A stretch of DNA of 64,000 nucleotides from the IMG/VR virus record IMGVR_UViG_3300022867_000010; one strand, given 5' to 3'. The stretch is from an uncultured virus (IMG/VR IMGVR_UViG_3300022867_000010) (Duplodnaviria > Heunggongvirae > Uroviricota > Caudoviricetes). Below the pieces are notes generated by a model that did no database searches, was not told the origin of the DNA, and was given only the letters and a program-made list of their open reading frames with translations. Below are positions 1-64,000 of the stretch, piece after piece. The position numbers and the translations under genes were made by a program. Position 1 is the first letter of the stretch. Each line of letters starts with the position of its first letter.

Positions 1-341
1 TGCTTTTTATTAGGGTTAATGTCAAGGTGGATTTCACATTCAAAGTTTTCTAATTCTTCTGCTAATTCCATATACAAACCAACGACCTTATACGACTCAT
101 TCATAAGACGCATTCTAGGTTTTGCTTTGTTTGGGTCATAATCCCGTTCAGTATCGCTGTAACCAAATACTCTACAACCATGGCGGCCGCTAAGATGAAT
201 TACCACCACGGTAGTATATCTGGCATACCACGTATTGCCTTTCTTATACTTAACGGAGTCACAACCTAAATAGATCTTTGAGTCGTCCTCTACTGTGGTA
301 AGGAATTCTTTAATTTCTTCAATTTCAATCTGATTAAACAT
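1..341 (-). CDS. RNase H-like YkuK/DUF458 family protein (runs off the window start)
   Basis: Not in the ORF track. My translation from ATG at 341: MFNQIEIEEIKEFLTTVEDDSKIYLGCDS...TTVVVIHLSGRHGCRVF...RMRLMNE...EIHLDINPNKK. The IYLGCDS and EIHLDIN motifs match the YkuK family. Confidence 0.7.
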   Translation of the reverse strand, partial: MFNQIEIEEIKEFLTTVEDDSKIYLGCDSVKYKKGNTWYARYTTVVVIHLSGRHGCRVFGYSDTERDYDPNKAKPRMRLMNESYKVVGLYMELAEELENFECEIHLDINPNKK

Positions 342-344
342 TAT

Positions 345-1406
345 TTAAACTACCTCTAAATTTAAAGCCTCAATGTAGACTTCTTGCATCAATTGCTTGA
401 TTCTTTCTTTATTCAAATCCGTTTCTACATTCATCACGTAACCATCCAATAACTCCGTGGTATCTTCTACCGTAATGTTATTGTCTGAGGTGTTCATCCC
501 TGCAAATTCATCGAACGATTCCGCGATCTTTAGATCATGGACGCCCACATCATTAATCCTATCAACAAACTTATCAAAAGAGTAAGGGTCGGATTTATGT
601 ACAACCACGATCTTTATAAATTTGTCTGTGAACTTTTGCACATCAACTGTGCTATAGTCGGTGGTCTTATCATCATATATTATCTTCTCAAATAGAGTCA
701 CCGAATTATGTACTGGACTCATGATTCGAGTATCTGTATCAAATATATGGAAATACTTAGGATCATGAGCATCAGCCCATGTAAATTCAAGTTGTGACCC
801 AAGATATGTTATATTGCCCTGAGAAGACTTTGTATGAAAGTGCCCAGACCACACCTGTTCAAAGCGCTTGAATGCCTCCATACCCATACCATGCTGGTTT
901 TTAATACCTTTCATCATATCAAAACCCACCAACTCTAGGTGTGCTCCAAGAAAGTCTGCTTTACAGTTCTGCACAAAGTTCATGCTTTCTTTATAGTTAT
1001 AGTTATTAATCCACGGCAACAGGGCAATATTGCAACCGTCATAGTTCATAACCCGTGGCTCCATTACTATATTTATCTCGTTCATGTAATGACCTAGCAA
1101 CTCTTTTAGTGAACAAAGATCGTTGTCATTCTTATAAAAAACATCATGATTCCCAGGTATGATATCCATAGTGATACCAAACTTCTTTAGGTTGTCTAGA
1201 AAGTGCTTACGATTTTCGTGAAGTGCTTTAAAGTTTATAAACTTTCGGTGGTCGTAATAGTCACCCAGATGAATAATTGTAGTGATGCCATGTTTAACTA
1301 AATAAGGAAAAAACACATTCTCATAAAAGTCGGCCTGATACCTAATAAAGATCTCAGACGAGTTTCGTATACCACAATGAGTATCATTTAAAAATGCAAT
1401 TTTCAT
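345..1406 (-). CDS. 47: Recombination endonuclease subunit, Mre11/SbcD-like (T4 gp47)
   Basis: Metallophosphoesterase motifs DTH, LGDYYD, GNHD, GHFH; lies downstream of gp55. Confidence 0.95.
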   Translation of the reverse strand: MKIAFLNDTHCGIRNSSEIFIRYQADFYENVFFPYLVKHGITTIIHLGDYYDHRKFINFKALHENRKHFLDNLKKFGITMDIIPGNHDVFYKNDNDLCSLKELLGHYMNEINIVMEPRVMNYDGCNIALLPWINNYNYKESMNFVQNCKADFLGAHLELVGFDMMKGIKNQHGMGMEAFKRFEQVWSGHFHTKSSQGNITYLGSQLEFTWADAHDPKYFHIFDTDTRIMSPVHNSVTLFEKIIYDDKTTDYSTVDVQKFTDKFIKIVVVHKSDPYSFDKFVDRINDVGVHDLKIAESFDEFAGMNTSDNNITVEDTTELLDGYVMNVETDLNKERIKQLMQEVYIEALNLEVV

Positions 1407-1639
1407 GATAGATCTTTACTTTCAGGCCAGTTTCTGAGTCCTTTGCTTTTCAATTCAAGATCAGTCATTATCTTAATAACATAATCTGACGCGTTATTAA
1501 GATTTAGTCGAATTGAATATTCATCAACATTGTGGCCAAATGGCTGGTCATTTCTTACTAGCATTTCAAATGCTTCTGTATATCTATTAGAAGATAATAG
1601 ATATGTTTTGTATTTTGCCTTCATAAAAATGTTGCTCAA
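1403..1639 (-). CDS. Hypothetical protein
   Basis: 78-aa ORF overlapping the gp47 start (ATGA). Confidence 0.5.
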   Translation of the reverse strand: MSNIFMKAKYKTYLLSSNRYTEAFEMLVRNDQPFGHNVDEYSIRLNLNNASDYVIKIMTDLELKSKGLRNWPESKDLS

Positions 1640-1650
1640 ATTAAAGTTTG

Positions 1651-1818
1651 TTAGTTATCATTGTCGCTAATATCCCAATCCTGTCGTTCCGAATCCATTC
1701 GAGAATCATTAAATGCCGTCATATATTTTGTAGATACCAATTCAGTTTTTACTGCTGAATCTGATTTTACTACCACAACCTCTTGAAGTTTTACGTTATC
1801 TTCGGGTGTATAAAACAT
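1651..1818 (-). CDS. Small hypothetical protein (55 aa)
   Basis: My translation MFYTPEDNVKLQEVVVV...DWDISDNDN; fills the gap directly after gp55. Confidence 0.45.
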   Translation of the reverse strand: MFYTPEDNVKLQEVVVVKSDSAVKTELVSTKYMTAFNDSRMDSERQDWDISDNDN

Positions 1819-1822
1819 ATTT

Positions 1823-2419
1823 CTACCTATTGAATGTGAATAATTCCAACCCTTCTTTTTTAGCTTTTTGTGCTTTCTTCTCAGCTTTTATCTTTTTCTT
1901 GGTAAACCCATCGTCTTCCTTTACTCTTTGAATTCGTGATCTTAAATCATCGACAAAGGTATGATCAATGCTACTTAAATGGTTTAGTTCTTCATCATTT
2001 AGATACATAAAATCATCGTAACCAGATCTTTCTATGAATTTAAATTTAATATCTTGTTGCTTCTTCTCCTTTGCTATTCGACGCAAAAATGCAAAATAGC
2101 TAATTTGAGTAAAGTACGAAAAGGCATTTGGATTACCCGTTCGAGTTGCTGCTTCAATGTTATAGTTAACTATGGCTCGTAAGTTGTTTTCTACTGCATC
2201 CATTACCATCTCATCTCGATATGTATATCTAATGAAGTTTGATTTGTAGGACAACCCTTCTGCTATTTTTAGAAAGCATCTGGCAATATATTCTGGAACA
2301 ACTGGCACCACGGTTTCATTTTCTTTGGCCGTGTTTGCAATCTTAACATAATCACAAACTGCTTGTGAGAAGTTTTTATTGTTCACGTAATGCGGTTTAT
2401 CTTTAGGTTTAATCTTCAT
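1823..2419 (-). CDS. 55: Late-transcription sigma factor (gp55)
   Basis: HYVNNK, IAEGLS..NF..YTYRDEMVMDA, NAFSYFTQI..AFLRRI.KEKKQ motifs. Confidence 0.95.
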   Translation of the reverse strand: MKIKPKDKPHYVNNKNFSQAVCDYVKIANTAKENETVVPVVPEYIARCFLKIAEGLSYKSNFIRYTYRDEMVMDAVENNLRAIVNYNIEAATRTGNPNAFSYFTQISYFAFLRRIAKEKKQQDIKFKFIERSGYDDFMYLNDEELNHLSSIDHTFVDDLRSRIQRVKEDDGFTKKKIKAEKKAQKAKKEGLELFTFNR

Positions 2420-2440
2420 TGTTTGTTTCCTTTATAATGT

Positions 2441-2469
2441 ATTATACACCATCTTGGCGTATTTGTCAA
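2441..2469 (-). promoter_or_regulatory. sigma70-type promoter for gp55
   Basis: TTGACA-17 nt-TATAAT on the minus strand, followed by an AAGGA SD and the gp55 ATG. Confidence 0.85.
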
Positions 2470-2501
2470 TAACTATTTAATATTAAACTTATTCACAAAA
2501 T

Positions 2502-2570
2502 GGTTGACAAACTTGTGTAGTTGTGTTATAATAACTAAGTCGTGCCGGGGCAGGTTGGTGTACACTAAAT
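2502..2570 (+). promoter_or_regulatory. Orphan sigma70 promoter plus conserved motif, copy 1
   Basis: TTGACA(2504)-17-TATAAT(2532), then AACTAAGTCGTGCCGGGGCAGGTTGGT; second copy near 53086-53154 on the minus strand. Confidence 0.8.
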
Positions 2571-2572
2571 AT

Positions 2573-2929
2573 CTAATGTAAGGTCAACCCTTCGGGATTG
2601 CCCTCCTGCGGTTCTTCTTCCTGCAAGGCATCCTTTAATTCCTGTCCTACGATTTTACTTAATGCATCCACGTAAAAGTTACACATTTCTGCATTAGGCT
2701 CTGCTATAACAATTCCAGTCTTCATAATTGTCACGGTGTTGTTCTCTGCAAAGTTCATGAAGTCCTTCATATAATAAGTATACTTATCTTCTTCTGAATT
2801 GCTTTTAACTACTTCAAGACTGTCTTGCATTTCAATATAGACATCATTTTGGAATGTAACATTACCTACAATAAACTCTCCAGTGGCAAGTTTTATATAC
2901 AATAATTGTACTTCATTTATAGCTCTCAT
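2573..2929 (-). CDS. Conserved hypothetical protein, possibly Sm-like fold
   Basis: IKLATGEFIVG start; sits between uvsW and gp55 as in marine T4-like phages. Confidence 0.6.
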   Translation of the reverse strand: MRAINEVQLLYIKLATGEFIVGNVTFQNDVYIEMQDSLEVVKSNSEEDKYTYYMKDFMNFAENNTVTIMKTGIVIAEPNAEMCNFYVDALSKIVGQELKDALQEEEPQEGNPEGLTLH

Positions 2930-3840
2930 TTTAAAGGTACCTCATAAACTTTATAATCAAATTCTTGTTGACTGTATATCTTAATTCTTTCTGCTGCATG
3001 ATTTAATGCATAATTTTTATGTGATTTCCAATGCAAGTCGTCTGCAATGTCATACACGGTTGTAATTCTTCCATCATCAGATTTTCTCAAACCACGTCCT
3101 ATCGATTGTAAAATCTTAATTTGGCTCTTCGACGGAGATGCAAAGACAATATTGTGTAGGTTCCTAATATTTATACCTGTAGAAAATACACCTAAACTAG
3201 CAACAATAATCGCATTCTTTTGTGTTTCAGTTAGTTTCCGTACATACTCTCTGGTATCGGCATCAGTCTTACCAGACACATAAAAGATCTTTCTTCTTTC
3301 GTGAGCATGCTTTTCTATAAGAGCATGTAGTGGTATACCATGCTTTTCCACAAACTGAAACAAGATTAAAGTATTACCATCTAGATCAAGAGCAAGATTT
3401 TTGATAAAGTTGTTACGTTTTTCGTGCCGAACAATAAAATCAATCTCGTCAGGATACTTCATCTTCTTAACTAACTTACATTCTTCATCTCTAAACTTCA
3501 ACAATAGAATGTTAATATTCAGGCCAGCGAGAGTTCCATCATCAATAAGTTTCTTGGTTGTTGTCACGTAATGTGCTTTACCAAAGTGACCTTCAAGCTG
3601 CAATCTATGGCTCTTTGCAGAGCTGTCTTTGATAGTACCGGTAGTGCCAAATCTATATGCTGCTTCTGATAAGTTGGACATAATAGAGGTCAGAGACTTT
3701 GCTGTAGCGAGGTGCGCTTCATCCACTACGACACAACCATACCTTTCAAACCAACTCTTATTGAGCTTGTATATAGACTGCCATGTTGATATTACAATTC
3801 TGGGTGTTGTAGTTTTTCTAGTTATTTTTTTTATTTTCAT
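2926..3840 (-). CDS. uvsW: UvsW helicase, C-terminal part (split gene)
   Basis: IVISTWQS, DEAH, GTTGT, STGINI, QSIGRGLR SF2 motifs; preceded by a 13-aa non-helicase leader MKIKKITRKTTTP. Confidence 0.92.
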   Translation of the reverse strand: MKIKKITRKTTTPRIVISTWQSIYKLNKSWFERYGCVVVDEAHLATAKSLTSIMSNLSEAAYRFGTTGTIKDSSAKSHRLQLEGHFGKAHYVTTTKKLIDDGTLAGLNINILLLKFRDEECKLVKKMKYPDEIDFIVRHEKRNNFIKNLALDLDGNTLILFQFVEKHGIPLHALIEKHAHERRKIFYVSGKTDADTREYVRKLTETQKNAIIVASLGVFSTGINIRNLHNIVFASPSKSQIKILQSIGRGLRKSDDGRITTVYDIADDLHWKSHKNYALNHAAERIKIYSQQEFDYKVYEVPLK

Positions 3841-4666
3841 GATATGATCTTATATGTTTAGGGATGCAATGTGCCGCCATAGCTCTATCACAATATTCAC
3901 ATTTGATTTTGGGTTTTGATCGACCCTTCGCTTTAGTTGTAGTACCCTTATTGTGACCTTGTTGGATCCAATCATCTCCGGGCTTTTCGTTTGCTTGAGT
4001 ACGTTCATAGGTTACAGTATTATACCAACACTTTCTACCTTTCATATCAGGCATAGAATCAAGTTTTTTCTGAACAAAAACAGGATTTTGCATAGGATTG
4101 TTAGTATTCCACACATTCGTTTTATTTTTAGTACGAGTTTCTATAGACTTCTTATGAGTTTCCTCATCATTGAAGGGACTGTGCTCTTTCATAAACTCGC
4201 GTTGATTTTCTCTTTTCCCCGAATTCCATTCAGCAACCATCATCTCAGATTGAGTGATGGCGTCCCTTCGCCCATCTTTGTAACTAGCTTTCATATCTTC
4301 GGACATCATGGCTGCAAGGTCTCTTTTTAGACTTTCGTATACCCTATTGGTTACACGACTTTCTGTGTTATTTGATTTCATAGACATTGCTGTATATGCC
4401 CTTAACATAGAATATCGACCTTTGTCCGTTATAAATTTAGGCAACAGCACGTGTGCTAAATAATGTTCCCTTGCTGTTAATCTTACCATATTATTTTTTG
4501 CATTACAACCACCAAGAGATTTAGGTAATATGTGATGGTTTTCGGTGTAATTGTCTCTATCTACAGGATTAGCTAACCGGTTAGCTATTATATTACAATA
4601 CCAATTATAATATTTGTTTATGTTCTTGCCCTTGTAGCCATTTATCGTCAATTTCGTGAGATTCAT
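3818..4666 (-). mobile_element. MobE-like HNH homing endonuclease inserted within uvsW
   Basis: YTENHHILPKSLGG..N.V.LTAREHYLAHVLL HNH motif; C-terminal CxxC..H zinc finger; overlaps both uvsW halves. Confidence 0.9.
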
Positions 4667-5417
4667 TTAGTTCGTCTGCTCTTATTTTACATTTCTTATT
4701 GTTATTTATAATATCTATAAACGCATTGCCTAAAAATCTATACAATTTACCATCAATCGTCTCTATTTCTATGTATACTTTTGTGGGTGGTACCTTATCT
4801 TGCCCCGAGTATATAATATGGCAAAGATCATCAGACATAAACCCGTCGTCAAATTCTGAATAATCCGCGAAGTCACTATTCATTTGTTTTACAAGTGAGG
4901 TTGTTGGCACTACAATTAGTATATCTTTTTCGTTGTTGTCAAGATAATAACGAAGTATAGAATATATAATAAAAGATTTGCCAGACGCAGTTGGAGATAT
5001 AACCAAAGAGTTTCTATTCTCTAGGCAATGCTCTACCGCGGCTAATTGATAGTCGTGATGCTTTATAGGTGCGCCGCGAGAAGTAAAAGTGCAGTCATTG
5101 ATCCATTCCATATCATAAGAGTGTAGAGTCCCAGGCATGCCATAATAGTTATTGTGCTCTACTTCGATCTTGTAATCTCGAGTTTTGGCAAATTCTTCAA
5201 CATAAGTATAGAGCCCAATAGGCAGCTGTCTATCTCTCGAGTTAAAAATGCGAATGTAGCCGTCCCATTGCTTGTTCTTATATGAGGGCATGAACTGATA
5301 TCCCTCAGGTTGAAAAGCAAAGAAGTCAGTTAACTCATTGAGTATAGAAGGCTCGGCATCAACATGCAAAAACGCTTGGTTCTTCTTTTTTAAGGTTATT
5401 GTATTCCATTCTTTCAT
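4605..5417 (-). CDS. uvsW: UvsW helicase, N-terminal part (split gene)
   Basis: GYQFMPSYK..WDG.IR, DYQ, SPTASGKS (Walker A), IVVPTTSLV.QM..DF; about 62-aa non-helicase tail after GQDK. Start taken at MKEW, just after the uvsY stop. Confidence 0.92.
   Translation of the reverse strand: MKEWNTITLKKKNQAFLHVDAEPSILNELTDFFAFQPEGYQFMPSYKNKQWDGYIRIFNSRDRQLPIGLYTYVEEFAKTRDYKIEVEHNNYYGMPGTLHSYDMEWINDCTFTSRGAPIKHHDYQLAAVEHCLENRNSLVISPTASGKSFIIYSILRYYLDNNEKDILIVVPTTSLVKQMNSDFADYSEFDDGFMSDDLCHIIYSGQDKVPPTKVYIEIETIDGKLYRFLGNAFIDIINNNKKCKIRADELNESHEIDDKWLQGQEHKQIL
4703..4710 (-). promoter_or_regulatory. T4 late promoter for the HNH gene, inside the uvsW-N tail
   Basis: TATAAATA about 37 nt upstream of the HNH ATG. 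Confidence 0.6.
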
Positions 5418-5418
5418 A

Positions 5419-5865
5419 TCACATCCCACTTGTAAATTGACGCCATTTTATAGCATTGCCGATAGTTTGGTGTCTCCATTTTATCGACTCCATTATCTCT
5501 TTCAGTACATCTACCACGTTTTTGGTGTATTCGATTCTTGCTAGTGCTGATTGTATGTGTTCATCCGCATCATAAAAATAATGCATCTCACCTTTCATGA
5601 TCTTTAAACCTTGGAGTGCATCGTAATCCCAGCCCAGCTTATCTATTGCATCTTTGGACATTTTGCCATTATACCATAGATATTTATTTTTTAGGAGTAC
5701 TTGTAGTTCTGCTTCGCGCTTTTTGAGAGTAAGTCTATACATCGACCAGATCTCTATATATTTTGAATGAAGCTTAGCACCTTGGATAGATGCTGCGTCT
5801 AGATTCATCTCGTCGATGGGAGAATCGACTTTCCACATAGCATAGATTGCTTCTAATGTTATCAT
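5419..5865 (-). CDS. uvsY: Recombination mediator UvsY
   Basis: W..DS.ID, LHSKY, I.NAI.WR.F..G; adjacent to uvsW. Confidence 0.9.
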   Translation of the reverse strand: MITLEAIYAMWKVDSPIDEMNLDAASIQGAKLHSKYIEIWSMYRLTLKKREAELQVLLKNKYLWYNGKMSKDAIDKLGWDYDALQGLKIMKGEMHYFYDADEHIQSALARIEYTKNVVDVLKEIMESIKWRHQTIGNAIKWRQFTSGM

Positions 5866-5899
5866 TATAAAGAGCCTTCATATAATTAGTTTACATATG

Positions 5900-5907
5900 T
5901 ATTTATA
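5900..5907 (-). promoter_or_regulatory. T4 late promoter (uvsY/uvsW)
   Basis: TATAAATA upstream of uvsY. Confidence 0.75.
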
Positions 5908-5910
5908 CAG

Positions 5911-6420
5911 CTATAATATCTTGTAGTAGCTGTAATTAAACGTGACGTTTGCAGTCATATATTCAACGTCAGATGCAGTTGCATCAAAAGCAACGGCAGA
6001 TAAATCTACTGGAAAAGCATCAATAAACTGTATTTGCTTATTAACATTATTTGATGAAGACAATATTGATAATGTCATATCTCGGGTTTTCTTTATGTTG
6101 TCACTTTCAACAACCTGTGCCAGAATCCAATCATGTATTTCTTGATAGTTAATTAGATTCTCGTCAATAAGAAACGTGCAGTCAAATGGACTGTAATCAA
6201 TCTTATCACCATGAAAGCCTAGTTGTCTTACAGGTGTTGCAAAGTTAGCGGGTGGTAGAGAAATAGTGGGCAATGTTGCATTTTGAATAAGAAACTGAGA
6301 GTTCTTAAATTTAAGATTGTCTATAAGTAAATGAAATCCCGTAGGCGACAAATAGGAAACGTCTTCCATCATAGAAACTTCGTCTGATGAAGATATGTTG
6401 GTTTTAATATTATACGGCAT
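5911..6420 (-). CDS. 3: Tail tube terminator / sheath stabiliser (gp3)
   Basis: YLSPTGF, FLIDENL.NY.EIHDWI, F.DAFP..LS...F; follows gp23. Confidence 0.85.
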   Translation of the reverse strand: MPYNIKTNISSSDEVSMMEDVSYLSPTGFHLLIDNLKFKNSQFLIQNATLPTISLPPANFATPVRQLGFHGDKIDYSPFDCTFLIDENLINYQEIHDWILAQVVESDNIKKTRDMTLSILSSSNNVNKQIQFIDAFPVDLSAVAFDATASDVEYMTANVTFNYSYYKIL

Positions 6421-6447
6421 AACGTTCTCTATTTTCTTGTATGTTAC

Positions 6448-6455
6448 TATTTATA
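6448..6455 (-). promoter_or_regulatory. T4 late promoter (gp3)
   Basis: TATAAATA. Confidence 0.75.
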
Positions 6456-6475
6456 ACATCTTTATCGGCGCCCAT

Positions 6476-6505
6476 AAAAAAAGGGTCGCAGCAATAGCGA
6501 CCCTT
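6476..6505 (-). terminator. Rho-independent terminator after gp23
   Basis: AAGGGTCGC-TATTGCT-GCGACCCTT followed by a T run. Confidence 0.9.
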
Positions 6506-6534
6506 CCTATTATTTTCTAAAGATTAATCAGGGA

Positions 6535-7881
6535 CTAAGCAGTAGAATCAATGATACCATTAACTTTAACAATTCTGTAATAAGTGTTTGTACGAACCGC
6601 ACCTATTTCATTAGTACTGTCAACGAATGGGTTTGCTACCATACCATAGCGAGTTTTGAAACCAATTTTAGGTTGGAATGTATTTTCACCAACAGCACGA
6701 ACCATTGTTAAAGGAACATATGGGCAGTAGAAAAGACCTGCGTCATAAGCATTAGAACCTTTATAACCAATTGACATATAATCAACAGTGGCATATGGGT
6801 CAAGGATAACTTTCATGTTTCCGCCAATTGTTCCTACAACAGTAGGACCAGTAACGTCATCACCAACAGTTAGACCATTCAAAGGTGAAGAATAATCAAG
6901 AAGACCAGCAGCATTCAATGAAGCAGCGATATCAGATGAAACGATAACGAAGTTACCTTTTCCACGGCGAGTATCGATTGCAATTTTGTTTGCTTCACGT
7001 TGGATGTGCAACATAAGCATCTTGATTTTTTCAATTGCCCAACGACCGTCAGCATCTGTAGAAAGGTCGTAAATACCAGCAGTTGTTAAACCAGCTTGTT
7101 GAGCACCAAGAACAGCACGTGAGTTAACAGTACGAATTACTTCGCGGTTAACTTCAGCAAGAATTTCACCAGAAAGGATATTAGCCAATTCTGATTCAGC
7201 ATCAAGACCATGTACAGCTTTAAGATCTTGTGCAAGTTCCATTGTGTATTCAGCTTTAAGAGCACGTGACTTTGCAGTTACAGTAGTCTTATCGATACTG
7301 AAAGACATTTCAGCAAAATGACCTTCGTTTGATTCACCGCTACCTAGAGCTTCAGAAGCAGCAGTAGTCATTGCTTGACCAACGCCGAAAGCGTCATTTA
7401 CTGTGTCAGCAGGAGATGAGTCAGTTCCACCAAGTGAACTTGAATCAGCACCCATTGCAGAACCGGCACCGGTTAAATCACCAGCAGCGTTGTTTCCAGA
7501 GAAACCAGAGTTAGCTTCGCCAAATAATGCTTCAGCACCACTTTGAGAAGTGTAACGAGATTTCATTGCAAAGATAAGTCCAGTAGGACCAGACATTGGC
7601 TGAACGCCAGCAATATCATATGCAATCAAATTAGGCATTGCGCGACGAACAAGAGAGATCAGAATTGGATCCCAGTTTGCCATTGGGCTTGCGCCACCAG
7701 CAGTAGCATTCGCAGCTTCGTTAAGATAAGTGGATTGACCACGTTCTTCCATAAGAGCACGTTCAGTGTTCTCAAGAGCAACAGCAGTTACCGCGCGTTT
7801 TTGAGCATTACCAATAGTTTCAACGCCATCAGCGTCGAGCATTGGTGCCCATTTTTCTAAAATTTCTTTTTGGTTTAGCAT
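6535..7881 (-). CDS. 23: Major capsid protein (gp23)
   Basis: LVRRAMPNLIAYD..GVQPM.GPTGLIFAM, KSRALKAEY..ELAQDLKA.HGLDAE, FQPKIGFKTRYG. Confidence 0.99.
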   Translation of the reverse strand: MLNQKEILEKWAPMLDADGVETIGNAQKRAVTAVALENTERALMEERGQSTYLNEAANATAGGASPMANWDPILISLVRRAMPNLIAYDIAGVQPMSGPTGLIFAMKSRYTSQSGAEALFGEANSGFSGNNAAGDLTGAGSAMGADSSSLGGTDSSPADTVNDAFGVGQAMTTAASEALGSGESNEGHFAEMSFSIDKTTVTAKSRALKAEYTMELAQDLKAVHGLDAESELANILSGEILAEVNREVIRTVNSRAVLGAQQAGLTTAGIYDLSTDADGRWAIEKIKMLMLHIQREANKIAIDTRRGKGNFVIVSSDIAASLNAAGLLDYSSPLNGLTVGDDVTGPTVVGTIGGNMKVILDPYATVDYMSIGYKGSNAYDAGLFYCPYVPLTMVRAVGENTFQPKIGFKTRYGMVANPFVDSTNEIGAVRTNTYYRIVKVNGIIDSTA

Positions 7882-7899
7882 TTTGTTAATAACTCCGAG

Positions 7900-8898
7900 T
7901 TATTTATTATTTAACGCAGCAATATACTGTGTCATTGAATTAGAAAGTGACTTAGTAACAGGGCCAGCTTCGTTTAATTCATCTTCATCAGCAGTAACTA
8001 CAGTGGTTTTAAAGTAAGATTCTTTTAAAGTGGTTACTTTTGTAGTAAAAGTTTCAGCACTTTCAAAATCAATATCTTCGACTAAAGTTTTTAGTTTTTC
8101 AATTTCCGATTCAGACAACCCAATTGAAGACTCACGAATGATTTGTTGCTTAACAAGTTTCGCATTTTCTTCTTTAAGTTTGATGTTACGCGCAACTTCT
8201 GTATTATAATCTTCTTCAAGACCTGCAGCTTTATTGCTAAGTTCATCAACAAGATCAACCTTGCTTTCTGGAACTTCGACATAATGCTCATCGAATACAG
8301 TTTTCAGTGAACTAATAAATGATTCCGCGATTTCGGTACGAATGCCTTTTTCTACTTCGATTGTGTTATCTTCCATCCATGTTTCAACAACATAGTTTAA
8401 ATAACCATCAACCTTTTCGACTAATGCTGATTGTATAGCATCAACTTCTTCGTTTAATTTTTCAGCATATTCTTCTTCTAAACGGTCAACAGTTTCATTG
8501 ATTTTAGATGTAAGAGCTGCTTCAAATATAACAGAAGCCTTGGCACGAAATGCTTCAGATAAAGTAGATTCGCCTTCAACTAATGCGTCAAGATCTTTTT
8601 TGAATACTTCTTCTTTCTTCAATTTCTTGGCTTTTAGTTTTGCAGCAGACGCCTTAACAGCAGCGGCAGTAGCAGCGGCAGCTTCTTCGCCGTCATCTTC
8701 TACAGATTCGTCAACGTCATCTTCGTCTTCTTCGTCTTCTTCACCTTCCTTGAAAGGTTTAGCTTTTTTCTTTCCGAAGTTGTCTAGATTTTCATCTTGC
8801 TCATCTTCGTCTTCTTCTTCTTCGGTTTCCTCATCAAACTCTTCAATGTCTTCAACGAGTTCATCTTGGAGGTCATGCGGGTTTTTGTACTTTTTCAT
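7900..8898 (-). CDS. 22: Prohead core scaffold (gp22)
   Basis: Acidic N-terminus, LSE.F..KA..IFEAA, VD.YL.YVVE.W; between gp21 and gp23. Confidence 0.92.
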   Translation of the reverse strand: MKKYKNPHDLQDELVEDIEEFDEETEEEEDEDEQDENLDNFGKKKAKPFKEGEEDEEDEDDVDESVEDDGEEAAAATAAAVKASAAKLKAKKLKKEEVFKKDLDALVEGESTLSEAFRAKASVIFEAALTSKINETVDRLEEEYAEKLNEEVDAIQSALVEKVDGYLNYVVETWMEDNTIEVEKGIRTEIAESFISSLKTVFDEHYVEVPESKVDLVDELSNKAAGLEEDYNTEVARNIKLKEENAKLVKQQIIRESSIGLSESEIEKLKTLVEDIDFESAETFTTKVTTLKESYFKTTVVTADEDELNEAGPVTKSLSNSMTQYIAALNNK

Positions 8899-9017
8899 AT
8901 GTACAGTGCTCCTAAAATGTTAAAGTATTGAGAGGAAATCACATGATGTAACTTCAGTCCCACTTAATCAAATAACCCATTATATAGTTAAAAACGATTA
9001 TTTCAAATCATTAATTA

Positions 9018-9047
9018 TATTTATACAAAAACGATCCTCTGGATCGA
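9018..9047 (-). promoter_or_regulatory. Terminator-like hairpin after gp21 followed by a late promoter for gp22
   Basis: CGATCC-AGA-GGATCG-TTTTT, then TATAAATA at 9018-9025. Confidence 0.65.
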
Positions 9048-9048
9048 A

Positions 9049-9693
9049 TTATATCGTATTTAAGAAATCCTTAAATAATTTAAAAGATAGATCAGTATCC
9101 ATCTTCTTATTTTTAAGAGTCTTTCTTTGTTCTTCCAATGTCTCCATTGCATAGACGCCATGCTTTTCATCATACAACCATTCAGCACCTTCTAAGATAC
9201 CATTAACGAATGCTTCATGAGCAGAAGGGTCTTGTACAATATCAACAGTGTTAAGCATAAAATCTTCGCCTACCTGATTGATACCATTTTTTGTTACTAA
9301 TGAACCCATACCCCGTGATGATACACCAAGCTGAACTCCTCCTTCAATTAAACCTTTCGCGATTAATCCCATAGGAGTATCAAGTAACTTCGCCTTTCCT
9401 AAAACATTATTTCCTTCCCAGGTCAGTTCTGTGATAAGATGAGATACTTTGTCAAGATTGATTGTAGGACCTTCTGGGTGGTTTAATTCACCAACCGATC
9501 GTCCTGCCGCTATTTGAGTTTTAGAATATGTCTCTACTGCCTTTTCCATGATCTTCTTTGGATATATACGGCCGTTTCGATTCTTTTTCTCTGACTGCAT
9601 GAATATACCTTTTATATAGGTACTTTTCTTTTGGCCGTTAGATTCTGTGATATATTCAAGTTCTTGGCCGAAATCTTCACATATAAGTTTCAT
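9049..9693 (-). CDS. 21: Prohead protease (gp21)
   Basis: GIFMQ...NRNGR.YP, GELNHP, GVSSRGMGS, D.V.DPSA. Confidence 0.97.
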   Translation of the reverse strand: MKLICEDFGQELEYITESNGQKKSTYIKGIFMQSEKKNRNGRIYPKKIMEKAVETYSKTQIAAGRSVGELNHPEGPTINLDKVSHLITELTWEGNNVLGKAKLLDTPMGLIAKGLIEGGVQLGVSSRGMGSLVTKNGINQVGEDFMLNTVDIVQDPSAHEAFVNGILEGAEWLYDEKHGVYAMETLEEQRKTLKNKKMDTDLSFKLFKDFLNTI

Positions 9694-9845
9694 TAGTCTT
9701 CCTGTTTATAGATCGACTTACCTATCTCTACTTTCTTTGCTTCAATAGCATCTGAGATACGAGCGCCAATCTCTTGTTTGAACATTGAATTAGCTTCTGG
9801 ACTATCACCATCTGCTATTGATTTAATCATTTTTTCTATTGACAT
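9693..9845 (-). CDS. Small prohead core protein (gp67-like, 50 aa)
   Basis: My translation MSIEKMIKSIADGDSPEANSMFKQEIGARISDAIEAKKVEIGKSIYKQED; GGAG SD; TAATG overlap with gp21. Confidence 0.7.
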   Translation of the reverse strand: MSIEKMIKSIADGDSPEANSMFKQEIGARISDAIEAKKVEIGKSIYKQED

Positions 9846-9858
9846 AATATTTCTCCGT

Positions 9859-10335
9859 TTATCCTTTAGGATAAGTTATAGATGTAAGTCTTAACAGAGA
9901 ACTACCTGCAAATAAACTCTGTGTTTGATTTTTGTCCATTACTAATGAACCTGCAGCTTCTATTGACATAGAAGCAACCGCTCTGTCGAATTGAATAACC
10001 TCTGCCGTTCCTGAACCATCAATATCATCGGTAAGATTATTATCCAATGTTATTGCGTTGCCTGCTATAGCAGTTATAACTGAACCGGTGTCAATGTTTG
10101 CTGCAGTTGCAACATCTCCAATTAATAATCCAACAACATTATCTAATGTCAAAACAGATTGACCTGACGCATTGTTGACTGAAGTTGTTTGTGGATTATT
10201 ATCTACAAGAGTAATAACATGAGAATTTGAGCTATCTGTATTAGTAATTCGAACTGCCTTACCTAAAGACACAGTCGATGCTGTTGCTTGTGAGGTAGGA
10301 GAAGATATTTCCAAAGTCAGTGGTTTGTAATACAT
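9859..10335 (-). CDS. Putative virion protein, beta-rich
   Basis: Own late promoter at 10360-10367; between gp20 and gp21. Confidence 0.6.
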   Translation of the reverse strand: MYYKPLTLEISSPTSQATASTVSLGKAVRITNTDSSNSHVITLVDNNPQTTSVNNASGQSVLTLDNVVGLLIGDVATAANIDTGSVITAIAGNAITLDNNLTDDIDGSGTAEVIQFDRAVASMSIEAAGSLVMDKNQTQSLFAGSSLLRLTSITYPKG

Positions 10336-10486
10336 AGTTTCTATCCTTTAATATGTTTATATTTATACAATCTATATCTAGACTATTTCAAACCTAGAAA
10401 TTTGATAGTTGTTAGCAATTTGCCGATTATTTTACCAAACGATCCCTCTTGTTCATTACTTATTCCTTCAATACAGAAGTCATCGA

Positions 10487-12094
10487 TTATATTAATAATT
10501 TATTCAGCTCATTAATTTCATCATCTGATTTATCTGCCTTATCTTCTTCTAAGTCTAATGGTTTATCATCCACAACCAAATCTGTGGATTCACCAAAATC
10601 GTCGTCATCGTCTGGAGCCGCGTCCTTTTCGGCCTGTATTTGTTCGATGGTTAATGCGATATCTTCATCATTCTGCATTAAAATATTCTTTCTTACCCAT
10701 TCAACGGAGTAGTATCTGCCAACGTATTCGTCAACTTCTCTAAGAGTAAGGATTCTTTCCCTTAACAATTCCGCATTTTTCATTTCTGCGAAGTGAGAAT
10801 CTTTAATAAAATTAACCGAAATATCGTGCTTGATTACTAACCATTCTTCTTCAGTTACAATACCTTTGAGTATTAACTGAGTATGAAGCATGTCTATGAA
10901 AAGATTTGAAAACTTTTTTCGTATACGTGAAACAAACTTTTGAAATTTAAGTTCTTCTCTTGTAGTTTCACTTGCACGACCTAACGAGATCATACCTGAG
11001 TTTTCAGTATCTAATCTAGATGCAGGTACAGTTAATGCCTTGTATAGTTTCTTTTGAAAATATATAATATCGTCAATCTGTCCTAGATTGTCACCACCTG
11101 GGAGAGTTGATATTTCTGTTCCTCGACCGCCTTCGCGTCTTGGTAACCAAAAATCTTCAAGCATAGACATATGTTTATTGTTGTCTTTAAGTTCACCAGT
11201 AGATGCATCGTAGACCATTTTGTTGCGATACCGAGCCATGATATTTCTTAGATATTCCTCGGCTTTGCCTTTAGGTAGATTACCAACGTCTATATAAAAT
11301 ATACGTCTTTCAGGTGCCCGTGACATACGGTAGACAACCAAGCTGTCTTCCATCATACGCAATTGATTAACCGCTTTCATTGCTTTGTGTAGATGAGAAA
11401 GCACTTGCGTTCTAGTAGGATCAAATAATCCAGATGTTACATATGTAATAGAATCTGGAGCAACTTTAAGTCCTGTGTTGGCCGCGCCAATTCCACCAAT
11501 TCCATTCTTTTCATAGATATAAAATTCGTTTGTTCCTGTAATTATCTCTGCTTTGGTTACAGGGTCAATTTCTTTTATTACTTCTTTTACCTTTCTGATC
11601 TTGGTTGAATCAATTGGTCGTACTTCAATCAAACCTTTTTTAGGATTGTCTGGGTCTATAATTTTGTGGTAATATAACCTACCGTCAACGTACCAACGTC
11701 TAAATATATCATGACCTTGAAAATTCATATTCAGCAATTCGCCGATATATTCAAATTCTTTTCTTATAATATTCTTTATTCTGTCTGGTTGTTTTAAATC
11801 GTCTAGCGTAATGCTAACAGGAGATGAAGAATCGTCTGACACGATTGCTTCGTTTACTATATCGTCTACAGCTGCATCACATTCAGCTTGCATTGCTATA
11901 TCACGATACTTTATAATTAGTTCTTTATCGTTTTGCGCTTGGCCGCCGTCTTGATCTAAATATGTTCCATAATGGCCGCCAGCGTCAACTACATAACCGC
12001 CGTCATCGTCATTTACCGCTGGAACAAACGACTTATTTTCTTTGTTTTCCTTGCCTTTTCGTACTATTTCAAATCCAAAAAAATCTAATGCCAT
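10487..12094 (-). CDS. 20: Portal protein (gp20)
   Basis: FRRWYVDGR, YR.SRAPERRIFYIDVGNLPK.KAE.YL, EDFWLPRREGGRGTEI.TLPGG. Confidence 0.99.
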   Translation of the reverse strand: MALDFFGFEIVRKGKENKENKSFVPAVNDDDGGYVVDAGGHYGTYLDQDGGQAQNDKELIIKYRDIAMQAECDAAVDDIVNEAIVSDDSSSPVSITLDDLKQPDRIKNIIRKEFEYIGELLNMNFQGHDIFRRWYVDGRLYYHKIIDPDNPKKGLIEVRPIDSTKIRKVKEVIKEIDPVTKAEIITGTNEFYIYEKNGIGGIGAANTGLKVAPDSITYVTSGLFDPTRTQVLSHLHKAMKAVNQLRMMEDSLVVYRMSRAPERRIFYIDVGNLPKGKAEEYLRNIMARYRNKMVYDASTGELKDNNKHMSMLEDFWLPRREGGRGTEISTLPGGDNLGQIDDIIYFQKKLYKALTVPASRLDTENSGMISLGRASETTREELKFQKFVSRIRKKFSNLFIDMLHTQLILKGIVTEEEWLVIKHDISVNFIKDSHFAEMKNAELLRERILTLREVDEYVGRYYSVEWVRKNILMQNDEDIALTIEQIQAEKDAAPDDDDDFGESTDLVVDDKPLDLEEDKADKSDDEINELNKLLI

Positions 12095-12112
12095 TATACA
12101 ATACCTCTTTAT

Positions 12113-12159
12113 ATAGAAAGGGGAGAGCGTACCCTCCCCATATGTTTCTATTATTTATA
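12113..12159 (-). promoter_or_regulatory. Late promoter plus leader or terminator hairpin upstream of gp20
   Basis: TATAAATA (12152-12159), then GGGGAGGG-TACG-CTCTCCCC-TTTC. Confidence 0.75.
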
Positions 12160-12163
12160 ACGC

Positions 12164-12691
12164 CTAGCTTGTTGAACTGGATTCCCAATATTGGATTTGT
12201 AATTCAACTGTAAATTCTTCAATTGTGTTTTCACTATCATAGTTAACATCGATAGCAGAAACATTTGAAGGCCAACATCCACGGATATTGTAAGTCTTAG
12301 TAACAACTCCTTCTTTGTTTAGTTGTTCAACAACCATATCAGCTGAATAATCGGTAGGATTGCTCAAACCTGTATTATTGTTATGTTGGTTGATACCATT
12401 CATCCATTGCTCAAACGAGTTACGAACACTCATCTCAACATCATTGATAACCGTCAAGGTCCAAGGTTCGAAAGTTCTATCGCCTGCAATTTGCAGTTGA
12501 CGACCACGAAAAGGAATCATGATTGGTGCAATGATTGATGCTGGAAGTGAAGCACCTTTGATAAGGAAAGATGCAAGTTCGGGGTCACCGCCCGCATATC
12601 CTGGAAAGTTACAAGTAACTCGGAACATATTAGCCCGAGCACCGCCACCTTTTAATTTCGACTTGAAGTCATCTACGCCTAAAGTTGCCAT
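12164..12691 (-). CDS. 19: Tail tube protein (gp19)
   Basis: GGARAN.F, FRGR.L.IAGDRTFEPW, IEEFTVE.Q.QYWE. Confidence 0.97.
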   Translation of the reverse strand: MATLGVDDFKSKLKGGGARANMFRVTCNFPGYAGGDPELASFLIKGASLPASIIAPIMIPFRGRQLQIAGDRTFEPWTLTVINDVEMSVRNSFEQWMNGINQHNNNTGLSNPTDYSADMVVEQLNKEGVVTKTYNIRGCWPSNVSAIDVNYDSENTIEEFTVELQIQYWESSSTS

Positions 12692-13344
12692 TAATATATC
12701 TCTCCTATTTGAGTTTGTGTTGCAATGATGTTACTCATAACTGATTTGATTTGTGTTTCGTTTATATTCATGTGTTTATTCCTATTCTCTTGCCAGGGTA
12801 TAAATCTTAAGTTGTTTATATGACCTAATAACTCGGGAGCAATATTATTATCAAAACCATATTTAATTGATATGATATGATCTAGTTGATAAGCCCCTTC
12901 TTGGCCACACAAACCTCGAGGTTTGTCATAATTCTTCAAAGACGATAAGTCATTTAATCTTGTAACTCTCAGCACATTCGCATAATATGCTTTCTGGGCA
13001 TCTTTGTTGGAATTCCAACGTGGATGATTCGTCCCTTGCATATTAGGCATTATTCTGCCCTTATTAGCTCTACCAGCAACATTTCCCTTCATCTGAATGC
13101 TTTTGCGGCATGTGTAACAAGTATCAGTATTTCTACTATATCTTTGCGTATAAGTTTCTTCACATAGATCACATTTACATTCAACATCAACACACGAACC
13201 GCTCAGAAGTTCAGACACCAATACTTTAATTCTTGGTATGATTCCCCATCGCGGCGCTGGATTATCAAATGAATAACCCTTTGATTGCCAATATTTCATG
13301 TTACTGGATGAAATCTTCATTTCGATATATTTCGTTATTATCAT
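12691..13344 (-). mobile_element. Free-standing HNH homing endonuclease between gp18 and gp19
   Basis: CxC..C / C..C zinc motif, HPRWN, YQLDHIISI.YGF...NLRFIPWQEN; its 3' end supplies the GGAGA SD and TAATG overlap for gp19. Confidence 0.8.
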
Positions 13345-13361
13345 CTTTGTTTACCTTTAAC

Positions 13362-13432
13362 AAAACCTAAAAATGTGTTTATGCAGAACGATAGGTTATT
13401 CGTCTCTTCGGGTGGCCACCCTAGCATAAACA
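13362..13432 (-). ncRNA. Structured cis RNA leader (three-way junction, possible pseudoknot) upstream of the HNH gene
   Basis: Outer stem TGTTTATGC/GCATAAACA enclosing GGGTGGCCACCC and AGACGA..TCGTTCT hairpins; loop AACCTA is complementary to downstream TAGGTT. Confidence 0.55.
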
Positions 13433-13442
13433 TAACTCTTAT

Positions 13443-15134
13443 TTACTGACCTGCTATTTCAGAGAATTCGACCCCCGTTCTAGTTGCAATAAAGTTCAAT
13501 GTAATATAATTTATAGCTCGGGCAGGTTTGATATAAATATCAGCAACAAAGTTGTTGCTATCGATAACCTGACCCGTGTTATTAGTAGAATCACAAACAA
13601 CTTTAAAGTCTGTTAAACCACGACGGCCTTTGATATCTCGTAAGAATGGTTCAACCATATTTCTGAATTGTGCGCGAGTAAACTCATCATTCAATTCAAA
13701 GAGTTGAAATTTAGATGCAGTTGCAACAGCCTTCTCGAGGACGATAAACAGACGACGAACATTGATTCGATCAAACGCAGATGGGCGAGCCAACATAGTT
13801 TTATCACCGTAAAGAATAGTTCCTTCACCTGGGAATGAAACGATAGGGTTAACGCGTGCCTTGTAAAGATCATCACGCTCCGCTTTTGTAGGATTATATG
13901 CAATCTTAACTGTGTTCAGAATCTGACCACGATTAAATCCAGCAGGCGAGAACCATGCATCGGCAACACCATCTGTATAAGCACAAAGTCCTGCGGTATG
14001 TCCGTTAGCAGGAATCCAACGATAAAGATCGTTGTATTTGTCGTAGATTTTAACAGCAGTAGAATCAGCAACAGAATATGAAGTAGATGCAAGTGCGTTA
14101 AAATATTCTAAAACGTTTGTAGCAGGAGTTGCAGCGTTAACTGTATCTGCGATTGGTGGTGATATAAAAGCAACACAATCCTTCCGGCCTTCAACCAAAG
14201 TAATTACTTTAGCGCCCAGGGTTGTTACACCGTTAACGTCAACTGGAGCGATTAACAAGTTAATGTCAACAGTTTCAGCATCTGCAAACAGATCAAGTGC
14301 TATTGATAATTCACCAGCAGTAGCAGCAGAACCTTCAACACCACCATTAAGAGTAGTAACTTCGGTTGTACTTCCAGCAGTAAAATCAGTTATACTTGTA
14401 GTGCCAGCATCGACAGCAGTAGTGTGATCAAGCCAGTAGATGTATTCTGATGTTGAAGCAATAACTTCAATATAGTAGTTAGAAGTACCATCAGTTTTCT
14501 TTGCATCAGAAGCAGCAGAAACATATGCGAATTTTTCTAAAACGTTTCCAGGTGTTCCTGAGATTGTACCCAATGTGTCTATAACGATAATGTGCATTTC
14601 ATCAAGAGACCCACCACGAGCAACCGCGTAATCAGAAGAAGTAGGTTTAGAATCAAATTCTTTGTCGTATCGAGCAGCAGAACCTGTCCAAACTGCCCAT
14701 GCGGCGTCTGACGCAGGACAAACTTCAACTTTGATTCCGTTACCGATAGTTCCTGCAGCACGTGCGCCCCAGATACCAACAGAAGCTTCACCAGCCTTAA
14801 AATTGTCTTCGTAATGTGATAGATTTTTGATTAATAATCCAGTTCCAGAACCAGTTGCATTTACTTGTAATGCCTTTGCAGCACGAACAATTCTTAATGA
14901 ATTTCCGTATTTTAGAAATGCTGCAGCTTGAAAGAATGGGGTGAAATTTGCGGTGGTTGGTTGACCGAACTTAGCAACCATATCTGTTTCTGATGAAACA
15001 GTAGTTACTTCGCCAATCGGGCCCGCCGAGAAGTCGCCAACCAAAGCACCTATCGATGTAGATACTGCGGGTACGACATTCGTTAAGTCAATTTCCTTGA
15101 CTTGAACGCCTGCTGATACTTGAAATGCTGACAT
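13443..15134 (-). CDS. 18: Tail sheath protein (gp18)
   Basis: GVQVKEIDLT, WFSPAGFNRG, GDKT......AFDRINVRRLF, FELND.FTR. Confidence 0.98.
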   Translation of the reverse strand: MSAFQVSAGVQVKEIDLTNVVPAVSTSIGALVGDFSAGPIGEVTTVSSETDMVAKFGQPTTANFTPFFQAAAFLKYGNSLRIVRAAKALQVNATGSGTGLLIKNLSHYEDNFKAGEASVGIWGARAAGTIGNGIKVEVCPASDAAWAVWTGSAARYDKEFDSKPTSSDYAVARGGSLDEMHIIVIDTLGTISGTPGNVLEKFAYVSAASDAKKTDGTSNYYIEVIASTSEYIYWLDHTTAVDAGTTSITDFTAGSTTEVTTLNGGVEGSAATAGELSIALDLFADAETVDINLLIAPVDVNGVTTLGAKVITLVEGRKDCVAFISPPIADTVNAATPATNVLEYFNALASTSYSVADSTAVKIYDKYNDLYRWIPANGHTAGLCAYTDGVADAWFSPAGFNRGQILNTVKIAYNPTKAERDDLYKARVNPIVSFPGEGTILYGDKTMLARPSAFDRINVRRLFIVLEKAVATASKFQLFELNDEFTRAQFRNMVEPFLRDIKGRRGLTDFKVVCDSTNNTGQVIDSNNFVADIYIKPARAINYITLNFIATRTGVEFSEIAGQ

Positions 15135-15157
15135 GTTTTTATCCTTTGTTAAAATAA

Positions 15158-15201
15158 TAAGAAATCATAATAAGGTTGTATTCAATTTACATATATTTAT
15201 A
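15158..15201 (-). repeat. Late promoter plus leader of gp18; degenerate direct repeat of 15883-15927
   Basis: taagaaatcataataaggttgtattcaatttacatatatttata vs taagattcataatacgattatcttcaatttaccattatatttata. Confidence 0.65.
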
Positions 15202-15853
15202 TCAAATGGTATCTGCGAATCTTTGATTTAGATATTCCAGTGAGACGCCAAGCCTCAGATATAGAACTATACAGCTTATTGTCTATTGATACTTCTTTAG
15301 ATTGTGTTTGTATATAGCCGTTCTCATATAACATTTTTAAACTCTTTGACATTTGATCTCTAACACGAATATCACTCATGGCTTTAATCTTTTTGTCGAC
15401 AGTTTCGCTACTCTGTTTTACCCCCATCTTGCTTTTTGATATCTTGCTTTTTGTTTCTTCAGATTTCCTTTTTCCGGTATTAGCAATCTTCAGCTTGAGT
15501 TTAAATGATTCAGATTTAGGCTTTCTTGCACCTTCTAATGCTGATTTCTCACTGATAGCAAAATTATCCGTTTTATTGAGGAATTTTAAATTTTCAACGA
15601 CTCTCATTCGTTTTAAAACTACATTTTCCCATGCTATAGCATTTGAACTATTATCAAAGATTCTTCTTATATTGATAATGTCAGGTTCGCCATATTCCAT
15701 TCTGAATGATTTGACGTGCTTAGAAGAAGTAAAGTAAGATACCCATAAATCATCGGGGGTACAGTTTTTGGCATATCTTACCCCATAATAATATTTGGCA
15801 TATTTCGACCATCCTATAACATAAGTATAAGGTTTATAACTAATGGTAGACAT
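15197..15853 (-). mobile_element. Seg-like GIY-YIG homing endonuclease with NUMOD3 repeats, between gp17 and gp18
   Basis: PYTYVIGW...YYYGVRYA...YFTSS; GKRKSEETKSKIS. Start placed at MSTISY because of the GAGGT SD (track start 15892). Confidence 0.85.
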
Positions 15854-15931
15854 GATAGCTAATACCTCATTTGAGTTTATAGTAAGATTCATAATACGAT
15901 TATCTTCAATTTACCATTATATTTATAATAA

Positions 15932-17554
15932 TTACCAACTTGAAGATTTCATCGTTGTTGAATCGTCTATACCATATCCTCCGTCATCGATTCCGTCATC
16001 AACAAACCCAAAAGGTATAACATCATTTTCTATCATCTTCATATTTTCCGCGTGAATCATATCTCTAAGATTTATATCTGTAATCGATTGAAAGAATGGA
16101 GTTGAAGCAAACCAACCAAATAATACAAGATTCATTACTAAATCGTCGTGATGGCCGTTGGTTGCTTCATAAGAAGAACCTCTTGCTTCAAACGTGGACA
16201 TTTCTATTATTGTATTTTCATCGCAAATCTCTAGTTTATTTTCTTCTATCAGATCTTTGAAGTTGGAACAGCCGATTCTTTTTATCTTCTTGGTCATTTT
16301 TACACCAAGTGCATCCGCTTTTACTGCAGATTCCATATAAACATTTTCGTATTCTAGCTCGTAATATAATCCATTACATACCAGCGTGCCTTGATCGTTG
16401 CTTTCAATTACAGCGTACGCTTCGTTATAAGTTTTGCAATATTTATAGATCACATCTGGAAACAATAACGGGGAAATCATATTATCTCTGAACACGCAAA
16501 CCTGCTTCATAGGTCGCGAAGTTATGTCTATGATTATAAAAGTTGAATAATCCTGTCCTCTACCATGAGCAACATCTACAAAACACATATATTCATGATC
16601 GATTTCTGGTTTATAATATACGCTAGCATTACCTTGAGTATAAACAGGTTCTGTCTTTCTAAGACTAAGTAATTTGTTGCCATCAATAAGAGTAAGGCCA
16701 TAACCAATGAACTCGTTACCAAACTCTTGTCTAAATTGAAGTGCACTAGTATTTTGAATTGTTTCTTGCTTCCACGCCTCGTCTCTACCTGGGACGTCCC
16801 ACCAATCAACTCGAAAATTGTTATATGAATTTACTTCCTGAACTGACCCTTCCCATAACTTGTGGAATGAATTGCCAAGACCGTTTGCGGTTGAGGTAAT
16901 AATAACTCTAGAAGTTTTTCCCGAGGTTATTACAGGGTAGGTTGAAGTGTAGAATTGAACATCATTTTCAACAAAGGCAAACTCGTCAAGATACAAAAGC
17001 GAAATAGATAAACCACGAATAGAACTTCCACTTGTAGCGGCGGCAACTATACGAGAATTATTATCGAATTCAATTGAACCTTTGTTTAACGCTTTACACC
17101 CAGGTTGTAAAAAGAAAGGTACATTTTCTAACATTAGAGTAATACGAGAAAGCATCTCTCTCGAAGTAGCACCTTTGTTTGCCAATATAGCAACTACCTT
17201 TGTTGCATGGAACAAAACATACCAAAGCAAATACGCGCAAGACGAAATGGACTTACCTGACTGTCTACATGCCAGAACAATGGAAAATCTGTTTGAATTA
17301 AAATGATCAAACATATCTTCTTGGTAATCATATAAATCGAAATCGACGAGACCTCTATCTAGATGAATTACTTTAAGATAGTTTCGTGCAAAATATGCAG
17401 GGTCTGCCATACATTTCTTGTATTCAACAACCTGATGCTCTGTAAACTGTGTTACAACCCCTGCGCGCTTTACCTGTGAGTTGCCAAGATATGTTTGTTC
17501 AGACGCTGGTGTTACTTGGGTCTTTTGGTTTATGCTCAAGAGCTTCTCCATCAT
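15932..17554 (-). CDS. 17: Terminase large subunit (gp17)
   Basis: RQSGKS, LYLDEFAFV, ITSTANG, VDVA.GRG.DYS, HDDLVM; uninterrupted. Confidence 0.98.
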   Translation of the reverse strand: MMEKLLSINQKTQVTPASEQTYLGNSQVKRAGVVTQFTEHQVVEYKKCMADPAYFARNYLKVIHLDRGLVDFDLYDYQEDMFDHFNSNRFSIVLACRQSGKSISSCAYLLWYVLFHATKVVAILANKGATSREMLSRITLMLENVPFFLQPGCKALNKGSIEFDNNSRIVAAATSGSSIRGLSISLLYLDEFAFVENDVQFYTSTYPVITSGKTSRVIITSTANGLGNSFHKLWEGSVQEVNSYNNFRVDWWDVPGRDEAWKQETIQNTSALQFRQEFGNEFIGYGLTLIDGNKLLSLRKTEPVYTQGNASVYYKPEIDHEYMCFVDVAHGRGQDYSTFIIIDITSRPMKQVCVFRDNMISPLLFPDVIYKYCKTYNEAYAVIESNDQGTLVCNGLYYELEYENVYMESAVKADALGVKMTKKIKRIGCSNFKDLIEENKLEICDENTIIEMSTFEARGSSYEATNGHHDDLVMNLVLFGWFASTPFFQSITDINLRDMIHAENMKMIENDVIPFGFVDDGIDDGGYGIDDSTTMKSSSW

Positions 17555-17879
17555 TAATTTGTTTTAACGCCTGTTGTAAATCCGCGGTGCTGCCAATAAA
17601 CAAATTATTTGTTGTGGTGCCGTTCGGTGCATCCAAGCCAGGCTGTGAAACTTTTGTATCTATGTCTTTCTTCTTCTTTTGCAGTTCAATTAATTTTTCC
17701 GCCACTTCTGAATTTTGCTTCATAAGTGTACCCAACACTTCAAACGCTCGAGGGTGTTCAAGATTTTTCGCAAGTTCCATCATTAGATCAATTGCTTCTG
17801 CACCTTTTTCTGCTAATTCATAATATTGCTTTCGGGCAAATTCATAATCATCACGTAAATCTTTTTCATCAATAGCCAT
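17499..17879 (-). CDS. 16: Terminase small subunit (gp16)
   Basis: DYEFAR, EHPRAFEV, NNLFIGSTADLQ. Confidence 0.95.
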   Translation of the reverse strand: MAIDEKDLRDDYEFARKQYYELAEKGAEAIDLMMELAKNLEHPRAFEVLGTLMKQNSEVAEKLIELQKKKKDIDTKVSQPGLDAPNGTTTNNLFIGSTADLQQALKQINDGEALEHKPKDPSNTSV

Positions 17880-17885
17880 TATTTA

Positions 17886-18863
17886 TTACCAATTTTCAGT
17901 TACACTTGTTAGCACATCGGTAACAACGGTGTTTTGGATTGTTATAGTTTCTCCTGCCACGAAAAGTTCACTTGGAGAAGAAACCAGCAAAGTATTACTA
18001 TTTATTTGTGTTATTTGACCCACACTTGCAGTTGTGGTCCCAACAATAATATCACCTACATTAAACAAAGAAACAGTGCTAACTGCAAGTGAGATTGTTT
18101 CTGGTACATTACCAAGGTTGGTCTTAACGTTTACAGTATGTTCTTCATCAGGTCCGGTAAGAAAAGGGTTTAACATAACGATTTGTTTTTCAAATACCTG
18201 ATTTGAGGTTGAATCGATAAAGTCCGTTACGGTCTTTCGGATAACTGCGCCGTTACTAACTTCTCCATAAAATCTTACCCTTGTCTCGAAGTCGAGAGTA
18301 TACACAATAGTTCGTCTGGTATTGAAATCACCTTCATAATCGTCGGCTATTCCTACTCCATTCAATACAAATGGCATATCAGTTTTTATGCTGTCGTTAA
18401 CCTGTTTAACCGTGACCGTATAGTCTGGTTGAAAAAACGGCAAAATCTGTTCGATGATTTGTAAAGCATCGTCTTGATTCTTGGACATTATATTTAATTG
18501 AATTCCCATTCTATAACCAACAGGTCCCAGTATTCTTTTCTTGGTGTATGTTGAAGAAGATGTATTTGTCAGAGTCTGTTTGGTCCCTTTCTGCATTTTG
18601 GTGTTTGGGTCATAACTTAAGCTAGTCAACTCAAAAGACATGCGAGGCAATTTGATCGCAATTTTAGGATCGTTTAAATCCGCCTGTTGATCAATTCGAG
18701 CAAGAAACTTCTTTTTAGGTCCGTACGATAAAGGTACTTTTGTTATATTTTTAACTGTGCCTGCGTTGTCAGTTCGTAGTATAGTAATGTCATTGAATAA
18801 AGTACCGAACACCGCTACTGATCTTCTTATAGTCTCATGATAAAAATGTATTCCGTTAAACAT
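17886..18863 (-). CDS. 15: Tail sheath stabiliser / completion protein (gp15)
   Basis: FYHE.IRR.V..FGTLFN, VPL.YGPK.KFLAR, LPRMSFE, QI.EQILP.FQP. Confidence 0.95.
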   Translation of the reverse strand: MFNGIHFYHETIRRSVAVFGTLFNDITILRTDNAGTVKNITKVPLSYGPKKKFLARIDQQADLNDPKIAIKLPRMSFELTSLSYDPNTKMQKGTKQTLTNTSSSTYTKKRILGPVGYRMGIQLNIMSKNQDDALQIIEQILPFFQPDYTVTVKQVNDSIKTDMPFVLNGVGIADDYEGDFNTRRTIVYTLDFETRVRFYGEVSNGAVIRKTVTDFIDSTSNQVFEKQIVMLNPFLTGPDEEHTVNVKTNLGNVPETISLAVSTVSLFNVGDIIVGTTTASVGQITQINSNTLLVSSPSELFVAGETITIQNTVVTDVLTSVTENW

Positions 18864-19783
18864 TATAAAGTACCTTCAGAGAATGGATTGCTTTCTGTAA
18901 AATCAATTATTTCATTGGCCTCAGTTTCAAAGTCGAAGTTTTGTGAGTCCTCTGTATTTGGAAAAACACTACCAACTGTAGAAGTAGAAATATCAAACAC
19001 TTCTGTTATGTTGGCCGTTGCGCCAGATACTGAACCTAAAATCATATTTGCGTTGACTTCTCCAGTTATGAATGAATGAAAGAGACCATCATTTGTTTCA
19101 ATGTCTATTACTTGCATAACCGCTTCTGGATGATTGATATTGACTACTTCTGCTTTTATGTTAATAAGAGGTTCGTCTTGAATAATCTGTGTTATAGTTT
19201 CGCCTTGTATGAATGTACCGGTAATCAGACCTAATTGGAATCTAGTAGTATAAGCATTAACTTCGATTGCATCTATTTCTGCTACACCGGTATTAAAGTC
19301 TTCATCATTCATTTCGAATAGTCGTGCCTGCATCTTATATACAGGAAGATTCGATAGTTGATAAAAAGGCATTTCATGTTCAACAAACGATATCTCGAAG
19401 AAACTGTTAGACATAGGCAAATAAATAAGGTCGCCTTCATTAGGTCTATTTTGAAATTCATCATTTTCAAAAGATCCAACCATCTGTTCCCATCTACGTT
19501 TAGCAACTATAAAGGTCGCTTCGTCTCTAATTTCAAGGCCAAATTTAGACATAAGATTGCCTTCACCTTCAAAGCCTTCGTTGCCTTCGATATAAACTTC
19601 GATCATGTATGCATCATCGAATTGAGACTCTACATCTTCATTTAATATAGAATCTCGGGTAACAATATTACGAGGAAGGTAGTAAATATCTTGTCCAGCC
19701 CACTTAACAGATTCGATGATTAAATCCTCAAAAAGAATCTGTTCAGAACGAACCTTGGTTGATAAGTATAAATTAGTTGGCAT
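18863..19783 (-). CDS. 14: Neck protein (gp14)
   Basis: EQ.L.EDLIIES, G.D.YYLPR, SKFGLEIRD, RP.EGDLIY.P, FVEHE.PFYQ, ESNPF. Confidence 0.95.
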   Translation of the reverse strand: MPTNLYLSTKVRSEQILFEDLIIESVKWAGQDIYYLPRNIVTRDSILNEDVESQFDDAYMIEVYIEGNEGFEGEGNLMSKFGLEIRDEATFIVAKRRWEQMVGSFENDEFQNRPNEGDLIYLPMSNSFFEISFVEHEMPFYQLSNLPVYKMQARLFEMNDEDFNTGVAEIDAIEVNAYTTRFQLGLITGTFIQGETITQIIQDEPLINIKAEVVNINHPEAVMQVIDIETNDGLFHSFITGEVNANMILGSVSGATANITEVFDISTSTVGSVFPNTEDSQNFDFETEANEIIDFTESNPFSEGTL

Positions 19784-19827
19784 TTGAACCTGCTTTGTAT
19801 TTAGTTGTGGTTTCTATAAAGTATGTG

Positions 19828-20583
19828 TTAACCAATGAAAAAATCTAAAGGAGCCTCCCAGTTAATTTGCATATCAGTTTCTAGTTTTTCAACCTCAGCA
19901 TTCGCTTCTTCCCACATTATCTGTCCGTTCATAGTAACACCACCTGGGAGAAGCATGCCTTCAAATTTCTTCAAATTTGTTCCCCATTGGCGCTTAATTA
20001 ATGCTGTTATGTAACGTTTCAGAAACATATCATTATAGACTGAAACGTAAGTTTCTGGGTTAATTATAACAGATGCATCTAATATGATCCAATCATTTTC
20101 CTTTATGTCAGTACCCCACTGAATGTAAAGGTGTAACTTATTCTGGTGACGACTAAATCGTACTTGACTTGAAGTATTGAACATATCACGAGCTTGAGTT
20201 AATTGCCCTTGCATTTGAGAATAATATGCCATGCCTTGAAATCCACCCGATCTTAAATCGTAGACGTCATTATACGCCATTTGATAATCGATATTAAAGA
20301 TGCCGCCGCCGCTTCCAGCGCCAGATGTGTTGAGTGGAACAATTCTAGTAATAACTGATATGTCTGAAGGCAGGGTTACAAATTCATTAGAGATGTCTGC
20401 CGCGGTAATTTGTATTTTGTAGTATGAATTTAAAATAGCGTCTGAATGATACATCTGATAAAATTCAATACCTTCGTCTACTCGGTCAGAAACTTGATCA
20501 TCATCTACATTGATCTCAAGCACTGGCGCGCCTAATTGTCTTAGACAATAATCAATAAGCTCGTTTCGTGTTGTGACTACCAT
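19828..20583 (-). CDS. 13: Neck protein (gp13)
   Basis: LIDYCLR.LGAPVLEINVDDDQ, ALIKRQWG.NL.KF.G..LPGGV; late promoter at 20612-20619. Confidence 0.96.
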   Translation of the reverse strand: MVVTTRNELIDYCLRQLGAPVLEINVDDDQVSDRVDEGIEFYQMYHSDAILNSYYKIQITAADISNEFVTLPSDISVITRIVPLNTSGAGSGGGIFNIDYQMAYNDVYDLRSGGFQGMAYYSQMQGQLTQARDMFNTSSQVRFSRHQNKLHLYIQWGTDIKENDWIILDASVIINPETYVSVYNDMFLKRYITALIKRQWGTNLKKFEGMLLPGGVTMNGQIMWEEANAEVEKLETDMQINWEAPLDFFIG

Positions 20584-20627
20584 TTCAGTACCTGTATATT
20601 TCTGTTTATGTTATTTATAACTTTATA

Positions 20628-21119
20628 TTATTTAATATACCAAACAAGTTGAAGGCCTAATCCGTCATAACCGTTACGGTCTTTTCCTAACACGCAACTA
20701 TGATGAGTCAACTGTCCGTTGATTGCAATAGCTTTATTACTTGACAACCAAAAATTTTGATTAATGCCTAGGTTTGATGTACCGTGTTCATCTGTGCTTC
20801 CTGAGACGCACTGAGGAGATATCTTTTTAGTATAATCAATTCCAATAAAAACATATGTATGGTTAAAATACGTTCCATTATCAAATATACTATCGGCGTG
20901 TGCAGGTTTAATAATTGAGGAAAGAATCCATAGTACTCCAGCAATTATTATAATAGTACCGATACCCAATGCGGCTGATGCCACGGCTCCTTTTCCTTCA
21001 TTTGCCCGCCATGAAGCAAATGAAGCCTTTTTTATAATAAAAATGTAAACGCTATATGCAATAACTAAAAGCAGTATAAGTGCTAAAAATGATAATGCCT
21101 GGGTCATAAAAGAAATCAT
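20628..21119 (-). CDS. Membrane or exported hypothetical protein
   Basis: Two hydrophobic helices, a PAHA signal-peptidase-like site, then a beta-rich region ending GLQLVWYIK; start placed at MISF (AAGGA SD). Confidence 0.55.
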   Translation of the reverse strand: MISFMTQALSFLALILLLVIAYSVYIFIIKKASFASWRANEGKGAVASAALGIGTIIIIAGVLWILSSIIKPAHADSIFDNGTYFNHTYVFIGIDYTKKISPQCVSGSTDEHGTSNLGINQNFWLSSNKAIAINGQLTHHSCVLGKDRNGYDGLGLQLVWYIK

Positions 21120-21135
21120 AATCTTAAGTCCTTTG

Positions 21136-21501
21136 TTATAATAGATCAAGCAATTCTTGCTCGGTTGTTGTGGAATCTATATCAATTTGCATTTTGTCGT
21201 CATTGTCTCGAATAACTTTTCTATCGGATTCTGCTTGTGTTGCGTCTTGGCTCGGTATCTGCTTCATTATGATTGCATCATGTGGTGCAAAGTCCTTCTC
21301 TCGTTTTGCTCTGCGTAACTCATGTGCAACCTCCTTCGCTAAAGGTAAATCAGTTACCACCGCGTCACCTACAATTCTCCACGCACCACGAAAGACCTTA
21401 TCAGGGACTGACACAACTTCAAGCCATGTTGCACCTTCAGGTATTGAGGACTGCTTTGAGCAAATCGCAACGGTGTTATCTTCTTGTTGATATGCGTACA
21501 T
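21136..21501 (-). CDS. Putative tail-fibre assembly or accessory protein
   Basis: VPDKVFRGAW and AHELRRAKR..F.P.D patterns typical of small proteins that follow phage fibres. Confidence 0.5.
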   Translation of the reverse strand: MYAYQQEDNTVAICSKQSSIPEGATWLEVVSVPDKVFRGAWRIVGDAVVTDLPLAKEVAHELRRAKREKDFAPHDAIIMKQIPSQDATQAESDRKVIRDNDDKMQIDIDSTTTEQELLDLL

Positions 21502-21986
21502 TAATGCTTCCTCAAATAGTTAATAGCCTTCTCAAGAAGCCCTATATCATCTTTAAAATGGCCTAAAGCAAAGTTACAGCTTATACATAACAAGCCTCTA
21601 ACCTCACCTGTTATGTGGTCATGGTCTACGTTTAAGCTCTTAGTGCAGTCATCTTCATGTACATTACATATTAAACATGAGTAATCCTGACTTACCAGCA
21701 TACTCGTATAGTCATCGTAGGTTATGCCATAGTTTTTCTTTAACCTAGTATTGGCTACTTGCCTTGGGTTAGCTTTATACCATGCCTTAGCCCTGCTGCT
21801 GACCTTATCTTTTCTACTGTCGTCATAGGCGATATACTGATAGTTGCGACAAGGAATGCATATATTCCTATATCCATGCTTTGATCCCTTATCAATAACA
21901 AAGCCTTTAAGATCTTCCGCAGTATGAGCCGACTTATCACAAGAAGGGCAGGTTCTTAGTGCTTCCATCTTATGATTTACCTCCAA
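21501..21986 (-). mobile_element. Endonuclease VII-family (His-Me finger) homing endonuclease
   Basis: YGIT..DY..ML..Q...C.IC, LNVDHDH.TG.VRGLLC..CN.ALGHFKDD; N-terminal CxxC pairs. Confidence 0.85.
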
Positions 21987-24312
21987 ATACAGAAAGGCAC
22001 ACTAGATCATAGTCGTTTCCGGCTTGCCCTTGGTTATAGATTTTTACCTTTACAGAATTTTTATCGTGTGATAATGCTCTGTTATCATACCCAGTCGCGG
22101 CCAGAGTATATGCATATCCAAAACTGTCCATAGGTGTGTCAAAGACAATCTTATAATTGCCAGTCCCTAAATCAACCACATCAGACACATTATAACTATC
22201 ACGAATCAAAGGTGGGTTTTGAGTCCCATCGAAATTAACCCAAGCAGTCGCAACACCAATGTTCTTAATCTCACCATGAACTGTCAAGTCACCATGCGCT
22301 TCAACATCATTAAACCGTTGCTTGGCAACAGGCATATTGGCGAGTGTAGAGTTGATTACATCACCATCAGAATCCGTCCTGAACTCTGCTAGATACGTGC
22401 GGTTTATTGCTGTGCCACTAGAGTTGTACATTTTACCAGCGTCGATTAGGTAGTAATCTGACGGGAGGATTGTGTTAAACTCTAGTTCTGTTATAGCTGT
22501 ATAAGTTGAGTCCCCCGAGTTATTTGTAATGTTAATACGATGATATAAATAAGCTGTAGTGTTGCTGCCAGTTAAGTTGATGTCTCCCCACAAGTACACT
22601 CCGTTGCCTAAGTAGTCATTAGCAGTATAAGTTGAATCAATAGCCGTCCAGCTGAAACCATTATGAGAACCTTCAATAGTAAACCTTTTAGGTACTCTAT
22701 CTACATCACTACCTTCGCGTAGTCTCCATGACTTAATAATGCGAGGCTCTACTCCCTTATACTGTAACCACGATAGAGTTGATGTAGTTGCATACCATTC
22801 AACCCCTGTTACGCCTACAATATCGTTAGAGTCTTTGTTAAAGGCTTTATAAGCCTCGTAACCTGCGCCTCTTTCACCACTAGCACTAACAACACCTGTC
22901 GAACTTTCATAATCAAAGTGTTTAGCAGTAGTCCTTAGACTTGCATCCAGTGGACTAACCTCACCCCACTTGTCTGCATCATTTCGAGTGATACCTTCTA
23001 GTGGTCTGTTTTCAGTTACACCATACGAACCACCTAAGTCTTTATAGATGTAGTAGTGCTTATTCTCATGTCCTGCACCTAATGCATACGTTACACCAGA
23101 TCCTACGTTTTCTTTACTATCTACTTGACCATTCGCATCAAAACCTTGAGCAAATGATATGAGTGTGTTCTGAGCAATTGATAAAGTGTCAGCAGTTGTT
23201 GGGTACGTGTAGTCTGAGTTTGTGTACGTGTTTGTAGATGCACCACCAGTAGATGACTCTGCATAGGCCATGAATAGGTATTCGTTGTTTAACGAATTTA
23301 CTGTGCCATGAGCATCTTTAAGTACAAACCCATTATCGGTAAACTCTTTAATCGCTATATATGTCTCGGCATTTGCTGAATTAGCGTATAAATCTGACGT
23401 ATCGCCTCTTGTACTATCCCAAATGTACCAATCAGAGGTGCTAGTCATATTCTTAATTATCACCCACGCAGGTTTAAAACCACAGTCCACATAGTTACCA
23501 GCAGCACCAATGCCGATATACTTGCCTATTTTGGAGACGTTGGGGACTGATGCGAAGTGGTAGGATATGTAATTCTCTGTGGCAGCATTAATCCAAGAGT
23601 GGGAACCTATTTGTAAAGTTTCTTTTGAAAATAAAGCAGTTAAGTTAGTGGTGGTATTAAGTGCATCTGTGCCATTTAAACGTAAATATTGATTTGGAAA
23701 CAACGGAGAATGCACAACCCAATGTTCTGAACCGTCACCTTCTCTATCTTTAGAAATACTCCACTCAGACTTAACACCCAAATGATACGGTATCTCATGC
23801 CCATCTTCACCATCACCCTCGTAACCAACAATAGAGAAACCTAAGTCTGGGTTGTAGTGACAAGTGTATGCCTTGTTACGATTAGTTGTGCCAGTGACTT
23901 TCTTAGTTGTCTGCCATGACCATGAGGCGAACTTGTCGGCATTGGCGTTTGCTGAACCAGACGTTCCTACAGTAAAGCCATCATTATCAAAAGATTCTAG
24001 CGTGGTTGTTGCGTTAGTTATTTCACTATTAGTTGTATCACTAACTAAATACTGTAGATTTCCTCTAACTGTATCCATTATTCTGTGACTATTAGTACCA
24101 TCGCGATTCTTAATCCAAACAAGCCCACCAAAGTCACCAGTGTCCATATCAAGGCCAGTGTTGATCGCATGACTACTTGACCCATCACCAGTGTATATGG
24201 CAGCACTAAAACCTGATTGCGTGGACTCACCTTGAGTTACCGCTGTTTGATTTAGAGTTGTGCTTCTAACAACAGATTCGGTACTATTTGCTAACTTTCT
24301 TGCTTTACTCAT
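21970..24312 (-). CDS. Tail fibre / receptor-binding protein (780 aa)
   Basis: YTGDG..GLVWIKNRD and GFSIVGY.G.G repeats, a discoidin-like domain (YKAF..W..WLQY..P..FTIEGS), C-terminal AWVNFDG..IRDSYNVS.V.D.GTG.Y. Confidence 0.75.
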   Translation of the reverse strand: MSKARKLANSTESVVRSTTLNQTAVTQGESTQSGFSAAIYTGDGSSSHAINTGLDMDTGDFGGLVWIKNRDGTNSHRIMDTVRGNLQYLVSDTTNSEITNATTTLESFDNDGFTVGTSGSANANADKFASWSWQTTKKVTGTTNRNKAYTCHYNPDLGFSIVGYEGDGEDGHEIPYHLGVKSEWSISKDREGDGSEHWVVHSPLFPNQYLRLNGTDALNTTTNLTALFSKETLQIGSHSWINAATENYISYHFASVPNVSKIGKYIGIGAAGNYVDCGFKPAWVIIKNMTSTSDWYIWDSTRGDTSDLYANSANAETYIAIKEFTDNGFVLKDAHGTVNSLNNEYLFMAYAESSTGGASTNTYTNSDYTYPTTADTLSIAQNTLISFAQGFDANGQVDSKENVGSGVTYALGAGHENKHYYIYKDLGGSYGVTENRPLEGITRNDADKWGEVSPLDASLRTTAKHFDYESSTGVVSASGERGAGYEAYKAFNKDSNDIVGVTGVEWYATTSTLSWLQYKGVEPRIIKSWRLREGSDVDRVPKRFTIEGSHNGFSWTAIDSTYTANDYLGNGVYLWGDINLTGSNTTAYLYHRINITNNSGDSTYTAITELEFNTILPSDYYLIDAGKMYNSSGTAINRTYLAEFRTDSDGDVINSTLANMPVAKQRFNDVEAHGDLTVHGEIKNIGVATAWVNFDGTQNPPLIRDSYNVSDVVDLGTGNYKIVFDTPMDSFGYAYTLAATGYDNRALSHDKNSVKVKIYNQGQAGNDYDLVCLSVFGGKS

Positions 24313-24443
24313 TATGTGTCACCTGTGATTATTGCGACTCTCGCCGCTGATCTAGCGTCTGTAATATTAGTAGGCACTGGCTCACCACTATCTACGTCAC
24401 AACTTATATACCAGTTAGCTGTTATGCAGTTTATAAGTTCCAT
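24312..24443 (-). pseudogene. Truncated fibre-associated small protein remnant (43 codons)
   Basis: My translation ...NWYISCDVDSGEPVPTNITDARSAARVAII resembles only the C-terminal part of DWY..R..E.G..IP...R..AR type fibre-assembly proteins. Confidence 0.35.
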
Positions 24444-24528
24444 GTGTTCCTTTTAGTTTCCTCTCGGTAAGTGCTTTAAAAGATTCTTTCAACTCGTTAA
24501 ATAAGTTACGTTTGGCGGTATCGCTCAC
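24415..24528 (-). CDS. 37-aa peptide resembling the N-terminus of HigA2-type antitoxins
   Basis: GTG start 8 nt after GGAG; MSDTAKRNLFNELKESFKALTERKLKGTHGTYKLHNS. Confidence 0.4.
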   Translation of the reverse strand: MSDTAKRNLFNELKESFKALTERKLKGTHGTYKLHNS

Positions 24529-24548
24529 TTAGGATGCTCCATCTGTTA

Positions 24549-24797
24549 TTAACCAGCTGTGTAACCGTTGCCTGTAGTGATAGCGCTATCTGCGTCTACC
24601 ATACTTTCGTTGCCCCAATCGTCTTTTGCTTTCATTAAGACAAGATGCTCGACATTTCTATCTACACATGATTGTCTTTCTTCAGCGGTCTCATCGACCA
24701 TTCTTACTCCTGCAATAACATCGTTGATGAGTGCTATTGAGTGACCCATTGCTGTAAAGTCTTGTAGTAATTCTACTTCAGTTCTTTTTTCGTTCAT
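24549..24797 (-). CDS. Small protein commonly found after S74-chaperone fibres
   Basis: QDF.AMGHS..LIN..IAG, VDRNVEHL.LM.AKDDW; ATGA overlap with the fibre gene. Confidence 0.6.
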   Translation of the reverse strand: MNEKRTEVELLQDFTAMGHSIALINDVIAGVRMVDETAEERQSCVDRNVEHLVLMKAKDDWGNESMVDADSAITTGNGYTAG

Positions 24798-27700
24798 TTT
24801 GTCTGTCCTTCTAAGGTTAAAATACGGGCTTCTAAATCATCGTTCTTGGTTGATAGTTCTTGTAACGCTTTGACAAGCACTGGGATTAATGCTGTATCCA
24901 CCATGCGAAGTTTGTCTTCGTCTTCATTGTCTACAATGACGGGGCTATCACCCTCAAGCGCCAATACGTCTTGAGCTTTGAAGCCATAGCGCACACCGCC
25001 ATTGGTTTCTTCAGAGTCCCGCGCAGTGCGGAACTGATACGCCGTGGGCTGCAACGCTTTGACAAACTCAAGGCCGTGGGGAACAGGCGCGAAGTTAATC
25101 TTGTCCCGCGCATCTGACACAACTGTCCATGCCACTTGAATGTAGGCATTGGTAACACCCGTCGAACCCATGCAAAAACGGTTATTTTCGGTCGTTGGGT
25201 TGAAGACTGGTGCGTTAGAGCCTGCTGAATTGCGCGGATTGATTGCTGTGTTTCCGCTACCCGTGGTGTTGCTATAGAGCGCGTCTGCTCCACTAGCTGT
25301 GTTGTCACTACCCGTGGTGTTGTTATAAAGGGATGTGTATCCACTAGCTGTGTTATTAACGCCTGTCGTGTTGCTATAAAGTGCGCTTCGTCCACTAGCC
25401 GTATTATTAACGCCCGTGGTGTTGCTATAGAGCGCGTTAAGTCCACTAGCTGTGTTGCTATGACCTGTGGTGTTGTTATAGAGTGCGTTTACTCCACTAG
25501 CTGTGTTGCTATATCCAGTAGTGTTGTTATAAAGGGATGTGTATCCACTAGCTGTGTTATTATATCCTGTCGTGTTGCTATAAAGTGCGCTTTGTCCACT
25601 AGCCACGTTATTAACGCCAGTAGTGTTGCTAAAGAGTGCGTTTTGTCCACTAGCTGTGTTGTTACTACCAGTGGTGTTGCTATAGAGTGCGCTTCGTCCA
25701 CTAGCTGTGTTGCCACTACCAGTAGTGTTGTTATAGAGTGCGTTTACTCCACAGGCCGCGTTGTTATATCCAGTAGTGTTTAGATAAAGCGCCCGAAACC
25801 CACTAGCAATGTTGTTATATCCTGTGGTGTTGCTATAGAGTGCGTCCCTCCCACTAGCCGTGTTGCTAGTACCAGTAGTGTTGCTATAAAGTGCGTTTTG
25901 TCCACTAGCCGTGTTATTAGCGGCCGTGGTGTTGCTATAGAGTGCGTTCAACCCGATGGCGGTGTTGCTACTACCCGTGGTGTTGCTATGGAGCGATTGT
26001 AACCCACTAGCCGTGTTATTATTACCAGTAGTGTTGGTTTGAAGTGCGTCTTGTCCACTAGCCGTGTTATTAACGCCTGTAGTGTTGCTATAAAGTGCGC
26101 TTTTTCCACTTGCAATGTTGTTATATCCAGTCGTGTTGCTATAAAGTGCCTCTGTTCCACTAGCTGTGTTGCTATATCCAGTGGTGTTGCTATAGAGTGC
26201 GCTTTGTCCACTAGCTGTGTTGTTATATCCAGTCGTGTTGCTATAAAGTGCCTCTGCTCCACTAGCTGTGTTGCTATATCCAGTGGTGTTGCTATAGAGT
26301 GCGCTTTGTCCACTAGCTGTATTATTATATCCTGTCGTGTTAGAACCTATTGAACTTGTTCCGACAGCAGTATTATGAAAACCAGTTGTGGTGGCATATA
26401 AAGATTGGAAGCCTATAGCTACGTTATTATTTGAGGTGGTGCCCGAGGCTAACGCACTTTCCCCTATTGCAGTATTTTGTGTTCCAGTAGTAAGAAGTCC
26501 ACCAGATTCACTGCCAATAAAAGTGTTTCTTGCACCAGTAGTAATAGCATCACCTGCGTTATAACCAACTGCCGTGTTGTTACTACCTGTAGTGTTGGTA
26601 TAGAGCGCCCGAAACCCACTTGCTGTGTTATTATCGCCTGTGGTAATCGCAGTTCCTGCACCATCTCCAATCAGCGTGTTATTATTACCACCTGCAACGA
26701 TTGAGTCGCCAGCGCCAGCGCCTGCCACAAAATTGCCTGTTCCTGCTGTGACCGATGATATTCCTGCCGTTGTAATGTTGCCTGCCATAGTACCACCAGC
26801 TTTAGGAAGTGCTGCATTGGCTACATTAGATACAAGCGTATCTTTAGCATCAATCTGAGCTTGGGTGTAAGTATCTGAAGATTCAAATACACTATAGGAT
26901 GAAACTTCAAATACATCATTTAATGTAGCACCAGTAGTTAATGTAATACTATCAGCAGCAGCGTCACTAGTAAAGTCAGTTGTCTTTGATAATTTTACAC
27001 CATTTAAAAACACCTGAATAGAGGTCGAGCTTGAAAATTGTAACAGCAAAGAATTGTCATCGTTTCCTACAAAAACCGTTTGTCCGGCCGTGGCAGTGTA
27101 GACAAAATTTTGCACAAGCCCAGGTGTTGCACTTGGGAATGGAAGTACTGTACTAACCAAAGCAAGTATTTCTACACCATTTATTGGTGGGTTGTTAAAC
27201 GTAACTGAAGTATCCGAGCTAAGTATATATTCAGATCGAGGTCTTAGCACACCATCATAATAAATAGTCAGTGCATCATTAACACCACCATAATTAAACC
27301 CTGCCGCAGGTGCAAAGTCAGATGCAGAAAATGTAGTCTTAACACCATTACCGGTCGCTATAAATTCTGTTGAAGTTGTCTGCGCGGAAAGTATAACAAC
27401 TTCAAATACTTCTATTTTAATAGAACCAGAAGCAGGAGGAGATGTAAAAGTGACTACATCCGAAGACGTTTCTGTAAAATCTGAATCATCTGCCCGCATA
27501 CCGTTAACATATATCTTAATGGTGCGAGTAGCAATATTATAATTGAAATTAGAAGGAGTAAAGTCAGACGCAGAAAATACGGTCTTTACGCCGTCACTTG
27601 TTGCTATAAACTCTTTTCCGCCATAACCTGCGACTTGATTTTGCCATGATGCACTAGTTCCATCAATCGCGGTAAGTACCTGATTTGCGGTAGGTGCAGC

Positions 27701-28267
27701 AGAAGCAGATATAACAACCGCGGTTGTTGCCGTTGTGAGTGCGTCTATTCCACCTGTTGCTGTGACTGCGCCACTAATCGTTGTGTCGCCATTGCCGTTG
27801 ACTGTAAACTTGTTAGCACCATCACCAGCCTGAATAGCCAACACCAAATCCGTATCTAAAGCACTGCCTCGTCTTATAGAAAGAGCACCCTTCGAAGCAT
27901 TAGTTGTTATTTCGGGTGATGCTGTGGATGCCTCATATGTATCTTGTAAATTACCCGCTGTGTCTTCTGACTGCCATCCATTAGTTGCGTCATATGTTAA
28001 TACTTGGCCTTCCGTAGGAGACATAGATGTAAAAACATCCGTCAGACTCGCTAAAGTAGAAGTAGGTGGCGGCAGTATGGAAGCTGGTAGAAGATTGTCG
28101 GCACCTATTATAGGGATGCTTCCATCAACCGTTCCTGTATCTAATGCCGCGGCAGTACCAACAGCAGACGTCTCGACTTTGTCAGTGTTTAGATTGACAA
28201 AATTGGCATCGATCTCATTGTTAGTTAATAATGCCCCTTTACCGCTTCTGGTAGTTATAGTAGACAT
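24794..28267 (-). CDS. Tail fibre/spike (1157 aa) with 14-aa beta-roll repeats and a C-terminal peptidase S74-like chaperone
   Basis: Long run of NTASG..ALYSNTTG repeats; SDARDK...LQP..Y...GF.AQDV...L+P.LVKA.QEL. Confidence 0.85.
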   Translation of the reverse strand: MSTITTRSGKGALLTNNEIDANFVNLNTDKVETSAVGTAAALDTGTVDGSIPIIGADNLLPASILPPPTSTLASLTDVFTSMSPTEGQVLTYDATNGWQSEDTAGNLQDTYEASTASPEITTNASKGALSIRRGSALDTDLVLAIQAGDGANKFTVNGNGDTTISGAVTATGGIDALTTATTAVVISASAAPTANQVLTAIDGTSASWQNQVAGYGGKEFIATSDGVKTVFSASDFTPSNFNYNIATRTIKIYVNGMRADDSDFTETSSDVVTFTSPPASGSIKIEVFEVVILSAQTTSTEFIATGNGVKTTFSASDFAPAAGFNYGGVNDALTIYYDGVLRPRSEYILSSDTSVTFNNPPINGVEILALVSTVLPFPSATPGLVQNFVYTATAGQTVFVGNDDNSLLLQFSSSTSIQVFLNGVKLSKTTDFTSDAAADSITLTTGATLNDVFEVSSYSVFESSDTYTQAQIDAKDTLVSNVANAALPKAGGTMAGNITTAGISSVTAGTGNFVAGAGAGDSIVAGGNNNTLIGDGAGTAITTGDNNTASGFRALYTNTTGSNNTAVGYNAGDAITTGARNTFIGSESGGLLTTGTQNTAIGESALASGTTSNNNVAIGFQSLYATTTGFHNTAVGTSSIGSNTTGYNNTASGQSALYSNTTGYSNTASGAEALYSNTTGYNNTASGQSALYSNTTGYSNTASGTEALYSNTTGYNNIASGKSALYSNTTGVNNTASGQDALQTNTTGNNNTASGLQSLHSNTTGSSNTAIGLNALYSNTTAANNTASGQNALYSNTTGTSNTASGRDALYSNTTGYNNIASGFRALYLNTTGYNNAACGVNALYNNTTGSGNTASGRSALYSNTTGSNNTASGQNALFSNTTGVNNVASGQSALYSNTTGYNNTASGYTSLYNNTTGYSNTASGVNALYNNTTGHSNTASGLNALYSNTTGVNNTASGRSALYSNTTGVNNTASGYTSLYNNTTGSDNTASGADALYSNTTGSGNTAINPRNSAGSNAPVFNPTTENNRFCMGSTGVTNAYIQVAWTVVSDARDKINFAPVPHGLEFVKALQPTAYQFRTARDSEETNGGVRYGFKAQDVLALEGDSPVIVDNEDEDKLRMVDTALIPVLVKALQELSTKNDDLEARILTLEGQTK
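25255..26650 (-). repeat. 42-bp coding tandem repeat (NNTASGxxALYSNTTG)
   Basis: ccactagctgtgttg...gtgttgctata(g/a)agtgcg recurs with a 42-nt period. Confidence 0.9.
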
Positions 28268-28273
28268 AGTTTA

Positions 28274-28720
28274 TTATGTAATTGTAATTTTCCAAGTAAT
28301 CGCCAAGCTGTCGTCCGAACCTTTGTTGACAACACTAAAAACAGTTCTACATGCCATAGTACCACCAGAAGCGGCATTAAAAATTGCGGCTTCTACAATA
28401 GCACCAGTAGAAACACCAGGGCCGAAAGTTGCGGTATATGTAACTTCTGCATCAGAAACTGCATCAGCAAGAGCAACTCGTGATCCTGTTTCTGTTGACA
28501 AAGTACTTTGCCCGACAACAGCAACAGTGTTGTCAGTACCTAACGCCATATGAGACATAATTGGAGTACTGCCTTGATCATTGATCATACGAGAAGCAAT
28601 AAATTCCTTACCTGTAGTTACAACTAAATTGTTGACAGTTTTGTCTGCCTTGATCTTTCCATCAGGACCAGTTAAAACCATTTGTAAACGGCCTGTCGCG
28701 ATAATGTTTTCTTTAATCAT
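28274..28720 (-). CDS. Putative virion structural protein (fibre-anchoring type)
   Basis: NLVVTTGK..IASR, MALGT, A.F.PG..TGAI.EA.IFNA.SGG.M..RTVF.VVNK; late promoter at 28765-28772. Confidence 0.65.
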   Translation of the reverse strand: MIKENIIATGRLQMVLTGPDGKIKADKTVNNLVVTTGKEFIASRMINDQGSTPIMSHMALGTDNTVAVVGQSTLSTETGSRVALADAVSDAEVTYTATFGPGVSTGAIVEAAIFNAASGGTMACRTVFSVVNKGSDDSLAITWKITIT

Positions 28721-28772
28721 TTTTAAAATCTCTTTGGTTGGTTGGTTTGTTTGTTATGTAAGGTTATTTATA

Positions 28773-30638
28773 TCAAAACGATCTTGTGTCTCCAACATAA
28801 TCTTCGGCAAAATAATCACTTGCATAACCTTGATTATGTAAAGAACCTTCGTCTGAAGCAATCACATCTTCAATATAAAGATTACCGGCTGTAATAGATA
28901 CATTTTCAAATGCTGCCGTTGAATCTGAAAATTCTGTTGTAAATGATATAGATAAATTATCCGAGACAGGTTCGTCTTCATTTAAAGCAGTGGCATAATC
29001 CAAGAATAAAGTGTCTGTGGTGTTTGGTGTTTCGACAAACGATCTATTCGCGGCAAAAACGAATGTAGGTGTATCAGCAACCGAAGAGTCGTCCAAAAAT
29101 GATTTGCCAATATTCCAATTAAACTCTTCTGTTGGTTGCGAGGAATCGATTATTGATCTGTATGCATTAAATGTGACGTTAAAATTCTCGGATGCGTTCA
29201 CACTTTCATTCGATGTTTTGTAATATTCCCAAGTAATGCCGTCAGGTACACCTATCAAATCTTCGACGCTAGCTTCGTCTTCTATTGATTTAAATATATC
29301 AAATTTCTGATCATCACTTGAAGAAAAAATGTCGGTAAATTGCTTTGTAGGCATCATGGACAATTGATCACTTGAAGAAAAAATGTCGGTAAATTGCTTT
29401 GTAGGCATCATGGACAATTGATCACTTGAAGAAAAAATGTCGGTAAATTGCTTTGTAGGCATCATGGACAATTGATCATCACTTGAAGAAAAAGAATCTG
29501 TTATTGATTTAAATATATCAAATTTCTGATCATCAGTTGAAGAAAAAATGTCGGTAAATTGCTTTGTAGGCATCATGGACAATTGATCATCAGTTGTATA
29601 AAAAGAATCTGTTATTGATTTAAATATATCAAATTTCTGATCATCAGTTGTAGAAAAAGAATCTGTTATTGATTTAAATATATCAAATTTCTGATCATCA
29701 GTTGAAGAAAAAATGTCGGTAAATTGCTTTGTAGGCATCATGGACAATTGATCACTTGAAGAAAAAGAATCTGTAAATGTTGTCCCATACGCCAAGGAAA
29801 GAAAATCCTCTAATCCATAACTATCATTAAACTCTCTTCTGAAATCTACAACCCGTTCAAAAACTTCAGAAGAAATTAAAGTGTCGCTTAATGCTTTTAT
29901 AGAATCTACAATTATCAAATCAGATAAAGATTGGTAATCAATAAAAGGTTTTGTGGAAAGTATATGAACTACGCTTGCCGTAGAAACGTTGTCTATAAAC
30001 GCAGTTTTATCTAAATATTTTGATATTAATTCTTCGGGTGCAATATAATCATTAAATATTCTATTAAAATCAATTGACAGAGCAATTAAATCTTCGTTTG
30101 TTGTAAAATCCACAACAGGTTTGCTTAACAGAAGATCTGTGTTGTCCAACGATTCTAATGCGTCATTAAGATCTCTATTGAAATCCGCAACCAGAGTTAT
30201 GTTGTCCGTGGCTTGTTGCGTCTCCGCAACAGACTTGATAAATTCAATTAATGATGAATCTTCGTTATTTGTCGAATCATTAAAGGACATGTTAAATGAT
30301 AACGATAGAAGATCTGCCAAAGATACGGTATCAACTGGGGCCGACAATGACACATCAAATGATATAAACTCGGCCGTTAATATTGTTTCGTTAGGAGATC
30401 TTGCAAAGTCCGATATGTAACTAAATTCATCGGTAGGAGAACTTAATATATCTGTAAAGGCCTTTGTTGGTGTAAGACTAAATTTTTCATTAACAAATGT
30501 ATCTTCGTCGATCAGATGAAAAGATCTTAGTACAGTACCGAGTACTGCAACACCCATAAAAGGTGTAAGATAATCTACCTTTGATTTACCTACAAAGTTA
30601 TCATAGGTGATCTTAATATCTGAAAACTTTTTAGTCAT
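28773..30638 (-). CDS. Acidic S/T/D/F-rich repeat structural protein (621 aa)
   Basis: About 18-aa periodic repeats along its length; C-terminal YASDYFAEDYVG. Confidence 0.65.
   Translation of the reverse strand: MTKKFSDIKITYDNFVGKSKVDYLTPFMGVAVLGTVLRSFHLIDEDTFVNEKFSLTPTKAFTDILSSPTDEFSYISDFARSPNETILTAEFISFDVSLSAPVDTVSLADLLSLSFNMSFNDSTNNEDSSLIEFIKSVAETQQATDNITLVADFNRDLNDALESLDNTDLLLSKPVVDFTTNEDLIALSIDFNRIFNDYIAPEELISKYLDKTAFIDNVSTASVVHILSTKPFIDYQSLSDLIIVDSIKALSDTLISSEVFERVVDFRREFNDSYGLEDFLSLAYGTTFTDSFSSSDQLSMMPTKQFTDIFSSTDDQKFDIFKSITDSFSTTDDQKFDIFKSITDSFYTTDDQLSMMPTKQFTDIFSSTDDQKFDIFKSITDSFSSSDDQLSMMPTKQFTDIFSSSDQLSMMPTKQFTDIFSSSDQLSMMPTKQFTDIFSSSDDQKFDIFKSIEDEASVEDLIGVPDGITWEYYKTSNESVNASENFNVTFNAYRSIIDSSQPTEEFNWNIGKSFLDDSSVADTPTFVFAANRSFVETPNTTDTLFLDYATALNEDEPVSDNLSISFTTEFSDSTAAFENVSITAGNLYIEDVIASDEGSLHNQGYASDYFAEDYVGDTRSF
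29285..29772 (-). repeat. Near-perfect 54/57-bp two-type tandem repeat array
   Basis: Unit A (QLSMMPTKQFTDIFSS[ST]D[D]) and unit B (QKFDIFKSITDSF...DD) in order A B B A B A A A B. Confidence 0.9.
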
Positions 30639-30647
30639 CGGAGATTG

Positions 30648-30992
30648 TTATCTCGTAACGCCAGCAGTGACTGTTATAATTCCTTCAACAGCTCTGTATT
30701 TTTCTCCTTCTCCACTGATAACAACAAGATCATACATATATCGCCCAGGTTTTATTAATGCGGTCTGTTCGTCAGTCAACATCATATACACCTCACCTAA
30801 CATAGGTTGAGGAACACTACAAGTCATCGCCGCGGTTACTGTGCTTGAAGATGCAGTCTTTCTAATTTGTGCAGTTGGCTCGCCATAACCTGTAAGATTA
30901 TATGCCTCATAATTATTTCCGGCCGCGACAAGCGTAATCTTTACAGAAAATGTAGAGCCTTGATCGATTGTTAAGTTTTTTACAATTGCCAT
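30648..30992 (-). CDS. Virion structural protein, BppU-like Ig domain
   Basis: NLTIDQGSTF, NLTGY...AQIRK, LT..QT.....GRY.YD, R.VEG...VT.GVTR. Confidence 0.7.
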   Translation of the reverse strand: MAIVKNLTIDQGSTFSVKITLVAAGNNYEAYNLTGYGEPTAQIRKTASSSTVTAAMTCSVPQPMLGEVYMMLTDEQTALIKPGRYMYDLVVISGEGEKYRAVEGIITVTAGVTR

Positions 30993-30994
30993 AG

Positions 30995-31354
30995 TTACAT
31001 ATCTTTAAATAGCCATGATACGGAATTTAGTTCATTGGCTGAAAGTTTAATGTCATTACTTAAAGATTCAACATCAAGAGTTTTAACGTCTATATCGATA
31101 TCTGAAAATAACATTTCGTTTAATTCCTTTTGAAACGTGTCCATATTCTCTTCTTTGATATTGGTATTACCTGTATCTTCATCTGCTTCACCATACGCGA
31201 CGAACAATGCTTGTCGCTTTTCCTCGAACATCTTAAACACTTCATTGACTTCGACTACATTCTTCGACAACTTGATGGCTGCAGGCAATGGTAAATCCAT
31301 CGCGGACAGTTTTTCTAATGTACCCTTTGCGTTAATTATATCATACGTTTTCAT
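30995..31354 (-). CDS. Hypothetical helical protein
   Basis: Late promoter at 31393-31400; LP...A.KL..N..., R..L...YG pattern. Confidence 0.6.
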   Translation of the reverse strand: MKTYDIINAKGTLEKLSAMDLPLPAAIKLSKNVVEVNEVFKMFEEKRQALFVAYGEADEDTGNTNIKEENMDTFQKELNEMLFSDIDIDVKTLDVESLSNDIKLSANELNSVSWLFKDM

Positions 31355-31404
31355 TTAGTTCACTTTAGTTAAGTTATATTATTATACCTATTTATTTATA
31401 TTGA

Positions 31405-31851
31405 TTAGATGTTCTTATAAAGAAATAATTCATTATAACCATTATAACCCGCCTGCCCGGTATAATCACCAAGCGGTTTAAAATCAAGTTTGTTAAACAT
31501 TTCTCTATTAGAAGGACTGCTGATAACAGTCACAAGTAAAGGATTCTGTTCAAGCACGTAGGACATTCTAGCATCAAACAATTTTCTATAAATGCCTTGC
31601 CGTCTATGTACTTTAGGTACAAGTGAACTTCTTAAATACCATATGTGGGGTTCCAAATACTCGGCGGCACAACAACCCACAAAGTTGTCGTCATCATCGT
31701 ATGCTAACCACCATGTAATATTCTCAGGGTTATCCATGTGGAATCGAGTTCGGCCAACCCCAAAAAATGACTGTTCCGATTCCTCAAAATAGTCATACAT
31801 GAAGTCAGCACCTGCGTTGTCCATCTTAATTCGTTTTATTGATATGTTCAT
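31405..31851 (-). CDS. GNAT acetyltransferase
   Basis: VGCC, YLRSSLVPKVHRRQGIY..L (acetyl-CoA motif A), F.KL.F. Confidence 0.8.
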   Translation of the reverse strand: MNISIKRIKMDNAGADFMYDYFEESEQSFFGVGRTRFHMDNPENITWWLAYDDDDNFVGCCAAEYLEPHIWYLRSSLVPKVHRRQGIYRKLFDARMSYVLEQNPLLVTVISSPSNREMFNKLDFKPLGDYTGQAGYNGYNELFLYKNI

Positions 31852-32888
31852 TCAAATCCCTTATCTGTAAAAAACTTAGGATAGTTCAAATCCTTCATAG
31901 TTATGTTATTACTTATAATCTGTATGATCATGTACCTTTGTATCTCATCAGGTCTATCACGCAGCTCAGACTGTCTTAGATGCATATTAGGGTCTGTTGC
32001 CGACCGGCGCTGTATCTGTTCTACGGTAGTGAAGGGGTCAACATCATCATGTATACCACTTATGAAATCCAATCCCTGAATGATTCTGAGAGGATTGCTT
32101 TCTTCGGCAAACATCGACCTAAGATATCTTAACGGAAAATCAATCATATTTTTAAGCACGATAGGATTTTCAGTTGAAGAAAACAACCTAAACTCAATAG
32201 TTTCTTCCTTTGCCGCCATATGACCATAGTTAAACATCGGCCGGACAATCTTACTCTTATCTGTAGTGCAAGTTGGGGGTTTACTTAAAGGCGCTCCATT
32301 ATGTAGAGTGTGTATTATTTCAGATACAGTTGCCTTGCTATCAAGATTTCTCATGTTCTCGATAACCCATTCGGGGTATATGGTCATCTTCTGTTTGGCC
32401 ACATAACGAGCCCAATATATTAAATGTGCTTTCAATTCGTCGGAAAGTGCATTTAAATTAGGCAGCTCACGTTTTTTGGTCATATTGACCAAAAACTGAG
32501 ATTCCCATTGACGACTCCATAGTATCATTCGTTTCAATAAATCAGGTCGTTCTAACAACTTAGGTATTCTTACATGCATGTGAAGGCCGTTAGTACCTGC
32601 CACCTTATCCTTTAAGTGCTCGGGTATTAGATACTCTAATAAACTCGTTATTGAACTTAATAGTTCCGCTTCTGAATTTTCAGGTTTTAGTTGTAATTCA
32701 CCACCAAACATATTTAACTTTAGAGTTCTATCACAAAACAAACCCGATGGAGTTATCGGGTAGTCTTCTCTTTTGCAATATACCGTACCTTCAGGTAAGG
32801 GAAGATGCCTATCCAAAGCACCGCTTTCATATTCCATACCAAAAGTTGTACCTTCAAATAAGTCGTCTATTTCAGACGGAGACATCAT
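31848..32888 (-). CDS. Putative amidoligase (COOH-NH2 ligase, glutamine-synthetase-like fold)
   Basis: TFGMEYE, GGELQ, GLHMHV, TIEFRLF..T motifs. Confidence 0.7.
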   Translation of the reverse strand: MMSPSEIDDLFEGTTFGMEYESGALDRHLPLPEGTVYCKREDYPITPSGLFCDRTLKLNMFGGELQLKPENSEAELLSSITSLLEYLIPEHLKDKVAGTNGLHMHVRIPKLLERPDLLKRMILWSRQWESQFLVNMTKKRELPNLNALSDELKAHLIYWARYVAKQKMTIYPEWVIENMRNLDSKATVSEIIHTLHNGAPLSKPPTCTTDKSKIVRPMFNYGHMAAKEETIEFRLFSSTENPIVLKNMIDFPLRYLRSMFAEESNPLRIIQGLDFISGIHDDVDPFTTVEQIQRRSATDPNMHLRQSELRDRPDEIQRYMIIQIISNNITMKDLNYPKFFTDKGFE

Positions 32889-32890
32889 AT

Positions 32891-33154
32891 CTAAAGAGGC
32901 AGACCTTTTCGAGCTATCAGTTCAGCCGTTACTTCTTCTGTTGCCCATTCAGGAACTGAGGGTACGTCTGGAACTTCGGTTAAGAAATATTTTCTGTATT
33001 GTTCTTCCGTCCACTCATTCTGTTCAGCTTCAAGTGGTATAGCATGGTTTCTTAAAAGTGTAACTTCTGCATTCGTCGACGAATGCCATTCTAAAAGCAT
33101 AGTTGCGGTACTTGCATCGGTTCCTACAACTTTAAAACTGTCATATTGTATCAT
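32891..33154 (-). CDS. Hypothetical protein
   Basis: 87-aa ORF with ATGA overlap, inside the operon. Confidence 0.55.
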   Translation of the reverse strand: MIQYDSFKVVGTDASTATMLLEWHSSTNAEVTLLRNHAIPLEAEQNEWTEEQYRKYFLTEVPDVPSVPEWATEEVTAELIARKGLPL

Positions 33155-33591
33155 GATTTTCTCTCTTTGTTAAATTTGTCGTATATTGTCATAGCCAATG
33201 CCTGATCTCCATACATAGGGTAATTTGGATTAGGCACGGTTATATGTACTCTATGTGTGACTTCAGGAAAATAGTCACTGGGTTGACCATATCTAGAACA
33301 CCCAACTATATATACCGCATCTCCGGGATGCTCAAAATTTCCAAGTTCTACCGACTCAACACCTTCGTCATATTCTTGAATCGCTACTACCGGTCGATTG
33401 CCGTATATTTGCGCTTCTTCGGGTTCAAAAATAAGTTGGCCGCTCAATCCATATATAGCACACAACTGCACATAATGATCTTCGAATCTTGCCCTATCTT
33501 TTTCAGCTTCAGACTCAGGCATTGGATAAAACCCCACAACCGTTATATTAGGTTGGCAATTTTTAGTTAGATTGGTATTTATTTTATACAT
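33151..33591 (-). CDS. SPOUT (SpoU/TrmH-like) methyltransferase-fold protein, paralogue 2
   Basis: RPVVAIQE...L.NFEHP.DAVYIVG...HRVHI...MYGDQALA..IYD; start placed at MYKIN (track start 33618). Confidence 0.6.
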   Translation of the reverse strand: MYKINTNLTKNCQPNITVVGFYPMPESEAEKDRARFEDHYVQLCAIYGLSGQLIFEPEEAQIYGNRPVVAIQEYDEGVESVELGNFEHPGDAVYIVGCSRYGQPSDYFPEVTHRVHITVPNPNYPMYGDQALAMTIYDKFNKERKS

Positions 33592-34024
33592 TGAATCTCT
33601 CTTTACTAAATTTATCATATAACGCGATAGCTAGTACCTGATCTCCGTATATAGGGTGTTCAGGATTTCCAGTTGGTATGTGAACTTTGTGTGTAATTTG
33701 AGAAAAATGTTCACTGGGCCAACGATATTGTGAATTACCTACTATATATACCGCATCCCTAGGATGTTCAAAATCAATTAGGGATACAGATTCGTCGCCT
33801 TCAACGACTTCTTGTATTGCCACCACAGGCCGATTGCCGTATATTCTCGCTTCGTCAGGATGATTTATTAACTGTCCTGAAACTCCATAACCTAAGGTCA
33901 GTGACAAATAGTGAGAGGTAAATCTGCGTTTAACCTCCTCATGATTACATTCTGGAGTTGGATAAAATCCTATGATCTTCACATTAATGTCGGCTACTTT
34001 TTTTATAATTTGATCGTGAATCAT
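33584..34024 (-). CDS. SPOUT (SpoU/TrmH-like) methyltransferase-fold protein, paralogue 1
   Basis: RPVVAIQE...LIDFEHPRDAVYIVG...HKVHIPT...IYGDQVLAIALYD; TATAAATA at 34025-34032 immediately upstream. Confidence 0.6.
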   Translation of the reverse strand: MIHDQIIKKVADINVKIIGFYPTPECNHEEVKRRFTSHYLSLTLGYGVSGQLINHPDEARIYGNRPVVAIQEVVEGDESVSLIDFEHPRDAVYIVGNSQYRWPSEHFSQITHKVHIPTGNPEHPIYGDQVLAIALYDKFSKERFNV

Positions 34025-34027
34025 TAT

Positions 34028-34948
34028 TTATACAAGACCGCCGTAATATGTTCCCAACCCAGAAGGAAATGAAACATTACCTGTTCGATATATTGCATTA
34101 TTGCTGGCACCACCGCTGCCTCCGGACCAGGTCGCTGATGCGCCTGAAGAACCCCCGACACCGAGTGCACCGCCATTTCCACCAGCACCACCGTATCTGC
34201 CAGTTGTTGTAGCACACGAATCTTCTAGCACATATCCGACAGCACCACCTGATGTTGATAGAGCCATGTTACCTCCATTTCCGTATCCGCCACGGCCGCC
34301 ATTAGCGTATCCGTATGCCCCATTAGCGCAAGGTACACCATATCCTCCCGAGAAAGCGCCACTACTTGGGTTTTTGGTTCTAGGTACATAGTAGGCATTT
34401 GTATGTGCAGCGATAACTCTGATTCTTCCACCACCGCCACCGCCACCGCCACCCGCGGCGATATAGTTGTTATTATACACAAAAAGATTATTTCGAGTTG
34501 TAGACCCTCTAAAGATTGCGCCAGGACCACCTGGCCCGCCGTTGCCTCCTGATGATGATGTACCGCCTGCGCCTTGTGCGCCTTGTGCTCCTCGAACGTT
34601 ACCATTAAGTTGAATTGTAACTTTCCAATGATTGGCGAGATTACCCGTGTCAAATGCCCAATTGCTCGATGATGTACCGTATGCATCACTAGTCAAGGTC
34701 ACAACAATCTCTCCAGTAGAATCCAGTGCGGCAAAAGCGGCATTGGCGGCTAGATTAAAATTTGGACCCATCGATATCGTTAGTGTTTGTGGACCCTGAG
34801 CACTATAGAATTGATTAGCACTAATTACACCCGATGTAGGTATCTGAGAATCTTTTCCATAATATTCAGATATAGAAATAGGGTTTGTGCCGCCCATTTC
34901 CGTTTGTATGTCTGTAAAAGACAATGTACCAGACGAAGCAATAGGCAT
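34028..34948 (-). CDS. Gly-rich tail-fibre tip adhesin (gp38-like)
   Basis: N-terminal SG.LS..DI..E.GG..P.S.SEYY; GGGGGGG and GG.GG polyglycine segments; directly after an S74-type fibre. Confidence 0.75.
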   Translation of the reverse strand: MPIASSGTLSFTDIQTEMGGTNPISISEYYGKDSQIPTSGVISANQFYSAQGPQTLTISMGPNFNLAANAAFAALDSTGEIVVTLTSDAYGTSSSNWAFDTGNLANHWKVTIQLNGNVRGAQGAQGAGGTSSSGGNGGPGGPGAIFRGSTTRNNLFVYNNNYIAAGGGGGGGGGRIRVIAAHTNAYYVPRTKNPSSGAFSGGYGVPCANGAYGYANGGRGGYGNGGNMALSTSGGAVGYVLEDSCATTTGRYGGAGGNGGALGVGGSSGASATWSGGSGGASNNAIYRTGNVSFPSGLGTYYGGLV

Positions 34949-37668
34949 TACTTATTCTCCAATATCTTAATTTTAGAGTTAAGTTCTTTTACGGCTTCTA
35001 TCAACACGGCCACTAGTTTATCATATGATACCGTTTTATATGAATCGCCATCGATTTCAATCGACTCAGAAACTATTTCAGGAAACACAGCTTCAACTTG
35101 ATCAGCAAGAACACCAATGTCCTTAGTACCTGCTTTACATTCCGTATGAGCAATGCCAGATTTCCATGTGAAATCAACACCATCTAGTTGCATTAGTTTT
35201 TCGATAGGACTTTCTATTTTACCTATAACATCTTTTAATCTTGGGTCTGAATAAGCAGTAAGATTACCTGCGGCAACCATATCTCCATTTGCACTACTAT
35301 ACCACGACCATGCAGCTCGACTCCATCCACCTAAACCAAAAGTTCCGTCATTACGCACACCCAATTTAATACCGTAGGAATTATTATGAAAAGATAATCC
35401 TGCTAGTTCACTATCACCGGTGCCATTCGATTTACATGTGAAACTTCCATTAGCGATGGTATTATTAAGAGCAACATTCAAGCCGGAAGTTATTCCCGTT
35501 ATATGATTGTTCTGGTTGTTACTAGATAAGTATGTAGCATTGGTTGATTGACTTACAGATGCAGTCAGGGTAACATCACCCGAACCGTCTATAGAAACCG
35601 TACCCGTTGCATTTCCACCCAAAGAAATAGATCGTGCAGTTGCCCATGCAGATGCAGTTGATGCATTACCTACAAGTGCAGCAGTAACCGTGGTGCCCGT
35701 CATTGAAGTAAATCCTACAGTACCCGTGAAGGTAGGAGACGCGGATTTTACTAAACTTGATGTACCTGTAACCGAGGTCGTTCCTGTTCCACCACGGGTT
35801 GTTGGTAAAGTGCCCGAAGATATTGCAGTAGCGGCAAGGCCTGAAATTGTTCCACCTGAGTGATTATGCGAATTGTCAGCAACAACCAACGACACATCAC
35901 TCACATCTGCACTTCCATCGATTGTAAAGTTACCGGTGACATCACCTGTGGCAAAAGTTACAGTTCGTGCAGTTGTCCATTTAAGAGCGGTGTTTGCTTG
36001 ATCACCAAGTTGCATATATCGATTATCAAGATCGGCCGATGCTATCGTGGAGATATGACCAAACGTGTCAAGGGTTATATCTTGTATAACATTACCAGCC
36101 GAATTATTGACTGAACCTTGTGAACTTGTATCTGCGTGAGCAATTTCCAATACAAACGCGGGTTCTGTTGAATCGGTATAATTAACTACGATACCAGAAC
36201 CGCTAGATATTTGTAATGTATCATTACTATCCAAGGCAACAGAAGTTGTGTCACCGTCGGTTAGAGTTAATACTGTGTCGATGCCCTCGCGCATTACATT
36301 ATGCACAATTCCTGCAATAGCATCATCTACAGGAGTTACAGTAGTCCAGCGATTGCCCGTTTCATCCCACAATAAAGAAGCATTTGTGTAAATGCCACGT
36401 TCTAATTCAATTCCACCTGACTCTGTAGGTACGCCAACTACGTCATTATTCAATACAATAGTATTGTCTGCTACATTGATTGTGTTGCTATTTACAGTAG
36501 TTGTAGTACCGTTAACAGTAAGATTTCCGCCTACAACCAAATGACTGCTAATGTCTAATATACCAGTGATATCGGTATTACCGACAATGTTTGTCGCGGC
36601 ATTAATATCGACAATGTTTGTCGCGGCATCAATTACTAGATTGCCAGTTGTTGTGGTTAATGTATTATCTGTGGTAACACCTGTAGTGATATTACCTGCA
36701 GTAAGACCAGAAACAATTGGATTTGCAACTAGGCCGATTGTTACATCAGATGTCTCAACATTATTTGATGATACGGTAGTTTGATTAGCTGTTGCAATTA
36801 TTTGTTTAACATAAGCGCCAGTTGATTGTGTTCCAAGAGCGACAGCATTGGCCTGAATGGCTGTATCGAAAGTCTGTGTAACCGAATCCCATACTACATC
36901 AACACCAGTTTCTGTGTTGTTGGCAAACAATTCAAAAGCGTTAAGTCGTGTAACCATTTTACTTGTGGTAGCGACTTCTGCCGCGTCAACACCATTAACT
37001 ACTTTGACGTACCAATCTCGAAGCGTCTCGTCCCATTCGAGGCCACTGGTTAATCTAGGAGTTCCGTAAGTACCACGAGAAATAAGAACACCACCAGAAA
37101 TTGCAGTAGCTGCCGTAATGTCACCAAGTCGAATGTAACTCGTGTTTATAGCAAGAGTCCCCGTGGCCGAAGGTACTTTCAAAGTACCGTTCGTCATATC
37201 GAGTGTTCCATTGAATGTGACTGTTTTTGTTGATGGATAAACTAAATCACTATTTAAAGTCTGTGAAGTAGTTGATAATAATTCTAATTTACCTACCAAA
37301 GAAGCATTGACTACGTTTACAATATCGTCAACCGCAGTACCAGCATCAGAAAGAGTAACTGTATTACCCGCAGATACCTGAACAACTTCCCCTGATTGAA
37401 ATGTTCCGACAATATCTGTGATGCATATTTCCGCAACTTGGGTAACAGTAACAACACCTGCCACAACACCAGTTGCGCCAGAAGTCAAACCAGTCACTAC
37501 ATTTCCATGAACTATTGCACCTGCCAAAGAAGCAACCGTATGAGTAAAAACCTTTGCATTCTCGGGATGTTTCATGGATGATAGATCACCCATTCCAATA
37601 GAAATATTGTTGGAATTGATTCTCAATTCATCAAGAGAGTTAGTCTTTGCTGTGGATATTACGGTCAT
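34948..37668 (-). CDS. Long tail fibre distal subunit with peptidase S74 chaperone (906 aa)
   Basis: GNLTVNGTTTTVNS, W.TAR.I.L.G..TG..SIDGS repeats, YSDPRLK...L.GV.F.W...G..A..VE.VFPE; late promoter at 37706-37713. Confidence 0.85.
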   Translation of the reverse strand: MTVISTAKTNSLDELRINSNNISIGMGDLSSMKHPENAKVFTHTVASLAGAIVHGNVVTGLTSGATGVVAGVVTVTQVAEICITDIVGTFQSGEVVQVSAGNTVTLSDAGTAVDDIVNVVNASLVGKLELLSTTSQTLNSDLVYPSTKTVTFNGTLDMTNGTLKVPSATGTLAINTSYIRLGDITAATAISGGVLISRGTYGTPRLTSGLEWDETLRDWYVKVVNGVDAAEVATTSKMVTRLNAFELFANNTETGVDVVWDSVTQTFDTAIQANAVALGTQSTGAYVKQIIATANQTTVSSNNVETSDVTIGLVANPIVSGLTAGNITTGVTTDNTLTTTTGNLVIDAATNIVDINAATNIVGNTDITGILDISSHLVVGGNLTVNGTTTTVNSNTINVADNTIVLNNDVVGVPTESGGIELERGIYTNASLLWDETGNRWTTVTPVDDAIAGIVHNVMREGIDTVLTLTDGDTTSVALDSNDTLQISSGSGIVVNYTDSTEPAFVLEIAHADTSSQGSVNNSAGNVIQDITLDTFGHISTIASADLDNRYMQLGDQANTALKWTTARTVTFATGDVTGNFTIDGSADVSDVSLVVADNSHNHSGGTISGLAATAISSGTLPTTRGGTGTTSVTGTSSLVKSASPTFTGTVGFTSMTGTTVTAALVGNASTASAWATARSISLGGNATGTVSIDGSGDVTLTASVSQSTNATYLSSNNQNNHITGITSGLNVALNNTIANGSFTCKSNGTGDSELAGLSFHNNSYGIKLGVRNDGTFGLGGWSRAAWSWYSSANGDMVAAGNLTAYSDPRLKDVIGKIESPIEKLMQLDGVDFTWKSGIAHTECKAGTKDIGVLADQVEAVFPEIVSESIEIDGDSYKTVSYDKLVAVLIEAVKELNSKIKILENK

Positions 37669-37916
37669 TATTTAGCACTCTTCTGCGTTTTTGGTTTATT
37701 TGAACTATTTATAATGCTTTCGATCATACCTCGCAATTCATCAACTTCGGCTCGAAGTGATAACAATTCATTATCCTTTGCCTTAATGGCAGCTTTCCTT
37801 TGTTGGAATTGAGCAAAGGATTTCTGATTTGTGTTGACAATAGCGCCAGTGCTAGCATCTCTTTCGAGATCAGATTCTCCTTGTACCTTTAATTTCTTAC
37901 TCATTTTATTACCCAA
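37668..37916 (-). CDS. Small conserved coiled-coil protein
   Basis: V.G.S.L.RD..TGAIVN followed by a coiled coil; a pattern seen after the large structural gene in T4-like marine phages. Confidence 0.65.
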   Translation of the reverse strand: MGNKMSKKLKVQGESDLERDASTGAIVNTNQKSFAQFQQRKAAIKAKDNELLSLRAEVDELRGMIESIINSSNKPKTQKSAK

Positions 37917-40900
37917 ATAATGCGATTGTTCGGAATTCCTTAATTTGAGGAACCTTAGCAGAATTGTTACTTGTCAAGACGATCTTTAATTGTATCGCGC
38001 TGAATACGGAAGCAAAGGAATCACCTGCCGCAAGGCCTGAAACATCCTGTGCAGCAACTCCATTTTCGAAATCATATTCAATTTCAGTAAAGAGAGAAGC
38101 ATCATCATTGGCCAAGGGAGCTCCACCAAGAGGATAAGCTCGAATCCATGGTTGTTCATTGAAGATCAAAGTGTCTTCTTCATCAACTCTATAATACAAA
38201 TCGATGTTAGTTCCTAATGGACGATTAACTACCATCCAAGCCTTAAAACCATTAGCACTTTGTTCGAAAGTTATCTTTCTTGTCATGTATCGACTTAATG
38301 CTGAGTTATCTGTAGGGTTTAATTCGTCAATGTATCTAGAAGTTGTACCATCAAGCTCTTTGTAAACTCGATCATTGACACCTACAGTATACGAGTCTTC
38401 ATCGACTGGTTGATTAATTCGGTTGTTGACTGTAATTACAGACATACGTTCTTTGTCCAATACTGGAGACAAGTTAGAATTAACAGAAGTCATGACACCT
38501 TTAAGATAAAAACTTCTTGCATTTCCTACGGGTTGATTATTAGTATGAGGTATAACCTGTGGAGTTGTTTCTACTAAACTGGTATTTTCTAATAATCCTA
38601 TATACGATGTAGCAGGATTATAAGGTTTTGCAGATTCACTAGAAGATTTCTTCTCCCAAGCAATAGCCGTGTTAGGCAAAATAATTGACTGTATTTGTGT
38701 CTGCATCAATTCGAATTTTCTATTCTCTGTTGCATTCACAACAATGCCGCCACCTGTTGCGGTAGAAGTTGCAGCACTGCCTGGTACGATAACATAAAAA
38801 TCAGGTTCAACTTTTGATATTACATGATCACCATTTATTGTTAATCCACCCGTTGCAGTCGCCCCTGTTATAGAAACAGTATCGCCGATATTCATTCCGT
38901 GGTTTCTGTGTGATACTCTAACATCGGTTTTTGTGTTAACTGCTTCGATAGGGTCTTTGCCCAACAATTTAGCAGGTACTTCCTTGTTTACCAAAGTAAC
39001 AAGTCCGGTTGCCGAAGTGTCGAATGCAGCACGATATATCGTGAATTTTAAATCCTTAAATTGATCTGAATGCCATGCGGTCCCGTTGGCAGATTTAAAT
39101 AATACACCAAGGGCAGGTTGCTTTGCAATACGGTAATTAGCATTCGTAACGTCAAATTTACCTAGTTCTGATACCCATGCTTCATATTCTGTATTGTCTG
39201 CTTTCAGTACAAGGGCGTATTCAATACCGTCCTTTAAATAAACAGGGTCATTAAAGGTAAAAGTTGTTGGAGTTACTGCCGTTTCAGAAACACTAACGTC
39301 TGCAGAAGTCAATGAAGCTTCGGCAATTATTTCTGCTGTAGGATAACCATTCACAACTGTTCTAATTTGCGCCAACACAACACTAGTAGTTGTTGCCGAT
39401 TTAGTTTTAAAGAAGGCGTCGATCATCGTAACAAAAGCACCTCCAACTTCATTTATTATAAATGTTTGTGCCAATGGATCTCTACCACCGCCACCGCCAC
39501 CGCCACCGAAAGTTTGTATATTCTGACTACTAATAGATCTGTTGACTGTAACAATAGTTCGATTTTGAGAAATTTCAGTTTCTTCGAATGTTGGCACCTT
39601 AGTACTTATTACAGTACCTTCAACCGCCTTTAATAATCCTTGTGCAGCATAAGAATTACTTGCCGTAGAAGATTCAAACTCATCGTTGTTGTCAGCTTCG
39701 TCTGTTAATTTAACTTCGCGCTGGCCTGTTTTAAAAGTATGTGTCGTATTTGAAGGTACGATAAATGAACCCCAAATTTCGCCATCAGCACTTGTAATTA
39801 ACTCTGTTGTAGTCTCTGGATGGCTTGTAAATCCTTTATACGAAGTATCGATATTAGAACCATTTGCCTGACCTGCATTCCAAGTAGCATAAGTAGAAGA
39901 AGATTCATTTTTTGCATAGTCAGTAAGATCAATGCCGTCAAAATACAAATACATAGTTGTGCTAGGTTTTAGTCGGTTAGCATAAAAGAAAACCTTTCTT
40001 GATCTCATAAAAGGAATAAAGTTTATATTAACAACTTTATCACCAAGATCTTTTTCAACCGTTTCATGACTAATATTAGTCCGAATACCTGTATTGGTTT
40101 GTCGACTGGTTGTTGTGTTAGTAGTCGTAGTTGTAAGTGCATTTTGGTTACGAGTTGTTCGACTATTAGAATCAGTACCCGCCCAAGTTGTTTGCCAAGC
40201 ATTCCATTCTGTACCAAGCACACCTGCTTTATCAGCAAGAAATTTCATAGCATCATAAACACCAGTCTCATTAATAACTACCTGAGGTCTAGTTTCTGTG
40301 TCTATCCAATCATCTGTTGCTGGTGATAATTTTAGATTACCTGCATAATCAAATACCAAATAAGGCATCAGATTTTCTACACCAGAAGCGTATGGTTGTG
40401 TAATTGAAGCAACCATACCAGTTAAATCTGCTCTGCCTGATGTAGTAATAGTATTATCGTAAGGCAGTGTTATAATAGTCTCATGTTGCTTGATACCTGC
40501 AATATTGCTTGATACATCAACCTTCAACGAAATTGCATCTTGGTGAAAGTGAGGACGAAGTATTCCTTCTTGAATGTCCATTGCAATTTTATAATCTGTG
40601 CTGGTAACGTCTCCTACACTATGACCGTTGAAGTTATCTACAACAAAGCCATTTTTAAATCGTTCCACACCGGAAGCATCCAGAGTAGAAGCAGACAATA
40701 CACTCTGCTCTAATAATGACAAGGTTGTGTAATACTCTAGATTTTTTACGCGTTTGTCCAATTTGCCAATATCACTCATAGTGTATCGACGATTGTTAAT
40801 GATTCGTGGACGAACATCAGATAAAGCGCCTGTGTATGGAGCAATGTCTAATTCGTATAGAGTCATTGAATCTTCATTTGATTGTGGCGATTTTGGATCA

Positions 40901-43119
40901 ATTGCTGATTCACCACGAACCACACCAAATTCTCCATTATCCTTGAGAAACAACTTATCTTTTCGTGCAAGATAGATGTTGAAATCCATGATAGTAATTT
41001 GCCCAGGTGCAGCAACACTGCCTGGACTAACAAACGCTGTTCCAGCTTCGTTGATCGTAGGACGAAAGTCTATAACGTCATGTAATGAGAAAAGACCCTT
41101 CGAAGATTCATATGATGGAATCTCGTCCCAAGTAATTTCCGATATACCTGCGTATGATGCAACAGTGAAGAAATCACCCGCGCCATGAGAGAAGTAATCA
41201 AAAACGATTGTGATGCCTGCCGTGGGTGCAGGTGCACCATATTTTAATCGAATACGACCAACATCATAGAAGTTATCTCTTTGTCCATTATCAAGACTGT
41301 AACGTTCAGTAATATCTTGACCACCCATTGTAACACTCTTCAATTGATAAATGTCTGTTTTTGAGAGCGAATCATGTGAACCTGCCACAAGATTAGGAGA
41401 AGCGATAGTTAATGACGAATCTACAACCATAGACTTAGTCTTAGGAGTTGCGACCGCGGCTTGTACTGCAACATCGATGTATAGAATATAAGTTTCTGCT
41501 GCAACACTGCCATCCGTAAATGTAATGCCTTGATTTCCGCCAGTAAAAGCAGAAGTATAATTAACAATATCACCTGTTGCTGTGTTACATAACACCGCCG
41601 CGGCTTTGTTAGTAAACAATTCGTTTGCACCCGATGTGCTGAATGAAACACTTGTTCCAGCAGAACCAGTTCCTGTAAACGTTTTGCTTAGGTAAGTAGT
41701 TGTTGTATTAACATCAATTGATTCAATATTACTATACGCTAATGGAAACAAAGCAATATTATTTCCGCTGTCATTAAGAATACCTGCATTCGCACCTAAA
41801 GTAGCAAGGAATGGAAATGTGCCAGAATGTTTAATAAACCCTATGTCACTTTTAAGTTGACCCGCATTCATTTTAATATCGAAAAGATAAAGATTGTATA
41901 CACCAGAGACACCTGTGTATTCCATATTTCGAATTCGTGCAGAGCCGATGTTTGCGTTATTTGCCGCGTTATGTAATTCGACAGGAACAAGACTTAAAAC
42001 GTGATTAATGTTACCGCTCATTGCAGTGGTGGTAACATAATTACCGTATAGAATTGGCGTTGCGGAGTTTCCTACAGCAGATATATCTGCCGCTGATCTT
42101 GATCTATCGATATCAATATAAGTTGGAGAAATTGTTTCAATGCGAGTACCGTTAACATATGCAACCGAAGGTTCAAGTACAGTCTGTAGTTTAGCCGCGT
42201 CAGATGGATGATCTCTCATTGATATTTGAAAAGGTCGTAATGTATAATTACCAGATTCTTCAAATGTTCGCGTTGCAAGAATTTTTAGTAATTCGTTATA
42301 TTCTGTGCCACGAGCTTCCAAGAGCAATGCTCCGTTTTCTATGTGCGCCAATTGAATGAATTTGTTTTCGGTACGACTCGCCTCATCTACTGGTTGGGTT
42401 TTTAATACCAAAGTTATGTTGTATCTGTGAGCACCAGGTGCTGCTTGATTGGGAGAATTTGTAGCGTTATCTCCAAGAGTTGCATCTTCAGCAATAGTAA
42501 TAACCGCTTCTGTTATAGCAAGAACAACTTTGATTGTTGGTACGTTTGAATATTTACCCACGACAACTGTTTGAGCACCCGAGTGTACAAAGTTACCATT
42601 GACAAAATATATTCCAGGTAATATATCATAGGTCGAAGCTTTACCAATTGGCGTTGTCGCGGCAGCACCAATCGTTGCTGCAACTCCACCTGTGATTGCA
42701 AGAACTTCATCTGCAATGAATAATTTTGCACCAGCAGAACCTGAAGTTGTATATTGAATATAGATTGTGTCTGGGTCAGAACCTGCAGCAGCAGTAGTTG
42801 TGATAACTTTCGCGGTAACACCAGTTCCAGCACCAGTAACTACGCTTCCTGCAACAATTGTTGCAAATGCGCCAGTTGTTACGGTGATTTTTGCGTAGTG
42901 GACATTTGTATCGAAAGTCGGGTCACCCCCTATTACTCTAGTTCCGTCTTTAAATACATGCTCTCCAAATCGAGCGACTTGATTTTGAAGTACGGTTTGT
43001 AATTGCGTTAACTCTCGGCCCTGCACAGCATGACCTGGGCGAAACAACATCCGAAGATAATTTTTAGTTTCGTCAAAATCATCATTATAAGGTGCTTGCG
43101 TATAGGTTCTTAATGTCAT
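37909..43119 (-). CDS. Large virion structural protein (DUF4815/VrlC-like, 1736 aa)
   Basis: PYNDDFD..KNY.R.LFRPG.AVQ.RELTQLQ, APGAHR, DNGQRDNFYD, RRYTM.DIG.L..R..NLEYYT.LSLLE, RFKNGF.VD.F, DPLAQTF. Confidence 0.85.
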   Translation of the reverse strand: MTLRTYTQAPYNDDFDETKNYLRMLFRPGHAVQGRELTQLQTVLQNQVARFGEHVFKDGTRVIGGDPTFDTNVHYAKITVTTGAFATIVAGSVVTGAGTGVTAKVITTTAAAGSDPDTIYIQYTTSGSAGAKLFIADEVLAITGGVAATIGAAATTPIGKASTYDILPGIYFVNGNFVHSGAQTVVVGKYSNVPTIKVVLAITEAVITIAEDATLGDNATNSPNQAAPGAHRYNITLVLKTQPVDEASRTENKFIQLAHIENGALLLEARGTEYNELLKILATRTFEESGNYTLRPFQISMRDHPSDAAKLQTVLEPSVAYVNGTRIETISPTYIDIDRSRSAADISAVGNSATPILYGNYVTTTAMSGNINHVLSLVPVELHNAANNANIGSARIRNMEYTGVSGVYNLYLFDIKMNAGQLKSDIGFIKHSGTFPFLATLGANAGILNDSGNNIALFPLAYSNIESIDVNTTTTYLSKTFTGTGSAGTSVSFSTSGANELFTNKAAAVLCNTATGDIVNYTSAFTGGNQGITFTDGSVAAETYILYIDVAVQAAVATPKTKSMVVDSSLTIASPNLVAGSHDSLSKTDIYQLKSVTMGGQDITERYSLDNGQRDNFYDVGRIRLKYGAPAPTAGITIVFDYFSHGAGDFFTVASYAGISEITWDEIPSYESSKGLFSLHDVIDFRPTINEAGTAFVSPGSVAAPGQITIMDFNIYLARKDKLFLKDNGEFGVVRGESAIDPKSPQSNEDSMTLYELDIAPYTGALSDVRPRIINNRRYTMSDIGKLDKRVKNLEYYTTLSLLEQSVLSASTLDASGVERFKNGFVVDNFNGHSVGDVTSTDYKIAMDIQEGILRPHFHQDAISLKVDVSSNIAGIKQHETIITLPYDNTITTSGRADLTGMVASITQPYASGVENLMPYLVFDYAGNLKLSPATDDWIDTETRPQVVINETGVYDAMKFLADKAGVLGTEWNAWQTTWAGTDSNSRTTRNQNALTTTTTNTTTSRQTNTGIRTNISHETVEKDLGDKVVNINFIPFMRSRKVFFYANRLKPSTTMYLYFDGIDLTDYAKNESSSTYATWNAGQANGSNIDTSYKGFTSHPETTTELITSADGEIWGSFIVPSNTTHTFKTGQREVKLTDEADNNDEFESSTASNSYAAQGLLKAVEGTVISTKVPTFEETEISQNRTIVTVNRSISSQNIQTFGGGGGGGGRDPLAQTFIINEVGGAFVTMIDAFFKTKSATTTSVVLAQIRTVVNGYPTAEIIAEASLTSADVSVSETAVTPTTFTFNDPVYLKDGIEYALVLKADNTEYEAWVSELGKFDVTNANYRIAKQPALGVLFKSANGTAWHSDQFKDLKFTIYRAAFDTSATGLVTLVNKEVPAKLLGKDPIEAVNTKTDVRVSHRNHGMNIGDTVSITGATATGGLTINGDHVISKVEPDFYVIVPGSAATSTATGGGIVVNATENRKFELMQTQIQSIILPNTAIAWEKKSSSESAKPYNPATSYIGLLENTSLVETTPQVIPHTNNQPVGNARSFYLKGVMTSVNSNLSPVLDKERMSVITVNNRINQPVDEDSYTVGVNDRVYKELDGTTSRYIDELNPTDNSALSRYMTRKITFEQSANGFKAWMVVNRPLGTNIDLYYRVDEEDTLIFNEQPWIRAYPLGGAPLANDDASLFTEIEYDFENGVAAQDVSGLAAGDSFASVFSAIQLKIVLTSNNSAKVPQIKEFRTIALFG

Positions 43120-43131
43120 TTTGGAATATTC

Positions 43132-44541
43132 CTAGAATTCAATTATGATTTTTACATCTTCAATTTGGGTAGTCGATCTGTTGACTGGGTCTCGATTTTC
43201 GATAAACAGAATATCTCCTGTGAATCTTTCATATTCTTCTGCCACAAGACTATTTATCGTGCCTGCGCCAGCACCGGCAGTACCAGTACCTACCAACTTG
43301 GTAGTTGTCTCTGCTTGAAATGGTACCCAACCTGTCTTAAAGTTTTGGTGATACTTAATAACATTGGTTGCTGTGTTTACCGAATCGATAAACGCAATAG
43401 CTCCACTTGTATCACCTGTTATAACGTCACCCTTCACATAAACACTTGCATCTGCAACGTTTAGTGATTTAAGGCCAGAAAGTGTAGTGTCTGTTGCAAT
43501 AACATCTGTCCCTTGATTCAATGGATTCTGAATTATTCCGACCTGACGAAAAGCATTGTCAGTGATAAAGTCACCCGAGCCGTCACCGTATGTTAACTGT
43601 ACATTAGTTGACATATAGAAAGCACCTAGATTTGCAACAGGATCTGAACCATGACCTTTACCTGGACTTAATACTGCTCTTGCCGTAGCAACGGTGCCTG
43701 TATGTCCTGTATGAGTTATAGCAACATTTGCCTGTTCGTAATTGGCGCCGCGATTAGCAACTTGAACTTGAATTTCTGTAATGACACCTGCAGTAATTGT
43801 AACATCGTCTGTAGCAACGGCCGAAACTACACTTGCCCCTGACCCGTTGCCCGTGATTGTAACTGCCAATCCTGTAAAATCGTAATCTGTTCCACCATCA
43901 ACTACTACGATTCTATAAATCGACCCGTTGTTATTAGTTTCTGCCGCTTCTTGTGCATCCCATTGAGTTTTATCATCGGGAACACCTGCCAAATCAACAC
44001 CGTTGTTAGCACTAACGACCGTTTTTACAGGCATATAGTTTGTTGTGAGGAATTTATTTGCATCCGAGGCTTGTAGTGTATACATATACTTCCAAGTATA
44101 ACCATCAGATTCTTTTACAGCATATGAAGTCTGAACATGAACTGGTTTAGTAACAACACCGGCCGACGCAGCTGTTACATTAACACAAGCATAGACTTTG
44201 AATTGATCTGTGACGCAATACCATGCTTTATCATAAATGTCAGCATCTTGGTCATCATAAGGAACAAATATTCCGCCAGATACCCAATTGTGTCGTGCAT
44301 TAACGTGAGATATGTCACCAGTGATGATCTTTTTCATTGCGATCATGTTATCATGCACATCAGACTCTTCGTTGAGCGTGTCTAACGGCGTTGCAGGGTC
44401 GGCGACATCGGTTGTGTCGGTATAAGTATCCGACCATGCGTCTGACTTACCTATGTAGATGTAAGTTTTTCCAAGGTCGACCTGAGTTTTAAAATTGGCA
44501 GCGTTAGCAATTCTAAATTTGTTGGTTACTATAGCTGGCAT
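43132..44541 (-). CDS. 8: Baseplate wedge subunit (gp8)
   Basis: MPAIVT.KFRI.NA..F, DGY.WKYMY, GHGSD, FRQVGII.NP, G.IL..ENR.P..R...Q.ED.K.IIEF. Confidence 0.88.
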   Translation of the reverse strand: MPAIVTNKFRIANAANFKTQVDLGKTYIYIGKSDAWSDTYTDTTDVADPATPLDTLNEESDVHDNMIAMKKIITGDISHVNARHNWVSGGIFVPYDDQDADIYDKAWYCVTDQFKVYACVNVTAASAGVVTKPVHVQTSYAVKESDGYTWKYMYTLQASDANKFLTTNYMPVKTVVSANNGVDLAGVPDDKTQWDAQEAAETNNNGSIYRIVVVDGGTDYDFTGLAVTITGNGSGASVVSAVATDDVTITAGVITEIQVQVANRGANYEQANVAITHTGHTGTVATARAVLSPGKGHGSDPVANLGAFYMSTNVQLTYGDGSGDFITDNAFRQVGIIQNPLNQGTDVIATDTTLSGLKSLNVADASVYVKGDVITGDTSGAIAFIDSVNTATNVIKYHQNFKTGWVPFQAETTTKLVGTGTAGAGAGTINSLVAEEYERFTGDILFIENRDPVNRSTTQIEDVKIIIEF

Positions 44542-44550
44542 TGTGTTCCT

Positions 44551-46449
44551 CTATAATTCATTAGTTAATTTAAGTTCTATGTCTGACAACAATGTGCCGT
44601 CGTATGTGTGTCCAAAAAATGCATTAGTTCCCGAATCATAACTAAACAATTCCGTACTAACATTCGATTTTATTACAGTATCTTCGTTAGTTTCTAATTC
44701 TTCAAAGGTCAAATCTTCGTAAGCATGAAGAGCGGTTGTATCGTAAAAGTGCAACAAATCAACCCAATTTTCACTTCTTCTCTCTTTGTAACTTCTACTA
44801 TTTTTGATCTCTAACTCTAGTTCAAAAAAGAATTCGGCGACCCTGTCTACCCTACCAGTTATAGTTATAATTGGGTCAAGAACCCTTGTATAACCACTTC
44901 CCCCGTTTGTAATATTTATACCAGATAGTCGACGGGATGAGTCTAAAACTGCATTACCTGTTGCAAGAGTTGCACCAGTAATACCAGAAGGAGAAAATGT
45001 TATAGTAGGTGTTACATTACTTGGATATTTATAACCCGAAGAAACGTCTACTGATTTTATCTGGCCTGTCAGAGCATTTGTAGTTATAGAAGTTGTGGTG
45101 TTCGTGGTTGTGTAACCAGCACCAGCCGTTGCCATACTAATATATGCAACACCTGCCGCTGTAACACCCGAGGGTATAATCTGACCTCTACTGTTGAGTG
45201 TGACAACTGCTGCTGCACCTGTTCCATCACCCGTAACTGCTATTATTGGTGCAACTGTATAACCTAATCCTAGATCTTCTATTTCAATATATGATACATT
45301 AGTACCAGAAAGAATAGTCGTGCCCACCTGTGCCGATCTATGTATTTGTATCGCAAAATTCGCATTGCTTAAACTTATAAACTTGTGAATTTTATGTACT
45401 AAATCTTCCGCCCCTATCAATCCAGGCTGAAGTAGTGGCATCATAGAGTTTCGTTGTTGAAGATATATCAGTATTAATATCTCACCAAAGAACTTAAATC
45501 CTGCAGGGTGAATCAATTTGTTGAATGCATTTTCCCAGTACGATACGTTAGTACCTGTCCGGATTAGATATGAAAACTTCTGATAAAAGAAAGAATCTTG
45601 AAGTTTCTTATAATCAGACAAGAATCCACTATTGTCGATGAATTTACCCGAGGTAAACTCCGACCCATCTACAACACCCTCGGCATTAAACGTTTCTTTA
45701 TACGAAGATGCATCTTGGTCCCAGCGGCCGTCGGATGGTATAAGCATATCGTTGGCGGGATACTTAATTTCTACGTTGTCTCCAATAAGAATCTTGAAGA
45801 ACACCGCGATTGATTCCTCAGAACCACGTTCTCTATAGAATTGAGTTATATTCTTATATAACAACTTCTTATCTGTTTGAAGTTCGCGAGGTATAGTTGC
45901 TGCAATTTCTTTTTGAATAAACTTAAGATAAGAATTTTGAATAGTATCAATATCTCGTTCTTCAAGTAGGGTATCAATTGCGTGGGTGGGATTGTCACCA
46001 ACGTATCTAATAACATTGGTAACTAGCTTCAATTGTTTTAATTCGTATCCAATAAGATCGTCGTGGTTAATATTAAACAGAACACCATATGTTACTAAAG
46101 GCGTTGTTAAGGCATCGGGTAAATCATCCGTACCGCCAACGTAATTTGTAGCTGGCATTGATATTTCAACACCATTATTATCATATAAAGTAAATGTATT
46201 GTTTGTGCTATAGAAGTAATCGTTGGCGTCTGCTTTAAATATGACATGGTTATTAACAACTGTTGCATAATAAGTCTGTGCCGCAAGATTATACGAATGG
46301 CCAAACAGATTCATGAAATCGTAATATGCATCCATCATTGTTATCAGCAATGCAGAGTCTTCTCTCAACTCTAATGGAATCATTCCTTCTATACGAACAC
46401 TTTCCTTGGTTTTACGTCTAGCAGAAGCTACTGTTTCGATTACACTCAT
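44551..46449 (-). CDS. Baseplate wedge protein (gp7-like)
   Basis: LYK.I..FY..RGS.ES...FF.IL, LQDS.FYQ.FSY.I, HPAGFK.FGE; between gp6 and gp8. Confidence 0.75.
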   Translation of the reverse strand: MSVIETVASARRKTKESVRIEGMIPLELREDSALLITMMDAYYDFMNLFGHSYNLAAQTYYATVVNNHVIFKADANDYFYSTNNTFTLYDNNGVEISMPATNYVGGTDDLPDALTTPLVTYGVLFNINHDDLIGYELKQLKLVTNVIRYVGDNPTHAIDTLLEERDIDTIQNSYLKFIQKEIAATIPRELQTDKKLLYKNITQFYRERGSEESIAVFFKILIGDNVEIKYPANDMLIPSDGRWDQDASSYKETFNAEGVVDGSEFTSGKFIDNSGFLSDYKKLQDSFFYQKFSYLIRTGTNVSYWENAFNKLIHPAGFKFFGEILILIYLQQRNSMMPLLQPGLIGAEDLVHKIHKFISLSNANFAIQIHRSAQVGTTILSGTNVSYIEIEDLGLGYTVAPIIAVTGDGTGAAAVVTLNSRGQIIPSGVTAAGVAYISMATAGAGYTTTNTTTSITTNALTGQIKSVDVSSGYKYPSNVTPTITFSPSGITGATLATGNAVLDSSRRLSGINITNGGSGYTRVLDPIITITGRVDRVAEFFFELELEIKNSRSYKERRSENWVDLLHFYDTTALHAYEDLTFEELETNEDTVIKSNVSTELFSYDSGTNAFFGHTYDGTLLSDIELKLTNEL

Positions 46450-46451
46450 TA

Positions 46452-48311
46452 TTAATGTCTCGAAGTTGTCTCGTAATTAATGGCACCGGCAGAACCAGCA
46501 GTCGCAATTGTATCTACTTCGCCGTTAACTGAAACACTCAATAAATCAATTTCAATTAGTTGATTGCGTTTTGGCGCAATATCATACGAGTTAGGAGTTA
46601 CTGTTACTTTAATTACGGTTGCATTGTCTGGAGTAAAATTACTTAATAACACCACTCCAGTTACAGGGTTCATGTTACCCGCCTCTGCTATAACCGTGAT
46701 TTTCTCGTTGCTTCCACCCAATTTGTAGACGTATACTGTTCGGCTTGTGGAATCGGTAATCGGCTTGTCTCCAAAATAATGATTGACACCATCTATTAGA
46801 AAGGCACTTGACGACAAAGTTTGTTCGGCCGAATCAGAAACATAAGTAGGAGCGGAATAATTCAACGTAATAGAATTGGTAACACCAGCATTTGGAGTAA
46901 CATTTTTGTACATAAATACGCGAACATTAGAATTCAATATGCCGCTATCACTTGTGTCAATGTTATTGAGAAGTTTGGAGTGTCTTAGCACGCCATCAAA
47001 ACGTCTTAACTCTGTGAGATTATATTCAGTTATCTTTTGTATAGCCAAGGCCTGCAATTCTGCTTGTGTTCTGTCCGTCAGATTGGGATTATACTTAAAG
47101 AATACTTCAAGTGATATGTAGGTATATTCAGGGTCGAGAAATACAGGAGTTATTGATACAACATTCTTACCCTTCAATATCGAGGTAACATCGAGCTTTG
47201 CCTGGGCAGATAAGAAACTGCCTGACTTTGGTTTGATTGATATGTAGACTTTGCCATAATCTGGAGGATCACTATTTTCACCGCCCCAGGTTGATATAGC
47301 TTCAATGTCGCCATATTCCTTAACAAGAATTGCACGATAATCGTCTGCAGTTACAGCACGATTCTGTGTAATGAAAGTCAAAGGTGCGTTGAATCTAATC
47401 GAATCCAAATCTTCCCTATCGTCACCGCCAATAGATAAAGCGCCTACCGTAGAAGTGGTCACTACTACATTTGTGTTACCTTCGATATTTGATGTGAAGG
47501 TATAGGGTGCGGTTGCGTCTTTGCCAGCGCCATTTCCTGCTACACCAGAGGAGTGTATATATTCAATTTCTACGATATTATTCGACACCAATTTATTACC
47601 GATAATACCGTCACCAAAATAGATTTCGTAATAACCACTATTGTTTTCTTGTAGAAAGAATATGTTAGAATTTCCGTCTGGACTTACAAATGACGTAAAC
47701 TGTTTGTATATCTTATAACTTTCCGCTTCTTGATTTTCTCGTACTCGAACTATCATTGTGGTAGTGTCGATGTTATTATCTGGAATATCGAATCTTTGAT
47801 TGCTTGTGCTATTATCAACACGGTCCTTAACGGTTTTAAATACACCCTGTTTTATCACAACATCGCTGAAGGTGAATGTATTTGTAGAAGATAGAGTTAC
47901 TGTTTTAGAATCCGTGACAATGAATGGATATTCAACACCGTCAATTATTGAGGATAAAGCAGAGCCGCGAGACAAAGTTAAGGTAGTTGGTGGTGCGCCA
48001 ATCGGGGTAGGAACACTTATGTCAACAACAGCAGTAGCGCCCAGGGTTGACCTAGGAATATATCCCAATAGTTTACCATGAGATACCACGTTGCCCCGAA
48101 TCTGTGCAGAATCAAGGAATGCTTCGTTAACCGTGAAGTGAGCATTCAATGCGTTGTAGTGTGTATTATAAGCAAGTAGATCTAAAAAGATACTCATGCC
48201 CGAACCATCAAAGTTATAGTCGTTAAACTTTGATTGACTCTCTAGATACGATTTTAAGTTGGTGCGTATCTTGTCAAAATCTAATTCTGTGGCGTTTAAT
48301 TGTGTTGCCAT
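46452..48311 (-). CDS. 6: Baseplate wedge subunit (gp6)
   Basis: ELDFD.I..NLK, F.DY.FDGSG...LD.LAYNTHY, QNRAVT..DY, WGGE..PP.YGKV. Confidence 0.96.
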   Translation of the reverse strand: MATQLNATELDFDKIRTNLKSYLESQSKFNDYNFDGSGMSIFLDLLAYNTHYNALNAHFTVNEAFLDSAQIRGNVVSHGKLLGYIPRSTLGATAVVDISVPTPIGAPPTTLTLSRGSALSSIIDGVEYPFIVTDSKTVTLSSTNTFTFSDVVIKQGVFKTVKDRVDNSTSNQRFDIPDNNIDTTTMIVRVRENQEAESYKIYKQFTSFVSPDGNSNIFFLQENNSGYYEIYFGDGIIGNKLVSNNIVEIEYIHSSGVAGNGAGKDATAPYTFTSNIEGNTNVVVTTSTVGALSIGGDDREDLDSIRFNAPLTFITQNRAVTADDYRAILVKEYGDIEAISTWGGENSDPPDYGKVYISIKPKSGSFLSAQAKLDVTSILKGKNVVSITPVFLDPEYTYISLEVFFKYNPNLTDRTQAELQALAIQKITEYNLTELRRFDGVLRHSKLLNNIDTSDSGILNSNVRVFMYKNVTPNAGVTNSITLNYSAPTYVSDSAEQTLSSSAFLIDGVNHYFGDKPITDSTSRTVYVYKLGGSNEKITVIAEAGNMNPVTGVVLLSNFTPDNATVIKVTVTPNSYDIAPKRNQLIEIDLLSVSVNGEVDTIATAGSAGAINYETTSRH

Positions 48312-48755
48312 TTATCTTACCCTGTCCAAATAAAAGTCTATGCTAACGTCTTCTTCTAGGTTAACAACTGAGAAATTGAGAGAAACAAACAGTGAATTAT
48401 TTTCTTCTTGATTTGTTATCTGTATATAGTTAACGCTTACTCGAGGTTCGTATTTTGTGAGTACTCTCATCATTTCTTGTTTTATAGAACCTATAGTTAC
48501 GTTGTCTGCAGGTTCAAATAAGAGATCACGAACACCCGAACCTAACCATGGCTGAAACAATCGTTCTTGCTTTGAGGTTAATATCAAATTCTTTACTGAT
48601 TGTTTAACCGCGTCTAAATCCAACAATGGGAGTATATCACCATGGGCCGGATTCTGTTTCAGACTTAAGTCTAGATCGGAATAACCCTTTGATCGTGATA
48701 CGATACGGGATTTTTCGCCGAGTATACTCTTGTCGCTTAATATTTCTGTAGACAT
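48312..48755 (-). CDS. 25: Baseplate wedge subunit (gp25)
   Basis: YSDLDL, AVK.SV.NL.LT...ER.FQP..GS.V..LLFE, YEPRV; late promoter at 48761-48768. Confidence 0.95.
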   Translation of the reverse strand: MSTEILSDKSILGEKSRIVSRSKGYSDLDLSLKQNPAHGDILPLLDLDAVKQSVKNLILTSKQERLFQPWLGSGVRDLLFEPADNVTIGSIKQEMMRVLTKYEPRVSVNYIQITNQEENNSLFVSLNFSVVNLEEDVSIDFYLDRVR

Positions 48756-48799
48756 ATGTTTATTTATACCCTATCTATGAAAGAATATCAGTATTTGTT

Positions 48800-49690
48800 T
48801 TATTCATGTGAATGGGTGTCAAGAGAGACATTAGATGAATCTATAGTTGCTCCTGTTATACCACCTACAGCAGATATGGTTGACCCAGCGGAGATTGCAG
48901 TACCTGCCGTGATCGATGTACCTGCAATGATGCTTCCACCAACACTCAAGTTGCCTGTAATCGTGGTGGAGGCACACGTTAATATAGTACTTCCCCCGAC
49001 AGTTATGTTAGCATCAGAATCAATATTGACTTGCATTGCACCCGTGATATGCACCTTGTCATTGCCCGTGGTTACAGACCATTTGTTTCCATTTCGGGTG
49101 ACCATATCTCCGTTGGGGTGTATTTCAACGAGTGTGCCGCTTTTGTGCTTTATTCTTATACGTTCAGCACTAGGAGTATCATCCATTTCTATGATATGGC
49201 CTGCAGGACTCTCAATTACTTTATTGTTTGGATATACAGCAGCATAGGGTGAAGCGGGCTCATTTATTATAGAATCGGGTGTGTATGATATTGTATCCGT
49301 GCCGGTAGCAAGTTTATTAACGTCACTTCTATTTAAATAATCGCTCTTGGGATAATTACCTGTCACATCCGAGAATCCTTTCGATGTGTCGGGCATTCCG
49401 CCCTGTAACGCCATCATTGTTCCTATAATAACTGGGTCTTGGTGCGAATCTCCATCTTTGAAAAACCCAAACACCCAACTACCTGCATATAATCCATGAG
49501 GGGATGCTCCAAGGCCGGACATTCCAGACGAGGTACAGGGCATCATAACAGTTGCCCATGGTAAATCCTTGGTGGGTATTAATGTTTTGTCGTCGGTGTG
49601 AAAACCAAAACACCTTGCACGAACTCTATTTAACATGCTCGGGTCTTGTATGTCTTCAATTACACCTGAAAACCACATAAAATTATTCAT
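48800..49690 (-). CDS. 5: Baseplate central spike (gp5), short form without lysozyme domain
   Basis: WF.GV.ED..DP...RVR.RC.G.H, LPWA, YP.N.V.E...GH..E.DDTP..ERI...H.SGT; ends in LDTHSHE. Confidence 0.9.
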   Translation of the reverse strand: MNNFMWFSGVIEDIQDPSMLNRVRARCFGFHTDDKTLIPTKDLPWATVMMPCTSSGMSGLGASPHGLYAGSWVFGFFKDGDSHQDPVIIGTMMALQGGMPDTSKGFSDVTGNYPKSDYLNRSDVNKLATGTDTISYTPDSIINEPASPYAAVYPNNKVIESPAGHIIEMDDTPSAERIRIKHKSGTLVEIHPNGDMVTRNGNKWSVTTGNDKVHITGAMQVNIDSDANITVGGSTILTCASTTITGNLSVGGSIIAGTSITAGTAISAGSTISAVGGITGATIDSSNVSLDTHSHE

Positions 49691-51015
49691 TATGTTTTAC
49701 TCGGTACATTTTCATTTAAACTTACGTCTGTACTGTCTCTAACTATTCTTACTATACATTTATACACGCCCTTTTCGAAAGAATGAACGTTGTTTATTAC
49801 CAAGTATTTACCTGACATAAACCGATCAATGTTATGTTCGGCATCAATAGCGCTTAGATCATCGAGCGCGGGGTCGATAGGTTTCGGTAATAGAATATCA
49901 ACAATAGAACCGCTACTTAGCTCGGGATTGCCAGGGACGGTCATGCTATGAACCATTGCCTGTATATTCTCCTCTATTGAATTGGTTATACCAAACATAG
50001 GAGCTATGGTTGAATTATAATTTTGTTCATTATCAAACAATAATGAGCTCTTGTTGATAATACTAAAATATGTATCACCAAACTCCGAGAGTTCGAGATT
50101 CTTGAACTTTATACCCGAGGAATAAAGAGACTGGGTATTGATAATGTTTTTGTTGTTGTATTTGAATAAGTGATTTTTATAAGTTTTCTTCGATGTATCG
50201 ACTTCAAGAGTATTGGACGAATACACACCATTATTCTGTGCTGCCAACTTAGAGAATCCCAATTCGGACGACAAGTCAATAATATTATATTTGTCTTCAT
50301 TAAACCCTGCGGCAGCATGTGGGTCACCAGCATTGTCATTACTTGCTTCTTTGTTTTTAAGTGCGTTCTTTTTATACACGCCTCGTACCTTTCGTTCAAG
50401 CATCGGTTTAAATGATTCTATTCTAATGCCATCAAACAATGTTTCATAAACAAAAAACTTATAGCCCAATTCATCGTATGCACGCTCAAGCAATGTGTCG
50501 ATTGCTTCGTTTATGTTCATGTTAGGAATAATACCCTTGATATTACCGGCAGACGTTAAACTGACGTTTGCGACCGGCGTATCTAAATCTCCTTCTATTA
50601 GATTTTTAATAATACTTACAACAGATCCGTTTATCTTTTTTGATACTCTTACTATACTTGCGAGATATCCATGTTTTGATATGCATGATAATTTATATAT
50701 CTGAGTATTGTTACCTTGGCGAGAATACAATGGTATATCAACGACATAGCACTCCTTTTCGAAAATCTCAAGTTCTTCTCCATTATGTTTTGCCAATACA
50801 AAATTGATCTTTTCGTTTCCAGATATCTTAACTAGATTGAAAAAATCCGCGGCATCAACTATAGAGAATTCATACGTTAGCGTCGATGTGTATACACTTT
50901 CCACAATTTCCACGCTCTGAATCAAGTCGCCTATATCCCAGGTAATACCGGCATGGTTGGTAAGTTCTATCTTCTTAAATTGATACGATGTAGCCGATAT
51001 ATTAGACTGACCCAT
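49690..51015 (-). CDS. Baseplate hub protein (gp27-like)
   Basis: ES.Y...L......D, FF.YET, V.GN..L..G..V, SGKYL.....H.F; between gp53 and gp5. Confidence 0.65.
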   Translation of the reverse strand: MGQSNISATSYQFKKIELTNHAGITWDIGDLIQSVEIVESVYTSTLTYEFSIVDAADFFNLVKISGNEKINFVLAKHNGEELEIFEKECYVVDIPLYSRQGNNTQIYKLSCISKHGYLASIVRVSKKINGSVVSIIKNLIEGDLDTPVANVSLTSAGNIKGIIPNMNINEAIDTLLERAYDELGYKFFVYETLFDGIRIESFKPMLERKVRGVYKKNALKNKEASNDNAGDPHAAAGFNEDKYNIIDLSSELGFSKLAAQNNGVYSSNTLEVDTSKKTYKNHLFKYNNKNIINTQSLYSSGIKFKNLELSEFGDTYFSIINKSSLLFDNEQNYNSTIAPMFGITNSIEENIQAMVHSMTVPGNPELSSGSIVDILLPKPIDPALDDLSAIDAEHNIDRFMSGKYLVINNVHSFEKGVYKCIVRIVRDSTDVSLNENVPSKT

Positions 51016-51805
51016 TTAACAACCTTTTGAATTTTAAAGCAAAATCTTGAATTAATTCAGGACGGATTGCTCTTATTGCAGATCGTTTATCATTCAATTC
51101 AGTTTCCCATTCTCTATTACTGACATAGGTTAAGGTATTATTCCCAGCACCGCCAGGGATGAATAAACTATTGTCAGTAATAAGACCATTAGCATCGGTG
51201 TAATATTTTGGAGCAATCTTTCGTTGGAATACCTGCCATGACGATATAAAATCTAATGAAGTTTCCCCTTGTACGTTCTCAGGATCCCCTGTTGCTCCCC
51301 CAGGTTTAAATGACCCTGTGACGTTCTCTAATGTGATATGATTATATCGAGAGTTCTTGGCCACGATTTTTCCTGTAGCGCCAGACAAACTACCCGTTAT
51401 TGTTTCTCCAATGGTGAAACGACCTGCCACACTATCCAGATAGTTAGTAATCAATTGATCGGAATTTCTTTGTATTGTAGGCAAAGCGCTTATCACAACA
51501 CCGGCATACTCTTCATCCATATATTTTTCAAATTCCTGTGAAGACAATGGCCAACCAGACAATCCTCCATGTAGCGTGTCATTAACGATAAAGAAAGTCC
51601 AGTAATAGTCAGGAGTTCCATATAACTTATATGATACAACATCAGGTCTCTCGCCATCGTGTATCTGATAATATTTGTAACCATTGGCATCATCGATTAT
51701 ATTTTCACGAACATGTATATATCGGAAAATGTCCTTGATGTTAGTCTTAACACTATCGGTACCGAATTCATATTTGGTGTATGGAAATGGTTTAAAAAAT
51801 GACAT
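51002..51805 (-). CDS. 53: Baseplate wedge subunit (gp53)
   Basis: FF..FP...Y, Y.I.DGERPD.VS.KLYG...YYWTF, WPLS, E.E.ND.R. Confidence 0.92.
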   Translation of the reverse strand: MSFFKPFPYTKYEFGTDSVKTNIKDIFRYIHVRENIIDDANGYKYYQIHDGERPDVVSYKLYGTPDYYWTFFIVNDTLHGGLSGWPLSSQEFEKYMDEEYAGVVISALPTIQRNSDQLITNYLDSVAGRFTIGETITGSLSGATGKIVAKNSRYNHITLENVTGSFKPGGATGDPENVQGETSLDFISSWQVFQRKIAPKYYTDANGLITDNSLFIPGGAGNNTLTYVSNREWETELNDKRSAIRAIRPELIQDFALKFKRLLNGSV

Positions 51806-51808
51806 TAT

Positions 51809-52603
51809 TTAACTCCTTTTAGCGCCATAAGAACGAACCTTATATTTTTCAAGATTATCAATGTCTTTTTGTGATAATGATCTAGTCTCTTGAAATGAAA
51901 TTGCAACATCAACTTCGCTTGGCTCACCATTTTCGAAGAACACACTAGACGTTGGATTATATGAAACATTCATAGAAGTCATGTAGGTTTCATAAATTTT
52001 CGAAATGTGTTCCATTTCGTCTTCGCCGTTGAAGAATGATATTTCGAACTTAGAAGGATATTTAAGTATAAAAGCGTCTTGTTCTTTCGGGTACATATTA
52101 CGTCTAAACGCATTAATAATAGAGGTAATCACTTTTGATTCGTCTGCATTAACTGCAATCAATTTAAATGCAAAAGAATAAGATCTAGGTGTGATGCCTG
52201 TAAATGTAACATTGGTATAAGAATTCATTACCTTTTTGTTAGCAAAGGAGAAAACTTCTCTTGCAGAAGAAAATGAAGCGCCAGGGACCACATTAGCAAG
52301 AACAGTTGCCGCAATGGCAGATCCCCAATTACCACCCGAGGATTGTTTTAGATTTCTCATTGCGCCAGAAATTGCACTACCAGTTGCCTTGGCAAAATCT
52401 CCAATACCGCCACCTGCAAGCACAGCACTACCTATTGCGCCAAGATTCATTGTACCATAACCAGCGCCATCTGCAAATGCAATACCTATAGGCATGTGAA
52501 AGTTTATTTCTTCTACCTTATCTGCATCGATAATCTTGAACTTAATAAAGGGATGAATCTTTCCTAAGTCCGAAGGAAATCTGTGTATTGTGGTTTCTGC
52601 CAT
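51809..52603 (-). CDS. 48: Baseplate tail tube cap (gp48-like)
   Basis: N....F.G...R.Y.F.FKL......ES..I..II..FR..MYP, L.YP..F.I.F, F.E...L. Confidence 0.75.
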   Translation of the reverse strand: MAETTIHRFPSDLGKIHPFIKFKIIDADKVEEINFHMPIGIAFADGAGYGTMNLGAIGSAVLAGGGIGDFAKATGSAISGAMRNLKQSSGGNWGSAIAATVLANVVPGASFSSAREVFSFANKKVMNSYTNVTFTGITPRSYSFAFKLIAVNADESKVITSIINAFRRNMYPKEQDAFILKYPSKFEISFFNGEDEMEHISKIYETYMTSMNVSYNPTSSVFFENGEPSEVDVAISFQETRSLSQKDIDNLEKYKVRSYGAKRS

Positions 52604-52616
52604 GAGGTGGTTACCT

Positions 52617-52649
52617 TATAAATAACTTTTTTGTATGTGTTTATTTATA
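52617..52649. promoter_or_regulatory. Face-to-face late promoters for gp4 (+) and gp48 (-)
   Basis: TATAAATA at 52617-52624 (+) and 52642-52649 (-). Confidence 0.75.
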
Positions 52650-52650
52650 T

Positions 52651-53091
52651 ATGGCTTATAGCGGAAAGTTTGTACCTATTAATAAAAATAAATATAAGGG
52701 TGACTGGAACAAGATAGTATACCGATCAACTTGGGAGAATGCTGCGTTCAAATGGTTGGATATGAATCCAGACATTAAGTTTTGGAATTCAGAAGAAGTG
52801 GTAATTCCTTATACATGTGCTACCGACCGGCGCAGGCATAGATATTTTGTCGATCTTTGGTTCGAGACCACGAAAGGAAAGAAGTATCTAATAGAAATTA
52901 AACCAAACAAAGAAACTAAACCACCCAAAAAAGGGGTAAGACGTACTAAAAAATATATACGAGAATCAATGACGTATGCAAAGAATATGTCTAAATGGAA
53001 TGCTGCCTCTGAATTTGCGTTAGACAATGACTGTGTATTCTTTATATGGACAGAGATCGAACTTAAGTCTCTTGGCATTAAAATTATGTAG
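52651..53091 (+). CDS. 4: Head completion nuclease (gp4)
   Basis: YSGKF.P.N..KYKGD...I.YRS.WE, W.SEE..IPY, HRYFVD, IEIKP, N..KW.AA. Confidence 0.95.
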   Translation: MAYSGKFVPINKNKYKGDWNKIVYRSTWENAAFKWLDMNPDIKFWNSEEVVIPYTCATDRRRHRYFVDLWFETTKGKKYLIEIKPNKETKPPKKGVRRTKKYIRESMTYAKNMSKWNAASEFALDNDCVFFIWTEIELKSLGIKIM

Positions 53092-53154
53092 CACATACCA
53101 ACCTGCCTCGGCAGAACTTAATTATTATAACACAATAACTAACATTTGTCAACC
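53086..53154 (-). promoter_or_regulatory. Orphan sigma70 promoter plus conserved motif, copy 2
   Basis: TTGACA-17-TATAAT (53152-53124), then AATTAAGTTCTGCCGAGGCAGGTTGGT; matches 2502-2570. Confidence 0.8.
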
Positions 53155-53172
53155 ATTATCTGAAGCAAATTT

Positions 53173-54000
53173 CTATAGTTTTAATGTCCAACCAGATCTG
53201 GTTTTATAATTAGGCCTGTTTAAAATTCTGCTAATCTGCCATTCCGATAGATTTAAATCTGCTACCATCTTCGCTCTAGTGCCAGAAAATGAGGCACCCG
53301 ATATATTGATTAATGTGTATATCTCTTCTGCTCTGCGCGCTATATACGCGATTCTGGCCATTGACATCTTTTGTCTGGTTTCCTCTGATGCTTTTTTACC
53401 TTTCGATGCTATTGACATATTGCGCTTGGCTTCCTCAGAATGTCTTTTACCAGTTCTCGTTATCGACATTTTCCGTTTAGTTTCGTCTGACATATTTAAC
53501 GCAGCAGTCCTCATACGAGCTTTTGTTTCGTCTGACTTGGCGTGGTGTAAACGCGCTTTTGTTTCGTCGGACATATTTAACTTAGCAATTCTCATACGAG
53601 CTTTTGTTTCGTCTGATCGCTTTCTACCTGTCCTTGATAATGACAGCTTTCTTTTATGTTCCACGGACTGAGGTGTGCCCAAGGTATTAAACCCCGATGC
53701 AGTTGCTTTAGATCTATTATAAAATAAAGGATTTCTTGATACATTATGATCATTATGAAGATCTATTTCATTCTGGGAAGCTTCGTCTCTCGTATCAAAT
53801 ATTGAAATGATGATCTTTTCGAAAGATAACATACCTTGTATTGATATGGACTCATCAAGATATTTTGAAGAACCCATATATGGATCATCTTCAGGTAAAC
53901 ATTTACAAGATCTGACACCGATGTAATATCGACATCTATCTGTGGGATGCAAATTAGTTATTAGATAGGTGTAGTGATAGGTATAAATAGAATTATGCAT
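53173..54000 (-). mobile_element. Seg-like GIY-YIG homing endonuclease with NUMOD3-type repeats, between gp4 and gp2
   Basis: YTYLITN...YYIGVRS...YMGSS; repeated SDETKARMR / HSEEAK; late promoter at 54069-54076 and a 12-bp leader hairpin. Confidence 0.88.
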
Positions 54001-54121
54001 TTCAATATCTCAGTTATTGTGATGATAGAATCGGAAGGTTCTTCAACCACCTTCCGATTCGTTTCTATTATTTATAACAAACCCATTTTGTGGACGATTA
54101 CAATGGCAATAAAATAACAAT

Positions 54122-54709
54122 ATGAGTTCATTATTCGACAAACTACAATCCGCGGCCTTTAGAAAAGGAATCACAGCGCGCACCAAAGAATCCAATGAGT
54201 GGTTTCGTGATCGTATCAAAGATATGGGCACGATTAATCGAAATCAATTGCTTAAGGATGAAAGATTGCAGAAACGACAAAGATTTGGTGTAGGCAATCT
54301 TTATATGTTTTTCTATAATCCCAAACATCGTAAAACACTTCCTTATTATGATGCATTTCCTCTAGCAATTATGGTAGGGCCCGCACCAGACGGCTTCTAC
54401 GGGCTTAATCTGCATTATCTACCACCTACGTTGCGTGCCAAATTGTTTGATGAGTTATTGACTATAGCCTCAAATAAGAGATTCGACGAAACGACTAAGT
54501 TTAAGTTGACGTATGAATTATTGGCAGGAGTACAAAGGTTCAAATTATTCAAACCTTGTTTAAAGCATTATCTTACAAGTCAAGTACAGAAACCTGTGGC
54601 GTTGGTCGAGGCCAGTGAATGGGAATTAAGTATTTTCCTACCGACAGAAAGTTTCAAGAAAGCCAAGAATAGTAGAGTTTGGTCCGATTCGAGGAAAGCA
54701 GCAAAATGA
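54122..54709 (+). CDS. 2: DNA end protector protein (gp2)
   Basis: YMFFY.PKH..TLPYYD.FPL, GLNLHYLP..LRA, KPC.KHYL, W....FLPT..F.K. Confidence 0.95.
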   Translation: MSSLFDKLQSAAFRKGITARTKESNEWFRDRIKDMGTINRNQLLKDERLQKRQRFGVGNLYMFFYNPKHRKTLPYYDAFPLAIMVGPAPDGFYGLNLHYLPPTLRAKLFDELLTIASNKRFDETTKFKLTYELLAGVQRFKLFKPCLKHYLTSQVQKPVALVEASEWELSIFLPTESFKKAKNSRVWSDSRKAAK

Positions 54710-55413
54710 GTATATTTAATCAGGTAAGAGATTATACAGGAGATGCAACAGGTCATTCAATCGATGCACTGAAATCTGCTATAAGTAGGAAAGGTGGAGT
54801 TGCTCAGGCCAACATGTTTGGTATTTACATGAGTCAACCTTTTATCAATAGAGATCTTAACGCTATTGGGGCAAGTGTGCTTGCAGGTAATACAGACATA
54901 ACACAAGTCTATAACGATCCACGGGATGTCTCATTTCTTTGTGAGTCGTGTTCTCTTCCTGGCAGAAGCATTGCAACTAACGATTATTCTACTTGGAATT
55001 CAAATGCAAAGAAAGTACCATACGGATTCATTAATGAAGATGTTACATTTACTTTTATTCTAACACAAGATTATAGCATGAAGCGCTTCTTCGATAATTG
55101 GATGTCTAATATAATTGATTTTGATACAAGCAGAGCAAAATATCTTAATGATTTTGTAGAAGATGTTAATATTATTCAAATGAGCAAGAATGGAACACCT
55201 ATATACAATGTTCGTCTTATAGATGCTTATCCTATAACTGTGAATGCCATAGAATTAAGCACCGCATCAGAGAACACGGTACAGAAATTGACCGTAACTT
55301 TAACTTACAAAAATTTTAAAGAGGAAGGATTGACAGACCTTGTTACCAACATTGGCAAATCATTAACCGATAACACAAAAACATTGACTAACAGTGTGAA
55401 AGATTTATTTTAA
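54706..55413 (+). CDS. Baseplate tail-tube initiator (gp54/gp19-like)
   Basis: GG.A..N.F, LCES..LPGR, FF..W...I, L..AYP.......L; start placed at the ATG overlapping the gp2 stop. Confidence 0.75.
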   Translation: MSIFNQVRDYTGDATGHSIDALKSAISRKGGVAQANMFGIYMSQPFINRDLNAIGASVLAGNTDITQVYNDPRDVSFLCESCSLPGRSIATNDYSTWNSNAKKVPYGFINEDVTFTFILTQDYSMKRFFDNWMSNIIDFDTSRAKYLNDFVEDVNIIQMSKNGTPIYNVRLIDAYPITVNAIELSTASENTVQKLTVTLTYKNFKEEGLTDLVTNIGKSLTDNTKTLTNSVKDLF

Positions 55414-55437
55414 ATAACTATATTTTGAGGATATATC

Positions 55438-56145
55438 ATGGCTTTACCAGTAATTACAGCACCAAAATACCAATTGACAATACCGTCTACAGGTAAGAAT
55501 ATTGAATACAGACCATATTTGGTAAAAGAAGAAAAGATTTTAGTTCTGGCTCTTGAGTCTGAGAATTCTAATCAAATGATTAGAGCAATACGGGACATTA
55601 TTAATATTTGCACCTTTAAAAATGTAGATGCAAACACACTCACAATATTTGATCTTGAATTTGTGTTTTTAAAATTAAGAGCAGTGTCGGTAGGTGGTAG
55701 TACTTCTCTAAAGATAAAATGTGTTGACTGTGAATCATACACTGAAATAGATCTCAACCTCGATCATGTTAAAATAAAAGGCGAAATGAAATCTGATGTA
55801 AAAATTCAACTCAACGATGATGTTGGCGTTATCATGAGATATCCAACAGTAAAAGGCACACTACTTGGTGCTAATACCGCAGACACAGATGATTACTCTA
55901 CAGCAATATCAACTATAGCCTCATGCATAGAGACCATTTATGATGCCGAGAATACTCACAGTGCGGATGCATCAACAAAAGAAGAACTTATTGATTTTAT
56001 AGAATCGTTAAGTCAAGAACAATTTGCAAAAATTAACACATTTTTTAATGATATGCCTACATTGTCTCATGATGTAGATTTTGATTGTAAATCATGTGGT
56101 ACAAATAAGACAACTACGATTAAAGGCCTTCAGAGTTTTTTCTGA
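55438..56145 (+). CDS. 26: Baseplate hub assembly protein (gp26)
   Basis: MALP....P.Y.L.IPSTG..I.YRP.LVKEEK.L, D.E..FL.LRA.SVG, C..C, GLQSFF. Confidence 0.92.
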   Translation: MALPVITAPKYQLTIPSTGKNIEYRPYLVKEEKILVLALESENSNQMIRAIRDIINICTFKNVDANTLTIFDLEFVFLKLRAVSVGGSTSLKIKCVDCESYTEIDLNLDHVKIKGEMKSDVKIQLNDDVGVIMRYPTVKGTLLGANTADTDDYSTAISTIASCIETIYDAENTHSADASTKEELIDFIESLSQEQFAKINTFFNDMPTLSHDVDFDCKSCGTNKTTTIKGLQSFF

Positions 56146-56330
56146 TAGCCCTTTCTCATGAATCGTTAGTATCTTTATATAAAACAAATTTTGCTTTAAT
56201 GCAACACCACAATTATGCATTAAGTGATCTAGATAATATGATACCATGGGAAAGGGAGATATATGTCACAATGCTTGCGGCACATATCGAAGCAGAAAAT
56301 GAACGAATCGAAAAGGAAAATAGAAAATAA
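56136..56330 (+). CDS. 51: gp51-like hub assembly catalyst, in the -1 frame of gp26
   Basis: Not in the ORF track. LIALSHESLVSLYKTNFALMQHHNYALSDLDNMIPWEREIYV...; first ATG only at 56199; begins at slippery T TTT TTC. Confidence 0.75.
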   Translation, partial: FFLIALSHESLVSLYKTNFALMQHHNYALSDLDNMIPWEREIYVTMLAAHIEAENERIEKENRK

Positions 56331-56617
56331 TGTCAATGCAAGATATGGACAATGACGGTAAAATTTCAAGCAATGATCTTGAGTTAAATAAGATCATGCA
56401 AGAATTGGATAGAGCTGAAGAAAAAGCAAACGCGCAGATGATGATGGCGTGGATTGCTTTGATCATGACTGTGTTCTTCACGGGTATGCTTTTTACTCCT
56501 ATTATATCAACTGACCGCATTGCCGCATTATCAAATGTTCTTGATTGGTTTTATATAACTCAGGCATCCATCGTGTGTGGATTTATGGGCGTTACTGCCT
56601 ATGCAAATAGGAAATAG
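56330..56617 (+). CDS. Small two-TM membrane protein (holin candidate)
   Basis: Two hydrophobic helices; N-terminal DMDNDGKIS EF-hand-like loop; basic C-terminus. Confidence 0.5.
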   Translation: MSMQDMDNDGKISSNDLELNKIMQELDRAEEKANAQMMMAWIALIMTVFFTGMLFTPIISTDRIAALSNVLDWFYITQASIVCGFMGVTAYANRK

Positions 56618-56619
56618 AC

Positions 56620-58380
56620 ATGGCAGAATCAACATTAAAAGACATTTCAAAACAACTTGCTGAAGAAGGATCTCATAACAGAGAATCTTTAGAGTCCGTT
56701 AAAGAAGTAATTATGAAAAGCGCGGCCGCTACGTCTTTGGGCCCGTCCGCAAGTTCTCGCGCTATAAATGCATTTATTACGGGTATGAAGCAGGACAACC
56801 TTGCCAACATCGAAAGAGCAAATGAATCTGCCAGAAGAGCAGAAGCTGTAGAAGATGCAGTTAAGGAGAACACAAAAACATTATCTGAGGAAATTTCAAA
56901 CATTGACACATCTTTTGATTTGGGGTTTGCCATTCCTACATTAATTGCAGGTATACTTGGTACACTAGTCGGCGTGTTGTCTGGCGCTCTTATAGGTGGA
57001 ATATTAGGTGCATTTAAGGAAGCAAAGCTTTGGGGCAAACTTATAGACAAATTAACGGGTGGTGTTATTTCAAGAATGCTCGCTGCTTTTAAGATTCAAA
57101 ACATTCGAATGGTGTTTATGGGTCAGATGGGCAAAATATCTACGGCACTTGGAAACGTTGGCGCTACTCTTACTTCCATTGTAGATAAATTTAAAACCTT
57201 TGGTGCTAGCATAAAAGCATCTATAGGTAATAGCAAAATTGCAAAGTTTATTATGGGTGTCGGTGATTTTATAACAAAACAAGCAACTGAAATTAAAAAC
57301 ACATTTGTAATAGCCAAGACTGCTATTACTGGATTATTTTCTGGCATTGGTGGCGGTGGTGGTGGCGGTATTTTCTCCACGATAAGCAAAGGCTTTGGTG
57401 TAGTAACAAAATTTCTTGGTGGTTTTGCCTCTTTGTTCAGTGGCATAGGAACAGTTGCAGGAAAAGTTGCAGGTTTTGTAGGCAAGATATTTTTACCTTT
57501 ACGTGCTGTTATGGTATTATTTGATACAGTAATGGGTGCCTGGGATGGGTTTCAAAAAGAAGGTATACTTGGAGGCATCAAAGGAGCAATAAAAGGTTTG
57601 TTTAAAGGTTTAATTGGAAGTGTATTAGACTTAGTAAAAGACGGCATTTCTTGGGTTGCTGAAAAGTTTGGATTTGGTGAGATTTCCGCAAGCTTGGATA
57701 GTTTTAGTTTTAGCGAGGAATTCGATAAAATTATAGACGCGGTTTTTGCCGTTGTTGGAGATGCTTTTAAATGGATATCTGGTATATTTAGCGGAGTTAG
57801 TAAATCCTTTATGGGTGCCGTTGATTCCTTTGTTGCATTTGATACAACAAAATTTCTGGCAGATATGGGTGCCAGTATTATGTCTGTTGTTAATAAACTT
57901 GTGGATAATGTTATTGGATTATTTAAAGGGTCGGGTAGCGCAATAATGGATGCAGTTGGTAACATCGGTGATATGTATAGAAATTTTTATGCATCTATAC
58001 TTAGATTTATATTACCAACCCCTAACGCAAATGCAGAATGGTACGACATTGGCAATCTTATATCAAAGGTAATACCAGAAAGTGTTTATAAGTTTGCAGG
58101 TCTAGACAAAACTACGGGAGAAAGAGTACCGATGGAAAGTATTATGGATATGGTACTTCCTAATACAGACATGGTACCTTCTCAGATTGCTGGAGATACA
58201 GTATCAACATTGTCAAGAAGCATGGCAAGCCAACAAGCACCGATTGTTGTCATAGAAGGATCTAAGGGTGCTAAGGCAGGCGATAATAATAGTGATAACA
58301 GCATCAACTCTTTTTATGGTTCTAGTGCTGCTTCGACAGGTAAGAATTTTACAGGGCGATCTTTAAACAGAAAATACTAA
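56620..58380 (+). CDS. Tape-measure-like protein (gp29 position)
   Basis: Long Gly/Ala/Phe-rich amphipathic helices with a hydrophobic segment; follows gp26/51. Confidence 0.65.
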   Translation: MAESTLKDISKQLAEEGSHNRESLESVKEVIMKSAAATSLGPSASSRAINAFITGMKQDNLANIERANESARRAEAVEDAVKENTKTLSEEISNIDTSFDLGFAIPTLIAGILGTLVGVLSGALIGGILGAFKEAKLWGKLIDKLTGGVISRMLAAFKIQNIRMVFMGQMGKISTALGNVGATLTSIVDKFKTFGASIKASIGNSKIAKFIMGVGDFITKQATEIKNTFVIAKTAITGLFSGIGGGGGGGIFSTISKGFGVVTKFLGGFASLFSGIGTVAGKVAGFVGKIFLPLRAVMVLFDTVMGAWDGFQKEGILGGIKGAIKGLFKGLIGSVLDLVKDGISWVAEKFGFGEISASLDSFSFSEEFDKIIDAVFAVVGDAFKWISGIFSGVSKSFMGAVDSFVAFDTTKFLADMGASIMSVVNKLVDNVIGLFKGSGSAIMDAVGNIGDMYRNFYASILRFILPTPNANAEWYDIGNLISKVIPESVYKFAGLDKTTGERVPMESIMDMVLPNTDMVPSQIAGDTVSTLSRSMASQQAPIVVIEGSKGAKAGDNNSDNSINSFYGSSAASTGKNFTGRSLNRKY

Positions 58381-58835
58381 GTAGATTTTGCTTTTTCAAA
58401 ATGAGGGCCGTCTATAAATGGGCGGCGTCCTTGAGATACTCTTAATGAAATATACGCGAAGTGTTCATCTTCCATCGAATTCGGAGATTTTGTGATATCG
58501 GGTAAATGCCAAGCACCGCCCCATCGTAATGGTTTCTTTGCCTTGATAGCCGCAGTTTTCATCGCTTCTGCTATAGTCCAATAGGTGGACATCTCCCAAG
58601 AGACTTCTCCACCAATGTACCCGACAACATCAAATGCTTCGCCAACGATGTGTTTTGATTTCATGGTGGTTGACGCACCACGCGCTACTAATTCCTTTTG
58701 ACGTTGCTTCGTGCGAAGTCCTTCCGTGACCCCAAAATCTAATTCAGTAATCTTTATTGCATTCTTTACAACTTCTATTAGATCATCATCAACACCCTTA
58801 AGTTTGTCAAGTGATCGCTTCGATAGTTTAAACAT
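58377..58835 (-). CDS. Endolysin, peptidase M15 family (L-Ala-D-Glu type)
   Basis: FKLS.RS...L.GV, EGLRT..RQ, S.H..G.A.D, WGG.W, DGPHFE. Confidence 0.9.
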   Translation of the reverse strand: MFKLSKRSLDKLKGVDDDLIEVVKNAIKITELDFGVTEGLRTKQRQKELVARGASTTMKSKHIVGEAFDVVGYIGGEVSWEMSTYWTIAEAMKTAAIKAKKPLRWGGAWHLPDITKSPNSMEDEHFAYISLRVSQGRRPFIDGPHFEKAKST

Positions 58836-58847
58836 AATTGTCTCCTA

Positions 58848-58874
58848 TAAAAATGGGCCCCGTTTCCGAGGCCC
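58848..58874 (-). terminator. Rho-independent terminator after gp32
   Basis: GGGCCTCG-GAAA-CGGGGCCC-ATTTTT. Confidence 0.8.
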
Positions 58875-58880
58875 TAGCAT

Positions 58881-59789
58881 TTAACTATTTGCTAATTTTG
58901 CAAAATAGTCCATTGTATCGTCATCATCGGCAGGATCATTATTGCTTGCCTCTGGTTTCGATTTTTGCTCTGCAGCTTCCTTTGATTTAGGCTCTGGAGC
59001 ATCCATTTGATCTTCCGTTGAAATCGCTTCTGCGGTAGACATTGGAGCTGTTGCACCAAGAACACGAGCCAGTTTTGCCTTCAACTCAGCATATGGCTTG
59101 AAATTCGATGGGTCGGTGTATTTTGCCAACGGTTCAAGTTTACCATAAAACTCTTCAAGTTTTGCATCATCACCCTTTAGAAAAGGTGACGCAGCAGCAA
59201 ATTCTGACTTATCATAATTTACCCAACCTTCGACCTTTCGGATTTTGACTTTAAAATCCGCACCACCCCAGAAATCAAATGGGTTAACCGCTTCTTCGTC
59301 ATCAAATTCTGGTTGCATAGAATCCATGATCTTATCAAAGATTTTCTTGCCGAACTTGTATTGCATAATTTTGCCTTCGTTGGCAGGATTAGCAGCATCA
59401 GCAACTACGAAGATGTTTGCAACATAATGCAACCTACGTTTTTGCTTACGAGCAAGTTCTTTGTCGTCGTCAGCACCAGTTGCCCACAATCTAGAGTTGT
59501 GTTCGGAGACAGGGTCGTCTTCACCTAGTGTTGTACGAGAGTTTTCGATATACCATTGACCTGTAGGTCCTTGAAATCCGTGGTCCCAAAAACGCACCCA
59601 TGGCAATTCTTCGCCTTCGGCAGCAGGGAGGAAACGAATAACCGCGTAACCATTGCCCGACTTATCTCGAGTTGGTTTCCAAATGTTATCATCTCCATAA
59701 GACTTCTTTCCACCACCAACATTTTCAGCGGCGGCGGTCATGGCTTTAAGTGCATCAGCACGAGACTTTTTCATATTACTAAACGACAT
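58881..59789 (-). CDS. 32: Single-stranded DNA-binding protein (gp32)
   Basis: DK.GNGYAVIRFLP, H.F.GP.G.WYIEN, FGKKIFDKI, NYDKSEF, acidic tail YFAKLA. Confidence 0.97.
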   Translation of the reverse strand: MSFSNMKKSRADALKAMTAAAENVGGGKKSYGDDNIWKPTRDKSGNGYAVIRFLPAAEGEELPWVRFWDHGFQGPTGQWYIENSRTTLGEDDPVSEHNSRLWATGADDDKELARKQKRRLHYVANIFVVADAANPANEGKIMQYKFGKKIFDKIMDSMQPEFDDEEAVNPFDFWGGADFKVKIRKVEGWVNYDKSEFAAASPFLKGDDAKLEEFYGKLEPLAKYTDPSNFKPYAELKAKLARVLGATAPMSTAEAISTEDQMDAPEPKSKEAAEQKSKPEASNNDPADDDDTMDYFAKLANS

Positions 59790-59886
59790 TTAATTTACCT
59801 TTATTTTATTATTGCAGTGTATTACAGTGTATTATTCAATGTATCATTATATAGTGTATTATATATACAAATTGAGTAACAGTACT

Positions 59887-59915
59887 ATTATAACATAAAC
59901 AGCACCGTTTGTCAA
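59887..59915 (-). promoter_or_regulatory. sigma70-type promoter for gp32
   Basis: TTGACA-17-TATAAT with extended -10 TG. Confidence 0.85.
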
Positions 59916-59927
59916 CATATAGTTAAG

Positions 59928-60512
59928 TCAAAAAATTTGAATAATATCTTTTTTTATCTTTTCAGATAATGTTTTGCTCATAATGAATGGAGTATAGTTC
60001 TTTATCTTTGCAGACAATTCTGGCCAGAGTATAGTATCAACCACTTTTTTGTTTGCGTGATCGACAAAGCCAGTCAGACTGTTTAAAACAACTACCGTCT
60101 CTAACAGCACTTCTTTCGACAAATATTCATGTATAATAGAAGGATAAGTTTTACCTTCCATACTTAAAACCGTGTCGAAGTTGGTGTATTTAGATTCCAT
60201 CTTATATAAGTCTTGCTTGATATTATAACTCAATGACTCATTAACTTTTAACCAATTTTGATATTCCTCCTCGTTATTTAACATATCACCAACCCACTTG
60301 CAATCATTTACAAAGTGGGCCACATAGTATTTGATTAACTCTTCCTTATCATCAAAGCGCTTCGCAACCTTTGCAAAGAAATATTTGTCTTTTCTTTTCC
60401 AAAAAGACTGTTGTGTTGCACTAGTTTTAAATCGATACTTGATAGCATCGTATTTAGATGTAAAATGCAACTTCAGCGCGTTATGATAAGAATAAGCATC
60501 AAATGATTCCAT
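59928..60512 (-). CDS. 59: Helicase loader (gp59)
   Basis: Y.ALKLHFT..YD..KY, F.KRKDKYFF.K, ET...L; between gp33 and gp32. Confidence 0.88.
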   Translation of the reverse strand: MESFDAYSYHNALKLHFTSKYDAIKYRFKTSATQQSFWKRKDKYFFAKVAKRFDDKEELIKYYVAHFVNDCKWVGDMLNNEEEYQNWLKVNESLSYNIKQDLYKMESKYTNFDTVLSMEGKTYPSIIHEYLSKEVLLETVVVLNSLTGFVDHANKKVVDTILWPELSAKIKNYTPFIMSKTLSEKIKKDIIQIF

Positions 60513-60748
60513 TAGACAGGTAATGTGTTACCGCCCTTGATGTAATTTAAACGCACCGCCTCACCTTCAAGTTTATCTTTAACAATATCAGATAAGAACT
60601 TGTTAGCATCCTCGGGATACAGTTCATGCTTTTCACATAACATTAGGATAGCATCCATATATCCCATTTTGTTTTTTGTGACCTCGTGTTCGACCATAGA
60701 AGAAAATTTCTTCTTGGTGATCATTTTTTCCTCTACGGCGGCTATCAT
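60512..60748 (-). CDS. 33: Late transcription coactivator (gp33)
   Basis: F...VE..V......Y.DAI...CE......E......K.KLE.EA..LN. Confidence 0.85.
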   Translation of the reverse strand: MIAAVEEKMITKKKFSSMVEHEVTKNKMGYMDAILMLCEKHELYPEDANKFLSDIVKDKLEGEAVRLNYIKGGNTLPV

Positions 60749-61014
60749 TCAGGTAACATCGTAGAAAATTCAGTTACATTGTCAACCCTAAAGGATCTCC
60801 AATCTTCCGCTACAACGTCATAGACTGCAAGAACTTTATCGGTGCGCGCCGCCTTTTCCTTTTGTGGAGCTATATTGGGAGTTGGCGCAGGTGGAATTGA
60901 ATCCGAGTTTAAGGTACATTCCATAACCCGAAGATCCCCATTAACTTTGGTGAATGTTACTTTGCAGTTTGAACTTCTCAGTTCAGACACCATTTCTTCT
61001 CTTGTCATTATCAT
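60745..61014 (-). CDS. DUF2693 / WYL-like SH3-fold protein
   Basis: VTFTKVNG..R.M.CTL...V.D....WRSFR; sigma70 promoter at 61044-61072. Confidence 0.75.
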   Translation of the reverse strand: MIMTREEMVSELRSSNCKVTFTKVNGDLRVMECTLNSDSIPPAPTPNIAPQKEKAARTDKVLAVYDVVAEDWRSFRVDNVTEFSTMLPE

Positions 61015-61075
61015 TATATTGCCTATTTGTTTGTAGTGTAACTATTATAACACAGATAGCATCAATTGTCAATCT

Positions 61076-61213
61076 TTATTTGAAATGTCTATTCAGATAC
61101 GGCACTTTGCCATCTATTGTTATTATTTTTGTCACTTCGTTTGTGTGATTGTTGGGATGTTCTCTCAATGCAGGTATTCGGTCTTTGGATAATCGAATCT
61201 TTACATTACCCAT
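61076..61213 (-). CDS. Small hypothetical protein
   Basis: MGNVKIRL...; overlaps the upstream ORF stop. Confidence 0.4.
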   Translation of the reverse strand: MGNVKIRLSKDRIPALREHPNNHTNEVTKIITIDGKVPYLNRHFK

Positions 61214-61436
61214 TATGTTTAACTCCTGTATTGAATTCTTGAGGGCCTTCGGTGGTGAATTCCATACCAGCAATATTGCCGACATAAGTTTTACCATTCC
61301 ACCGCATATGAATTTTGTTATGTGCAATGAATGCATTTAATGATTCACCCACCTTTACATTATCCACCTCTGCCTCAACCGCTTTATCATTGCGAGTGTT
61401 TATGATTATTGCTGTCTTTGCAAAATATGTGCTCAT
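61206..61436 (-). CDS. Conserved hypothetical phage protein
   Basis: Start placed at MSTYF (ATGA overlap); ..YVGN.AGMEFT..GP. Confidence 0.6.
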   Translation of the reverse strand: MSTYFAKTAIIINTRNDKAVEAEVDNVKVGESLNAFIAHNKIHMRWNGKTYVGNIAGMEFTTEGPQEFNTGVKHNG

Positions 61437-61627
61437 AGAGAATTCATCGCTGTGTAACATAATGCAGTTGCAAATGCACCTAACCAATGATAAATGTTAA
61501 GTTTATACCCACGGTCGTGAATAATCGATCTGATCAAAGTGGCGATAATTACAGGCACCAGTGAAAAGAAAACCAACAGAACAACAATGTTGATAATATA
61601 CGGAAGCAAAATTTCTAATAAACTCAT
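61433..61627 (-). CDS. Small membrane protein
   Basis: Two hydrophobic segments; ATGA overlaps on both sides. Confidence 0.5.
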   Translation of the reverse strand: MSLLEILLPYIINIVVLLVFFSLVPVIIATLIRSIIHDRGYKLNIYHWLGAFATALCYTAMNSL

Positions 61628-61860
61628 AATTTAATCTCTTTAGTGGATATATCTTTTATTCGTCGAATTCTAAGATTGATATAATGATTATATTCAAGAC
61701 CGATCATGTCTCCAATCTCAAGATGCGTCATAAATTTTCTAACACCTTCAGATGTTGTCATAACAAAATCGTCGGGATACATATCAAAGAACTCTTGGAG
61801 AGTTAGTATTTCATAATCTCCTTGATAATCAATGTCATATTTACGGACCTTGAATAACAT
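61624..61860 (-). CDS. Hypothetical protein
   Basis: 78-aa ORF in the early operon. Confidence 0.5.
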   Translation of the reverse strand: MLFKVRKYDIDYQGDYEILTLQEFFDMYPDDFVMTTSEGVRKFMTHLEIGDMIGLEYNHYINLRIRRIKDISTKEIKL

Positions 61861-61861
61861 A

Positions 61862-62173
61862 TTATACGACTACGATAGCGTTTTTCTTTTCGCGATATTC
61901 AACACCGCGAGCACGAATACATTTAAAACCATCGGCACCGCCAAATTCGATTTCTTCATTCGGATCAAGATCTAGATCATTCATCATCTCGTTTGTTACA
62001 AGAGAGTAACGACCCTTAAGCAAGGTATGAACCTTTGCAAATTTATATTCAACAGTGATTTCTTTAGAGTGTGATATCAATGAACCTAGTCCACCTGACT
62101 TCAGGTTGTCCATACAGAATTCAGAGTAACGGCCGCCGTTTGAGTCAGTAGTTTGGAAAGCAGGATTGTACAT
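61862..62173 (-). CDS. Hypothetical early protein
   Basis: Start placed at MYNPAF, after the repeated leader cassette. Confidence 0.55.
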   Translation of the reverse strand: MYNPAFQTTDSNGGRYSEFCMDNLKSGGLGSLISHSKEITVEYKFAKVHTLLKGRYSLVTNEMMNDLDLDPNEEIEFGGADGFKCIRARGVEYREKKNAIVVV

Positions 62174-62290
62174 ATTTTTAGTCTCTTCAATTAATTTATA
62201 CATATATTATACCATGGTTGGGGTATAATGTCAACAACTAATTTCAGTTTAGTTATAATTAGTTGTTATATCGTTAGAATTAGTTGTTAT
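62171..62290 (-). repeat. Early promoter/leader cassette, copy 1
   Basis: GTTGTTGACATTA..TATAAT (62234-62206), then TATAAATTAATTGAAGAGACTAAA..ATG. Confidence 0.85.
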
Positions 62291-62601
62291 ACGATTGCAT
62301 AATCAGCAGGAGAATTGTCTACTAATTGTCTCGCGGCTTCTTTCATGATACAAACCAAACCAGACAATGTCGGGCCGTCACCAGCTAATCTTAACAAGGC
62401 TACAGTAGAAGAAGAAGGATAGGCTATCGCATCCCAATGTTTGACCGATGTTATATCATTAAAATATTGGTCATCACTTTTAAGCAACAATTCGATGGAA
62501 AATCGTTGCAGCACACGATTTCGAGTTTCCTCTGTGACAAATTGAGCATAATATTCGCGGTGATTGCATTTTCTGTTTAGATAATCATTTCTTGATAACA
62601 T
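62287..62601 (-). CDS. Hypothetical early protein
   Basis: HREYYAQFV...VCI.KEAAR; follows cassette copy 2. Confidence 0.6.
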   Translation of the reverse strand: MLSRNDYLNRKCNHREYYAQFVTEETRNRVLQRFSIELLLKSDDQYFNDITSVKHWDAIAYPSSSTVALLRLAGDGPTLSGLVCIMKEAARQLVDNSPADYAIV

Positions 62602-62692
62602 AATTTAGTCTCTTCAATTAATTTATAGATGTATTATATCATAGACTTATTATAATGTCAACAACTTTGTTATAATTAGTTGTTATATCGAT
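62599..62692 (-). repeat. Early promoter/leader cassette, copy 2
   Basis: TTGACA-17-TATAAT (62661-62633), then ACATCTATAAATTAATTGAAGAGACTAAATTATG. Confidence 0.85.
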
Positions 62693-62748
62693 ATAAGAAG
62701 TTCGTCAAGTGCAGTTATATAACTTTTTGCCTCGTTTCTTCGTTCTGC

Positions 62749-63306
62749 TTATGACACACCTTCTTTAAAGTCTATGGCCATTTGTTTGGCATCTTCCATA
62801 GTTTTTGCTACCCATTCACCTCGCCCTAGATCTGATATACGATGCAAACAACCGCCAATAGTGTTATGAAGACTTAAGTTTGGAGTAGTGTTCGTATACT
62901 CCCACTTGATATCGTAACATTTTTCGCCTTGCTCTTCAACGATGCCATCGCATCTGACGTTAATGTGGTATTCATCCTTCCAAAAATCAATAGCGGCTTG
63001 TTTGTCGTCCTCTGGATTATTTGCTATATAATGACAATCACCTTTTACGCAAGTAGACCCAACTTTAAAGCCGTTCAGTGCACGATGACTCCAACCAAAC
63101 CATTCTTTTTGTAGAGGACTATACCCAACACCATGTGTCAATTGTTCTGTGATTTCAAGCTTTGCAAGAATCTCAACCTGATCTTCCATACCAACGTGAG
63201 TAATATAAGACTCGTCAAAATTGCTAAAGTAGCAATCCATGTCTTCATCGCAAATATTATAGGGTTTGATATACGCTACTTGTGCTAACCATTCTTTTGT
63301 ATTCAT
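62749..63306 (-). CDS. Hypothetical early protein
   Basis: G.S...W.GWSHRA..GF, G.W.AKT.EDAKQMA..F..GVS. Confidence 0.6.
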   Translation of the reverse strand: MNTKEWLAQVAYIKPYNICDEDMDCYFSNFDESYITHVGMEDQVEILAKLEITEQLTHGVGYSPLQKEWFGWSHRALNGFKVGSTCVKGDCHYIANNPEDDKQAAIDFWKDEYHINVRCDGIVEEQGEKCYDIKWEYTNTTPNLSLHNTIGGCLHRISDLGRGEWVAKTMEDAKQMAIDFKEGVS

Positions 63307-63322
63307 AATTTAATCCTGTGTA

Positions 63323-63490
63323 TTATCCACCAAGAACCAGAGTGTTTTCTTCTGAGTTGTCGGCAATTAATATATGTTTTGGTTCAAAGTCTACATAACA
63401 ACAAGCATCGGCGTCGAATGTTGACGCCTTTAAATCTCCATATAAAAGCAAGTCGGTTTCTAATTTGGCAATAATTTCTGAAATCATCAT
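63323..63490 (-). CDS. Small hypothetical early protein (55 aa)
   Basis: My translation MMISEIIAKLETDLLLYGDLK...; directly after cassette copy 3. Confidence 0.55.
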   Translation of the reverse strand: MMISEIIAKLETDLLLYGDLKASTFDADACCYVDFEPKHILIADNSEENTLVLGG

Positions 63491-63590
63491 AATTTAGTCT
63501 CTTCAATTAATTTATAGATGTATTATACCACAACTATGATGTAATGTCAACAACATATTTAGAACTTGTAGTTATATTGTTATAATTTTT
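63488..63590 (-). repeat. Early promoter/leader cassette, copy 3
   Basis: TTGACA-17-TATAAT (63550-63522), then the same ACATCTATAAATTAATTGAAGAGACTAAATTATG. Confidence 0.85.
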
Positions 63591-63592
63591 AA

Positions 63593-63856
63593 TTATATCG
63601 CAAAATGCGCGCCGACACCCTCAGACCACACAAGCAATTTGTTTAACGCTTCTTTTGGTGTACCGCACGAATCAGCCGTACCTAGATGAGATATAACTAA
63701 CGCCTCGTCAACCACATATTTCCATTCTTCAAGCTCTGCAACCTTTGCCCGTAGAATGTAAATTTCAGGATCTGTCCAATCAACGTTGCAACAACACTCA
63801 CTGCTACTATATGCAAAGCATTTACATCCTTTTCCTGCGTAATAATCTTCATTCAT
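63593..63856 (-). CDS. Hypothetical Cys-containing protein
   Basis: 87-aa ORF with GC.C.A....EC.C..DWT. Confidence 0.5.
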   Translation of the reverse strand: MNEDYYAGKGCKCFAYSSSECCCNVDWTDPEIYILRAKVAELEEWKYVVDEALVISHLGTADSCGTPKEALNKLLVWSEGVGAHFAI

Positions 63857-64000
63857 AATAAAATACCAAACTTGATTTAATAAAAACTTTTAAAAATTGG
63901 GTCTGCACCTCGACTAGGTAACTCAGAATCCACGGTTCTTTTTGTCTCGCCACAAAACGTTGTTGGATGTCGCACCAGAGTGAATTTTCATCACATAGGA

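Follow-up and report, generated by a model that had tools for sequence, protein, structure and literature searches.

Why should a bacteriophage place a perfect host-type promoter at the end of a block of late genes, pointing backwards into that block and with no gene of its own to drive? The question is raised by two copies of a short element in the stretch of DNA analysed here (the 'window', 64,000 nucleotides from an uncultured tailed virus), the gene content of which is T4-like: gp47, gp55, a 118-residue ORF, uvsW, uvsY, a structural block, gp4, gp2, gp32 and gp59 (Table 1). The answer that we favour, at a probability of roughly 40%, is that the element is a cis-acting early promoter, the untranslated, G-rich RNA of which would form an R-loop and act as a replication primer, as at oriE and oriF of phage T4.

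The original prediction held that the stretches 2502-2570 (+) and 53086-53154 (-) agree at 54 of 69 positions, that both are perfect sigma70 promoters, and that each is aimed at the 3' end of an opposed gene. All three claims are borne out: a recount again gives 54/69, both promoters match TTGACA-17-TATAAT at 12 of 12 positions with a TG preceding the -10 box, and the two point at the stop codons of the 118-residue ORF (copy 1) and of gp4 (copy 2). Over the 27 bases 3' of the -10 box, 23 are common to the two copies (binomial probability 3e-10 at genome composition, before correction for the search), and the genome's other 36 TTGACA promoters match the copies' leader at no more than 10 of those 27 positions. 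The 20-base core has no further occurrence in the 64-kb window at up to six mismatches. Transcription of copy 1 is predicted to start at 2538-2539, just ahead of a dyad (TGCC-GG-GGCA, 2543-2552), and its leader ends in a GTAC/TATAC-type box, 7 bases from the stop codon of the 118-residue ORF.

Table 1. Coordinates of the element copies and of neighbouring features
Feature	Record	Position	Strand	Remarks
Copy 1 promoter	window	2504..2532	+	-35 TTGACA 2504-2509; 17-bp spacer; TG-extended -10 TATAAT 2527-2532
Copy 1 conserved leader	window	2533..2566	+	G-rich tract 2544-2560
Copy 2 promoter	window	53124..53152	-	-35 TTGACA 53152-53147; 17-bp spacer; TG-extended -10 TATAAT 53129-53124
Copy 2 conserved G-rich leader	window	53091..53123	-	abuts gp4 stop codon
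gp55-gp47 sigma70 promoter	window	2441..2469	-	12/12; back-to-back with copy 1
gp55, late sigma factor	window	1823..2419	-	phrog_234, E 5e-49
118-residue ORF	window	2573..2929	-	final gene of late uvsY-uvsW unit; head-on to copy 1; phrog_527, phrog_471
uvsW helicase	window	2926..5429	-	two pieces, 4605-5429 and 2926-3840
Homing endonuclease gene	window	3818-4666		between uvsW pieces
uvsY	window	5419..5907	-	late promoter TATAAATA at 5907 upstream
gp4, head completion	window	52651-53091	+	head-on to copy 2; late promoter 52617
GIY-YIG/NUMOD3 homing endonuclease gene	window	53173..54000	-	directly behind copy 2
Element copy	G001	28.5 kb	-	at gp4 (= copy 2)
Element copy	G001	52.8 kb	+	between 310-residue ORF and HD-domain gene
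Element copy	G001	76.0 kb	+	between 174-residue ORF and nrdB
Element copy	G001	112.5 kb	+	= copy 1

Two further claims of that prediction have to be qualified. No sense ORF was said to follow either promoter, and copy 2 is in fact followed, on its own strand, by an ORF of 95 codons (52809-53096); this frame contains stops in six of seven relatives and has no Pfam match, and on those comparative grounds it is an antisense shadow of gp4. The dyad described earlier is real but, with a loop of 2 bases, does not fold in that form and is missing outside the lineage (within which it is intact in nine of ten distinct copies, and broken without compensatory change in the tenth).

The genes that surround copy 1 belong to a late unit in which late promoters precede both uvsY and uvsW, and cyanophages carry a counterpart of the 118-residue ORF in the same slot. 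At the break in uvsW the two ORFs have about 54 and about 17 extra residues, and no intein or intron was detected there; the gene is unsplit in the relative L060, and a uvsW-A/uvsW-B split is annotated in phages T6 and PST. The endonuclease gene behind copy 2 is not part of the element, because it is missing at this spot in L051, which keeps the element. A tie between the element and homing endonucleases was likewise rejected, since both L051 and L060 keep the element with no endonuclease beside it.

A longer record (G001), which contains all sampled words of the window and consists of a phage of about 135 kb plus a 63.5-kb insert, carries four copies of the element, of which the window shows two. 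On the 135-kb circle they are separated by gaps of 24, 23, 37 and 51 kb. Outside the insert the record has 41 strict sigma70 matches, and the four copies are the only ones among them that are gene-less, G-rich and aimed at the 3' end of a late gene: they have 10-12 Gs in positions +1 to +24, as against 7 or fewer in the other 37, all of which lie on the coding strand of early genes. A check for the motif behind these ordinary, gene-driving promoters found it at 0 of 37.

Several other features of G001 were recorded in passing. The insert (131,961-195,436; L299-L302) has 34% G+C, is missing from the window, is bordered by a repeat approximately 630 bases long (window 21353-21987) and encodes a family A DNA polymerase, together with a weak match to a single-subunit RNA polymerase; it is probably a second phage, either co-assembled or recombined in. 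The nrdA gene (71,874-74,878; L296) consists of two ORFs with intein-like ends and an endonuclease-like ORF between the halves, and a P-loop protein (52,861-54,494; L295) is likewise encoded by two ORFs with intein-like ends. A 12-bp stem-loop near 76.07 kb (L291:1576-1617; z -3.0, with a compensatory change in L044) follows the 174-residue gene, 75-115 bases into the transcript of the copy there, and is probably a terminator or processing site. Finally, a second repeated cassette, made up of a perfect sigma70 promoter and a common A+T-rich leader that ends in a start codon, occurs at window positions 62206-62234, 62633-62661 and 63522-63550 and at many sites in G001, where it drives many small early genes and resembles the 'PeSL' cassettes discussed below.

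Every one of the four element copies faces a unit with late promoters, and three of the four stand back-to-back with an early promoter. Such an arrangement would also be expected if the element worked by early antisense transcription or by collision, with backward transcription removing or blocking premature read-through messages, above all that of uvsW; the G-rich, C-poor start would then merely keep Rho from loading, so that the RNA becomes long enough. In these phages one strand carries almost all of the genes, so that read-through is a genuine danger; in T4, UvsW has to be late (PMC3016281); and an antisense RNA, CfrI of cyanophage S-PM2, is known in a marine T4-like phage, although it is about 225 nt long, is tied to psbA and its endonuclease, and is connected neither with gp55/uvsW nor with a repeated promoter in the cited part of that review (PMC2984593). 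However, the genes that face the four copies are unrelated to each other, the faced gene is not conserved across relatives, several late-to-early junctions of G001 (near 48.4, 59.8 and 61.9 kb) have no element, and a conserved 25-base leader of fixed length exceeds what antisense action needs. Delay of late genes by antisense transcription or collision is a real possibility, though probably not the answer.

Exact-motif scans found the element in 18 viral and 12 metagenome loci, which represent ten distinct copies and five kinds of site; each of the ten runs counter to a gene and either abuts its 3' end or lies within about 130 bases of it. A second set of contigs has four copies, three of which match sites of this genome, the fourth lying at another gene. 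In one motif scan 17 of 41 matches were the element, and the other 24 were chance matches with no promoter. A nucleotide search of cultured phages returned matches to the promoter boxes only, and a search of bacterial (host) genomes returned no match to the element. The downstream 30 nt are kept in relatives (in the ten distinct copies of the close lineage and, in a looser G-rich form, clade-wide), and the motif never stands behind a gene-driving promoter in its own genome. Taken together, these two observations show that backward promoter and G-rich leader are a real, conserved cis-element under selection.

The looser form was followed in the best 80 of 587 gp55 relatives, of which four were dropped (they had no upstream DNA), leaving 76 loci; at each, the antisense promoter was picked by its -35 and -10 boxes alone. 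A strong backward promoter (at least 11/12) is present in 64 of the 76 loci from these best 80 relatives, and 61 of the 64, as against 0 of 67 sense gp55 promoters, have at least 8 Gs in +1 to +24. The mean number of Gs is 10.0 in backward and 4.0 in sense promoters (47 and 40 distinct sequences of the same set; the sequences are related, so that a p value for the comparison is not independent). Most of the 12 weaker loci in this set show the same G tract by eye, and two relatives, L118 and L136, have no element within 2.3 kb of gp55. The family consensus runs from the -10 box through about four A/T bases, AGAGT, 4-9 variable bases and a G/A tract of 11-12 bases to TATAC, after which conservation ends sharply.

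A scan with the downstream pattern returned at least 120 loci. Among the 80 fetched, 75 lie beside gp55, four beside uvsW on cut contigs and one elsewhere, and a -35 box at 17 bp, which the pattern does not require, is present in 76. At the gp4 site such a promoter is found in 6 of 16 distinct stretches (two of the six being this phage) and is missing in 10; in one distant relative, three 33-bp A+T-rich direct repeats just downstream of the gp4-site element (L147:2931-3029) resemble the iterons or the unwinding element of T4 oriE. Eleven cultured phages were hand-picked for inspection: backward promoter and G-rich leader are present in 6/6 cyanophages (Syn19, S-RIM2, P-SSM7, S-SKS1, S-E7 and ACG-2014f) and also in C48C1, as one copy only; a weak form was recognised only by eye in Melnitz-3, and the element is missing from Mendera, Cr30 and phiM9.

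In most of the fetched loci, among the matches listed, 0-10 bases separate the G tract from the late gene's stop codon, and the tract is C-rich on the late message. The conserved feature might accordingly belong to the opposite strand, as a Rho-loading or terminator tract after the late-gene stop, with the promoter incidental. We consider this highly improbable: the -35 box at 17 bp is conserved alongside the tract, a late promoter at 76053 of G001 fires across the element, and in four relatives (L101, L104, L105 and L138) the scan detected neither a sigma70 nor a late promoter dedicated to the next gene. The element is also probably not a terminator of late transcription, which appears to cross it.

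What is held constant, instead, is the address. The element is kept at the end of the late unit although the faced gene differs between relatives, and its position survives the insertion of a gene between element and gp55 promoter (L100, L101, L104, L105 and L138); a cytidylyltransferase gene, for example, can separate it from that promoter, and the element stays at the late-unit end. With its position constant while the faced gene changes or a gene is inserted, the element acts as a site rather than as a message, and this pattern suits a site better than it suits a target-specific antisense RNA.

The motif keeps away from gene-driving promoters in this genome but not throughout the family. 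In cyanophages, their form of the leader also follows sense promoters that drive genes (S-RIM2 cpeT and a gene at about 48.3-48.4 kb, the S-SKS1 helicase gene, and further matches in Syn19, S-E7 and ACG-2014f). For that form of the motif, this is one of the outcomes that the original prediction had listed as refuting it. In L093, and probably in L091, the element drives a real counter-oriented gene of 299 residues with the G tract as its ribosome-binding site, so that the promoter is usable, but the G tract can also be a plain ribosome-binding site. This captured gene (L093:516-1415; L091:1425-2213) belongs to phrog_25854, a PHROG of unknown function, has no Pfam match and encodes what we take to resemble an amidinotransferase.

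Such cases invite the view that the element is an early-promoter cassette spread by recombination, with the leader as an operator, stabiliser or strong ribosome-binding site, and with the backward copies as empty slots or as binding sites for polymerase or a phage regulator, the RNA itself having no role. The leader occurs in both orientations in cyanophages, it pairs with the anti-Shine-Dalgarno sequence at -10.9 kcal/mol (versus -6.2 for real leaders), and the genome does contain a second promoter-leader cassette before early genes. The PeSL cassettes of RB49 and phi1 (Arbiol et al. 2010, PMC2839356) provide a precedent, as near-perfect sigma70 promoters that recur in the genome, each next to a conserved motif, and that were probably spread by recombination. 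According to the cited sections of that paper, however, PeSLs are sense-oriented and end in a Shine-Dalgarno sequence and start codon, carry a stable stem-loop, and number about 50 per genome, in hyperplastic regions; the element has no conserved sense gene and no conserved fold. At nearly every locus examined it stands without a gene, and it occupies one core-genome spot from cyanophages to heterotroph phages, which is unlike an empty slot.

Nor is there a start codon at a fixed distance. The ATG or GTG found downstream is the reverse of the terminal His codon of the opposed ORF (in most gp55-site relatives the last codon before the stop in the counterpart of the 118-residue ORF is a His codon; window 2573-2584), and the frames that it opens run from 1 to more than 28 codons. 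A recombination-spread cassette is therefore unlikely, and a small peptide was rejected as a candidate on the same grounds, the 95-codon ORF being not conserved.

An earlier suggestion that the copies form a small-RNA family finds no support in so far as it meant a structured RNA. Shuffled sequences fold as well as single copies do (z +1.1 to -0.9), the consensus fold of 41 aligned sequences has 0 pairs, a closing helix of 5'-AGU/ACU-3' shows 0 double changes and no covariation, and no conserved terminator was found. A structured small RNA and an anti-CRISPR solitary repeat (the element has what we take to be a likeness to a type I-F CRISPR repeat) were both rejected in the absence of a hairpin with covariation and of an Rfam match, no Rfam family, CRISPR repeats included, having been found at any copy. 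Neither a cUUCGg hairpin located 45-70 nt into copy 1 nor its counterpart in L060 is significant (z -0.6 and -1.3). The TATAC box was considered as a sigma70 pause element and rejected: among 47 sequences, ATAC is followed by T in 22, by C in 16 and by A in one, and eight have no box, which does not amount to a conserved -10-like hexamer. A 7-base word just 3' of the -10 box, common to the T4 oriF leader (L164) and window 2535-2541, is likely to be chance, since the wider family keeps only AGT.

These results bear equally on the proposal of a short trans-acting decoy RNA (25-35 nt), the purine-rich core of which would titrate ribosomes, a CsrA-type protein or a Cas6 protein. The strong promoter, the sharp end of conservation after the TATAC box, the Shine-Dalgarno-like core and the near-identity of the copies would all suit such an RNA. 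However, fold, covariation, terminator, Rfam family and bacterial matches are missing, and a strict orientation towards late 3' ends would be superfluous for an RNA acting in trans, so that a decoy seems improbable.

The R-loop origin, which was already put forward in the original prediction, is still the best single guess. T4 has at least five origins, at which promoter-made R-loops prime replication; its oriE relies on an early promoter, early synthesis begins mostly in regions that are transcribed late, and the origin R-loops are removed at late times by UvsW (PMC3016281). Here, the host sigma70 polymerase would fire the perfect promoter immediately after infection, giving an RNA with no conserved frame or fold, the first ~25 bases of which are G-rich and C-poor. 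This untranslated RNA would pair again with its template and form an R-loop; at three of the four copies the back-to-back promoter would assist by making the DNA negatively supercoiled. R-loops are favoured by clusters of Gs and by negative supercoiling (PMC6442632), and an RNA start that is untranslated and rich in G is of the sort that seeds them, again with help from negative supercoiling (PMC6442632, PMC11551753). Phage RNase H would trim the RNA, and gp43, gp45, gp32, gp59 and gp41 would, as judged from T4, start a fork head-on into the late gene block. Shut-off may come from the switch to gp55 transcription, from head-on late transcription and from late-made UvsW. Most relatives examined have one site, at the end of the structural-uvsY-uvsW unit, and this lineage appears to have multiplied it to four, spread round the genome.

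In favour of an origin are the four gene-less, G-rich promoters among 41, the single clade-wide spot, the four spaced copies, and the encoded replication and R-loop-removing proteins (gp32, gp59 and UvsW, with a T4-type RNase H in G001). Against it, the promoters are not followed by an A+T-rich unwinding element: +25 to +105 has 54% and 66% A+T at the two window copies (family mean 65%, window 62%), as compared with 71% in the first 80 bases of T4 oriF, the leader of which has a single G. The best 15-base hybrid energies of three copies rank 1-3 of 41 and that of copy 2 ranks sixth, but over +1 to +100 the copies are ordinary among the 41 promoters and the energy is modest overall. No iteron array lies near any of the four copies, and neither in C48C1 nor in the window does strand skew (total or at four-fold sites) switch at the site, a weak test, as T4-type replication is mostly recombination-driven. 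The cyanophage leader behind sense promoters, the driven gene of L093/L091, the missing element of L118 and L136 and the single copy of C48C1 also count against the origin.

Comparison with T4 gives a similarly mixed picture. Like oriF (ori(uvsY)) and oriG (ori(34)), the element is a promoter-defined site of about 100 bp, of which a genome has several (Kreuzer and Brister 2010, PMC3016281), and it would engage the same replication and R-loop-removing proteins, which this phage encodes; the likeness to oriF extends to adjoining uvsW and pointing at its 3' end. In contrast, those origins use MotA middle promoters and an A+T-rich unwinding element where the element has sigma70 TTGACA-17-TATAAT and no such tract; the oriF RNA is the G-poor uvsY message, whereas the element is gene-less with a G-rich leader; and T4 origins, in the cited sections, have no common searchable motif (PMC3016281), unlike the element copies, which share the leader. 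With oriE the element has in common, by sequence, an early host-type promoter lying antisense in the late gene 4/53/5 region, the neighbourhood of copy 2. However, oriE has evenly spaced 12-nt iterons and repEA/repEB, whereas the element has neither iterons nor a conserved small ORF, and oriE is antisense to gene 5, copy 2 being antisense to gp4 and sense to gp53/gp5. Since it fails on MotA promoter, A+T-rich element and iterons, the element is, on this comparison, not a member of the oriE/oriF class, though it would be like them if the R-loop forms.

Cyanomyoviruses have no MotA, according to the cited part of a review (PMC2984593), so that an origin promoter in them would be host-type or late. 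This allows a broader proposal, which we regard as doubtful: that replication throughout the marine T4-like group, cyanophages included, starts at the backward promoter beside gp55, a MotA-independent R-loop origin in which the G-rich leader replaces the A+T-rich element. In T4, late promoters respond to a primer-template junction only if it lies downstream of them, and most clamp loading comes from lagging-strand synthesis (PMC2988020). If a fork met a late operon head-on, its gp45 clamps would go onto the lagging strand in the polarity that activates late promoters, so that the origin would double as a late-gene enhancer, and this lineage would have one at the end of each of four late blocks.

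No description of a backward promoter at gp55 was found in the portions covered of the literature searched (including PMC9004378, PMC3037559 and PMC5082946); the Syn9 genome paper and a Syn9 transcription-start study could already contain this start site or origin. The cyanomyovirus review, in its cited part, gives only a predicted single origin, for Syn9 (PMC2984593). For the replication start of marine T4-like phages the element provides one candidate of 60 bases at a fixed address. If backward transcription instead times the late genes, it would show how phages with no middle mode of transcription keep those genes off early in infection. The element is present in cultured cyanophages, which makes the origin question directly testable.
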